Positions 1 through 64,000 of a DNA stretch of 64,000 bases are shown in pieces. The notes below the pieces were generated by a model. That model was not told where the DNA came from, did not search any database, and saw nothing but the letters and a program-made list of their open reading frames with translations. The DNA is from Eledone cirrhosa. Taxonomy: Eukaryota. The position numbers and the translations under genes are program-made. Each line of letters opens with the position of its first letter. Within the stretch, counting starts at the first letter, position 1. The stretch lies in NCBI GenBank assembly GCA_964016885.1, contig OZ024742.1, positions 171,244,001-171,308,000 of the forward strand, read 5' to 3'.

Positions 1-38
1 ACATACAAATACTTAATATCATCAAATTTATACATAGG

Positions 39-333
39 TATAAGTAATTGTTTCTACGTTAGGCACAAGGCCAGCAATAACCCAGTGTATTACTGGTACT
101 TTATTTTATCGACCCCGTAAGAATGACAGGCAAAGTTAACCTCGGCGGTATAAGTAATTGTTTCTACTTTTAGGCACAAGGCCAGCAATTACCCAGTACA
201 TAACTGGTACTTTATTTTATCGACCACGTAAGGATGAAAGGCAAAGTTAACCTCGGCGGGATTTGAACTCATATCATAAAGGGACATAACTATGCTAGAA
301 AGCATGGCGTCCGACCCTCTACCGATACTGCCA
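39..333 (-). mobile_element. tRNA-derived Meta-domain SINE: one partial plus one full copy in tandem
   Basis: Reverse complement of the copy at 38649-38827. Contains B-box-like GAGTTCAAATCCC and core GCCTTTCATCCTTACGGGGTCGATAAAATAAAGTACCAG, which resembles the MetaSINE domain. Confidence 0.8.
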
Positions 334-1397
334 ATAAGTAATGTTATCAAAATATATACATAAAATTTTTATCCTGGAACATATGTAATATATGATGCTC
401 TAAAATCATATATAAAATAATTTTTTCATATACTACAATTAGAATATAATTTGAAAGTAAAGTTGAGACTAAACGATACATATAACTATATCTTTAAATA
501 ACTTAACACCGTAAACTAATAAAAATTAGAGATATCTTTTCCTTTGAAAAGAAACATGTTTACATCTAATATCTACGTAGCATTTAAACTTTACATAAAT
601 ATTAAAATTTCGTAAATTTATTTCTATCTTGAAACAACTATAGAATATACAAAATAATATACATCTTCTATACTAATATAGAATTACTTGCATATTTTTA
701 AGCCATATATTGAAAATATAAACATATCTTCGCCCAATATTATAACATATTATAACTCTTCTTATATAAAGCTATCTATATTTAACTAAAATTATTTATC
801 TATTAAATAAATAACATATATACTCACCAAAACTATTTATATATATACAACTAACCACTTATAATATAATAAAATATAATTATAACTGCAATCTTCATAA
901 TATTAAAACACACCTGTAGAATAGCCCCAATCGTATATATAAATATAAGATATCATTCACATTTTAAATTAATATTCTCTCACTTTAGCACATTTATTTA
1001 TAATTCACACGTTATATAATAAATACTTCCAAAGTATATAATTAAATAATAAAATAAATATAATTATTTCATACTCTCTACGCCCTTACAAATACGTTTC
1101 GGACAATTATATACGCACATTCTGTTGGTAACTTTAATATATTTTTTTCTTAAATCTTTCCTTAAATGTTCTTCCACCCTAATAATAACCCCTATTTCCT
1201 TTTCTTATTAAAAAAAAAAAGAATTCTAATAATTGTTTAAATTTACCTAGCGTCTAAACATAACGATCTTTTTCAGTTTTAACATTATCCTCATTAGCAT
1301 ATTCGTCTTGTGATTGGAAGTTTTTCTTCAATATCAAATAGAACTCACAACATTAAGTTCTTGTCTGAATATGTCACTATCTGTAAACCAATTTTTG

Positions 1398-1458
1398 TAT
1401 TTTATCTGATGAGAGCGTACCAACATTTTGGTACCCTTGAAATATATATAATAAAATA
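1398..1458 (+). ncRNA. Minimal type-I hammerhead ribozyme (PLE-type)
   Basis: TATTTTAT-CTGATGA-[stem II GTACCA/TGGTAC]-GAAA-TATATA-TA-ATAAAATA. Stem I arms are perfectly complementary and stem III is palindromic. Confidence 0.7.
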
Positions 1459-1644
1459 AATATGGTTTCATAAAGATAGCTTCGATTTATTAATATTATT
1501 GATATTATACTCCAGAAGAAAATTGTTGAGTGCTTATAATCTGTTATAAATTAAATTTGTTGAATAATCAACTCATTTCTTATATATATATATATATATA
1601 TATATAAGAAATGAGTTTGCAAATTCGACTGTCACCACATATCA

Positions 1645-1683
1645 TGAACCTGAAGATTGCGAAAGCATGAAAGTACTTGTTCA
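1645..1683 (+). ncRNA. Minimal type-I hammerhead ribozyme
   Basis: TGAAC-CTGAAGA-TTGC GAAA GCAT-GAAA-GTAC-TT-GTTCA. Stem I is TGAAC/GTTCA and stem III is the palindrome GTAC. Confidence 0.75.
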
Positions 1684-1871
1684 ATTAACACTTAGAATTT
1701 AATATTCTATCATACTATTTCATTATAATACCATTATATATATGTTAAAGGATTGTAAATAAAACGAGTAAATCAGACAAAGTTGGAATTCCTCTTATTA
1801 ATATAATCTTCTATACACAATCATACACACCCGTGTATATTTACCTATCTATATCTATATATATATATATT

Positions 1872-1977
<106 letters not shown>

Positions 1978-2034
1978 TATTATTAGTATTATTAGTATTG
2001 GTGCTCTGAAATAGCGATGTATACATGAATGTAT

Positions 2035-2320
2035 GTATAGTATATTTGGCAATATAGTGCATGTTTAATTAAAAACATTTAGGAGACCATTCACTATGAG
2101 TTTTAAAGTAGTGACTATGACACTTACTTATTTTCGGCGAAAACAAAGGGAGAGTGATTGACAGTCTGTATCTCGCTTGTTGGCGTTTATCAAAACCACA
2201 CACTCCCCCGCCTTCACTTCGCCGAAAATAAGTAAGTGACATAGTACTTTAAAACTCATAGTGAATGGTCTTTTAAATATTTTTAATTAAACATACAGTA
2301 TATTGCAAAATATACTATAC
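2035..2320. mobile_element. Fold-back / MITE-like element with ~105-bp inverted arms
   Basis: 2035-2141 is an imperfect reverse complement of 2218-2320 (e.g. GACCATTCACTATGAGTTTTAAAGTA / TACTTTAAAACTCATAGTGAATGGTC). There is a ~75-bp spacer and TA-rich flanks. Confidence 0.65.
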
Positions 2321-2361
2321 TATATATACATATATATACACACACATATATATACGCGTGT

Positions 2362-2498
<137 letters not shown>

Positions 2499-2940
2499 CG
2501 CATATCTGTATCAATGTAACCCAGATATAAAGTGAACCTGACTTACAGAGGAAAGAGTAGGTTCCCCATTTTTTTCTGACGTCTCTTTTTATGTTCGATG
2601 TTCATGATGATCACGAACCTCATCTTCCGCCTCAATCATAAGCATCATGGGCATCATCATAATTATCATGATCAATATCATCATCACCACCATCATTATC
2701 ATCAAGTACAACATCATCATTAATATCATCACGAATCTCCAAAACCTCACCCAAACCCATCCCAGCTCCATCATTAACACGTGTATTAACACGTTATTAA
2801 TGTCATCATTCAGCTAAAATCAAAATAAATATCAATCAATATTTCACTACCATATATGGTATTCCATTTCATCTCCAATTTCAGAATTGTCATCTTTTTT
2901 AACTTCGTGCTATCTCTAGATACATACATACATACATACC

Positions 2941-3552
2941 ACATGGTGGCTGCCAACTCGTTTTAGAGTACGGCCACTACTTTATATCCATGTAGGAGAA
3001 CCCCTACTGATGCGCTGAACGAGTGTGACTTTTAGTCCAGCCAGCGACTTGAAAACTCTGGTACAAACACTACACTTGTGACAATTATTGACACATAGTG
3101 CTGGGCCCATGGTACCACGTGACGACAAGTTCAGAGAGATCTGCAGATATAAATGCCTGTGCCGTGAAGCTTTTATAGTGAGCAAAGGCACTGCACAAAG
3201 CCAGTCCCACTCTCTTAACCAAGATGATATTTACCAAAATGAAGAACAAGTCAACATCATTGGATACCATCAGGGTTGCAGGTGATATATCACAGTTTTC
3301 CTTCTCCTAGAATTCTGCCTTGACAAAGGCTAAGGGGTCATCTCTCCCGTTGATTTTGGATGGCCATTGAATCTTAAGAGCTCCTTTGCCCTATGACAGG
3401 TTTTGATTTTAGTCCTGCAGGATGTCCAAAGTCACCCTCCTCACCAAGAAACCTTGGTGGGGTTGCCAGTTTAGTCGCCAACGACCCGACCATGAGACAG
3501 GTTGTACTGGGATACATGTTAACAGTAGCACCAACTGGTGACCTGACATGCC
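2941..3552 (-). mobile_element. Short non-autonomous retroelement, probably RTE-LINE-derived (5'UTR-like part plus 3' end), in (CATA)n
   Basis: Close copies at 39777-40343 and 28059-28276 share the same 3' end. The minus strand encodes a remnant C2H2-like CSVCTRVFKSLAGLKSH near the 3' end, as in RTE ORF C-termini. (TATG)n on both sides. Confidence 0.6.
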
Positions 3553-3790
3553 ACATACATACATACATACATACATACATACATACATACATGATGATGG
3601 CTGCCCCCACGTTATCGAATATGGCCATTGCATGATATACCATTATTAATAATAATTAATTAATTTTATTGTGCAATGCCTGTGCATGAAGATATTTTTT
3701 AAAGTGACGAAAGACTGTGCACTGAGCCAATCCCACTTTCATACATACATACATAGATAGATATATACATACATATACATACATACATAT

Positions 3791-4020
3791 ATGATGGCTG
3801 CAAACTCTGCTAAGAGTATTCCAATCGCTTGTCAGTTTTGGTGCACTTTTAGGCTACGACCAACCACACAAAACTGTACCATATCCTGATCAAGCAATGC
3901 CAGTGCTTTGAAGGTTTTTTTAAGTGGAGAAAGGTCTTGCACTCGACCAAACCCACTCTCTGAAAACAGTACCCGAAAAGGAGAACTAATCTACATCATC
4001 GGATGCTTCCGAAGCCGCAG
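3791..4020 (-). mobile_element. Diverged RTE-like 3' end
   Basis: Ends GCAGCCATCAT followed by (TATG)n, like the 2941 element and the stub at ~3591-3640. Confidence 0.3.
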
Positions 4021-4267
4021 GTTTTTTTTTCTGAGGTTCCCTCTCTTAGAAAGGTATTGTGACAACAACTGGGGACTTTTCACTCTCATATACATATATA
4101 TATATGTGGAAGCACTCCGTCGTTTCCGACGACGCGTGCTCCAGTTGATTCAATATATCCTATTCCTCCTATATCAAGCGTTAACCTAATATATACCTTC
4201 CATATACTGTACCGATTGTGTTGTTATTTCTGTTTACCTTTTACTTACACACATACACACATATATA

Positions 4268-4398
<131 letters not shown>

Positions 4399-6688
4399 AT
4401 GCTGCCATAGAATACTTCTAGCTTACAATTCCCCATTTTGAACTCTTGACTCGTCAATTAACACAATCAAATATACACACACATATTTACAGGATGTTTT
4501 AAAAAAAACAACTTTGTTCTGTGAAGAAACACAGCTGCTGCTATCTTCCTTACCACCTCTCTATTAACCAGAACTCATTCTCCAGCCAAATTTTGAGTAA
4601 GAAAGATGGAAGAAAACTTACTTCAACATTTGATTTTAATTTTAAATCTTTAATTTTTAGTTTGTACCTCCTATTAATTCTTTTTAATTTTTTATTTCAA
4701 TACTTAACATTTGATAAGATGAATCTAAATAATACATCGAAACCGGTAATACTTTATATACTTTATATACATTATAAAACTTTTTTTAAAAAAGAATTGT
4801 CCCTCTCATTTTTTCAATAATGTTATCTTTTCAATAATGTCACTTCGACGAATCAAAAAAAGGATAAAAAAAAAAGAAAAACAAACCCTTAAATATATTT
4901 TTCGTGCTATTTCAAACTTCACCTTTTCTCTATATCCACTGTTTTGTATAGAACCTTACTTCTCTTTTCTAATATATATGAAACCACGCATTCTCACATG
5001 CCTCAGCACAAGTTCAGCACACACATATATATGAATATGTATAAAGATACATATAGACAGAAAAATATGAACTAAATGTGTGCTCAGTCGTTATAGGTAG
5101 AGTATTGAATGTATTTTAGAAAGAAAAGGTTGACTGCGACTTCAAAATTCCGTCAATGATTAGATTAGATTATTTTGGTCGGTAACCCTAATCTGCTTAA
5201 CACCACCAGCTTAGAGTTTTTTTCACTCAAATGGAAGTATTCATGCTCGCTCTCTGTTCTAATGAAGCATTTCTCCGTGCCTTTCTTTGTCTAAGCGGTT
5301 CTATAAAGATATCAAGCGTGCAACACTTGCTCCTCTGACTAAATAATTATTACAACATAGCTACAAATGAAATGAAACTAAGGTCAGTCGGTTACCGGAA
5401 ATTGACTGAACTTTCTACAGGTACTTACACGCTTAACATAATTCTCAAGCAGGATGACTCAGTGTGTCAGAGTGTGTGACAAGACTAGCTCTTTGAATTA
5501 CATGTTCAGTCCATTCGATTATCTTGCCAACAATATATGTAGAGAAGATTTTAACAAGATTTTAACAAAAACAACAGTAAAAATAGATGTGATTGTACCA
5601 CGGACGCGTAAAATATGATATCGCACACATCCATTAACATAAGTCGTGTGCTTATGCAGGAACAAAATATATCTACTAGATAGATCCTACAAATTATTAG
5701 GAAGATGGCGGAAAAAGAAATATAATCATGCACCCTCATTTACACAGAGAAAAATAAGAACACAACAAAATTACCCGACAACAGATAGAAACGCACTAAA
5801 AAATCTGCAAAGTCCATTCTCAAATGGATAATCATGGACAGGCAAAAACATTACTAATATGGATTCACATGTTCCGTATTTCTTGCAGAAATCCTAAGAT
5901 GTGTAAATGATGTGTAAATAAGGAAAATCTCTATTTAAACTCCGAATAGGATTCTAGAAATACCTAATATAAAACTAGTAAATGCAACATTTACAGGAGT
6001 AAAACCGTAGAAATATAGAGGCGTTTAAAGAGTTTCATATTTTACAGAAACAAACCTAAAATCACACACGAACACTGACACATACGCGTGCACATCCCAA
6101 TATATTTAAAACAATACAAGACCGGACTAAAAATATCATGGTTTACATCATGCTTTACTAACATCTCAGAAATGCCACTCATATTGCATAGGTAAACGGG
6201 ACGCTATAGAAGATACTCAACCAAGGGATCACACAATGGAACTGAACCTTAAATTCCATGGTTACAAAGCGATTTCTTCCACCATCCAGCCATGCCGGCA
6301 CCTATTGTTTATTTTTCTCCATGCTTTTAGAAATCCTTTCTTAAGCCATTGTCAATCGATATTAACCTATAATTAAAACATTTTCATTTCTACTTCTGAT
6401 ATCACTAATGGATTCGTCCCAACAATGCTCCCTTATTATAGAAAACGGAAGGATATACATAAATATCTATCATTCCTCCATTATAATAAGGTCATATAAT
6501 ACATTGATTTTAGTTTTCGGTCACAAAAGATCAGTGCAAATTGTGTACTAAATAATCCCTCAAAAATATATTTTCTCGGCCTCTTTATTTCTCACAAAAA
6601 TTCCCCATTTACTTTCCTCACTCCACAAATGTACACACACAATGTGCAAGTTTATGGTTATGTGCGTATGTATATATAACTATACAAT

Positions 6689-6866
<178 letters not shown>

Positions 6867-7940
6867 ATGTATATATATATATAGTCGCGTGCGTGCGTGT
6901 GATAAGATGCACATGTACGTATATATATATGTGCTTCGTGTGTATGTATGCGCGCCTTTGTATGTACGCATGTATGTGCTTTTGTCTGTACGTATTTATA
7001 TATATATTTATATATATATATATGTGTATGTACGAACCTATGTTTTTTCTATTTTTTCTAGTGTTACTTTATAATTGATAACCCCTCCCTCATACTTTTT
7101 CTTTGATTTAATTTTTTTATTCTCATATATTTTTTCATTTTTTTCATTTTTATATATGTATCGACCTTCAGCCTGACATTGCTTTGACTGATACACTCCA
7201 TTCCCTGTATATATCACTCGCATGTATGTGGTTGCGCGTGTGTGTGTGTTTATACGCGTGCTTTCATACTTGTATGTGTATATATTTCAATCCTTAGTAG
7301 CTGAGTCTGGATGTACGCTAACTCTATTATCTTACAACTTCTTTTTCAACATATATTATATACGTATTTGTGATCACACATACACTGATATGCTTGCGCT
7401 CATATATGTACTTACGCACACATTTTTTCACTATACTCATGCATTTGTACATACACACATATGTACATTTGTGAGTGAATATACACACATTTATACACAT
7501 ACCCTAACTATATTTCCTTATTTTATTTTTATATATCTCTTGCGTTACTTTTATTTATATATTTTTTTGCCCGTTAAACTTTTGCCTTTCTTGAGGAGAT
7601 TTTTCAAATATTTTACTATGTTTTAAATTGTCTGACGAACGAATGAGGACGTTTCTTGTATTCCACTTATTCGGGAAACCTCTAGTAATGAGGTAATTAT
7701 ATTGTATTGTTTATTATACATTAAATTTAGCTCTGGTACTTACATAGAGCACTCTTCACTCCTATGACTTTTTCAATTTTCAACGGAAAAACTTCAATGC
7801 TTATATATATATATATATACATACTTAGAATATATATATAATTATATATACTTATATATAATATATGTAGAAATAATCACAGTAAATTGTTGATTGCAGG
7901 GTATCAATATGAGTTAGTAACTCTGTATTTTATTTGTATA

Positions 7941-7999
7941 TAAGTATTGAGTACTCTGATGCGTTATGGTCCATCTGTTTCCTTACCACACCTCCTTCG

Positions 8000-8001
<2 letters not shown>
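7941..8001 (+). mobile_element. Family A short retroelement, 3'-terminal fragment
   Basis: Matches the 3' terminus (...CCTTACCACACCTCCTTCGTT+(TA)n) of the copies at 54035-54228 etc. Confidence 0.75.
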
Positions 8002-8078
<77 letters not shown>

Positions 8079-8096
8079 TATATACATATATATATA

Positions 8097-8414
8097 AATG
8101 GAAAAAAATGAAACGAAATTTCATTTCTCACTCTTAGTACGGCTGTTACTTAAATATAAGTATGTATACGTACATTAATATATGTATACAGACGTACAGT
8201 AGTATGTATATATATATACATACATGCACACATATATATGTACGTATGGATTTACTGAACATTTATTATAATGCTCGGTTTGTTTGTAAACAAACATCCC
8301 GAATTGAGCCGTACAGTGTTTAAGCAACCATCGTTGCCCTTTTGTTCAACACTGACAAAGGAACGATGTACTAGTTTCAAGCTTATTAGCTATCGTCAGC
8401 AACGTATACCTTCC
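8097..8414 (-). mobile_element. Family G retrozyme-like partial monomer
   Basis: Homologous to the ~430-nt unit at 45552-45984. Contains an HHR and is preceded by (TA)n. Confidence 0.8.
8363..8405 (-). ncRNA. Type-I hammerhead ribozyme (family G)
   Basis: Minus strand: ACGTTG-CTGACGA-TAGCT AATA AGCTT-GAAAC-TA-GTA-CATCGT. Confidence 0.75.
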
Positions 8415-8416
8415 TG

Positions 8417-8590
8417 CCACACCTCCTTCGTTATATATAACGAAGGACGTGTGGTAAGGAAACAGATGGACCATAACGCATCAGAGTACTCAATACTTAG
8501 GCTAGTAGAGTGTGTAATAAGAGAATGTTTAACCCCGACGGCAGAGCTCAAGCCGTTTCGACGGCTATTTCTGGACTAAATTTAGTCTGG
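8417..8590 (-). mobile_element. Family A element (3' half of HHR), with a tail-to-tail 3' stub
   Basis: CCACACCTCCTTCGTT-ATATAT-AACGAAGGACGTGTGG junction. The minus strand has GTC-GAAAC-GGCTTGAGCTCTGCC-GTC-GGGG. Confidence 0.7.
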
Positions 8591-8633
8591 TTAAAGATTT
8601 TCATATATACATATATATATATATATGTATATA

Positions 8634-8693
<60 letters not shown>

Positions 8694-8826
8694 TGTTTAT
8701 ATAAAACTAAATTTATATAGTATGTATAATGCTATAAAATATTCTATAAAATAGGGTGGTAACATCTGTTTGCATCTCAAAGAGTCTTCATTCTATTTCA
8801 TAGCACCTTATATTTAAACTCTCATT

Positions 8827-8936
8827 AAATCCCGCCGAGGTTAACTTTGCCTTTCATCCTTACGGGGTCGATAAAATAAAGTACCAGTAATACACTGGAA
8901 CAATTGCTGGCCTTGTGCCAAAAGTAGAAACAATTA
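8827..8936 (+). mobile_element. Meta-domain SINE, 5'-truncated
   Basis: Matches the core and 3' end of the SINE at 38649-38827. Confidence 0.75.
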
Positions 8937-8990
8937 TATTATCAACTTCATCCTCTCAGGTCTTCGTAAAAGTTCGAGAGATCGGTTATT

Positions 8991-9100
<110 letters not shown>

Positions 9101-11149
9101 ATTAATGTCCGGCTTTGCCATAGTTAAATAACTAACAAATAGTTTTATGGCTCTACAAGGCTGGGATTTTCGAATATTTGCTCGTATACATGAAACTGCG
9201 TGGCCTATCTGCTGATAGGCAAATCTAGCTGATCAGTAGATCTGCCAATATACAGATCTGACTGATCGGCCTCTCTGCTAATATGCAAATCAGGCTGATC
9301 AGTCACTGTATATTCTAGAAAACATCATATATTTTCACTAGCTTTGATAGTTGGCAGGTAAGCAGACATTAGTGTCTGCCGTTCTGTTTATATGCGAACA
9401 CAAGACCAATAATGCCGGCGTCATTCTGCTGACATGGCCTGAAGAAGCTGTTTGAATAATTGGAAACGAATTGAATAGTATGATTAATATTCGAAAATCT
9501 CAGATTTACATATATATATGAATACATTCGGACAGAGATAATTGGTTTCTCTAAATTGCATGTTTACTAAAATGTTACCAATTAAATTTCAAATTATCCC
9601 AACTCTATGACTGAACTATCCCAACACATAATGACCGAATTAATCTTCGTTGCCAAAACATGCACTAGTTTACTGATCGGACTGACTAGTTTATCTAATT
9701 CCTAGATGGTACACTATCAACAAATCAAACTATTAATCTCTACATGGACACAACATGCAACCCTTCTCTGTTAAACCCCAAGACTAAGAACTAGTCAAAT
9801 TGCGTTTCATCACATTTTTTACGCGCGAAATAAACACCGTAATGTAAAGAATTTATGACAATTTGATTTGTAGGCAATGTTTTATTTTCATAAACATACA
9901 ACTCGACACATATTCTGGTATCTACTATAGCATAGGGCTGACCAAAACCATATGCAGAACTCTCTCCGTCCGATGGGGAGATCTCTTGTGAAAATGGGTA
10001 TAGCTTTCATTATCTAAAATCTCCCCATTTTGCCTCATTTCTCACCGTTTTGCGGCACTTTGTTTTCATGGTACTCCCCGTTTGGGTTTTTAGAGGTTGG
10101 CAGGTTTGCGATATGGGTGAAATTTTGTAAACGGTATCTGATCTGAAGCCTATCATATCTATCTGTGCCTCGCTCTCCGACTTTCTCTCTATCTCTTACT
10201 CGAACAAAAAAAAAAAATAGCCAATTGTTACATACACGACACTAAGTGAGGTTGCTAAGTCAATTAATTCAATATCCATAAATTATTCTATACTGGTGAT
10301 ATATTTAGAGTATATATTTTCTTTGTGTTGTGAAATAAAGTTTCTCGTGCATTACCTTACAGTTATAAAGAGAATAAGTGGTGTTTATTTCATAATTAAC
10401 ATTCATTCATATTATTGTGTGTTGGAGTAGAAATCCCACATTCTGGAAATCCGATTGTTTGTAAATGTCAAAAGAAACACAGTTATATTTAATGATAGCT
10501 TGAACCAGCATGAATTCAGAAAATGTGTTCTTTGTGTCAACACATTATTCATCAGGGCATATTAATTAATAATTGCACTATACGGTACATCTTCTCTCGG
10601 CCTACTATCCGTGACTCTATTCCAGTATTTATAGAGGCGCTCTCATAAATAGCTATTGTAATTAAATTTATGAGCTTACAATACAAGTAAGAGAAGTATA
10701 TTATTTTGTTTAGGCAAAAAGGAATAAAATAACGAATTCAGATATTGAAACATAACCAGAGATATTACTGTAACGGAGCTTTTGTCTCTCGAGACATTTG
10801 GGGCGTTGGATCACTAACAACGAGCTTCTTGTCATTGTTAGCAGTTTGCCTTACTGATGTATGAAACGAGGCCAGAGGTTGTGCTTGGTTATTCCAAGGT
10901 AGGGGAGGGATGAGTTGATGAAATCAACTTTTGCACTTGAACTCTAGACAAAGCGCATGACTAAGTGGATCAGTCATTTGGCTCACGATCGTATGATCGT
11001 GAGTTCGATTCCGGGCGGCATGATGGGACCTTAAGCAAGACACTCTATACCGACCATACAATAGTAATATTATAAACAGTTTATAGCTTCCCTTAATCAC
11101 CAGCTGTACAAGGGTAACAACATAAAACTTCTGAAATTCTACTCGAGAA

Positions 11150-11590
11150 CCAGTCATACAATGATAACAAAAGTAGCCTATAGTTTTACTCAGTCACCAG
11201 CCATACAATAGTAACAAAAGTAGCCTATAGTTTTACTCAGTCACCAGCCATACAATAGTAACAAAAGTAGCCTTTAGTGTTATTCAGTCACCAGCAAATG
11301 GCAACAACAAACAGATAATTGCTCCACGCAACTACTAGCCAAACAATGGTAACAACAAACAGTCTATAGCTCCACTCAACCACTAGCCAATAAATAGTAA
11401 CAACAAACAGTCTATAGCTCCACTCAACCACTAGCCAATAAATAGTAACAACAAACAGTATATAGCTCCACTCAACAAACAGCCATACAATAGTAACAAC
11501 AAACCTATAGCTCCACTCAACCACTATCCATACAATGGTAACAACAAACAGTCTATAGTTCAACTCAACAAACAGCCATACAATGGTAAG
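11150..11590. repeat. Minisatellite, ~45-bp unit, ~9-10 copies
   Basis: Repeating CCATACAATAGTAACAACAAACAGTCTATAGCTCCACTCAACCACTAG-like unit. Confidence 0.9.
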
Positions 11591-12593
11591 ATTAGAAACA
11601 TGATAATATATGTTACCTGGATCATTCCGAGGTTTGTCTGTAATAGAAACATAAAGAAAAATTATTGTTAAATAAAATAATTAGAACAAAATATAAATTA
11701 ATTAAATGAAATATAATTAAGGAGACAATTTCTTACAGTACATTCTATGAATTGTTCAGCTAACGATGATATGTACCTCAACGAAGTCGTTTACTCTGAA
11801 AGAAATAGCGAAACCAACATTTTCATTTATTCTTCACCTACTTACTTTAAGAAGTGATCTTTCCTCTTTAGAACATGAATTTTAAACACTGAATACAAGT
11901 ATTGAAGGCTCATTCAGTTAATGGCTGCATTTTTAAAGTACAATGCCATTTTAAACACTCATTCCAACATACACACACACAGCGACACACACATACACCC
12001 CCCCCCCACACACACAGACACGCAAACACACACGCATATATATATAAATATGTGTGTGTGTGTGTATTAGGTATATACAATTATATGTATATATATATAT
12101 ATATACATACACACACACACATATATATACAGAGAGAGAGAGAAAAGGTGAGAGAGAGGAAGAGTGAAAGAAATTGAAAACTGCATTAACAGAACGTTAC
12201 GTTTATGTGACAGGCGGACAAAAAAATCCAATGCAATCATTATCATAGAGCTTTCTATGGACGTGGAAAATATGATTAAACTTTGTTGTCATCTATTTTA
12301 TTATTCTTACGTGTACATCAAAGTGTTTTAACATAATTTGTAGATTGAATTACCTTCCACAGAACAAACGAACTAGAAATATTTCTATTGTAAAATAGAC
12401 TTAAAGGCTTTAATAATAAATAACCAATGTAGTTAGATTTTATTTAAAGACTTATCCAGTACTGAGTGTTGTTTTCCTTTCTCCAATTGCATAGAATTCG
12501 TTGCTAAGTAATTCCTTAATGTATTTAATATATATTGTGTAAAATAAATTGATTTAAAGAATATTGTTTTAATAACATTATAACAACAGAAAA

Positions 12594-12798
12594 AGAAGAA
12601 GGTGGAGGAGGAGGAGGGGATGATGAGAAGGAGGAGGAGAAGAAGGAGGAAGGGGAAAGAAGAAGAAGAAGACAACGACAACGACGAAGAAGAAGAAGAA
12701 AAAGAAGACGACGACAACGAAGAAGAAGACGAAGAAAAAGACGAAGAAGAAGAAGAAGAAGAAGAAGAAGAAGAAGAAGAAGAAGAAGAAGAAGAAGA
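12594..12798. repeat. (GAA)n/(GAG)n/(GAC)n trinucleotide microsatellite
   Basis: Seen directly in the sequence. Confidence 0.95.
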
Positions 12799-13855
12799 TT
12801 GCTCAATCTTCACAGGATAGAATATATATTGGAACATCTAGATGATGAGAGATTAGTCGGAAATAACCAATATTCACGGAAAATATCAATTAATGTAGAC
12901 AAACTCCAATAACTCAACATCGATAAAATGATCTTTCCATTAGACTTATGCTATTAACTTATTTATAATGGAGACTTTCCGTGTTGTGTATTTTGCCTTG
13001 AAACTCAGTCTTACATTCACTATTATTTTGTGACAGAAAATTTTCAAACACGGAACATATTAATATTTCGTCTAATTCAATCAGCTTTGTACTCGCTTCA
13101 CTTACTAAATAAGATGGCTATGCCTTTTCTTTCTTCATAAGTGATTCACAAGAAATAGAATTGTAATGAATTTATAGCATGATTTTATGGTTTTTGTTAT
13201 GCTCGTCTCAAAATAATTAAGGAAATATCGCTCAGAACACATTTTAAAGTGTTGAATCTTGGTTGTTTTATCTATAAAATAATTCAGAGCTGAGAGGAAA
13301 AAGTTTTTTGCTAAATAAGACATCATATTAAAACAACAAATAACAAATATTACGACACTGGCTACATCATGATAATAAGCAGTGCAGTGATTTCTTGATT
13401 TTTTATATACGAAATGATTAAATTCCGCTCGTTTATATGGATTAACCTGCCTATCTTCAGATACCTGGTATTTCCGCCGTAGAACGTAGAATTTCGGTGT
13501 TGAATAGAAGCAGTCAAAATAACGGAATTAGAAGATTCGTAGGAATTACGTAGACAAAAATACAGAAATAAAATATTAGGGAGGAAAAAACATACGACTG
13601 CATAATTAGAAGAATATTGGACGGAGAGGGAAACGAATTTTCTCAAAGATTTTAACGCGGTTGCGAATCTAACTGTTTAACCTGACAGCCATACTTACGT
13701 TTATATATTGGATCCTTAACTCCTCATGGATTTCGAGGAGTGGGGGATCATAATCACACAATTTGGGCAATTGCTATACTCCATGTCTTAACAGAGACAA
13801 TTTCCTCCAGAAAGAGATAGATAGCTAGATAGCTAGATAGATAGATAGTTAGATA

Positions 13856-14292
13856 AATTTATTTATTAGCCACAAGGGCACAAATACAAATCGGGAGTTT
13901 ACATAGGGGTATATGAAAATAAAACTATTAATAAAACAACAAATAACAATTGAAATCCCCAATAGGGAGGAGGCGTTACACAGGGGCTGTACACATCCCG
14001 AAAAAATGTACAACCCTCCAGGAGCACCAAGAGTGAGTACTCCCTTCCCCTCTTCCTCTTTTTCCTCAACCTACAGGCTTATATAGAGAGAAGGCCCAAC
14101 CGCTCGGGCCATCTTTGCCACATTCACCCACCTTTCATAAAATTTGCTGGGGTACAGCACCTCTCTCTCCATCTTGATTCTTCTTCCAAAATGATATTTG
14201 AAAAAACGAATCAGTTGTTCGCCGGAGAGAAAGGTGTCTGACCTCAGCCCTTTTAATCTAGTCCACCATATAACCTCTTTCACCATAGCCAT
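13856..14292 (-). mobile_element. Tx1/L1-clade LINE, short 3' fragment (copy A)
   Basis: ORF 14071-14292 is highly similar to the C-terminus of the 1124-aa ORF. The 3'UTR ends in AATAAA. (TAGA)n on both sides. Confidence 0.85.
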
Positions 14293-14338
14293 AATAGATA
14301 GATAGATAGCCAGATAGCTAGATAGCTAGATAGATAGA

Positions 14339-14384
<46 letters not shown>

Positions 14385-14415
14385 TACTTATATAGAGATA
14401 GACAGACAGATAGAG

Positions 14416-14452
<37 letters not shown>

Positions 14453-14470
14453 CTTATATAGATAGAGACA

Positions 14471-16487
14471 GTATTGTCCCCTTTTCTTGTACGCCACAAG
14501 GGCGTACAAGAAAAGGGGACAATACAAAGACACATGCAAAGACACATTCAGTCGTGTAAAAAAAAATATAAAACAAACAATTATAACAATCAAAATCCCC
14601 AATAGGGGGAGACGCCACAAATAGGTTGTTTAATACCCCGTCGAAAGAACAACCCTCAACTTCAGGAGCGTGTTGTGGAAGTGCTCCCTTCTTCATTTTG
14701 CTCTCTTCTTTAACCTACAGGCTTATAAACAGAGATTCCCACTCACTCGGGTCATTTTCGTTTCATTCACCCACCTTTCAGTAAATTTACTGGGGTGCAG
14801 TGCCTCTGATTCTTCACTCTGATTCTTCTTCTAAAGTGATACTTAAAGAAGGGAATCAATTGTTGTCCAGAGAGAAAGGCATCTGTCCTAATTCCTCTCA
14901 AACTCGTCCACCATATAACCTCTTTCACCATAGCCTCTGTACAGAGGAAAACCGGAAAGCCACCTCTCTTTCGTTTTTGAAAGAGGCTGGCAGTTTGGTC
15001 CTTACTATGGACTCTGTAAGCAACTGGATTTGTCCCATACGCGACAGCAGTTGTTCTGCATAGTTCCACAGGTCGCTTACGCCCGAGCAGTGTACAATTG
15101 AGTGTAAGACGGTTTCAATGTCCTGCTCGTATCTTGGACACGTCCTTTTGGAAGGATCCCTGCCGGGGCGTCCGTGCTTGTAGATCTTATCGCGAACGGG
15201 TAGAGCTCCTCGGTAGCACTGCCAGGCCAGGGACCTCTGGAAGTTGTCCATAGATTCCGGGCGGAAAGTCCTACCGAACAGACTGGTGAGCTCGTCGTCT
15301 TCGAAGCATAGAGTCTCCCCGAGCACGTCGTCGCACTTGTAAAGTACTAACCCTCTATAGAATGTCGAAGTGGAGTCTTCACTGATTACTGTGCCCGCTT
15401 GACAGAGGACTATGAGCGCCTGGGCGCATTCAACATGCCAGGTGCCCATCTTCTTCGGTCTTCGTTTGACCCAGGACTGCAGCTCCGTCAGCGAGACAAG
15501 TTGTGGGAAGGCCTGTCTCACAAACGGTGCCCACACCGGTTGGTCGGTGAGGAATACCTGAAGATGGCGTAGCCTCAGCTCATGTTTGCGCATCATTAGC
15601 CACGGCATGCCCAGCCCTCCGTTGGAGGGGTGTTGACAGCAGACGGATCTCCTCACCAGTGGAGCCTGCTTCTTCCACAGGAACTGGAAGAGTATGCGTT
15701 CCATCTTGGAGAGGTATTCACGGGGAGAAGGCACGACAGTCAAGCGGTAGTAGATGACGGACGCTATGAAAGTGTTCGCCACCTCCGCTCGACCTTTCAA
15801 AGACAGTTTGCACTCTGTCCACTTCTGGGTGAGCGCAAATACCTTGGTCATGACCTCGTTCCAGTTTTTCTCCACCATGAGGTTTGGACCGAACCAGACC
15901 CCGAGCAATTTCACCGGTCCTTCCGTCCAGCGTCCGGCCACGCTGTCGGACGGCATCGGTTTGCCTCTCCACGTTCCGAGTTGCAAACCGACAGACTTGT
16001 CCGGGTTCAGTTTTGCTCCTGTGAACCTTTCGTAATGCTGTAGTAGGTTGCCGATTACCTCGATTTCCGAGGTTTTCGACACCATTACCGTTACGGCGTC
16101 GCTATAAGAGGAGGCCGCTTTTCGCAGTCCCGGTTCTAAAGGGATGCTCTGCAAAAGCTCCAACTTCCGCAGTAGTGGCTCTAGAGTCAATACGTACAGA
16201 ATGGAGGAGAGAGGGAATCCCTGTCGAATGGAACGCGTGATTGCGAGCAGATGCTGGTGTGCATCGCCTTGATCCAGCCTCTGAAAACGGGACCGAAACC
16301 GGCCGCCTTGAGAACCGCTCCCAAGTATCGATGGTCGACCCTATCGAATGCCTTAGACTAATCTAAATTAATCAGAGCCCCACCGAAGCCGGGTTTACAC
16401 CCCACCCTCTCTATGATGTATCGCATGAGGTGGAGGCTGTCGTGTATGGACCTGGTCGGGATTGCACACGTTTGCGCTTTCCTACCA
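14471..16487 (-). pseudogene. Tx1/L1-clade LINE, 5'-truncated and degraded (copy B): partial RT plus zinc finger
   Basis: ORFs 14925-16190 and 16358-16630 align to the ORF2 of copy C. YADD is changed to YSDA, there is an internal deletion near 16240 and a frameshift near 14950. Flanked by (TAGA)n. Confidence 0.9.
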
Positions 16488-16504
16488 GATAGATAGATAG
16501 ATAT

Positions 16505-19500
16505 ATTTCTTTTATTTGCCACTAGGGCATCAAAAGTGGGACAAGTACAAAGGGGGGAGTTTACACAAAAAGGCGTCCCCAATAAGGAGGAGGCAATAAC
16601 AAAATATAAAAATAAAATAAGATATAACAAAAAATAAAATTTTTAACAAAATCCTCAATAGAGAGGAGGCGCCTTGGGGGGTCGCACACACCCCCGAAAA
16701 AAGTGTGCAACCCTTCTCCTCAGGAGCACAGAGAAGGGGTGCTCCCTTGGTCTTTCATCTTCCTCACCTATAGTCTGATGTAGAGTGAAGGCCCATTCAC
16801 ACGGGCCATTCTCGCCACTTTCACCCATCTTTCATAGAAACGGCTGGGGTGCAGCACCTCTCTCTCCATCCTGATCCTTCTTCCGAAATGATATCGGAAG
16901 AAACGGACCAGTTGTTGGCCAGAGAGAAAGGTGCCCGACCTCAGTCCTTTCAGACGCGTCCACCATACAACCTCTTTCGCCATGGCTATTACGCACAGAA
17001 ACACCGCCTCTGCTTCATCTTTGAAGGGGGGAGGCGGCTTGATCATTACAATAGACTCGGTGGTCAACCGGATCGGTCCCACCCTTGACAGCAGTTGTTC
17101 GACATAGCCCCACAGATCGGCTACGCCCGAGCAGTGTACTAATGCGTGTGCAACGGTTTCCTCGTCGCACACGCATCTGGGACAGATCTTTTTGGCGGGG
17201 TCCCTACCCGGGCGCCCGTGTCTGTAGAGCCTTTCTCGAACGGGTAAAGCCCCTCGGTAGCACTGCCAGGCCAGGGACTTCTGGAAGTTGTCCATAGGTC
17301 CCGGGCTGAATGTCCTACCGAAAAGGCTGGCCAGTTCGTCCTCCTCCATGTCTAGGGCTTCTCCGAGGGCGTCGTCGCACCTGCTGCGTACCAGCCCTCT
17401 ATAGAATGTTGCGGTGGAGTCTCCACTGATAACCGGATCCGCCTGCCAGAGGGCGGTGAGCGCCTGGGCACACTCAGTGTGCCAGGCGCCCAGTTTTCTC
17501 GGTCTTTGCTTGACCCAGGATTGCAGCTCGGTGAGTGAGACGAGTCTGGGAAAGGTTCGTCTCACAAACGAGGCCCACACCGGTTGTCCGGTGAGGAATA
17601 CGTAGAGGTGCCGTAGCCTTAATGCGTGTTTACGCATCATTAGCCACGGCATCCCCAGCCCTCCTTTCGAAGGGTGTTGACAGCAGATGGATCTCCTCAC
17701 CATAGGAGCCCGCCTCTTCCAAAGGAATTGGAAGAGCGCGCGCTCCATCTTGGTGAGGGTTTCCCTTGGGCAGGGCACTACGGTCAGGCGGTAGTAGATG
17801 ACGGACGCTATGTAGGTGTTCGCCACCTCCGCCCGACCTTTCAGGGATAGTTTGCAACTGGCCCACTTCTGGGTCAGTGCAAACACTCTGTTCGTAACCT
17901 CCGCCCAGTTTTTCTCCACCTGGAGGTCCGGTCCGAACCAGACCCCGAGCAACTTCACCGGGCCCTCCGTCCAGCGTCCGACGACGCTATCGGAGGGCAT
18001 CGGTCTGCCCCTCCACGTGCCGAGTTGCAAACCGATCGACTTGTCCCGGTTCAGCTTAGCCCCTGTGAACTTTTCGTACTCCTCCAGTAAGGTGCCGACC
18101 GCCTCGATTTCGGAGGCCGTCGACACCATTACTGTCACGTCATCGGCGTAGGCCGACACCGCTTTCCGCAATCCCGGTTCCAAAGGGATGCCCTGCAACA
18201 ACTCCAACTTCCGCAGTAGTGGCTCGAGAGTCAATACATACAGAAGGGAGGAGAGAGGGCACCCTTGTCGGATGGACCGCGCGATTTTGAACGGCTCCGA
18301 GAGGTAGCCGTTCACCTTGACCCTAGAGCAGATGCGGCTGCTGTGCATAGCAGTGATCCAGCCCCTGAAAACGGGTCCGAAGCCTGCCGCCGCTAGCACC
18401 GCATCCAGGTAACCATGGTCGACCCTATCGAACGCCTTAGATTGATCCAAGTTGATCAGAGCCCCACCAAAGCCGGGTTCGTTCCCAACCCTCTCTATGA
18501 TGTATCGCATGAGGTGGAGGTTGTCATGGATGGACCTGGACGGGATAGCGCATGTCTGCGCATCTCCCACCAGGTTGCCCACGACAAGCGCCAACCTCTT
18601 TGCTAGCACCTTGGCCAAAATCTGTAACTCTGTATTTAGCAGTGTTATGGGCCTGAAGTTACTTATTTCGTCCCCCTTGTTCTCGTCCTTCCTCACTAGC
18701 GTGACTACGCCCTTGGTCACAGTACAGGGAATTCTCCCGTTCTGTTGCCAGTTGCAGTAGACCGCCTCGAGGAGATCGGGGAACAAGTCCGGCATAGCTA
18801 GATATAATTCGTAAGGAAGACCATCGAGACCCGGGGATTTGCGTTTGCCGCATTGGCTCAGCACGTCCTCTATCTCAGCGGCCGAAATCGGCTCCTCGCA
18901 GGACTTCGCCTCCCTGTCCGAGAGGCGCGGCAGGCCGTCGAGGTATGGACCGAAGTCCACGTTCCCAACCGGCTCCCCGCCCCTCCCGAACAGTCGGGCA
19001 AAGTGCCTTTGAAAGGCCTCACACATCTGCTTAGGCTCAAGAATCGCCCGTCCATCCAGGTCTCGCAAAGACCGGATGGTGGATTTAGTTCCACTGTTGG
19101 CCTCTGTCACGCGGGCCCAGCTAACAGCTTTGGTCCCCTCGTTCCCTAGAGCACGTATTTTACTTCGGACAACGCAGCCTTCGTGCTTCGCGTCGAAAAA
19201 CTGGCTCAAAGCCGTTCTCGACGCTAGCACTCTGGCCACGTCGCCGCTTCTAATTGCCTCTTCTACTCTATCTATTAGCTCCCTTTCCTTCCTATTCCTA
19301 TCCGCAGCTAGAACCTTACTAAATTCTATCGAGACTACTCTAATCTCTCTCTTTAGAGATACCCACCACCTGCTGTTGACGATCGCTCCAGTCAACCGTT
19401 CCTTAACTAACGTACTAATCCGATTCCTGTAGGCTCTACTTGCCGGCAAGGACAAGTTGAGCTTCCAGTAACCGGGGCCCTGTCTATGAGTTCTGTCAAG

Positions 19501-20178
19501 GTTGACCATGCAGGTCACTAATTTGTGGTCTGAATAGCCAACAATGCGCATTTTTGGACAACTTAAAAAGTCCTTATCCTTAATTCTAACTAAGAACCTA
19601 TCTAGGTACGACCTAGATGATCCGCTACGATTTGCCCAAGTCCAGGTTGGCGCAGTCGGAAAATCTAGTCGATATCTATCGGCCAGGTCAAATCGACCGA
19701 TTAACCCTTTGAGGCTATTACACCCCTCTCTATCGGGGCAGGCCCCTACGTAGTCCCAGCGTGCATCTAGGATACCATTCCAGTCCCCCACTAATAGCAA
19801 GGAGCGGGACGTCCCCAGAAAAGTCTCCAGACGATGGAAGAAGTCCGGCCGCATTGACCCGAAAGGGCCGTAGGCGGCTACCAACCTAAACGCTCCGCCT
19901 TTACCACTGCCAAGGTCCAGAACCACTAGTCGACCCTCCGGGTCCAAATGTACCATCTGTGTTGCGAGACCCAGATGTTTTTGCAGCAGAACGACAACTC
20001 CACCCCCACCTCCAGGCTGACAGAGAGATGCGTGCATCTCAAAGTCATCAAAGGTGGGGGCCAGCTGTCGCACGTTGCTGATCCGGGCCTCGCAAATAAC
20101 CATCACATCTATACGTTGTGACCTGAGGTCATTTAGAAGCATTGCTTGCTTCCAAGTTGAGCCCAGGCCACGCGCATA
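16505..20178 (-). mobile_element. Tx1/L1-clade non-LTR retrotransposon (copy C): near-complete ORF2 plus 3'UTR, no ORF1
   Basis: GC-rich block bounded by (TAGA)n on both sides and containing an open ORF2. Confidence 0.92.
16768..20142 (-). CDS. LINE ORF2 polyprotein: APE endonuclease, reverse transcriptase and C-terminal zinc finger (Tx1-like)
   Basis: EN motifs DVMVICE, LLVGDWN, YLDRFL, SDH. RT motifs SPGLDG, FRPITLLN, LDQSKAFDRVDH, RQGCPLS, AYADD. C-terminal CPRC..ETVAHALVHC. The frame stays open upstream to 20178 (xARGL). Confidence 0.93.
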   Translation of the reverse strand: MLLNDLRSQRIDVMVICEARISNVRQLAPTFDDFEMHASLCQPGGGGGVVVLLQKHLGLATQMVHLDPEGRLVVLDLGSGKGGAFRLVAAYGPFGSMRPDFFHRLETFLGTSRSLLLVGDWNGILDARWDYVGACPDREGCNSLKGLIGRFDLADRYRLDFPTAPTWTWANRSGSSRSYLDRFLVRIKDKDFLSCPKMRIVGYSDHKLVTCMVNLDRTHRQGPGYWKLNLSLPASRAYRNRISTLVKERLTGAIVNSRWWVSLKREIRVVSIEFSKVLAADRNRKERELIDRVEEAIRSGDVARVLASRTALSQFFDAKHEGCVVRSKIRALGNEGTKAVSWARVTEANSGTKSTIRSLRDLDGRAILEPKQMCEAFQRHFARLFGRGGEPVGNVDFGPYLDGLPRLSDREAKSCEEPISAAEIEDVLSQCGKRKSPGLDGLPYELYLAMPDLFPDLLEAVYCNWQQNGRIPCTVTKGVVTLVRKDENKGDEISNFRPITLLNTELQILAKVLAKRLALVVGNLVGDAQTCAIPSRSIHDNLHLMRYIIERVGNEPGFGGALINLDQSKAFDRVDHGYLDAVLAAAGFGPVFRGWITAMHSSRICSRVKVNGYLSEPFKIARSIRQGCPLSSLLYVLTLEPLLRKLELLQGIPLEPGLRKAVSAYADDVTVMVSTASEIEAVGTLLEEYEKFTGAKLNRDKSIGLQLGTWRGRPMPSDSVVGRWTEGPVKLLGVWFGPDLQVEKNWAEVTNRVFALTQKWASCKLSLKGRAEVANTYIASVIYYRLTVVPCPRETLTKMERALFQFLWKRRAPMVRRSICCQHPSKGGLGMPWLMMRKHALRLRHLYVFLTGQPVWASFVRRTFPRLVSLTELQSWVKQRPRKLGAWHTECAQALTALWQADPVISGDSTATFYRGLVRSRCDDALGEALDMEEDELASLFGRTFSPGPMDNFQKSLAWQCYRGALPVRERLYRHGRPGRDPAKKICPRCVCDEETVAHALVHCSGVADLWGYVEQLLSRVGPIRLTTESIVMIKPPPPFKDEAEAVFLCVIAMAKEVVWWTRLKGLRSGTFLSGQQLVRFFRYHFGRRIRMEREVLHPSRFYERWVKVARMARVNGPSLYIRL

Positions 20179-20221
20179 TAGATAGATAGATAGATAGATG
20201 GAGAGAGAGAGAGAGAGAGAG

Positions 20222-20307
<86 letters not shown>

Positions 20308-20956
20308 CAGAGAGAGAGAGAGGGGGGAGAGAGAGAATCGAAGAATCTTTCCCAGTAATTAATTGATGCAGTAATTATCGGCCTCGAAAGGATGAAAGGT
20401 AAAGTTGTCATTGGCGTGATTTGAATTCATAACGTACAGAGCCAGAACGAGTATTTCGAAGCATTCTATTCAGTGCTCTGACCAATCCACCCTGCTTATA
20501 TGTTAGAATTTGTCAAAGATATCAAAAGGGTTTTCGACAAAGAAAAAAAGAAAACAAACGACAACTTACCAATTACTAAAAGATAAACATGTTTTCTGAT
20601 CGTGTCTTTAGAACTGATTTGGCATTCATATACACCGTTATGTTTGCATTGTACATTTTTAATTTGAAGGTTCCACTCATGTGCAGATGGTACTCTGTGT
20701 ACACTATACGTATTGTCCTCAATATAAGGCTCTTCTGATACCGTAAGTGGGTTCGGGTCAGATGCTTTCCGCCATATAACCTATAAAAAATAAAAGAGTA
20801 ATTAATACTTAAAAATGAATATTTGTTGTGTTAATTATTAATGATTAACAAGTCTTGAAACTGTGATTGATTTCTACCATTTATAAACTTTATTACTTTC
20901 TATACACACGCAAGCTTGCACACAAACACACATGAACACACACGCACACACTCACA

Positions 20957-20988
<32 letters not shown>

Positions 20989-21414
20989 GGCACACTCACA
21001 CATATACCTGCCACATTTTAACGGTTGAACGTGTAAAACATGGGAGATTTTTCTGCCCCACCCTATATATACCGAAACACACACACACAGACATATATAT
21101 TGCTAATTCCTATTTTCAATTTTATAATCATCATTATCGTACGTATCATGTCTCTACTTTCCTCTCCTCATTTATACCTTCCACGTTACTGCATTCCCCT
21201 ATTAGCCAAAACCCTTACACACCCATTCAAAACTCCTATCCTCCAACCCCGCCCCCTGAGTCTTTCCCTATTTATACTCTCTCTGTTATTGAACATTTAG
21301 TCCTGTGTGATGATGCTGTGAGTGTGCCGGCGAACTTCCAGTGTAACAAAATGTATCACTTATCCATAATAAAGAATATTTAAACTCTACTTCGGTATCG
21401 AGTATCCATTTTCA

Positions 21415-21580
21415 CATCCGCCAGAATGTATGAGGAAAGAGCTTTGACAATATATAAACAACCTTTCGGTTATCGAACCAACCAACCAACCAACCGGAAA
21501 TTTATAATAAATTGAAGTGAAAACCAACAGGTGGTGTGTTTTTATAGGCAACATGACCCTTCCAAAGTATAACAATATAT
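21415..21580 (+). mobile_element. Family C element, diverged 3' fragment
   Basis: Homologous to 27570-27745 (GAAAGAGCTTTGAC...AACCAACCGGAAATTTATAA...GGCAACATGACCCTTCCAAAGTATAAC). Ends in TA. Confidence 0.65.
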
Positions 21581-21954
21581 ATCTATACAGTAAACAAGGA
21601 CCCACACCCCACCCTCCCGCACCAAAATTAGACTTATCGTCCCCTACTTTTGCTCTTTACTCTCTTTACTCTTTGTTCTTGAATGTTTGGTTGGTAGAGT
21701 CCATAACACCAATCAAACCCCTTTTATAGCTCTGACGAATCCTACGGTTACGTAAGGAAGAAACATTGTAAGCCAATAAAAATCTTTTGATGTTGTATAC
21801 GCTCTTGTGTTCTTTTTCATATATATATGTATGTATATTCGAACACACAACCTTACGTTCGTGAGACTAGTGCCATAACCAATAAGCCACACACTTTCAT
21901 ACACACATACATATGCATTCAGAAACGCACATATATACACACATGTGCGCATGA

Positions 21955-21989
<35 letters not shown>

Positions 21990-22190
21990 AGTCTGACTTT
22001 ACACCATTAACAGTTCTCAGCAACCATTACAGGTAAATTAACAGCACGCCAAGACATGACGGCAGCCTGTCATTCAAATCAGAAATACTGAAATATTTTA
22101 TTAGGTTAAAACAGTGTGCTACTTCGATATATCAAACAATATTAATCAGTTTTATAGCGTGTTTTCTTTTTCATTAAAATATTTGAGGTG

Positions 22191-22690
22191 TAGGCGTAAG
22201 TAAGGCTTAGTGGTTAGGATGTTCGACGTAAAATTATAAGGTCATCAGTTTCAATTCCGGTTTTGCGTTGTGTTCTTCAACAATTACTTTATCCAGACCT
22301 GTCAACTCTCCTTGTCCGACGGGGAGATTTACAATAGCCTTTGGTGTGATGGAGATATATCTTCTCGTCTGAAAATGGGTATAGCTTTCTTCCCGTTTTG
22401 GGGCCACTTTTTTCATGGTACTCTCCGTTTGGGCTTTTAGAGGTTTGCAGACCTGCTTTATCTCAGACTGAACAGTCCGCTCATATTGCAAATGTGGGTT
22501 CTATCTGTAATTTAAAGCGTCACTATTGTCACACAATGTGTCACGCTGATATCTCCATACTATGCAACGGGCACACGTGTCTGTGAAATGTTCAGTGTCA
22601 CTTGCACGTTAATTTCCTGAGCAGACAGTTCACCTGATCGCATGAGTTGGAAGACTCAGTATTGTAACCGACAGAGATCCAACAACAACA
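22191..22690 (+). mobile_element. tRNA-derived SINE with CORE-like segment (second SINE family), interrupted by a MITE
   Basis: A-box-like GGCTTAGTGGTTAGG, B-box-like GTTTCAATTCC, then TGTGTTCTTCAACAA. Related decayed copies near 10955, 22730, 31235, 40676, 44720 and 62850. Confidence 0.55.
22294..22455. mobile_element. hAT-like MITE nested in a SINE
   Basis: Imperfect TIRs CAGACCTGTCAAC / GTTTGCAGACCTG with flanking duplication CTTTATC. A related copy lies at ~9955-10110. Confidence 0.5.
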
Positions 22691-23131
22691 ATATTTGATA
22701 ACAAACGAATACATATTTTCTAAAGGCCCTATGATTAGTGTTTAGGATGCTGTGTTCCGAAACCTAAGGTTATAATTTCAATTCTTGAACCGTGAAGAGG
22801 GACACTTTGTCCTTGAGTCCGCCACGTTATTTCACACTTCACTAATCCACTCAGTTGGCTGCTTTGAACGTGTTAAATCATTGATGTAAAATGGTAGCCC
22901 TTATGATAAAGTCAACCTAATGAAATACATAAAATAAAAGACGTATGTATCAGTGTATATCAGTCATGTGTGAAGAACATTAGTTAAGGTAATAAATGGG
23001 AATAAATAGGTGCATGTGATTTCACGTTCACTTCTACAGCGTAGGTTTCAGGAATAATGCCTTTTCAAGTAAAATGTGGTAAACGAAAACAGTGCTAAGA
23101 AACACACAGACAATTATATGTACACATATAG

Positions 23132-23213
<82 letters not shown>

Positions 23214-23294
23214 TATATATAGAAAATTAGTATATTTACCAACATATGCGTACAGATGTACACTAATGCTAGCAAATACATAAGTTATGTCATA

Positions 23295-23892
23295 GTACCT
23301 AGGTAGTGAACATTTTAGTAAGTAAGTTAATTTTTAATTTTTAAAAATTTTCTTATTTTAGTCTTCGAATATTTAAGCGGCTGCCACGCCGTTCCTGAAC
23401 AAAAAATCCAAAATCTAAAGCCACCTTAAGTCGTGAAACAATCAGATCTAGCGTAGTGTAAAATTTGAACAAAGTAGGTTAATTAATGTCGGAGCTCGAG
23501 CCGAAAAAGTGGAAATTTGAGTCTAAAAGTGTTATTTTTAAATATTTAAGCGGCTGCCATGCCGTCCCTGAACAATAAATTCAAAATATAAAGCGATTAC
23601 AGGATGTGCAATGATAAATTCTATTTTGCTTTAAAATTTGAACGAAATTGGTGACAAAATGTGGGAGCTAGAGCCAAAGATCTTATTTTTCGTTATCTAA
23701 AAAAAGGTGACGTCCCCCTATCGATTTTTATCTGCAGAATGACCACGGAATAAAAAAAATGATACGCTGCTATATAGAAAACACCCCCCCGATGACTAAT
23801 CTATGAGGCTCTAAAGTTTCATGAAAATCGGTCGTAAGATGTAGGCCCCTATAGGTAATACACAGACACACAGACACACACATACTTAATTT

Positions 23893-23900
<8 letters not shown>
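23295..23900 (-). mobile_element. Probable non-autonomous Helitron-like element with ~172-bp internal duplication
   Basis: The minus strand starts TATATATGTAAAA-TTAAGTATG(TGTGTCTG)n, like the 48016 element. ATATTTAAGCGGCTGCCAYGCCGTYCCTGAACAA is repeated at ~23369 and ~23541. Confidence 0.4.
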
Positions 23901-23928
<28 letters not shown>

Positions 23929-24856
23929 AATAAAATTATCGAGAATCGAAACTTCGGCCCACAAAATAACGAAAAACAATCTCCGAAATGTTCGGCAAAG
24001 TGCTCAATGGTTCGGATGAACCAGAGCTATAACTAACGTTTAATACCAAACACACTCAGACGATGTTTAAACAATCATTCGCACAGCCAAAAAATACGAT
24101 CAAGTAATTCGGGTCAAACAAATAAAAATATACATGATTGAAAAAAAAATATACATAAATTGAAATATATATATATATATATATATATAAGCATATGTAT
24201 ATATATATATATATGGGTGTGTGTTCGTGGGCTTGGATGTGTGTACCCCCCGTTTGTGTTTGTTCATGTTCCATAACAAATAATATAATTGCTATCAAAC
24301 TTAACGAAAAGTAATTTTGTCAGTATGACAGACTAAATCACTTATGGCAGTAACACAGCATGGCCGCAGTCCGATGACTAAAATCAGCAAAAGAAGAAAC
24401 GAGGCAAATAATTAAGAGTAAATAATGTGTATTAATTGATTAAACAACAGATCAAATGAACTTGATACTACTAAAATGTACAGAAATTCCCGTAGGCGTC
24501 TCACTCCATATTTATTCCGTCTCATTTGACTATTTGGTAGCAATTTGTGAATTGTGGTTGTTGTTTTGTTTATAAGTGTTTGTAATGTAGGCACAAGGCC
24601 AGTAATTTTGGGGGAAGGAGAAAGTCGATTAAGTTGACTCCATATTTTATCGATCACGCACGGATGAATGGGAAAGGTCACCTCGGCGATGGTAGTTTTC
24701 ATAATAAAGGCAAATATATTCTGAATTTTCAAATTTTCTCAGATACTCTTTTAACTCATTCATAAATATATACATCTACACTTCGTATAGTTTCCAATAC
24801 AAAACACTTGTCTAAATATATACTTAATGAATCTAATTATATATATATATTATATA

Positions 24857-25054
24857 TAACAAAGGAATTGTGGTAAGGAACCAGATGGACCATAACGCAA
24901 CTGAGTACTCAATACTTAGGGTAGTAGAGTGGGAAATAGGAAAAAGTATGACCCCGACGGCAGAGCTCAAGCCGTTTCTACGGCTATTTCTGGAGTCGAG
25001 AAATAGCCGTCGAAACGGCTTGAGCACTACCGTCGGGGTCATACTTTTTCCTAT
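24857..25054. mobile_element. Family A fold-back pair in (TA)n
   Basis: A long antisense arm starts at the fixed 3' end, turns at ~24990, and a short sense arm ends at CCTAT+(TA). Confidence 0.8.
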
Positions 25055-25069
25055 ATTATATATATATAT

Positions 25070-26015
25070 TCTTATACAAGCTTCTACATAGCTTGGTATA
25101 TTTTCACCCAACTTGTAGAAATCTTATAACAAAACGAGTCGGATGGGAAATGATATATTTGATATATCTCATATGAAATAATACAGCCAATTATCCACAC
25201 AATAGAATATAGTTAGCACCCCAAACATTTAATTGGGAATATACTCAGGTATTTCCTAATGTTTGTTGAGTGAGTTGGAATTTGGCCGGAGTATCGCTAT
25301 TAGCTGTCTCCGATTATGTATTTATATATTTACTCTTGGAGCAACAGATATGAACTTTCCCGATATAAGGTATGACTCTCTTTGTTTATTTTTTATATGA
25401 ATATTGATTATTTGTTCTTGTATCTCATTCTGTTATTTTGACCGATAAAATATCTATATGTGTCATTTAGCGGTGCGCACATATGAATATTTTTTCATTT
25501 CCAATTGGGTTCTTAGCACGTGGCTTAAATTCTTTTCAGAGTTCAACGACCTGCGCATGTATTGTTTGTGGCGGTAGCCTCCTTCCTCCCATTTTCGGGA
25601 CAGTGTGAGATTTTATTTAGAACTGCTGGACTAACAACCTAGCAGCTCCCTCAAACACTGATGGTGATTATCGCTAAATATTGATGTTGATTTGATTATC
25701 AATATTAATATTATTGGGTAACACACTGAAGATTTATAAGCGCCCACTTGAATAAGTATCTGTTGATCTTATACAAGCTTCTACATAACTTGGTATATTT
25801 TCACCCAACTTGTAGAAATCTTATAATGAAACGAGTCGTCTGGGAAATGATATATTTGATATATCTCATATGAAATAATACAGCCAATTATCCACACAAT
25901 ACAATATAGTTAGCACTCCAAACGTTTAATTGGGAATATACTCAGGTATTTCCTAATGTTAGTTGAGTGAGTTGGAATTTGGCCGGAGTATCGCTATTAG
26001 CTTTCTTCGATTATG

Positions 26016-26020
<5 letters not shown>
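25070..26020 (-). mobile_element. PLE-like partial tandem: ~255-bp direct repeats (25070-25325, 25768-26020), period ~698 bp
   Basis: The direct repeat is seen directly and has (TA)n flanks. The repeat contains a degenerate HHR-like hairpin on the minus strand. The PLE assignment is inference. Confidence 0.45.
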
Positions 26021-26071
<51 letters not shown>

Positions 26072-26075
26072 TATA

Positions 26076-26422
26076 GGCGGCCGACTGAGGTAGAAGCTGC
26101 TAAATAGTCGGTGGTCCTCTTGTCTCTAATTTTCAGCCCCATGGATTTTATCTGCTATATTTCTTTGTTATATTTTGAATACCTGATGATTCACCGGATT
26201 CATACTGAACCCGGTCATTGAAATGATCATAGTTTAATAAACCTTTCAAGGATTTACACCAGTCCAGCCTCCTGTTATTTTATAATAATTAACTCCGTAC
26301 TCGCACCACCAACTACACAAACGAAGACAGGTGAGCTGCATTACGTCGAGTGCACTCCATAATATTACATCGAGATTGACCATACGAATGACCAGTTCTA
26401 TCCAGTGGTGAACCAACAAACC

Positions 26423-26425
<3 letters not shown>
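26076..26425 (+). mobile_element. Family B HHR-bearing short element in (TA)n
   Basis: Homologous to 54810-55153, with (TA)n on both sides. Confidence 0.75.
26179..26235 (+). ncRNA. Type-I hammerhead ribozyme (family B)
   Basis: ATAC-CTGATGA-[ACCGGATTC..GAACCCGGT]-GAAA-TGATCA-TA-GTTT. Confidence 0.65.
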
Positions 26426-26472
<47 letters not shown>

Positions 26473-26603
26473 CCAGGGCCTTTTCAATTCTACCAGAAGT
26501 AGCCCACCTTGATTGGCCTCCACCGTTTTCTGTTTTGGGTTTGGTCATGTACATGTATGTATATGTATGTGCGTATACACACATACACACACACACTGAT
26601 ATA

Positions 26604-26693
<90 letters not shown>

Positions 26694-26695
26694 AC

Positions 26696-26741
26696 CTTCT
26701 ACAGGACTAGAACGGTTTCATTCGTGAGAAATCATCAGGAA
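26696..26741 (-). ncRNA. Type-I hammerhead ribozyme (family D), in a fold-back pair spanning 26691-26860
   Basis: Minus strand: TTC-CTGATGA-TTTC TCAC GAAT-GAAAC-CG TTCTAGTC CT-GTA-GAAG. Confidence 0.6.
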
Positions 26742-26918
26742 CCTTCATGATTATTTCCTGTAGAAGCTCTTCTATATTAAAACATTTATACTGTGGTATG
26801 TATTGAGTATCGGGAATCAAAGAGGAATATATCCGCACCACATATAACTTAGCCTTGCTATATATATATATATATACCTATACATATATATATTCTTATA
26901 TATATGCCTATATATATG

Positions 26919-26989
<71 letters not shown>

Positions 26990-26999
26990 TTATATATAT

Positions 27000-27745
27000 T
27001 CTGAATTAGTTTAGCAAGATTCTTTATCTGAAAACGTGTGTTGAAACCGATATTGTTATGCTTTGGGAGGGTCATGTTGCCAATAAGAAACACACGGGCC
27101 AGTTGCTTTCACTTCAATTTATTATAAATTAAATTTATAAATTTCCGGTTGGTTGGTTGTTTTCATTTTGTCCTTAATTGTAAGTTGTGATATTGGTGTT
27201 CCATTCTTGTTTTCTATTTAATTTTGGTTGGAGTTTATTTATGTTTATTGCCTCTGTGATTTGTCTAAACATTGCGTCTTTTAGACGCAATGTTTAGAAA
27301 AGACGCAATAAATAGAAAACATGAGTGGAACAGCAACATCACAACTTACAATTAAGGACAAAATGAAAACACACACACATAGAACAAACAACCAACCGGT
27401 AACATGTAAATAAACAAATAAAGAAAGAAATATAAACACACACAGACACCCGGATGTAACACATGTGCAAACTAAGCATACAACACACAAAAAAGAAGAT
27501 GGCGTAGGACAGAACAAAGGAGAGGCACAAAAACAAAGAAAAGAATCCCCAGTCACTGAAGAGGTCACAGAATGTGTGACGAAAGAACTTTGACAATATA
27601 TGAACAATTGTCTGGTTGTGGAACCAACCAACCAACCGGAAATTTATAAATTCCTAAATTTATAAATTTATTATAATAAATTGAAGTGAAAGCGGTTGGT
27701 GCGTGTGTTTCTTACTGGCAACATGACACTCCCAGAGCATAACAA
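27000..27745. mobile_element. Family C fold-back pair in (TA)n
   Basis: An internally deleted antisense arm runs to the hairpin CTAAACATTGCGTCT-TTT-AGACGCAATGTTTAG (27265-27297). The sense arm carries an HHR. Confidence 0.8.
27552..27594 (+). ncRNA. Type-I hammerhead ribozyme (family C)
   Basis: GTCA-CTGAAGA-G GTCACA GAATG TGTGAC-GAAA-GAAC-TT-TGAC. Confidence 0.8.
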
Positions 27746-27820
27746 TATATATATATCAAATTAGAATTTATATATAGTGTATTGCAAAATACACTATATA
27801 TACATTCATATATATACATT

Positions 27821-27896
<76 letters not shown>

Positions 27897-27924
27897 CATA
27901 TATATATACATATATATATATATT

Positions 27925-27998
<74 letters not shown>

Positions 27999-28058
27999 TA
28001 TATATATATATATATATAAATATATATATAAATATATATATATATATATTATATATAT

Positions 28059-28276
28059 ATGGTGGCTGCCAACTTGTTTACGAATACGGCCACTACTTTA
28101 TATCTATGTAGGAGAACCCCTACCGATGCGCTGAACGAGTGTGACTTTTTAGTCCAGCCAGTGACTTGAAAACTCTGGTACAAACACCCTACTTGTGACA
28201 ATTATTGACACATAGTGCTGGGCCCATGGTACCATGTGACGACAAGTGCAGATAGATCTCCAGATATAAAGCAATG
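28059..28276 (-). mobile_element. RTE-derived short element, 3' fragment
   Basis: Homologous to 2943-3155. Confidence 0.65.
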
Positions 28277-28318
28277 CATATATATATATAAAGAAATACA
28301 TAAAATATATATATACAT

Positions 28319-28361
<43 letters not shown>

Positions 28362-28367
<6 letters not shown>

Positions 28368-28529
28368 GAAGGAAATTTGGTAAGGAATCAGATGGACCAT
28401 AACGCACCAAAGTACTCAATACTTAGGGTAGTAGAGTGGGTAATAGGAACGAGTAGGACCCCAACGGCTTAGTCCAGAATTAGCCGTCGAAACGGCTTGA
28501 GCTCAGCCGTCGGGGTCCTACTCGTTCCT
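28362..28529. mobile_element. Family A fold-back pair in (TA)n
   Basis: Antisense arm to ~28469, then sense AGTCCAGAATTAGCCGTCGAAAC...GTTCCTA+(TA)n. Confidence 0.8.
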
Positions 28530-28667
28530 ATATATATATAGGTATATGATTTTTAATGCAATGAAATACCAATGACCGTTGGCAAATCACTGATGAGGGA
28601 CTCATTTTATAACATGTTATCCATGTGCAACCATGCAGTATTCTTCTCCCCATATTTTTCACATATA

Positions 28668-28715
<48 letters not shown>

Positions 28716-29142
28716 TGTGTGTGTGTCTTTGTACGTATGTCTAGGTTTACAAATATGTATGATCATAAGACAGCAATATTTCAAAATTTAAATATATAGC
28801 GAAGTGTATGTGTCTATGTATGGGTGTGAAACAAGAACTGAAGGAATGAATTTCAATGAATTTCCAAGTGAAATGTGCAGATATAGGCTACATATGTTGA
28901 CTGCATCAATAAACTTCAGTGAAGCAGACGAGACTGCCAAGCTGAACCATAGAAATCTAGGCAACAGGAAGATAAGGTTAGAGTAGATGTAAATTAGACA
29001 TGACTGGACAATTGTTTCTGTGTTAAGTGGAGTTTGCGAGTTTTAAGTCGACTAAAAGTGGTGCTGTTACACATGAATTGTAGTAGCTATCCTATGCATG
29101 ATTGGCTGATAAATGTAGAAGTAATGCATTATAGTAATGTAA

Positions 29143-29281
29143 TAATTGTTTCTACTCTTGGCACAAGGCCAGCAAAATTACCCAGTGTATTACTGGTACT
29201 TTATTTTATCGACCCCGTAAGGATGAAAAGCGAAGTTAACCTCGGCGAGAGTTGAACTCAGAATGGCAAGGGCCGTAACTC
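29143..29281 (-). mobile_element. Meta-domain SINE, partial
   Basis: Core match to 38649-38827. Confidence 0.75.
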
Positions 29282-29339
29282 TATTGTAATAATGTAGAAT
29301 AAAACTACAAACTACAAAATATATCACTACATGTACGGG

Positions 29340-29528
<189 letters not shown>

Positions 29529-30407
29529 CGTGATTGATAAGTGTGTGGGGTTGTATATGAAATCATATATGTAAATATATGTTTAGACGCTCTGTAAGGA
29601 AGTTTAAAAGCAGTAATTAATCAGTTCTGGTCTCTAGCAACCATGCAGCGGAGAGCATTCTTACGCCACTGTGTCTGGTTCTTTAACCGTCGTCAGAGAA
29701 ACTTATTTCTTCTTGGATGTTAAGCCGAAAATTTGCTAAAAGCCTATAGGGTCTCGTATGCGTATGAACACCGACTGACGAAAGCTCATTTCCATACAGA
29801 TCAAAAGTTGGCAACCTCTAATCAATGGGAGGAGTGATGCTCTGACAAAGCGTCATTGATAAGCAACTGTGGTTGTATATTAATTCATATACAAAATGTT
29901 CATGTAAACAAACATTTTTATAATCTTGCTTTGAAATTTTAGACGCCGCTGTTAGAATGCTCTCCGTTTCCCTAGGCAAGTTTCGTTTAAACTTTCATTT
30001 GTAAATCGTCGGCGTCATTTTACGTTTTGTACAACCCTGAGCATTTTAGTGCTTGCACCATCTCTTTTCTTCTCAGGGTCCATGTTTTATAGCTAAACAT
30101 CTATAAATTAATGTTTTGTTTTTTGTCCCTTACCCCACTGGAAAATATTTGGCTTATGTCAGACGCTGCGACTCCGGATGGACCAGCAGTGCCGTTGGCA
30201 GCGGTAGGAAACTGCCCAAGTTCATCTCAACGGCTTAAAAAGTTTTTCTCAAGATTTCCCCTTAAAAAATTGTTTTTCGTTTTGCTTTGTTTCCGTTCGT
30301 TGTCTTGTCCTTTCGTTGTTAATTTTCTTAAGTTTATATATTTATTAAAATTCTACTTCGGTACCGAGATTGTATAGAGATTGTGTATGGACACACACAC
30401 ACACACG

Positions 30408-30517
<110 letters not shown>

Positions 30518-30561
30518 AGAAAAAAGAGAATCAGTATTGCGACGAAAGGAATTTATTGGAC

Positions 30562-30651
30562 ATATTACAAATGTTTCTCGGGCGACCAGCTCGAGGCACG
30601 ATCGATATGGTCATCACACCTGACTCTGAAATCAACACGGTCGTCAGATAC
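30562..30651 (-). ncRNA. Candidate hammerhead ribozyme with long stem II insertion (family E element, 30513-30660)
   Basis: Minus strand: GTAT-CTGACGA-(~63 nt)-GAAAC-ATTT-GTA-ATAT. Stem II pairing is imperfect. Confidence 0.4.
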
Positions 30652-30706
30652 GTCTCGATATATATATAAATATATGGGTATATATATATATACATGGCTG
30701 AATACA

Positions 30707-30982
30707 ATAAATGTAATCTGAGTTTTTTGAATATTAATAATAACATTCGATTCATTTGCAATTATGCAAACTAGTCACAGTTTTATAGCCATGTCAGTAG
30801 AATGAACACTTCATTCTTGCTCTTGTGTTGGCATACGAAGAGAACTGCAGTTCTGATCGCATGCCAACACAAGAGCAAGAATGAAGTGTTCATTATACTG
30901 ACATGGCTATAAAATTGAGACTAGTTTGCATAATTGCAAATGAATCGAATGTTATTATTAATATTCGAAAAAATCAGATTAC

Positions 30983-30988
<6 letters not shown>
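30707..30988. repeat. ~135-bp-arm palindrome (family F) in TA-rich context
   Basis: Arms are reverse-complementary around AGAACTGCAGTTCT (30841-30854). A related single arm lies at ~9420-9512. Confidence 0.85.
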
Positions 30989-31023
<35 letters not shown>

Positions 31024-31983
31024 TATATGGGTATATGTATTCATATTATGATTGTAATCTTCATTGTGTATGATGAGCAACTTGAATCCAGAGGCAGGCT
31101 ACATGCTACTGAACTATTACTAGGGCTCAGTGCTTGTGATTTGCATGATTACGCCTAAAATATTTTGAAATGAAACTCCGTTCCTCTTTCAGTTCTATTG
31201 TTATAGTCTTAGAGCTATTGTTTTAGGATTATATAATGGTCGAGTGGTTAAGAGATTCGCTTCCGACTCATTCAATCCTACAGCGTATCATCTTGTGTAT
31301 GTGTCGTTTACCGTAGACTTTGGTCAATCCGTGCTTCGTGAGTCAAATCTTGTAGACGGAAAAAATGATTGGAAGCTCCCCCGATGAATTGTACCTGTAA
31401 TTCAAAAGGCTAGCCTTGTTTCACACTGTGCCAGTCTGTATCTTCCCGTGAACTATGTTAAGGGTACACGCGTTTAGAATGTTAAGGTACTTATATGGTA
31501 ATATCATTAACGGCTGTTTCAATGATCGATTGAGTGGAAAACCGCTCTTCTTCAAATTCTACTCAGGTCCATCTCTTTCTGGTTCTCTGTCATAGTCAAA
31601 TCACAACAGTGTAGGAAGACAAGGAGCCATGTACATCTTCATTGTTTACATAAGTACCCACTTCAAAGATTTTTACAGCTTTCAATGCCAATAGTGTGAG
31701 GTTGGTGTTCGATTTTTGTACGTTTATTTTTGAAGAATTTGTATATGTAGAATTTTGATTCCCTCTCTGTTCCTCGCCCCAGGGAGTAAAGTCTTAAAAG
31801 CTTTCCTCTATTTTCAGCAGGTCAGCCGGTGCGAGGAGGAAAATATCCTTTGTGTTGAAGTGTTGAATACTTCCGATCTATCAATCAATCAATCAATCTC
31901 TCTTTCTCTTTCTCCCTCTCTCTCTCCAAACATTCATATTCTTACATATATACATACACACACACACATACACACATATAATA

Positions 31984-32071
<88 letters not shown>

Positions 32072-35000
32072 CATATGCCTACATACACATAACAGACATA
32101 CATACAAGATGACACATATTTACACCCATAGATATAAATGTGCGTGTTTATTGTTTGTTTATGTCTCGCACATTAGTGCCTTGGCAAAATCGATCAGCGA
32201 AAAAATGTACCAGAGTTGAAAAACACGTATCGGGTTTGATATGATTGACTTAAATTCCTTCAAGGTGGTGCCCTAGTATAGCTATAATCTAATGTGTGAT
32301 ACCCATACACGAATAAAATAATAGGAAGGGTTATCTGTTCCATCATGTACATGTGTATGTTGACAATATATTTTCTATTTCATATATCCCTGTAAAATAT
32401 ATTGAGAGTTAATTCTACTTCTGTTTTACATGGACCTGAAAATTGTTATATTAGTATTTATAGCAGGATGGAGTTGCTCCTGTATCACCATATTTTTTGA
32501 ACCATTAAAAATAGCACTGTAGATTAGTGATAGATCTGTTTTTATGGAGTAGTCCTATAATAAAAAATGCCAACACTGTGTTTATTTCGTGTATATATAT
32601 TTCAGACACATCTATTCTTTTCTTTTTTTTTTATTACTTGTCTCAGTTATTAGACTGTGGACATACTGGGACAACGCGCTGAAGGAATTTATTCAAACAT
32701 ATCAACTCCAGTACTTACTGTTTTCAGATTTGGTACTTATTTTATCGATTTTGTTTAGTGGGACTGCTAAACCACGTGACATAAACGTATAGTAAATGTA
32801 AATATGTGTCCGCGTCTAATCTTTTACTTTTACTGTTTGTTCATGTCCCGAAAAGAGAGATCGTTAAAATATGCAACCGACTTGACAGAAATATCAGTTT
32901 AATATGATCAACTAAACCGCATTCTAGGCAGTGCACCAACATGACCACCGTCTAATGATAAGCCTGTAAAAGAGTAAAAGACTATGTCCACCAAAACGAC
33001 AATAAAAATTAGCTTTTGTATTATATTTTACTTTTTTATTTCTAAAGCGTTACTAAAAATAATTATCTTATCGTTTCACCCCTTGGAAGTTATCCAAACA
33101 CTATGGTTTCGTTTTTAATTGGTCTCTTTTCTTTTCTTGTGAAATGCAAAAAGGTTTTAAACTCTTTGTGCTATACTTCTGCCATAAGCCTGGATGCCAT
33201 AGAGATACTATTCTATAGAATAATCCAAATAAGATGGTACAGAGCTGAATTAACCGCTTGATTACAACAAACAATCACGTTGGTCTAGAGGCTAAAGATT
33301 TACATTTCAAACCAACGCTAATTATTCTGTAATTAATTTGGTGTATATAATTCGAAAGATTCAGAACTTAAAACATGTTTTTCTACATTTTAAAGGATAG
33401 CAAGACATTTGTTAAAGTTAATGGATTGTTAAACTGAGCAGGTCAAGCGTTTAATTAGAAAGGCGCGTTTATTTTTTTCTGTGGAGGCTGTGAATTGTTG
33501 ATGTTGTTGTTGGTTTTGTGTTTAACCCTAGATAAGCTCTGGCTTAGTATATGTATGATCAGAAGAGTTTCAATCGTGACTGTCCTGTCTTCGCATATTA
33601 TAATCTTCATTGTCTGAAATTCAGTATTACGTTATCCAATATAGTCTTAAATAATATTTTTAGACCGGTAGGATGCAGTTTAAGGGAAATTTAGCTACAA
33701 TTCCCTGCATATTAATTGCTACACGGAGATAACCTTGTTGGCTCATAGAGATGTTGTATAATTCTGAGTGGAGGTATATTTTAAACATAAGAAATGTTTT
33801 CTAAAGTTACTAGTAGTTGAAACAAGACTAATCCTCTACACACTACCACGATCAATTGAGCGAACTTTCTACTCTGGTTTTCATTGCGTTAAATAGATGG
33901 AAATTTACATTGCCCCTGCATAGGCCTCTATGGTATCGCAGATAGTTATCCCATCCAACGCCACCTCCATTAATGTATTCATTTTAGCACTGCCACTCAT
34001 CGAACTGTTGACTGCTTATAGCAATGTATTTGGTTTTATATAAAAAAAATACATTTCTATTCGCATCATATGTATTTAAACAAATTTCCATTAGCTTATG
34101 TCATTGGAATTATGCCATTTACACATTTTATACACTCTACACTACTAGAGTAGACGTGTAAGTTTCTATCCAATGTATATATTGTAAGTAGAACTCGCCA
34201 TTCAGGAGTGTTCTCATCAGTGATATTGCTCATATATATAATCACTATTACGATATTCCCTCTGTTTCAATATATACTGATAACTTCTGGGTCTTGTCAA
34301 CTGAGAAGGTCTAATAAGACAGAAATTTGTTCGCTGCTTTCACCAATTGATTTTAATGACAATATCTACTATCTGCATTATTTCTGTTTTCCTAAAATTC
34401 TGATTAACTGATTTTATTTGTATTATCTCGCGTGTTTGGCGTTTTTAAATGTTCAACACCATTGGAGGTTGTTTTTCTACAAATTGTATAGGTGATATCA
34501 GTTAACTGACTTTATTATATAGCAGAGATATGCTGAGTATTTTAAAGATATTTAGTGTATTAGAGATGGAAGGAGTGTTACATCTGAAACAGAAAATGAT
34601 CTCTGGAGCCCATGGTTAATTTTCCGGTGAACAAATCAGCTGGACCTTGTGTATCTTCAAGATATTTGAACGTCAGTTATATTATACAAACTAGGACAAG
34701 TAGAACTGTGAGACATCTCTCTCCACATTCAACTAACGTACGTGAATATTAAGTTTGAAAAATTCTCATAACACTTTCATGATATTTAATGAAGACAACT
34801 AAGTCGTAGTTGAGAACACACTGCTTATTTTTACGTTTTATACGCACAGGAAGCTGATAATTAGAATGGAATTGTTCGTGGATTAAATAGTCAAGATATT
34901 TAGTTGAGTTTATATCTGGAGAGAATCTCGTCTCAGGAATTTCACAGTTTACAAAATGACAGACGTAATCAGGCAAATTCTAGACGGAAGTATTCTTATG

Positions 35001-35458
35001 TTTGTTAATCCACACCAGTTCTCGACTGCCTTCATCCACAACCAGATAAGTAGCTAAAACGAAACGGAACAGTATGCGCTAGACTATGAAATAATCTAGC
35101 AAAAGCTTCCCAAGAGGTATTTGTCATTAGAAAAGATAAGAAAGCAAATATTTGTACGCTTCTGCTGTGAAATATTTATAAGTAACTTGATATCAATGCT
35201 ATAGACCACCCTTCTTTTCTGGTGTTCTCATAGCTTCTCTTCTTTTTCACTTTTCTTGAAATGCCATATGAATTTGTAACATTTCATACGCAGGCTTTAC
35301 TCTTCACTAACGTTTCTGTATCTCATGGGAGACTTGCATGTGTGTATATATGTATGTACACACACACACACACACACACATATATATTTATATTTATATT
35401 TATATACACACACAGACACACACATATATATATTAAACATACATACACACATGCATTC

Positions 35459-35490
<32 letters not shown>

Positions 35491-35492
35491 GC

Positions 35493-35657
<165 letters not shown>

Positions 35658-36089
35658 TTTATATATATATATGAATGGCGCTAATAAACAACCTCCTATA
35701 GAGTGTTATCTTAAGCATTCTTTTCCCCCACCCAGTAATACTTAAGAAATCAAGGACTCAAAATTTAAGCAGCTAATATTATCAGCGTTATTCTTCCATA
35801 TTATAAATCTCGTCTCTAACGATTTGCAATAATTTTCTGCTGCTTGTGTGTTATCTCCCTTGTAAGTGCTGTTGAAATACTTCAGGTGGCTTGCTTAATC
35901 TATTCTTGAATAGATTAAGGTGAGAGTGGAGCAGCACAACTCGTCTTGAAATTACTTCTCTTATTCGTTATTTCTCTTTTATAATTCTAAGTATCATAAC
36001 GTACGTACATCGCTAACTCTCAGTCTCTCTCTACCACGTTCTCTTCTCTTCTGTGTGTGTCTATCTTTGTACCGAGATCTGTATAGATA

Positions 36090-36152
<63 letters not shown>

Positions 36153-36219
36153 TATATATTATATATAATATATAATATATATATGCATATATTTTTATTT
36201 AATGTACCCACATATACAC

Positions 36220-36295
<76 letters not shown>

Positions 36296-38648
36296 ATTTC
36301 TACGCCGGCAAACGAAACTAACGCTATGATTTCGTTCAGGCAAATAAAAATAGCAGCCAAATGTTCCTCAAAGGCCACCTTATTCTCATACATATACACA
36401 CACTCACATACATAACAGGTAAATTGCATATACTATTTAGAGTTTGACCGGTGAGGTCCATCCAACATAATAATTCATTTAACATTTACAACCTATACAA
36501 TGTAGAGAGCAGCCATGTTTTGATAGTGGCTAGCGCCCACTGTCATTACTACTGGATAGTGTGACCCTGTATTACACGAGTACCTAGAACCTGATTCTAT
36601 TTAGAGTAATGAAATCCCTTCTTCAGGTAATAGCTAATGACTTGTCATGACTTCAATGCAAGGTGTCCCTGTCTTATGCGAGTCCCAGACTCACCTGGCT
36701 CTGGTTGATAGTATCTAGAAATGTGCCCTATCTATGGTTATAAAAATCATCCTATTGCATATCGAAACAACGCTTCTAAATAGTCCACGTTAACAAAGGG
36801 TTAAGAATGCGAGTCCACTAACATTCGTTTCAGTAACCATTATTGTAACCTTAATTGCGAGGTTTTGCCTAATGTTCTTTGGGAGTAACTGGAATTAAAG
36901 AAGAAAAACAACGGGGAAATATTAAAACTGTTTTCCATATACTACCACTGTAAATATTTTAAACTGTGATTAAACACCAGTTACATTAGTACCCACGAAG
37001 GAGCTGTGCATGTGTATTTCAGGATATGTGTCCATCTTCTGCAATGCCCACTTACCCCGGAATACATAGGCATAGAAGCTATTACTTTCTTATGGATTTT
37101 GTAGAAAGTCTATTTACATATAATGCAAGCTTGCATGACTAGTATTAATTAGTGATATCACATATGCAGCGTAGTTCATACGTATATGAACCCATATCCA
37201 ATAAATGTATGTATAATAGACAAACATGTAGTCGCCCAATGAGTATTTTAGGCTTGATATTAAACGACATTTAAAAAAAATCGATAACTGCGCACGAACG
37301 TATAAACCAAAACGAAAAGTTTCAGATGAAGTCATTTTGAATTTCAAATTAAAAAAACTACAGACACCAAAATGTCTTTCATTATTTAGCAGATCTTTAA
37401 TTAATTAAAATGCCTACGAATCAGATTTCCAATGTTTAATTTCACTGATCCGTCGTTCCATTATTTCTGACCTTATAAAACATTTGTGAATTACAATTTC
37501 AAATCACGTCATATTTTTTTTATTTTTTGACTCTATAAATTTTTTATGTATTTTATTGCATGGGCTGATCACTTCATCGACTTGCAGTTGGAAATTTTAG
37601 AATGTTCAACCGATCAGTCGTTAATTATGTAAGGGTATATAATTCCGATCTCCATTAGCTGAAATCTTTCTACATCATATTATGAACAACTCATTTCTAA
37701 GGAAATTTGAATTCGGTAGCTGTTCTACATATAACTTTCGTTTTAGATATCCATAAAGATTTTATAGGTAATCTACGAGAGACATCTACAAGCAAGAGTA
37801 GACATGCTTAAATTCAATGGAAGATTAATTGTATTCCATTGGGAAATACATATTCACAGAATTTTAACAGCTGGACAACGAGATCGCCGGCCAGAACATA
37901 ATGCTTGCATTATATAGAGGGTTGACGGAGCATATGAAAGACGATGGCCTGGAAGTGGCTCAGTGCATCAACGAGGACAGTTTGAGTATACATTCTAGGA
38001 GAATGTTCGGGTATTGGATTATGCATAATTTCCAAAAATATTTGGCACGGCAGTGTTACCGTGGCCATTACTGGCGTCCGAACAGTCGTTCACGTGCGAA
38101 ACCGAGAATACCGTCGTACACGTTATCATTGAAATAGCTGGGATGTTTCTAGCTTTGACAAATTCATTCCTGGGCTGACAAAACAAAAATTGTAACAACT
38201 GGCCTTGGATTGATTTAAATTCTTCCCTCTTTGCAGTGCTATACTTTTAATAGTTTCAATCATTACAGGGTGGCCATGCTAGAGTGCCCCATTGAAGTCA
38301 TCAGGTCGATCATATCGATCCATACTTATTTTACCGATCTCATTGTTACGGGTTTTAAACACTGACATATATAGAAACAGTAGAAGACACATATACACAA
38401 ACAAATACACACACACACACATATACACACACACAAATACACACACACATATACATCATACATACATCTGCATTTTGCGTCTAAACGTTTCACTGGCACG
38501 ACATTTATCAGACCGAGGCTATAGTAGAAGGCACCTACCCAAGGTGCCCACGATGCTGTGGATGTGAAACCCGAACTACCTGGCAGCAAATGGAATTCTT
38601 TAACGACACATATATCTGCGTCTACATTTATGATAACCATTCATTATT

Positions 38649-39008
38649 GGCAGTATCGGTAGAGTGTCGGACGCCATGCTTTCTAGCATAGTTACGTCCC
38701 TTTACGATCTGAGTTCAAATCCCGCCGAGGTTGACTTTGCCTTTCATCCTTACGGGGTCGATAAAATAAAGTACCAGTAATGCACTGGGTAATTGCTGGC
38801 CTTGTGCCTAAAGTAGAAACAATTATTTTGGCAGTAACGGTAGAGGGTTGGACAACAGGCTTTGCAGCACAGAGTTATACTCCTTTCTGATCTGAGTTTA
38901 AATCCTGCCGAGGTTAACTTTGCCTTTCATCTTTACAGGGTCGATAAAATAAAGTACCCCTAATGTACTGGGTAATTGCTGGCCTTGTGCCAAAAGTAGA
39001 AACAATTA
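38649..39008 (+). mobile_element. Two tandem full-length Meta-domain SINEs (~180 bp each)
   Basis: Each has GGCAGTAxCGGTAGAG (A box), GAGTTCAAATCC (B box), the Meta core and an ATT tail. Confidence 0.85.
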
Positions 39009-39776
39009 TTTATAGTCTACCTTTCATGATGTCAAAATGGGTAAACTTCCATCTCATTAAAAAAAAAATGATATAATTTGTTTTTGTTTTTTTTATGAAA
39101 TGATGTTTAAATCTCATTTATCATCCCACTTATTAAGCAGTGATTACATAATTTTATTAAATAGATGGTAATGTTAACAATAATGTAAGGAAACTGTGGC
39201 TTCTCTTGCATCAACAATCCCATTAAATTAGTTTTAATTCTTCAATAATGTCAATATGTTACATTTGAACTCAGTTTTATTATTTTCAATAAACTTGTTG
39301 AGGCTTGAAAATAGCTGATATAATAGCTGAGCAGTAAATTCGATTTGAAAATGTGAAAATGTCAAATAATAAACCATATTAATATATCATGAAATGTAAA
39401 ATAATGTTTAAATTTAATAAAAATAAAAGATGTATTGGAGGTAAAGGCATAGCTGCGTGACTATGGGGTTTCAGGTTAGCTTCTAATGCGTGGCACTTTG
39501 AGCGATTGGTGACTTTTTATATAGTCTCCAGTCGACAATTGCTTTGTGAGCAACATTTCATGGATGGAAACTGCAGACGACCGTCATATACATACATATA
39601 TGCATACATACGTACATACATGCATGCATATATGCATACATACATACATACATACATACATGCATACATACGTACATACATGCATACATATATACATACA
39701 TGCATACATACGTACATACATACATATATACATACATGCATACATACGTACATACATGCATATATATATATATATA

Positions 39777-40343
39777 TGGTGGCTGCCAACTCGTTTTCGA
39801 GTACGGCCACTACTTTATATCCATGTAGGAGAACCCCTACGGATGCGCTGAATGTGTTTGACTTTTTAGTCCAGCCAGCGACTTGAAAACTCTGATACAA
39901 ACACTACACTTGTGACAATTATTGACATATAGTGCTGGGCCCATGGTACCATGTGACGACAAGTGCAGATAGATCTCCAGATATAAAGCAATGCCTGTGC
40001 CGTGAAGCTTTTATAGTGAGCAAAGGCACTGCACAAAGCCAGTCCCTCTCTCTTAACCAAGATGATATTTACCAAAAAGAAGAACAAGTCAACATCATTG
40101 GATACCATCAGGGTTGCAGGTGTTATATCAGAGTTTTCCTTCTCCTAGAATTCTGCCTTGACAAAGGCTATGGGGTCATCTCTCCCGGTGATTTTGGATG
40201 GCCATTGACTCTTAAGAGCTCCTTTGCCCTTTGACAGGTTTTGTTTTTAGTCCTGCAGAATGTCAAAAGTCACCCTCCTCACCAAAAAACCTTGGTGGGG
40301 TTGCCAGTTTAGTCGCCAACGACCCGACCATGAGACAGGTTGT
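39777..40343 (-). mobile_element. RTE-derived short element in a (CATA)n/(TA)n array
   Basis: Close copy of 2943-3505. Confidence 0.65.
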
Positions 40344-41628
40344 ATATATATATACATACATACATTCATACATATGTACATACATGCGTACATATATACA
40401 TATTCATATAGGTGTTTGTGCGTGGGGGTACATTTGTTTTTACATAAATTACGAGGTCGACAAGAAAGTGCTCAATAAAATGAGTAAGTATGGTCAACTA
40501 AATCTGTTCAAAGCAATGCCCAAACATGACCACGGTCTAATAACTGAAGCCATTCAAAAATAAAAAATATAGATGTAAACTTCGTATTTAGATCACTGGA
40601 ATGATTTGATAATATATGGGACCAGACAAGGCTGTATGTTTTATTGATTGTATCACCTTATTGGCTCTAGTAAAGGGGCGTGGATTAGTGGTTAGAGAAT
40701 TCTGTTTCTGATCATAAGTTCAAAAGATGGATTTCAGACGGGACCTTGAGTCCTTGAAGAAGAGAAATAAATTCATATTACTCTAGTCCATTCAGCTCGT
40801 AAAAAGGATTTGTACGTGTAATGTAGAATACCAGCCTTGTCGCTCTGAATTTCTCTAAGTAATGGGTACAGCCTCACGCATGTTAATATTACGAGAAGAT
40901 TGTTCCGTTGATCGAATCAACTGGAACACTCACCGTGGGAACAGATGGAGGTGAAACTCTGTTTCTACTTATGGTGAATGCTGTAGAGAAATGTAATGTC
41001 AACGTCAACAGAGTTGTTTGTCAACTGCTGATTACTGTTTGTTATAAATATATCCACTAGCGTTACTCATATTTATTACCTGTTTTCCCAATGTTATGGT
41101 CATAATAGAAGTATCGAAGACAGAAACCTTCCATACTTACCATATAAATATGTTTATAACCCCCCCCCCCAAACAAACAAAAAAACAACAACAAAAAAAC
41201 AACAAAAACAACAACAACAACAACAGATGTGTACATATATATATATACATTACATACACACATACGAACACCCCAACCCCATATATATGAATATCCCTTG
41301 TGATACACGTGGAAGTAATAATTTATACCTTTCAACATTGTGAATTATATCCTATTTAAAGGTATTATTATATTATCTTCAAAATCACGATACACGTTAT
41401 TATATTGAATTTCATGTTACCTGGGTAAAAAAGTAACACATTAAGCATTAAGAACGCTTATAAACGATCACATGCATAAACACACACTTACCATACTCAC
41501 ATACACACTTACCACACACACTCACACACATGCTAATATATATATGTAAATAAATATAAGCGTGTGTGTGTATAAATATATATATTTATATATGCTTCCA
41601 GAAGTAGTATGTACATTGTTATGGAGTG

Positions 41629-41687
<59 letters not shown>

Positions 41688-41708
41688 CATATATATATTA
41701 TATATATA

Positions 41709-41825
<117 letters not shown>

Positions 41826-42319
41826 TTATATATTTATATATATATTTATATATATATTTATATATATATATATATATATTTATTTATATATATATATATT
41901 TTTTTATATATATATATATATATATAACAATGTACATACTATTTCTAGAAGCATATACTTCTGAACAAGTGACAAGTGCACCTGGTCGCAAAAGCAATTA
42001 CTGTTTCGAATAACCATCATCATTGGCTTGGTCTAAGATCAACTAGAACTCCCGTTTAGTTTGTTGAAACCATTTTTATAATATATGTAAATATGTATGA
42101 TAGTGAACCATTTACTAGTAAATCGATGTTGCCTAAGGTGCCAAGGTATGCGGTAGATTTGTAAGAGGATATTGAGAGAGGTATGCTGAAAGAATCCGTC
42201 CAACTCGTGGTGTTCATCCTTGTAGATGAGCATTTCACTTTCGATTGCAGTAAAGAGGGAGGTGGTTCGGGGTTGCAGGTTGTCAGGGCTTTCCACAAGT
42301 ATATCAGCTAAAGATGGCC

Positions 42320-42600
42320 GTTAATTAGACAGCTTGTGATTTTCAACTTGTGGGGAAACAGAGCCCGAGCTGACCATCTTCAGCTTGTGGGACAATGAGC
42401 CCTGAACTTATAATCTTAAGCTTATAGGGGCCCAAAGACAGGGCTTGCGATCTTCAGCTAATTGTACTACGGCGGTTGAGCTTGCGATCTACAGCTTGTG
42501 AGGAAACGGTGCCTGAGCTTGAGATTTTCAGCTAATAGGGCTACGGAGGCTGTGCGTGCAACCTTTAGCTCGTGGAGCAACGGTGCCCGAGTTTGTGATA
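42320..42600. repeat. Degenerate minisatellite, ~38-bp unit
   Basis: Recurring GAGCTTGCGATCTTCAGCTTGTGGGG-like unit. Confidence 0.65.
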
Positions 42601-43133
42601 TTGATGTGTTTAAAACATGCTTCATTTTCAATTGTTCAATTGTTGCAATGTCCTTCTTAAACTCATTAAAAACATAATACAGAAAATGGAGAGCGGTTAA
42701 TTAGGCGTTAAATACGAAATTTATGTCATTCATAAGAATAACTGTGCTGAATAAGAATAAAACCGACCGCCAAGTGGCGCTTCACTTTGATGTTAGGTTT
42801 CTTACCGTTTCTTGTATGTCTTGTTATAATATTGTTGGTGTTACAAAGAATTGTTGCAAGTGACAAATAATACTATAGAGGGGGGGGGGGGGAGAACAAA
42901 GAGGGAGTGAGAGAGTGAGAGAGAGAATGAGAAAAATAAATTTGATATCAACGGCCACAGATCATTGATAATTCTGTTCAATGAGAAATCAATATGTTAA
43001 AAGGTGACCAAGTCTGAGGAATAGCAGGATTCGATAAAAAGATAGAAGTAGGAACAGAGAAAGTGTTACAAGAATAGAGATGGGAAAGATTGATAGATTG
43101 AAATTACATGTTGGTTAGAAATTGTTATGAAAT

Positions 43134-43170
<37 letters not shown>

Positions 43171-45267
43171 GAAAGGAAGATATATATATTGAGAGAAGTA
43201 GACATACATAAAGCTAGAGAAGGGGAGGTGAGTGTGAAAAAGAACGATAGATATATACGATAGAAGGATTAAGGAAGAGAATGAGTGAATGATTGAGTGA
43301 TTGTAGGCTAGATTGAGTGAGGAGGAAAGACTTGAGAAGGAAAGATTTCTTTGCTGTAAATGTATTCAGCAACATAAGGCCATATTTCCTAATAGTAAAT
43401 CGATTTTAACAATTCCATGCTTGTTAAGTATTTTAGTAACGACTTTAGCAATCGATTATTACTGCTATTTTATGGTTTTTCCTTTTTATCAACATAATTG
43501 ATTCGGCCATTTACGGCAGTGATTATGACAAGAAGTACTTTGCAACTTGTTTATATTAATTTCTTCTTCTCCTTTCTTAACAGCAATATAAGAGAAAGAA
43601 AAAAGAACGAATCATCTTTGAAGGTTGTGGGGAAAGTGCCTAAGCTTTGGATAATGTATTTCTCTGACGTTATCAACTCAGAGAAGTTTTTGAGACTATT
43701 TTCACATTATATTCGGAACAGCGATCGCTTTGAATCCTCATGGTAATTAACAACCTTTGCTTAGATGCGAAAACCTCCTTTATCGACTATATCGAATCTA
43801 TATTTTAACACATTCCTAAATTTACATGACTTAAAGAGATTGTGTACATCAGTAAAAGGGGGAATATGTTTTGTCATGATAACCACCATTATACTTGTTC
43901 ATCGGGGCTGAAAATTATCTATTCTTCTCTGAATTTGTCTGGTCTGCGATTCTAACCAATAAGCAAATGTTCTGTAAAGCAAGTTTAAGACACTGGAAGT
44001 GTTGGAAGCGATCGTTGCAAATCCTATTATCTGGAATACCATCAGGTGGTAAATGTCTTTTTGTGTCCCTCAGGGCATATAAAGAAGTTACTTAGATTCA
44101 TTTTAAAGTCGATAGATAACAGATAAGTTACATTATTGGACAAGAACACGTCATTCGCCGATAGGATTCCTAGATTTGCTTCCTATACCCGTCAGCTTCG
44201 TGAACTGGGCCGTGAAGAAAATTCAAGTGCAGTTCACTGGACAGAAACAACACATAACATATTAACTTATTTCGCGGCTTATTACATGCGTTTTCCCCCA
44301 TAAAATGTCCCTGAAAACCATTGTTTCTTATAATCAGAAAGTCAGAGCCGGAGGTTATAAGTTTGGAGAGAGGATTTCAAGCTAAAATGAGATCAGCGGG
44401 GAAGCATTGGGTCTATCGTTAGTTTTAACCCACCTACATAATAAACCTGACTTTATTTCTGTTTCCAAAATTATATATATTTGTTTTAGATTTAGCGAAC
44501 CATCCTAGTTTGTGATTAATTAGTCAGAATTAGCGAGGATTTCAAGCTGAAATAATGTCAGGTAGGCTTCAAAAGATTTTTCAGCATATTACCTTTAATA
44601 CTGAGGTGCATCTAATACATTGGAACGTCTTATAAGCAAACATTTGAACATAAGATGTGTGGTCTCGATGTCATATACCTTCATCAATATGTATCAATTT
44701 ATTGCAAAGTCACGTGCTTTAGTGATAATGTACTTGGCTCACAATCGTAAGGTCGTAACTTCGATTCCATGCGGCACAGCGTCCCCTCGTGCATAGCATT
44801 ATACTTCAGGTTGTTCTAGTTCACTCAGTTGGAAAAAAAAAATGATTTATATCTGTAATTTAATGAGCCACCCTTGTTACACACTGCATTAAGCTGAATC
44901 TCCTTGAGAACTTCATTAAAGGTGTACGTAGTTATCGAAATTTAAGCCGCTTGCACGTAAATTTCACGAGTTGTCTCTTCCTTCATTTGAACGGTTGGAA
45001 TATCATCACCGGCGATGTCGGAAGTTCAACAACATCAACTGCAGCAGCAACAGCAACAATAACAATAGCAACAACAACCACGTGATAATAATAATGATAA
45101 TGGTTTCTGATTTAGGCACAAGGCCAGTAATTTTGAAGAGGAAGGGAAAGTCGATTAAATCGCCCCCAGTGCGTGACTACAAGCCCAGCTATTCTGAACT
45201 AAGAAGTTAGACATTAATATGTACACCCCCCCCCCACACACACATATATGTATATATATTTTTTTTA

Positions 45268-45456
45268 ATATAGAAAAGCTTCTACAGTACTAGAACTGTT
45301 TTATTCGTGAGAAATCATTAGGCGCTTCCTGATGATTTCTCACGAATGAAACAGTTCTAGTCATGTAGAAGCTTTTCTATATTAAAATATTTATACTCTG
45401 TTATGTATTGAGTACCTTACTTACTGTGGTTAACCCCGATTGAACCCGGAATAACG

Positions 45457-45457
<1 letters not shown>
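45268..45457. mobile_element. Family D fold-back pair
   Basis: 45268-45322 is the reverse complement of 45328-45382. The sense arm continues to ~45457, followed by (TC)n(TA)n. Confidence 0.8.
45324..45372 (+). ncRNA. Type-I hammerhead ribozyme (family D)
   Basis: GCTTC-CTGATGA-TTTC TCAC GAAT-GAAAC-AG..AT-GTA-GAAGC, with one stem III mismatch. Confidence 0.65.
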
Positions 45458-45544
<87 letters not shown>

Positions 45545-45819
45545 TATGTATATGGAAAAGAATGAAACGAAATTTCATTTCTCACTCTTAGTACGGCTGA
45601 TACCTAAATATAAGTATTTATATGTACATACATATATGTGTACAGACGTACAGTAGTATGTATATATATACATACATGCACATATATATATATGTATGTA
45701 CGTATGGGTTTACCGAATATTTATTATAGTGCTCGGTTTGTTTGTAAACAAACAGCCCGAATTACGCCATACAGTGCTCGGCGACCATTGTCGCCCTTTT
45801 GTTCAACACTGACACAGGA

Positions 45820-45862
45820 ACGATGTACTAGTTTCAAGCTAATTAGCTATCGTCAGTATCGT
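45820..45862 (-). ncRNA. Type-I hammerhead ribozyme (family G)
   Basis: ACGATA-CTGACGA-TAGCT AATT AGCTT-GAAAC-TA-GTA-CATCGT. Confidence 0.75.
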
Positions 45863-46248
45863 ATACCTTTCTGTCAGATAATTGAACGTTTGAAAGTATA
45901 TACTTTCCTTATGCATATTAACAGCTGAGCAGCCTATTTTGCATATCGAGTGAGTTAGTCGGCCGGGCGCACCGAAAACGATAAATGGAAAAGAATGAAA
46001 CGAAATTTCATTTCTCACTCTTAGTACGTCTGATACCTAAATATAATTGTTTATACGTACATACATATATGTATACAGACGGAGAGTAGTATGTATATAT
46101 ATATATACATGCACATATATATATATGTACGTATGGGTTTACCGAACATTTATTATAATGTTCGGTTTGTTTGTAAAGAAACAGCCCGAATTACGCCGTA
46201 CAGTGCTCGGCGACCATCATCGCCCTTTTGTTCAACACTGACACAGGA

Positions 46249-46291
46249 ACGATATACTAGTTTCGAGCTTATTAGCTATCGTCTGTATCGT
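46249..46291 (-). ncRNA. Hammerhead ribozyme copy with mutated core (family G)
   Basis: Same fold, but the core reads CAGACGA instead of CTGACGA. Confidence 0.55.
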
Positions 46292-46732
46292 ATACCTTTC
46301 TGTCAGCTGATTGAACGTTTGAAAGTACATACTTACCTTATGCATATTAACGCCCTTTTGTTCAACACAACACGATGATGGTCACCGAACACTGTACGGC
46401 TTCATTCGGGCTGTTTGTTTACAAACAAACCGATCATTATAATAAATGTTCGGTAAATCCATACGTACATATATATATCTGTGCATGTATGTATATATAA
46501 ACATACTACTGTACGTCTGTACACATATATGTATGTACGTATAAATACTTATATTTGGGTATCAGCCGTACTAAGAGTGAGAAATGAAATTTCGTTTCAT
46601 TCTTTTCCATCTATCGTTTTCGGTGCGCCTGGCCGACTAACTCACTCGATATGCAAATTAGGCTGCTTAATCGTTAATATGCATAAGGAAAGTATATACT
46701 TTCAAACGTCCAATCATCTGACAGAAAGGTAT

Positions 46733-46775
46733 ACGATGCTGACGATAGCTGATAAGCTTGAAACTAGTACATCGT
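46733..46775 (+). ncRNA. Type-I hammerhead ribozyme (family G), intact
   Basis: ACGATG-CTGACGA-TAGCT GATA AGCTT-GAAAC-TA-GTA-CATCGT. Perfect 6-bp stem I and GUA cleavage triplet. Confidence 0.85.
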
Positions 46776-47039
46776 TCCTTTGTCAGTGTTGAACAAAAGG
46801 GCAACGATGGTCACTGAACACTGTACGGCGTTACTCGGGCTGTTTGTTTACAAACAAACCGAGCATTATAATAAATGTTCGGTAAACCCATACGTATATA
46901 TATATATGTGTGTATGTATGTATATATATACATACTACTGTACGTCTGTACACATATATGTATGTACGTATAAATACTTATATATATATATATATCATAA
47001 AACATATCTATGACTTTATATATATATGTGTGTGTAAAC

Positions 47040-47083
<44 letters not shown>

Positions 47084-47120
47084 TAAAATAACAGATTAAA
47101 GTTTAAGCAAAGAATCGCTG

Positions 47121-47161
<41 letters not shown>

Positions 47162-47227
47162 TATTTATACGTACATGCATATATGTGTACAGACGTACAG
47201 TAGTATGTATATATATATACATACATG

Positions 47228-47299
<72 letters not shown>

Positions 47300-48015
47300 C
47301 GTGTGTGTATATTTATATTTTACTTTCTTTTACTGCTTTCAGTCATTTGTCAGCGGCCATGTGTGAGAGAAGGAGAGAGAGGGAGAGACACATACTGTAA
47401 GTTAAGTGTGATTGATTTCTGCTGAATCAACATGCTTTATTAAATTATATGACTAAGACCAGTCACAGAAGATGGTTTTAGAAACTACAACATACCTTAT
47501 GAGAAGAAGTATGCTGTGAAAGAGTTATGTGGTGAGAAAGTGATTAAGATTTAATGATCATTTCTAAATGCAGTTAAGAATATATTAGTTGAGTTGAAAT
47601 ACTATGCAACAGAAGTGGCATACGTGTTTCTGAAGACAAACAATATATTAGTTGAATTGATATACAATGTGACAGAGATGGGGGAGAATATTCTATAGAT
47701 ATAGAATGGTAACAACAAAGGGATAGATGTTTCTATAGATATACAGTTTAATGGAGGTAGTAAAGTGTGTTCTATAGATGTATTGTGTAACACATGAGAT
47801 ACGGTGTCGCTAGAGGTATACAGTACAACATAGATTAGATATGGTGTTTCTATAGGTATACGGTGTATTAGTGGTGTGAACCGGTGTATATACAGATGTA
47901 GTGTATAATAGCGGTGTGGGAGTGTGTTCTATAGAGCTTAGCAGAGATGGGAGAGTGTGTTTTATAGAATATAACAAAGGTGGCAGAGTTTGTACAAACT
48001 CTGCCACCTTTGTTA

Positions 48016-49155
48016 TCTATATATATAAAACTGAGGTTGTCTGTCTGTCTACTGGTTGTCTGTCTGTCTACTAAAACCTTCGGCACACATCTCCTCTTAA
48101 ACCGTACGTTCAAATTTCGGTGAAATTGCTACACTTATAGATGAAGGTCCGGCGGAACCATCGGTCAAATAAATTTTCAAATCGACCCACGCCAAGTGTA
48201 AAAATCGAATTTGTAATATATTGATTTTTCAGTTCAAATGTATAAATAGAGATGAGAGACGAGTTATTTCCCTTTTATGGCGTCATTTGCTTATCTATTT
48301 ATGTTACGTATAAACGACGCGGTGGACCGAGAAGAACAATTTCATGCAAAGACAAGACCAAGTTTATGGTGTAAATGGAGTCGTTAGACTAATATTCTAT
48401 TTAAAATAACCGAAAAATTTCCAGCCCCGGAGATTAAGAATGATGTAAATAAAATTGTAAACGAAAATGACAGGTTATTAAAATAGTTGTTTTTACTTTT
48501 GGCACAAGGCCAGCAATTAAACAGTACATTACTGGTACTTTATTTTATCGACCCCGTAAGGATGAAAGGCAAAGTTAACCTCGACGGGATTTTAACTTTG
48601 CCTTAACATAGTAAAAATAAATAGTGAAGATTTAGGCCAGTACATATGTATGCACCGACGAACATACACATACTTATACATACGCACACACAAATACATA
48701 CACACACACACAGGTGTGCGTGCGCGCCTGTGTGTAAACCTTATGCATTTCTACAGTATTTTCACCAAACTTAAGACATAGGTTACTCATGTACTCCGGA
48801 TGGTCATGGACACTTTCATTTTTCCAGATATTGATTATAGGGCCTCCCGGCGGATAACGCCCTTTAACCACTTCCTTAGAGTCGACTGAAGCACTGCAGT
48901 GCAATGCAAAAAAAACGTCATAACTTCTGGAGTTCGCAACCGATTTTCACAAAACTTGACACATGGGATACGTTGAATGTGAACTCTCAGAATTGGCACA
49001 TATTGAGTAGGGGACCCCTGAGGGCAGGAACCCCCTTTTGGAAAAAGTCGATGAGTTTATAAAAGTATAGTTTTCGAAGCAGCACTGAAGTATTGACATA
49101 AATGGTATACATAAATGCTATTTAATACCCGAGCAACGCCGGGTACCTCTGCTAG
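48016..49155 (+). mobile_element. Non-autonomous Helitron, containing a Meta-SINE fragment at ~48484-48598
   Basis: 5' TC (TCTATATATATAAAA followed by (TGTC)n), subterminal hairpin TACCCG-AGCAACGC-CGGGTA, 3' CTAG. Inserted between A and T with no TSD. Confidence 0.85.
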
Positions 49156-49468
49156 TATTCTATAAAACACCCTCTCTGTCTAAACGTATTGTTATAAGTC
49201 TGGGGTATTATTCTCCATCGAGTGCTAAAGCTATATTCCGAATCTGCATTCGTTAGCTTAGCCGCAGCCTAAAGCTTCGTTAATGCTGTACTAAAATTTG
49301 TATATATATATATATATATATACATACTTTGGGAGGGTCATGTTGCCAATAAGAAACACACGCACCAGTGCTTTCACTTCAATTTATTATAATACATTTA
49401 TAAATTTAAGAATTTATAAATTTCCGGTTGGTTGGTTGGTTCCACAACCAGATGGTTGTTTATATATT

Positions 49469-49511
49469 GTCAAAGTTCTTTCGTCACACATTCTGTGACC
49501 TCATCAGTGAC
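49469..49511 (-). ncRNA. Type-I hammerhead ribozyme (family C)
   Basis: GTCA-CTGATGA-G GTCACA GAATG TGTGAC-GAAA-GAAC-TT-TGAC. Confidence 0.8.
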
Positions 49512-49657
49512 TGGGGATTCTTTTTTTTATTTTTATTTTTTTGTGCCTCTCCTTTGTTCTGTCCTACGCCATCTTGTTTTTGTGTGTCACACAAAAACAA
49601 GATGGCGTAGGACAGAACAAAGGAGAGGCACAAAAAAAACAAAGAAAAGAATCCCAA

Positions 49658-49701
49658 GTCACTGAAGAGGTCACATAATTCTGTGACGAAAGAACTTTGA
49701 C
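49658..49701 (+). ncRNA. Type-I hammerhead ribozyme (family C)
   Basis: GTCA-CTGAAGA-G GTCACA TAATTC TGTGAC-GAAA-GAAC-TT-TGAC. Confidence 0.8.
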
Positions 49702-49929
49702 AATATATAAACAACCATCTGGTTGTGGAACCAACCAACCAACCGGAAATTTATAAATTCCTAAATTTATAAATTTATTATAATAAATTGAAGTGAACAC
49801 GACTGGTGCGTGTGTTTCTTATTGGCAACATGACCCTCCCAAAGTATAACAATATCGGTTTCAACACACGTTTTCAGATAAAGAATCTTGCTAAACAAAT
49901 TCAGAAACGAAATATATATATTTATATAT

Positions 49930-50280
49930 AGCAAAGGTAGAACTATCCTCTACGGCGAAGCCCTGATTAACTTTTTCAGGTTTCACTTGAAGAGGAAAAT
50001 CAGGGTGGAGAGGGAAATACTGCCTTACAACCAGTTAGATGAAAGGTGGGTGAAAGTGGCGAGCATTGTCCGTGTGAATGGGCTTGTTTTCAGTATATCC
50101 TTGTAGATTGAAGGAAAACAACTGGGAGGAGGCACTTTGCCCCTGTGGATAGGGTGACTGTGGAATTTTATAACTTTGCCCCTTTGGATAGGGTGACCGT
50201 GGCATTTTATCACTCCACGAGTGATCCTTGGATTCTCCACACCTTTGGGGAATTTGTTATGTTTATTATTTTAATGTTTA
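49930..50280 (+). mobile_element. Diverged Tx1-like LINE 3' fragment
   Basis: Encodes LINFFRFHLKRKIRVEREIL..ERWVKVASIVRVNG, homologous to the ORF2 C-terminus. Confidence 0.7.
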
Positions 50281-50503
50281 TTTTCTCCCATCACCCATCT
50301 TCGTCCGAAAGATTTCTTCCTATTTTCTTTCTTACTCCCATCTAGTATTATATTTCTACTTCTCCCTCTTTTCATTCTATGTTCCGATGAAAGACTAACG
50401 TCAGAATGTTGAAAATGTTGAAGACACATTTCTTACTTTATTGAGCGTTAAACTAATATATTGTATTGTTCTCCCTCCTTGTTGGTCCTTATTGATTTTT
50501 CGC

Positions 50504-50560
<57 letters not shown>

Positions 50561-50619
50561 GTGTTGGATGCTTAAAGCGTCCGTATGAACACTCGATGCT
50601 CTCATAGATCAGAGTATGG

Positions 50620-50723
50620 TATCACAGAAAAAAAGAGAATCCGTGTTGCGAATTTATTGGACATATTACAATCGTCCAATAAATTCCATTCGTCGCAACA
50701 TTGATTCTCTTTTTTTCTGTGAT
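50620..50723. mobile_element. Family E 3'-end fold-back pair
   Basis: TATCACAGAAAAAAAGAGAATC... / ...GATTCTCTTTTTTTCTGTGATA. Homologous to 30513-30570. Confidence 0.7.
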
Positions 50724-50742
50724 ATATATATATATATATATA

Positions 50743-50949
50743 TAACGAAGGAAATGTGGTAAGGAACCCGATGGACCATAACGCACGAAAGTACTCAATA
50801 CTTAGGGTAGTAGAGTGGGTAATAGGAACGAGTAGGACCCCAACGGCTGAGCTTAAGCCATTTCGACGGCTAATTCTGGACTCTCTGGACTCCAGAATTA
50901 GCCGTCGAAACGGCTTGAGCTCAGCCGTCGGGGTCCTACTCGTTCCTAT
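50743..50949. mobile_element. Family A fold-back pair in (TA)n
   Basis: Turn at ~50880-50892 (CTGGACTCT CTGGACTCCAG). Confidence 0.85.
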
Positions 50950-51163
50950 ATATATATATAGAATAAACAAGGGGCTGCGTGGTTACTTGATAAAGTGTAT
51001 TTAGAAATAAAAGGAAGGCACAAGCAAGGGACAGACCCTTCTTCAGTTGTCTGCTGGAGGTCACCGACATTTCAATGCATTATGACTTCAACCCATCCCA
51101 ATCACCACCCTCCCCCACCACCAGAAATTGTATAAATACCACCATATTACATTGACAGTCGGC

Positions 51164-51210
51164 TTTCCTGATGATTTCCTCCGAATGAAACAGTTCTGGC
51201 CCTGTAGAAG
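51164..51210 (+). ncRNA. Type-I hammerhead ribozyme (family D variant)
   Basis: TTTC-CTGATGA-TTTC CTCC GAAT-GAAAC-AG TTCTGGCC CT-GTA-GAAG. Confidence 0.6.
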
Positions 51211-51244
51211 TCATTTCGATATCATATATATATATATATATATA

Positions 51245-51367
51245 TAACGGAGGAAATGTGGTAAGGAACCAGGTGGACCATAACGCACCAAAGTACTCAA
51301 TACTTAGGGTATTGAGTCCAGAATTAGCCGTCGAAACGGCTTGAGCTCAGCCGTCGGGGTCCTACTA
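51245..51367. mobile_element. Family A inverted pair with non-overlapping arms
   Basis: Antisense 3' piece to ~51311, then sense GAGTCCAGAATT...GGTCCTACT. Confidence 0.8.
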
Positions 51368-51439
<72 letters not shown>

Positions 51440-51794
51440 CTACGTATATACATACATTCATATATACATCATACGTGCATAATACATTTCAAAATGTAGA
51501 CCCACTTAAGTATTAGTCAGTGTGGCTTTTTTTTGTAATCTTTCTTAGGTTTCATACTAGTGTAAACATATTTAAAAAGAAAGTTGTTGATGATGGCGAT
51601 GGCGGTAACGTCAGGGTGCCGTGGGGGTGGTGTTGGTTAGGGGGTTTGGTGTAGTAGGGTTGTGTTGTGGGGTGGGTGCCGGGGATAGAATTATCAGCAG
51701 CAAGACGACACCAAAAATTGATGTGGGGAACAAAGAACATAAAAATCAAAACATACTCCCCACCTCTCACCCCATGAATAACATCAAAAACAAC

Positions 51795-51838
51795 AACTAC
51801 TACTATAACTACTACTACTACTACTACTGCTGCTACTA

Positions 51839-51916
<78 letters not shown>

Positions 51917-51943
51917 TTGCTGCTGCTACTGCTGCTGCTGCTG

Positions 51944-52029
<86 letters not shown>

Positions 52030-52560
52030 CCTCCTCCTCCTCCTCCTCCTACTACTACTACTACTACTTGTAATTATAAAACACCAGACAAAAATGCAAC
52101 AATACGAATGTCTGTGATATGTTGTTTATTTTAAGAATTTGAGAAAAGGGTAGTAGTAGTTGTAGTACTAGGAGTAGTAGTCGTGGTAGTAATAGAAGTA
52201 GAAGTGTAGTATTAGTGTTAATCGTAGTAGTAGTGTTAATCGTAGTAGTAGTAGTGTTAATCGTAGTAGTAGTCGTAATAGTGGTAGTAGTAATAGTTGT
52301 CGTAGTAATAATGTTAGAAGTAGTAATTGTAGTATTAGCAGTAGTAGTAGGAAAAGTAGTTGTAATAGTAGTAGTAGCGATAGTAGTAGCGGTAGTAGTA
52401 GTAGTAGTAGTAGTAGTAGTAATAGTAGTAGTAATAGTAGTAGTAGTAGTAATAGTAGTAGTAGTAAGAGTAGTAGTAGTAGCGATAGTAGTAGTAGTAA
52501 TAGTAGTAGCGATAGTAGTAGCGGTAGTAGTAGTAGTAGTAGGAGTAGTAGTAGTAGTTA
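51795..52560. repeat. (CTA/CTG)n then (TAG)n trinucleotide microsatellites
   Basis: Seen directly in the sequence. Confidence 0.95.
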
Positions 52561-53019
52561 CACTTGTTATTGCAGTCATCATCATCGTATTTCTCTTTTC
52601 AGAGATTTCTTCTTCTTCTTCTTCTCCTACATCTCCCCTTCTCCTACATCCCACTCCTCCTTTGTTATAGTTTGGAGATTTTGCCATAGTTTGTTTGCTA
52701 ATTTATCTTAACATATGTTGTTGTTGTTGTTGTTGCTGTATATCTGAGACAGCAATATTAATGTTTTTTTAATGAATCTTGCTGGGGAGACACGAAAAGA
52801 AGCCAAGAAGCCCAGCACAACAACATCAAATAAACAACATCATTATCAACAAGATCGTGAACAAAACAGCAACAAACACAATATCAATAACTTCAACAAC
52901 ATCATCAACACCAACAACATCATCATCAACACCAACAACATCATCAACAACAACAACTACCTCAAATATATCAACAACACAACGTTATCAAGAATAAGAA
53001 AAACAATATCAGAAATAAT

Positions 53020-53720
53020 ATTTGTTTCTACTTTTGGCACAAGGCCAGCAATTACACTAGTGAGTGCATAACTGGTATTTATTCTATCGACATCGTAAGA
53101 ATGAAAGGCAACGTTAACCTCGGCAGGATCTGAATACAGAACATAAAGGGACGCAACTATATGCCACAAATCATGTTGTCTGACGCTCTACCAATACCGC
53201 TAATCCACTGCCACAATAATAATAATAATAATAATGGTTTCTGACTTAGGCACAAGGCCAGCAATTACCCCGTAGGGATGAAAGGCAAAGTTAACCTGGT
53301 AGGATTTGAACTCATAACCTGAAGGGTCAATGGTTTCTGATTTAGGCACAAGGCCAGCAATTACCCCGTAGGGATGAAAGACAAAGTTAACCTGGTAGGA
53401 TTTGAACTCATAACCTGAAGGGTCAATGGTTTCTGATTTAGGCACAAGGACAGCAATTACCCCGTAGGGATGAAAGGCAAAGTTAACCTGGTAGGATTTG
53501 AACTCAGAACGTGAAGGGTCAATGGTTTCTGATTTAGACACAAGGCCAAAAAATCTTTTGGAGGGGAAAGTCGATTAAATGGACCCTAGGGCAACATTGG
53601 TGCTTTATTTTATTGACCTAGTAAGGATGAAAGGCAAAGCTAACATCGGTGGGATTTGAACTCAGAACGTAAAGAGTCATAACTCAATGTCACAAAGCTT
53701 ATTGTCCGACTCTCTACTGA
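53020..53720 (-). mobile_element. Meta-SINE cluster including a 96-bp tandem repeat of an internally deleted SINE
   Basis: Units start AATGGTTTCTGA at 53233, 53329, 53425 and 53521. Confidence 0.8.
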
Positions 53721-54034
53721 TGCTGCTGGTCCACCACCCAGGATGTAAAGGTAGACAATGAGGGCAGTGTTGAAACAGAGACATAGTGAGAATGAGTATG
53801 TAAGAAAGAGAGAGTGTGAGAGATAAGAAATAGTGAGTTGTGGCAGACATATAGAATCAGGAATTGGAAAAATGTGGGTGCGGGGGAAAGGGAGAGGAGT
53901 GATAGAGATATAGAGAAAGAGAGACAATAGAGTCAGATCTAGTAAATGATCTAGCTAGAAATTATAAATATATATATGAATGATCTAGCTAGGAATTATA
54001 TAATTATATATATATATATATTATATATATATAT

Positions 54035-54226
54035 ATAGGAACGAGTAGGACCCCCACGGCTGAGTTCAAGCCGTTTCGACGGCTAATTCTCTTCAGAATT
54101 AGCCGTCGAAACGGCTTGAGCTCAGCCGTCGGGGTCCTACTCGTTCCTATTACCCACTCTACTACCCTAAGTATTGAGTACTTTGGTGCGTTATGGTCCA
54201 CCTGGTTCCTTACCACATTTCCTTCG

Positions 54227-54228
<2 letters not shown>
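54035..54228. mobile_element. Family A fold-back pair in (TA)n (long arm on +)
   Basis: Turn at ~54090 (AATTCT-CTTC-AGAATT). The long arm ends CCTTCGTT+(TA)n. Confidence 0.85.
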
Positions 54229-54286
<58 letters not shown>

Positions 54287-54507
54287 GAGGTGTGACACAC
54301 GAGTTGTGATATTTTAGTAAAAAGGAAAAGAAAATGCTGACAGATTTTTTCCAGTGAAAAATAGTTTAATTAGGAATAAGTATAAATTAGTAGTTAGTAT
54401 TCAGTGTTAGTTTTAAGTGTTTTACCGGTTGTGCATTTCAAATGCTTTTCAAAAATAATTTTGAGATAGAGCGTTCGTGATTTGGTTGGTTGAATGTCAC
54501 GTGAATA

Positions 54508-54546
<39 letters not shown>

Positions 54547-54670
54547 TCTCCTCTACGGTAACCCTTCTACCTTTGTTTTGTTTTCATTTTCATTTTCACT
54601 TTTCTCCTACTTCTCACTCACTTCTTACCTCGAGATTTCCCATCTGCATTGTTGTGGCTTTCTAAACTAC

Positions 54671-54751
<81 letters not shown>

Positions 54752-54756
<5 letters not shown>

Positions 54757-55153
54757 TAATGAAATGACAGGAGGCTGGATTTGTGTAAATCCTTGAAAGG
54801 CGAACGGCAAAGGTAGAAGGTGCTGAATGGCGGTCGCCCTCGGGTCCTTGATTTTCAGCCCCATGGATTTTATCTATTACATTCACGTATTATATTTCGA
54901 ATACCTGATGATATCACCGGATTCATACGGAACCCGGTCATTGAAATGATCATAGTATAATAAGCCTTTCAAGAATTTACACAAATCCAGCCTCCTCTCA
55001 TTTCATTATAATATTTAACTCCGTAATAGCACCACCAACTACAAAAACAAAGACGGTTGAACTGCTTTACGTTAAGTACTCTCTATATTATTACATTGCG
55101 ATTGACCATACGGAATTGACCAGCTCTATCCAGTGGTGAACCTCAACTCTGAA
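54752..55153 (+). mobile_element. Family B element with a 5' inverted ~50-bp piece
   Basis: 54754-54801 is the reverse complement of 54964-55011. (TA)n on both sides. Confidence 0.8.
54901..54958 (+). ncRNA. Type-I hammerhead ribozyme (family B)
   Basis: ATAC-CTGATGA-[ACCGGATTC..GAACCCGGT]-GAAA-TGATCA-TA-GTAT. Confidence 0.75.
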
Positions 55154-55169
55154 TATATATATATATCTC

Positions 55170-55243
<74 letters not shown>

Positions 55244-55440
55244 TTAAAACAATGAAATAAAAAATCAAGTCATTAGATATATACTTCACTGCTTTACGAT
55301 CGTTTCTAGATGATGATAATACATTGTAGCTATACTCCGTTATTGATCTATGTAAGGTTAGTTACAAAATATCAGATAAAGAGAATATTTACTTACATGC
55401 ATATCACCAGCTGTTTTCAAAAGCAATAATAATTTTATTC

Positions 55441-55571
55441 AATAACAATTGTTTCTACTTTTGGCACAAGGCCAGCAATTACCCAGAGCATTACTGGTAC
55501 TTTAGTTTATCGACCCCGTAAGGATGAAAGGCAAAGTTAACCTCGGCGGGATTTGAACTCAGAATGGCAAT
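55441..55571 (-). mobile_element. 5'-truncated Meta-SINE with 17-bp target-site duplication
   Basis: CAATAATAATTTTATTC at 55424-55440 and 55572-55588. Confidence 0.85.
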
Positions 55572-56445
55572 CAATAATAATTTTATTCAGAATTAGTGGT
55601 ATGTTGGAGGTAGTTGAAGAACTAACGAATCAAATTGTTTTTTTCATATGATGTTAAGATGAAAATTAATACACTTTAGTTGAAGTCATGACCCTTTGAA
55701 AGGAATGGTTGAATGGTGTTAATAGTAGAATTGGCATAAAAGTCTATTAGGAGGAAAGGGATTGTCAAACTGATAGTTGAATGTATCTGGTATAGTGAAG
55801 TTAAAAAGAATGTCAAAATAAATGGTTATTAGTGTTGTATTGAGTATTTAGGTGAATATAAATTAAGGTTATGGCTAGGAAAGATAGTATACTAAAAGAT
55901 GAAAATTATAATAAGATAATGAAATACAGTAATGCGATAATATAGAACTTAACCAACACAATATAGTACGGTGTGGTAAATTGCACTTAGTATAATACAG
56001 CATATGATACGCTCTAAAATACTATGAAGTATGTTTATGCATAAATAATCAAACTCAGATAAATACATGTTGGCATAGTTAAAACATAAGTTTCATAGAT
56101 TACAAAGTGGATATATCCACACTATATATATAGAGAGGTACAGTTTTATTGATATCCAACCAAAAATATACATACGCACAAATAGATACAAACCTAAATA
56201 CACATTTACACATATGCACATAATCATATACACACCTATACCCACATATATACACATATATATATATATATATACACACATATAAATACATATATATATA
56301 TATATACATGTACACACACTCATATATAAACACTCATACACCTATACTCACATATACACACACACAAACACACATATATATATATACACACACACATACA
56401 CACACACATACATATACACATACATATATACATACATATATACAC

Positions 56446-56478
<33 letters not shown>

Positions 56479-56700
56479 TACACACACATAAATATATTTC
56501 TATATCATACATAGATATATATTTACTCATGCAATTACGGGTGGTTGTGTATCTTGTTGCCTTTAGTCATTAAAGCATAAACTTAAGGAAGCTAAAACAT
56601 TAAAAGGTAAAAAATAAGCATGAATGCATATAATTAGGGGAAAGGGGTACTAATAAATGTTACTCTATATAGAATTATAGTGAGTTGCCATTTGGAATAT

Positions 56701-57127
56701 TTAATTAGGTTTATTGTATTTAAATGTTCTTCGTATACGGTGATTACAAACTATGATTAGTTCCTGCCTTTTATTTAATAAATCGTCCTTAGATTTAGTA
56801 ATTACCAAGAACTCCCCTGAACATAATCTGCATTCCCTCCTGTTCCCAAGATATGGAGTTCTTTGTAGAATGGTGTTCCACGATAACTTGAAATCTATTT
56901 TTTTCTTTTTATAATTATTTACCGCTTCAGCTAAAGATGTGGTGTTAGCTAGTTTAGTATTGTTGAAACTACTAGAGTGTGCGCAAAATCTTTTCTTAAA
57001 TGTGTTTGATGTAGATCCTATATATGTTTTGTTGGAGTCTGTAGTAGACACAGTGCATTTATATATTACATCATTAATCAAACAGTTGCCATTTAAGGGG
57101 CAAATGCTTCTATTTCTGCAATTACAG
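56701..57127 (-). pseudogene. Penelope-like element (Neptune-type) GIY-YIG endonuclease domain
   Basis: GCNCRNRSICPLNGNCL Cys motif, followed by VIY..YIGST..FKKRF..H, CRLCSGE and LLNKRQEL..CNH. Confidence 0.85.
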
Positions 57128-57249
57128 CCTTACGTAAGAAGGTTGTTGGGGTGCCTATACTATTCTCATTAATCCTTGATCTATTCCTATTGTAATTAAT
57201 GATACCAGGAGAATGAAGGTTGTTTTGTGGATGGTTTGGTGCTAGGAAT

Positions 57250-57686
<437 letters not shown>

Positions 57687-59252
57687 CAGAGAGAAAAGAT
57701 AAGATGAAGTTGGAAATAGCACGGGAGATATATGTTTTTCTTTTTTAATTCGTCAAAGTGACATTATTGACAAGATAATGTTATTAAAAAGATAATGTTA
57801 TTATTTTAAACATTTTTTTATGAAGTATATAAAGTATATGAAAAAATTACCGGTTTCGATGTATTAAAATCCATCTTTTCAAATTCAGTGGAAATAGTTA
57901 ATTAAAAAGTGTTGGTAGGAGTAAATAAAGGTTTAAAATTAAAATCAAGATCGAATGTTTGAGTAAAATTTCTCCCCTCATGCTTCCTGAAAAGTCGGCT
58001 GGGAATGATTCCATTATATATATAATGGAATTGTTTGCAACAATTTACCGATATGAATCATGTATTAAAAGATACAAACAGCTTTCCAAGAGACAAATCA
58101 GAGACTGTATAGCTGCAACTAATGTTGTATGTCATGTGTACTATAATAGACCAATCACTTTTATAATAGATAATATTATTATCTGTAAACATCAGATATA
58201 TTTTGTATAGTAATCCGCATATGCTCAAAGAATTTTTTAAAAACATATTTTCAGTAAGTTGTAGATAGTCATTTATTTCACAGCTATTTGAAAGAGAAAG
58301 CTAAGTTCGCTAAACGAACACTTAAACAAGTCACATTTATGTGAGAGCTAAGGTATTAGGATTATTACTGTGACATAAAGCTTTATGTTAGGTTTTTCAT
58401 GTTTGTACTAATACATTTTCTTCTGCTAATGTTAGCTATAGAAACTACAGATATTTTCAGCGTTTCTGTAATTTATCTTTACGATGTTTCTATGAAATAT
58501 CTCATGATGCCTATGGTCTACTTGAATGGTTCTGAAAGTGGGCACTACTTCCTCCCGGGGAAGGGGGGCGTTGAGAAGGTTCAGGGTGGCGCTGGGGCTT
58601 AGGAGAGCAGTGAGGGAGGGGTGGTAGAGATGATATAATAGTATATTTAATATCAAATGAATAATATCATAACATATAGTAAAATAAAAAATATATATAA
58701 TATTTATTTATACAGCATATAATATATTATATCATTTATTATATATAAATTAACAATTTAATTTATTATAAATTATATACAATTTGCCTGTAGGCAGATC
58801 TCTTTGGAAATAGGGTTAGAGGAGCTGAGGATATTATGTGACCATGAGGGGGGGGGGGGCTCAAAAAGTTTGAGAACCTGTGGTCTACATTTAGATAATT
58901 ATTTATATGTGGGAGGAACATTCTGGCAATATTAAGGAACGAATACATAAACTAAATGTGTTGTAGCTGTAACTCAAACGGCATTTCTTGTCACATCCAA
59001 AATGTCTTTGGGAACTATTTCAAGGAAAAGTGTGTTTCTGTAATGCTCAGCCATTTGCATGTTGATTTCACTAGCAGCTTGTTCTGTTTGAACAATTGTG
59101 ACAGTCGTCGTCGGAGTCATACACGCTGACACACGTCCCCCAAGATGTTTTCAATCCGTAACTGGATACAGAACCAGTATTCATACACGCACACACAGGC
59201 ACACACACGCACACCCACGCACACACACACACATACACACACACATATATAT

Positions 59253-59434
59253 ATACGTGTTAAATTCCGTTATAACGAATACCATTGTAACCATTTTTCA
59301 GTATAGCGAAATTGTTTTCAATCCCCGAGATAATAGCAAACAAACACCCGATTTGTTTCGGTCGATCTCGTTATAAAGAATTTTTCATTACAACGTATTT
59401 TTTTATACCCCGTGAATTTCCTTATAACGTAATT

Positions 59435-59441
<7 letters not shown>
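59253..59441. mobile_element. Tc1/mariner (pogo/Tigger-like) MITE
   Basis: Imperfect TIRs ..AAATTCCGTTATAACG / CTTATAACGTAATTTCACTATA, internal CGTTATAA repeats and TA flanks. Confidence 0.5.
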
Positions 59442-59482
<41 letters not shown>

Positions 59483-59485
<3 letters not shown>

Positions 59486-59666
59486 CGAAGGAAATGTGGT
59501 AAGGAACCAGGTGGACCAGAACGCACCAAAGTACTCAATACTTAGGGTAGTAGAGTGGGTAATAGGAACAAGTAAGACCCCGACGGCTGAGCTCAAGCCG
59601 TTTCGACGGCTAATTCTGAATTAGCCGTCGAAACGGCTTGAGCTCAGCCGTCGGGGTCTTAATTGT

Positions 59667-59671
<5 letters not shown>
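59483..59671. mobile_element. Family A fold-back pair in (TA)n
   Basis: Turn at ~59617 (GCTAATTC-T-GAATTAGC). Confidence 0.85.
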
Positions 59672-59702
<31 letters not shown>

Positions 59703-59710
<8 letters not shown>

Positions 59711-60122
59711 TAAAATAACAGTTTAATGTTTAAGCAAAGAATCGCTGCTTTCACCCTTAACGGGATCTTCTGAACCTAAAAAAAGTCAATCTGTGAATGC
59801 AGAAGTAAATATTTCAAAAAACGTTGCAACCGAAGGAAGACAGGAAGACGATACTTTGGTTCGTGGAAACATGAAGGGAACGTTTCCACGAACCAAAGTA
59901 TCGTCTTCCTGTCTTCCTTCGGTTGCAACGTTTTTTGAAATATTTACTTCTGCATTCACAGATTGACTTTTTTTAGGTTCAGAAGATCCCGTTAAGGGTG
60001 AAAGCAGCGATTCTTTGCTTAAACATTAATCTGTTATTTTAATAAATATTTGCTCTATGGTTCTTATATATCTGATATATATTTATCCTTATCAAGCCCT
60101 CTTTGGATTTTAGTCTTCAAAT
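59703..60122. mobile_element. Family H fold-back pair: ~168-bp arms, 11-nt spacer, HHR-like motif in each arm
   Basis: 59703-59870 vs 59882-60049, with one mismatch seen. + arm: GGTT-CAGAAGA-TCCC GTTAA GGGT-GAAA-GCA..TGC-TT-AAAC (59976-60024). A fragment also lies at ~47078-47123. Confidence 0.8.
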
Positions 60123-60194
60123 TTATTATTATTACTATATATATATATAAATAAACATATATATGTACACACACACATATATATATATATATCT

Positions 60195-60520
60195 ATGTGT
60201 ATGTATCTATGGATGTATGGATGTATGTATGTATGTATACATGGATGTATGTATGTATGTATGGATGTATGGATGTATGGATGTATGTATGTATGGATGT
60301 ATGTATGTATGCATGCATGTATGTATGTATGTATGGATGTATGGATGTATGTATGTATGTATGTATGTATGTATGTATGTATGTATGTATGTATGTATGT
60401 ATGTATGGATGTATGTATGTATGTATGTATGCATGCATGTATGGATGTATGTATGTATGTATGTATGTATGTATGTATGTATGTATGTATGTATGTATGT
60501 ATGCATGTATGCATGTATGT
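60195..60520. repeat. (TATG)n/(GATG) tetranucleotide microsatellite
   Basis: Seen directly in the sequence. Confidence 0.95.
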
Positions 60521-60883
60521 ATACGTGTATGTTCATATTTAATCAGTACAAGTGTATTTATGTTTGTCATCCTCGCAAAAGAATCACTTTCAAGCACATA
60601 ACTGAGTGTGTCTTATTGCGATATCCCGTTGTAACGCATGCGTGTGTAATAACTATGCATGCATGCGTATCATTCTTATATAGTTGGACCCACTTGAAGG
60701 ATGGAACGTATTCTAAAAAAACATTAGTTCTCCTCCCCTTCATAGACAATGTTATTTTTTCTTCCTTACACATGCAATATATAGTGTTTCAAATACATAA
60801 AGTTTTTTCAGCATTTTTTTTAGTGGAGAGAGTGATATATATATATATATGCGTGTCTATATACATCTGTCTAAGTATGTATA

Positions 60884-60995
<112 letters not shown>

Positions 60996-61279
60996 CATGT
61001 ATGTAGGTATGTATGTATCTATGTATTTATGTATGCATGTATGATAGAATGAGAATGAGCGAAAGAATGAGATGTTTCGGTGGTGAATATTGTAATGGTA
61101 ATGTCGAATTCCTTAACTACAAATATTGGCAACAACACTTATGAGGTTTCTGACAGCTGAACACACTAAAGTTTCATTGAATCTGTTGATAAGTTGTTTA
61201 GTTGTTACAGTGTCATCTATTTTCTCTTTTTTTTCTTATACAGTAATACAAACCCGCCCTGTTTGCTGTAGTCAATCTA

Positions 61280-62240
61280 ACCAACGAACCACACAGACAA
61301 TCAAACAAGCATCCAACCAGCCGGCCTGACATCCAGCCAAACAGTCAGATCGCCGTCTAACCAACACAGTCAGTAAACTAACCAGCCAACCAACCCGACG
61401 GACCACCATCCTACCAACCCACCAGACCACGATACATCAAACCTGCCAGACCACTATCCAACTAATCAACTAGACAGCCAGTTATCCAATCAGCAACCAT
61501 TTACAACGCCAACCAACCAACCAACCAGACAGACAAGCAGCCAACCAACCTTCCAAACCACAATCCGACCACCCCACCAGACCGCCATCCAACGAACTAA
61601 TCACAGTTATACAGCCAGCCATTTATGAACCTAACCAGCCAAACAACCAGCTCGACACCAGCCAGCCAGGCAGGCAGCCGCAAAACTTACCACATTGCCA
61701 ACCAGCCTGCATGACAGGCAGCCATCCAGACCGGCAGCCAAAGAGAAGCAACTAGACAGAAGCCATCCAGCCCGCAAACAACCAGCCAGCCAGCCAGTCT
61801 GAAATCCAGCCATGCAGGCAGACATGAGTCAGCCACCCATTCAGCCATGCAATCAGCAATTTAGCCAATGATCCATCCATGAAGCCCTCAAACCAGCTAG
61901 CCAGATATCCTGACATCTAGCCAACCAGTGAAATAACCTACCAGCCACACAAACAAGTACGCAGCCAGCCAGAGTACCAACCAGCCAACCAGCCAACCAG
62001 CCACCCAACCAACCAAAAACCCTACTTCCAGCCAAACCATGTAATATGCAAGCTAACCATGTGTCCAAACATCCAGCCAAGCATCAATCCAGCCCACTTA
62101 TCAAACCACCAACCAAAGAACCAGCCAGCCAGTCCACCATCCAGCCAGCTAGCCTACCATCTATACAGCCAGCCAGCCCACCACCTACCCAGTGAGCCAT
62201 CCCACCACAACACACCCAGCCAGTCAGCAAACCAACACTG
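61280..62240. repeat. Degenerate (CCAG/CCAA)n low-complexity tract
   Basis: Seen directly in the sequence. Confidence 0.8.
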
Positions 62241-63801
62241 GCAAACAAATAATAGCTAGTAAGACAGACAGAGAACTTTGATTTATATTTCAACATCATG
62301 AAGAACATCGGAGGGACTACAAATCTGATTATATAAATCATTTTTTAAATAAAAAAAAACACACGCACACACAGAAAAAATCTCTACAACTAACGAAAAG
62401 GAAAGCATAAATAACTAAATATATAGATGAATAATAAAACTAACAAATATTGAAAACTGAAGAAAAAAATAAGGTGGTAAGAGATAAGAAAGAAAGTTGT
62501 GTAATATTTGTTGTAATATATTTGAAAACATCATGTCTAATATCTATAAAACTTGTTTCCTTTCTACGCATTGATGATCTCTGAAAACATCACTCCTCTC
62601 TGTCCCTACATATCATCTTATATCTTCTTACTGACCATTGTTGATTTATGTATAACATAACGCATACACACACGCACGTGGACACACACACACACAGGTG
62701 AACACAGACACACACACGCACGTGGACACAGACACATACACGCACGTGGACACAGATACAGACACACACACACATACACACGCACACTCACACGCACACG
62801 CATGCACACATACATGTACATATGTGAGTGTAAAGGCATGCTGTGTAACTTTTAGGGTGTTGGGCTCACGTTCCTAAGGCCGTGATTTCGATTCCTGAAC
62901 CGGGCGACGCGTTGCGTCATTGAGCAAGACACTTGGTTTCACGTGGCTACAAAATGATTCATTACTCTAATTCAACTGAAGCACTCATCGTCGCAAACGA
63001 CTGAGGTTAAACACTCACATATTGACAAACACATACACATATATACACACGCATACATATATCCATACACAAACACACACATATATCAAAGTTGCACGTT
63101 GAAAAACCGAAATATGTGAGACGAACGAACAAAGGCATCTATCTGCCCCGTCTGCCATCATCTGGTTAATGCTATTTCGTTATTATGGGTGGGATTGCCT
63201 CATACTGAATGACTGCTTGTACAAGACTTCTTGCAACATGCATGTGGAAAATACAATATATAGAGAGGGAAAAATGAAGAGTATTTCCAGGGTGTGTGAC
63301 GAATCTGGCCCTTTGAATTATATGTGCAGCCATTGCAACGGGTTTCCAAACAGTTTCTGTCTTCCCGAATTTATTCACAGTGTATGGGTAGACACGAGAT
63401 TATGGTAAATGACACTCGCTCAAGATGTTTCGTATTTGGATTTAACCTGGAACCTAATGAACCTGTGGCCAACACTCCAAACATTCTGTCATGTTGTACC
63501 CAGTCTATTCTATTTTGTACTACCGGATATGTCTGTAGACTTTAAAGCAGTCATGGGCAATCTGCTGCTCGCGAAGCTTTCTGAATGGCTCACCTAAGTC
63601 ACGTAAGTGAACATTTTTGATTTTTTTACGCCAACTTTTCAGTCGTAATTTATCTTTCTATCATTTTTGCGATCGCGGAAAACAACGTGTACGAAATTTG
63701 AAGAAACAAGTCAAAACAATCTGAGTAACCGCCCTTCTTTTGGCTGATGTAAATTAGCGCTTGCGGTCCGCCTGAGATAAGCCATATCTCAGGCGGTGAA
63801 T

Positions 63802-63981
63802 TGGCATTATCGGTAGAGGGTTGGACGCCATGCTTTCTAGCATAGTTACGTCCCTTTACAGTCTGAGTTCAAATCCCGCCGAGGTTAACTTTGCCTTTCA
63901 TCCTTACGGGGTCGATAAAATAAAGTACCAGTAATGTACTGGGTAATTGCTGGCCTTGTGCCTAAAGTAGAAACAATTATT
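63802..63981 (+). mobile_element. Full-length Meta-domain SINE
   Basis: Near-identical to 38649-38827. Confidence 0.85.
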
Positions 63982-64000
63982 AATATTCGATTACATTTAT

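Follow-up and report, generated by a model that had tools for sequence, protein, structure and literature searches.

The array at 45552–46981 of the window, the whole 64,000-nucleotide stretch of DNA that was analysed, is read here with moderate confidence as an aged head-to-head insertion of an ORF-less element of the non-LTR retrozyme type, which a PLE, probably of the Hydra clade, would have copied from what was likely a monomer circle. The element class is already known, the family being assignable to the non-LTR retrozyme type with the integration marks of PLEs. A PLE origin of vertebrate retrozymes has been argued from co-occurrence and pLTR likeness (10.64898/2026.07.22.740005), and the enzyme that moves animal retrozymes, as well as the circle as its template, are stated to be open questions (PMC7229834, 10.64898/2026.07.22.740005). 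The evidence for a helper enzyme is unusually direct in the present genome, where a young family with a copy number above 28,000 coexists with an intact, very active candidate enzyme. A literature search that covered mainly openly accessible article text found neither this family described nor fusions between retrozymes and PLEs, nor the one-site-per-end rule set out below.

Architecture of the window locus

The repeat unit at the window locus has a period of 429 nt and is numbered from the first base 3′ of the predicted cleavage site (window position 46770). The locus consists of 1.86 units in minus orientation, an 18-nt filler and 1.4 units in plus orientation, arranged head to head within a (TA)n tract, of which the sequence retains a (TC)n(TA)n target tract on the left flank (45459–45551) and a (TA)n tract on the right flank (46982–46996). 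The left arm spans 45552–46352 on the minus strand (left edge 45549/52); its outward 3′ end lies at the long site with tail (unit position about 270–274) and its inward end at unit position 332. The right arm (46373–46981, plus strand) starts at unit position 33, and its outward 3′ end falls at the short site (about 214–217) with no tail. The filler (46351–46368, minus strand) is an inverted copy of unit positions 17–34, followed by a short repeat, and its source is the stretch directly 5′ of the plus-arm start. These measurements bear out the original prediction, which had described a minus block of ~1.85 units with hammerheads at 45820 and 46249 (429 apart), an 18-nt templated filler at 46351–46368 and a plus block of ~1.4 units with an intact hammerhead at 46733, as well as further pieces near 8097–8414 and 47160–47230, the latter now measured at 8094–8419 and 47155–47245.

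Three type I hammerhead motifs are found in the array. The motif at 45820–45862 (minus strand) has an intact core and a mismatch in the first stem I pair, whereas that at 46249–46291 (minus strand) carries an altered catalytic-core letter and is likely dead. The motif at 46733–46775 (plus strand) is intact, with predicted cleavage between 46769 and 46770, a 6-bp stem I that extends with bulges, a stem II of 4 bp with U.U as its closing pair, and a one-base-pair helix III that is palindromic; when the entire window was scanned on both strands with strict type I criteria, no other motif passed. As only the plus-arm hammerhead is intact, the locus is probably an aged, inactive fossil, whose transcript would probably yield only a long hairpin. 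The units are 6–11% apart from one another, a divergence read as ageing, and have two rare variants in common (4/4 versus 1/80, and 5/5 versus 4/58). The two arms differ at three shared sites, the plus arm having letters typical of another subfamily. The predicted absence of an ORF also holds, in that three stop-to-stop frames of 104–114 aa overlap the array and none of them matches eight PLE proteins.

To the right of the array, a 49-nt stub (47076–47124, minus strand) matches without a difference the 3′ end of the Hydra-like PLE family G1, and is read as a separate insertion in the TA tract common to the array. A 0.2-unit fragment (47155–47245, minus strand) ends at the short site and carries a rare variant common to the window array. 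This fragment is an inverted 90-nt copy of the plus-arm end, 170 bp off, and contains the plus arm's rare variant; it may have arisen by a second priming or by a local fold-back.

Family size and the hammerhead motif

Throughout the 3.0 Gb of genome examined, the exact 26-nt core pattern returns 16,475 matches and its reversed control none, and the repeat is thus not a product of chance. Two looser core patterns give 24,998 and 23,629 matches (reversed controls 0 each), whereas the 19 nt 3′ of the cleavage site have 28,456 exact matches (reversed control 0), and the family comprises at least 28,000 copies. Three subfamilies are distinguished, with natural units of 420–540 nt and arrays of up to 7.5 units. 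The unit has a GC content of 34–37%, and this low GC, the absence of an ORF and the absence of an LTR/PBS/PPT layout are among the traits by which non-LTR retrozymes are defined. One type I hammerhead per unit and the presence of free multimers in the census loci are likewise in keeping with the retrozyme-like family that had been proposed.

A survey of 162 hammerheads from 109 loci, read through outer anchors, reveals an intact catalytic core in 148 of them, and an unchanged cleavage triplet and helix III palindrome (six self-complementary letters) in 153. Positions 10.1/11.1 are U.U in 162/162 hammerheads, which is atypical with respect to the usual G-C, and a variable stem I pair is kept in 156 (G.U in 66, U.G in 46, A-U in 44) and broken in 6. 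The unit hammerhead is described here as a predicted self-cleaving type I motif. Two consecutive intact hammerheads in one array occur in L119, L123, L233 and others, and not at the window locus. In Rfam nothing reaches the gathering score for the motif, and no hammerhead is found among the weak matches listed (150 of 161), which are microsatellite hairpins. Changes on both sides of a predicted pair are seen for 10 of 113 pairs among 14 units, a number reached by 0/500 shuffles and by no slid control, the independent events being few, the three subfamilies related and the structure derived from the same alignment. When folded as circles, three natural units give z-scores of −6 to −9 against 25 shuffles each, due in part to the microsatellite hairpin. 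A self-complementary helix III layout has been tied to dimer cleavage (PMC4209133); PLE hammerheads act as dimers, and squid genomes contain hammerheads (PMC6962438, PMC6765202). For retrozyme dimers of Xenopus, no cleavage in vitro is reported in 8 of 9 cases (10.64898/2026.07.22.740005), which, like the U.U at positions 10.1/11.1 and the Rfam result, speaks against the reading favoured here.

Two further observations concern the distribution of the family. A 4.1-kb palindrome at L233:2745-6900, with 2.4 + 7.5 units that are 98–99% identical, is a good candidate source locus. Contigs of the runs X1 and X4, which by their nature reveal neither ends nor circles, show variants of the family only; among those of X4 (organism B), the unit is matched by six, of which five reach 90% or more, and a related organism may carry the family.

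Two fixed 3′ ends and the one-site-per-end rule

The ends of the copies were determined in a census that drew on the first 40 Mb of contig C1, where 80 regions were taken, each with a listed hammerhead at its centre; 60 of them represent clusters among the 100 matches listed and 20 belong to the third subfamily. As these loci were chosen by an intact hammerhead, longer arms are favoured. The 3′ ends of 134 arms exhibit a distinct two-site distribution, with 56 at unit positions 203–223, 57 at 262–281 and 21 elsewhere, such that two windows amounting to 9.6% of the unit hold 113 of the 134 ends. The two fixed sites are about 57 nt apart, and 90 of the 113 defined ends abut TA. The 5′ ends, on the other hand, are uniformly distributed along the unit (p=0.44). 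Arms of at least one unit number 70, those of at least two units 13 and those of at least three units 8, the longest having 7.5 units. The fixed position of the 3′ ends implies that scatter is confined to the stop points, and the circularly permuted start points for which the original prediction proposed to look are not borne out: reverse transcription starts at two fixed sites.

The two sites are distributed between the ends of inverted pairs according to a simple rule. Both ends could be assigned in 27 of 39 head-to-head neighbours, the 12 with an unassigned end being left out of the test, and 26 of the 27 combine one short and one long end; when a duplicated pair is counted once, 25 of 26 independent pairs are short+long (p=4e-7). 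A landmark method applied to 109 loci gives 20 of 21 pairs as short+long, and its one exception is short+long by alignment. The window locus obeys the same rule (long left, short right), and no tail-to-tail neighbours are present in the 60 loci checked. This pattern is what the earlier suggestion of priming from both ends of a (TA)n break would lead one to expect.

Fixed 3′ ends, an optional tail, variable 5′ truncation and an inverted copy at the 5′ end are together the features of a PLE insertion. Published PLE insertions include partial tandems and carry a truncated copy in inverted orientation, and their tail is often confined to one end (PMC8557442); in vitro the PLE tail maps to two internal RT starts, with both DNA strands being cut and extended (PMC11167929). 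The retrozyme ends match both the tail and the two internal RT starts of those accounts, and PLE-type integration of the family is regarded as highly probable.

Circular or multimeric template

Among the matches listed, 100 of 100 junctions are read through at the cleavage site without an indel, and 0 of the 100 copies start there: 98 contain the upstream hammerhead, one has an internal deletion and one stops a few bases upstream. The absence of such starts, together with the indel-free junctions, argues that cleaved linear monomers are not the main template. Within arms of subfamily B, 71 differences are observed in 15,770 sites (0.45%, after six comparisons from the mis-projected pieces L127 and L168 were dropped; 1.24% with them), compared with 139 in 11,354 (1.2%) between the arms of one locus and a mean of 5.9% between loci, the nearest foreign unit being often equally close. 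At L158, one microsatellite variant is found in all units of both arms. Exceptions to such clonality are L119, which alternates one variant and has the same TA length in units 2 and 4, and L233, which mixes variants. Rolling on a monomer circle fits these data, as it would explain the read-through and the near-clonality mostly in one step. As the junction is also the genomic tandem sequence, junction reads alone cannot prove a circle.

An alternative, which we consider rather unlikely, retains the same PLE-type integration and takes as template an uncleaved linear multimer, or invokes repeated exact template jumps, with unequal crossover later lengthening the arrays; the ribozyme would then be weak or active at another step, and a circle unnecessary. 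In line with such a template, cleavage is dispensable for the Anolis PLE and uncleaved RNA is its main substrate (PMC11167929), Hydra itself yields copies longer than one unit, and 121 of the 134 arms are under 2 units. The two-unit repeat pattern in L119 also points in this direction, and local amplification is favoured by Li et al. (10.64898/2026.07.22.740005). Less easily accommodated are the young palindromes L158 and L119, in which all units of both arms are identical, complex microsatellites included, and the fixed variants by which arrays differ from one another, since these would need a bottleneck of one unit followed by re-amplification. Known animal retrozymes, moreover, accumulate mainly as circles (PMC7229834). 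On balance a circular template is plausible for the family, and is the reading towards which we lean.

A Hydra-clade PLE as candidate helper

PLEs are abundant in the genome (10,595 GIY-YIG candidates), with several Neptune-like families, so assigned by a linker motif for which the clade name is taken from PMC8557442, and several Hydra-like families. One Hydra family contains an 821-aa ORF with RWT, DKT, CxCx5C, CxxC and CxH motifs; as the published definition of the clade comprises RWK-like, DKT, CxCx5C, CxxC and CxH motifs and a C-terminal endonuclease (PMC8557442), the ORF fits this definition by its motifs. All 150 scored matches of this family are 99–100% identical, which would make it a very active PLE; at first look, 61,122 candidates were counted (L201–L212). 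It has (TA)n targets and a hammerhead of its own, which is different and has a long stem II. Its 3′ ends are two, about 90 nt apart, and its full copies are one unit plus overlap, resembling retrozyme arms. In 11 loci with Hydra ends on both strands, the 6 clear inverted pairs are all short+long; a further locus has a complex structure with short ends, and the other four give no information on the rule.

Direct fusions of Hydra and retrozyme sequence, with no TA between them, are found in 2 of 60 loci, both of subfamily B. At L149, a retrozyme arm directly abuts, with its 5′ end, a piece of the Hydra ORF, and the outer ends are a Hydra long end on one side and a retrozyme short end on the other. 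At L159, a truncated Hydra copy with a short end is joined without TA to a retrozyme multimer, the inverted arm of which has a long end. We infer that the two fusions are template switches within one integration event. No fusion is present in the other 49 loci screened, and none was found for the window's subfamily. Taken together, Hydra is likely the helper for the family; neither this helper nor the PLE tail signature figures in the original prediction. The locus L132 was considered as a third fusion and rejected, as the element has inserted there into a copy of a PLE, with about 9 bp duplicated.

The unit could instead be a pLTR that became separated from a coding PLE, of Neptune or a further Hydra family, which is now rare or extinct and which made the window's subfamily, for which the loci screened contain no fusion; this we regard as improbable. 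Such an origin has precedent in Xenopus, where 24 of 57 retrozyme families match known elements, nearly all of them PLEs (10.64898/2026.07.22.740005), and in the present genome a Neptune-type family has a hammerhead that is likewise closed by U.U and palindromic in helix III. It is opposed by the finding that in 0 of 109 loci does a PLE ORF precede the unit as its 3′ UTR; the case named as refuting the original prediction, a unit that is only the pLTR of a coding PLE, is not seen in these loci. None of the Hydra-like loci (30 + 19) carries the unit as its end. Compared with 16 PLE 3′ regions (about 8 families, the genome holding more PLE families than were sampled), the unit gives no alignment above the shuffle level, the remaining signals being one inserted neighbour and weak scores with z of 2.6–4. 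Several candidate parents were also rejected. A PLE ending in the unit is absent from 30 GIY-YIG loci and 20 long-ORF regions, and a likeness by eye between the tails of the retrozyme and of a Neptune element did not hold up against shuffles. The Hydra-like copies of family G1 that adjoin arrays (at L117, L118 and L119, and as the stub in the window) have their own ends, with a TA tract between.

A satellite or foldback that exists as DNA only, bears a hammerhead by chance and has been spread by the repair of cruciform-forming (TA)n sites would account for the palindromic layout and the microsatellite-rich unit, yet is hardly credible in view of the strand-polar fixed 3′ ends with random 5′ truncation (this end polarity already contradicts it), the absence of tail-to-tail pairs, the fusions with PLE coding sequence and the compensatory RNA pairs.

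Among the other PLEs of the genome, those of Neptune type likewise have (TA)n targets and two ends, a point against the reading favoured here. The ends of Neptune-like PLEs at L092, L100, L104, L109 and L110 contain hammerhead-like motifs in which the first core boxes are altered and helix III is palindromic. At L118 and L119, retrozyme copies lie at the centre of inverted G1 Hydra-like pairs and thus form nested palindromes.

Proposed mechanism

In the mechanism that we propose for helper-driven copying of a circle, tandem genomic copies would be transcribed, and paired hammerheads would act in cleavage as a dimer held by the palindromic helix III, the resulting monomers being ligated to a small circular RNA. 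The RT/GIY-YIG protein of a PLE, probably of the Hydra clade, would act in trans, its endonuclease cutting a (TA)n tract on both strands. Reverse transcription would then be primed internally from each of the DNA ends, one per site and probably on the same RNA, and each enzyme would run beyond one full round of the template. Finally, the two cDNA ends would be joined by microhomology or by a short template jump, the latter corresponding to the filler. The complete proposal, i.e. that the Hydra protein binds the circle without a sequence shared with its own ends, primes both ends of the (TA)n break at two fixed sites of a single circle and rolls past the ligation site, is put forward tentatively.

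If true, this proposal would identify the enzyme by which a circular RNA of an animal is inserted into the genome, and one twin-priming mechanism would explain the PLE tail, the pLTR and the inverted copies, and may hold for PLE RNAs. The retrozyme/PLE fusions and the exact predicted start sites make the helper question testable in vitro, and the one-site-per-end rule (25/26 for the retrozyme; 6 clear pairs for Hydra) sharpens the picture of PLE integration.

Relation to known systems

The family resembles the non-LTR retrozymes (Cervera and de la Pena 2020, PMC7229834; Li et al. 2026, 10.64898/2026.07.22.740005) in its ORF-less tandem units of a few hundred nucleotides and low GC, in one type I hammerhead per unit with a short palindromic helix III, and in thousands of dispersed copies with a highly paired predicted circle. 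The unit of 420–540 nt is at or above their reported range (about 150–450 bp). Features that set the present family apart from them are U.U at positions 10.1/11.1, the internal microsatellite hairpin, copies that are mostly of 1–2 units and head to head, two fixed ends, and the lack of a matching parent pLTR among the PLEs sampled.

With Hydra-clade PLEs (Craig et al. 2021, PMC8557442) it has in common (TA)n targets, partial tandems, a hammerhead in the repeat, an inverted 5′-truncated copy at the 5′ end and a one-end tail, whereas the retrozyme has no RT or GIY-YIG ORF and no sequence likeness to the Hydra end. The tail is about 57 nt in the retrozyme, compared with 30–40 reported for PLEs (PMC8557442) and about 90 in the present Hydra family. 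The Poseidon PLE of Anolis (Frangieh et al. 2024, PMC11167929) likewise has two internal RT starts that define the tail, and both strands of AT-rich DNA are cut and extended. Poseidon differs in that it is autonomous, belongs to another clade and was studied in vitro with linear RNA; the available text of that report describes neither a non-coding passenger nor the one-site-per-end rule, both of which are seen here. Non-autonomous Chlamys PLEs such as MRC1 (PMC8557442) are also non-coding, multicopy head-to-tail elements moved by a PLE. In contrast to the present family, they have a 3′ sequence in common with the helper, and canonical hammerheads are reported there as undetected in most Chlamys elements.

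Target sites and neighbouring elements

An independent 0.76-unit copy with a hammerhead and a long end lies at 8094–8419 (minus strand), in the TA centre of a palindromic site (7939–8001 and 8419–8500) that was its recipient, with a flank of about 20 bp duplicated. Flanks related to those of this site adjoin the TA tract at L125, L251 and L100, and hairpin-forming sites may be preferred targets. A 140-bp palindrome at 45255–45395, with arms that are 90% complementary, is possibly a small foldback element, a relative of which is located in the TA tract of L108.

Elsewhere in the window, a non-LTR retrotransposon sequence at 14925–20358 (minus strand) has two ORFs, of 470 aa and 1195 aa, that encode RT and zf-RVT domains, the 1195-aa ORF containing an AP endonuclease domain as well. 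A decayed Hydra-like PLE with 41% identity to the G1 family protein occupies 56707–57147 (minus strand).
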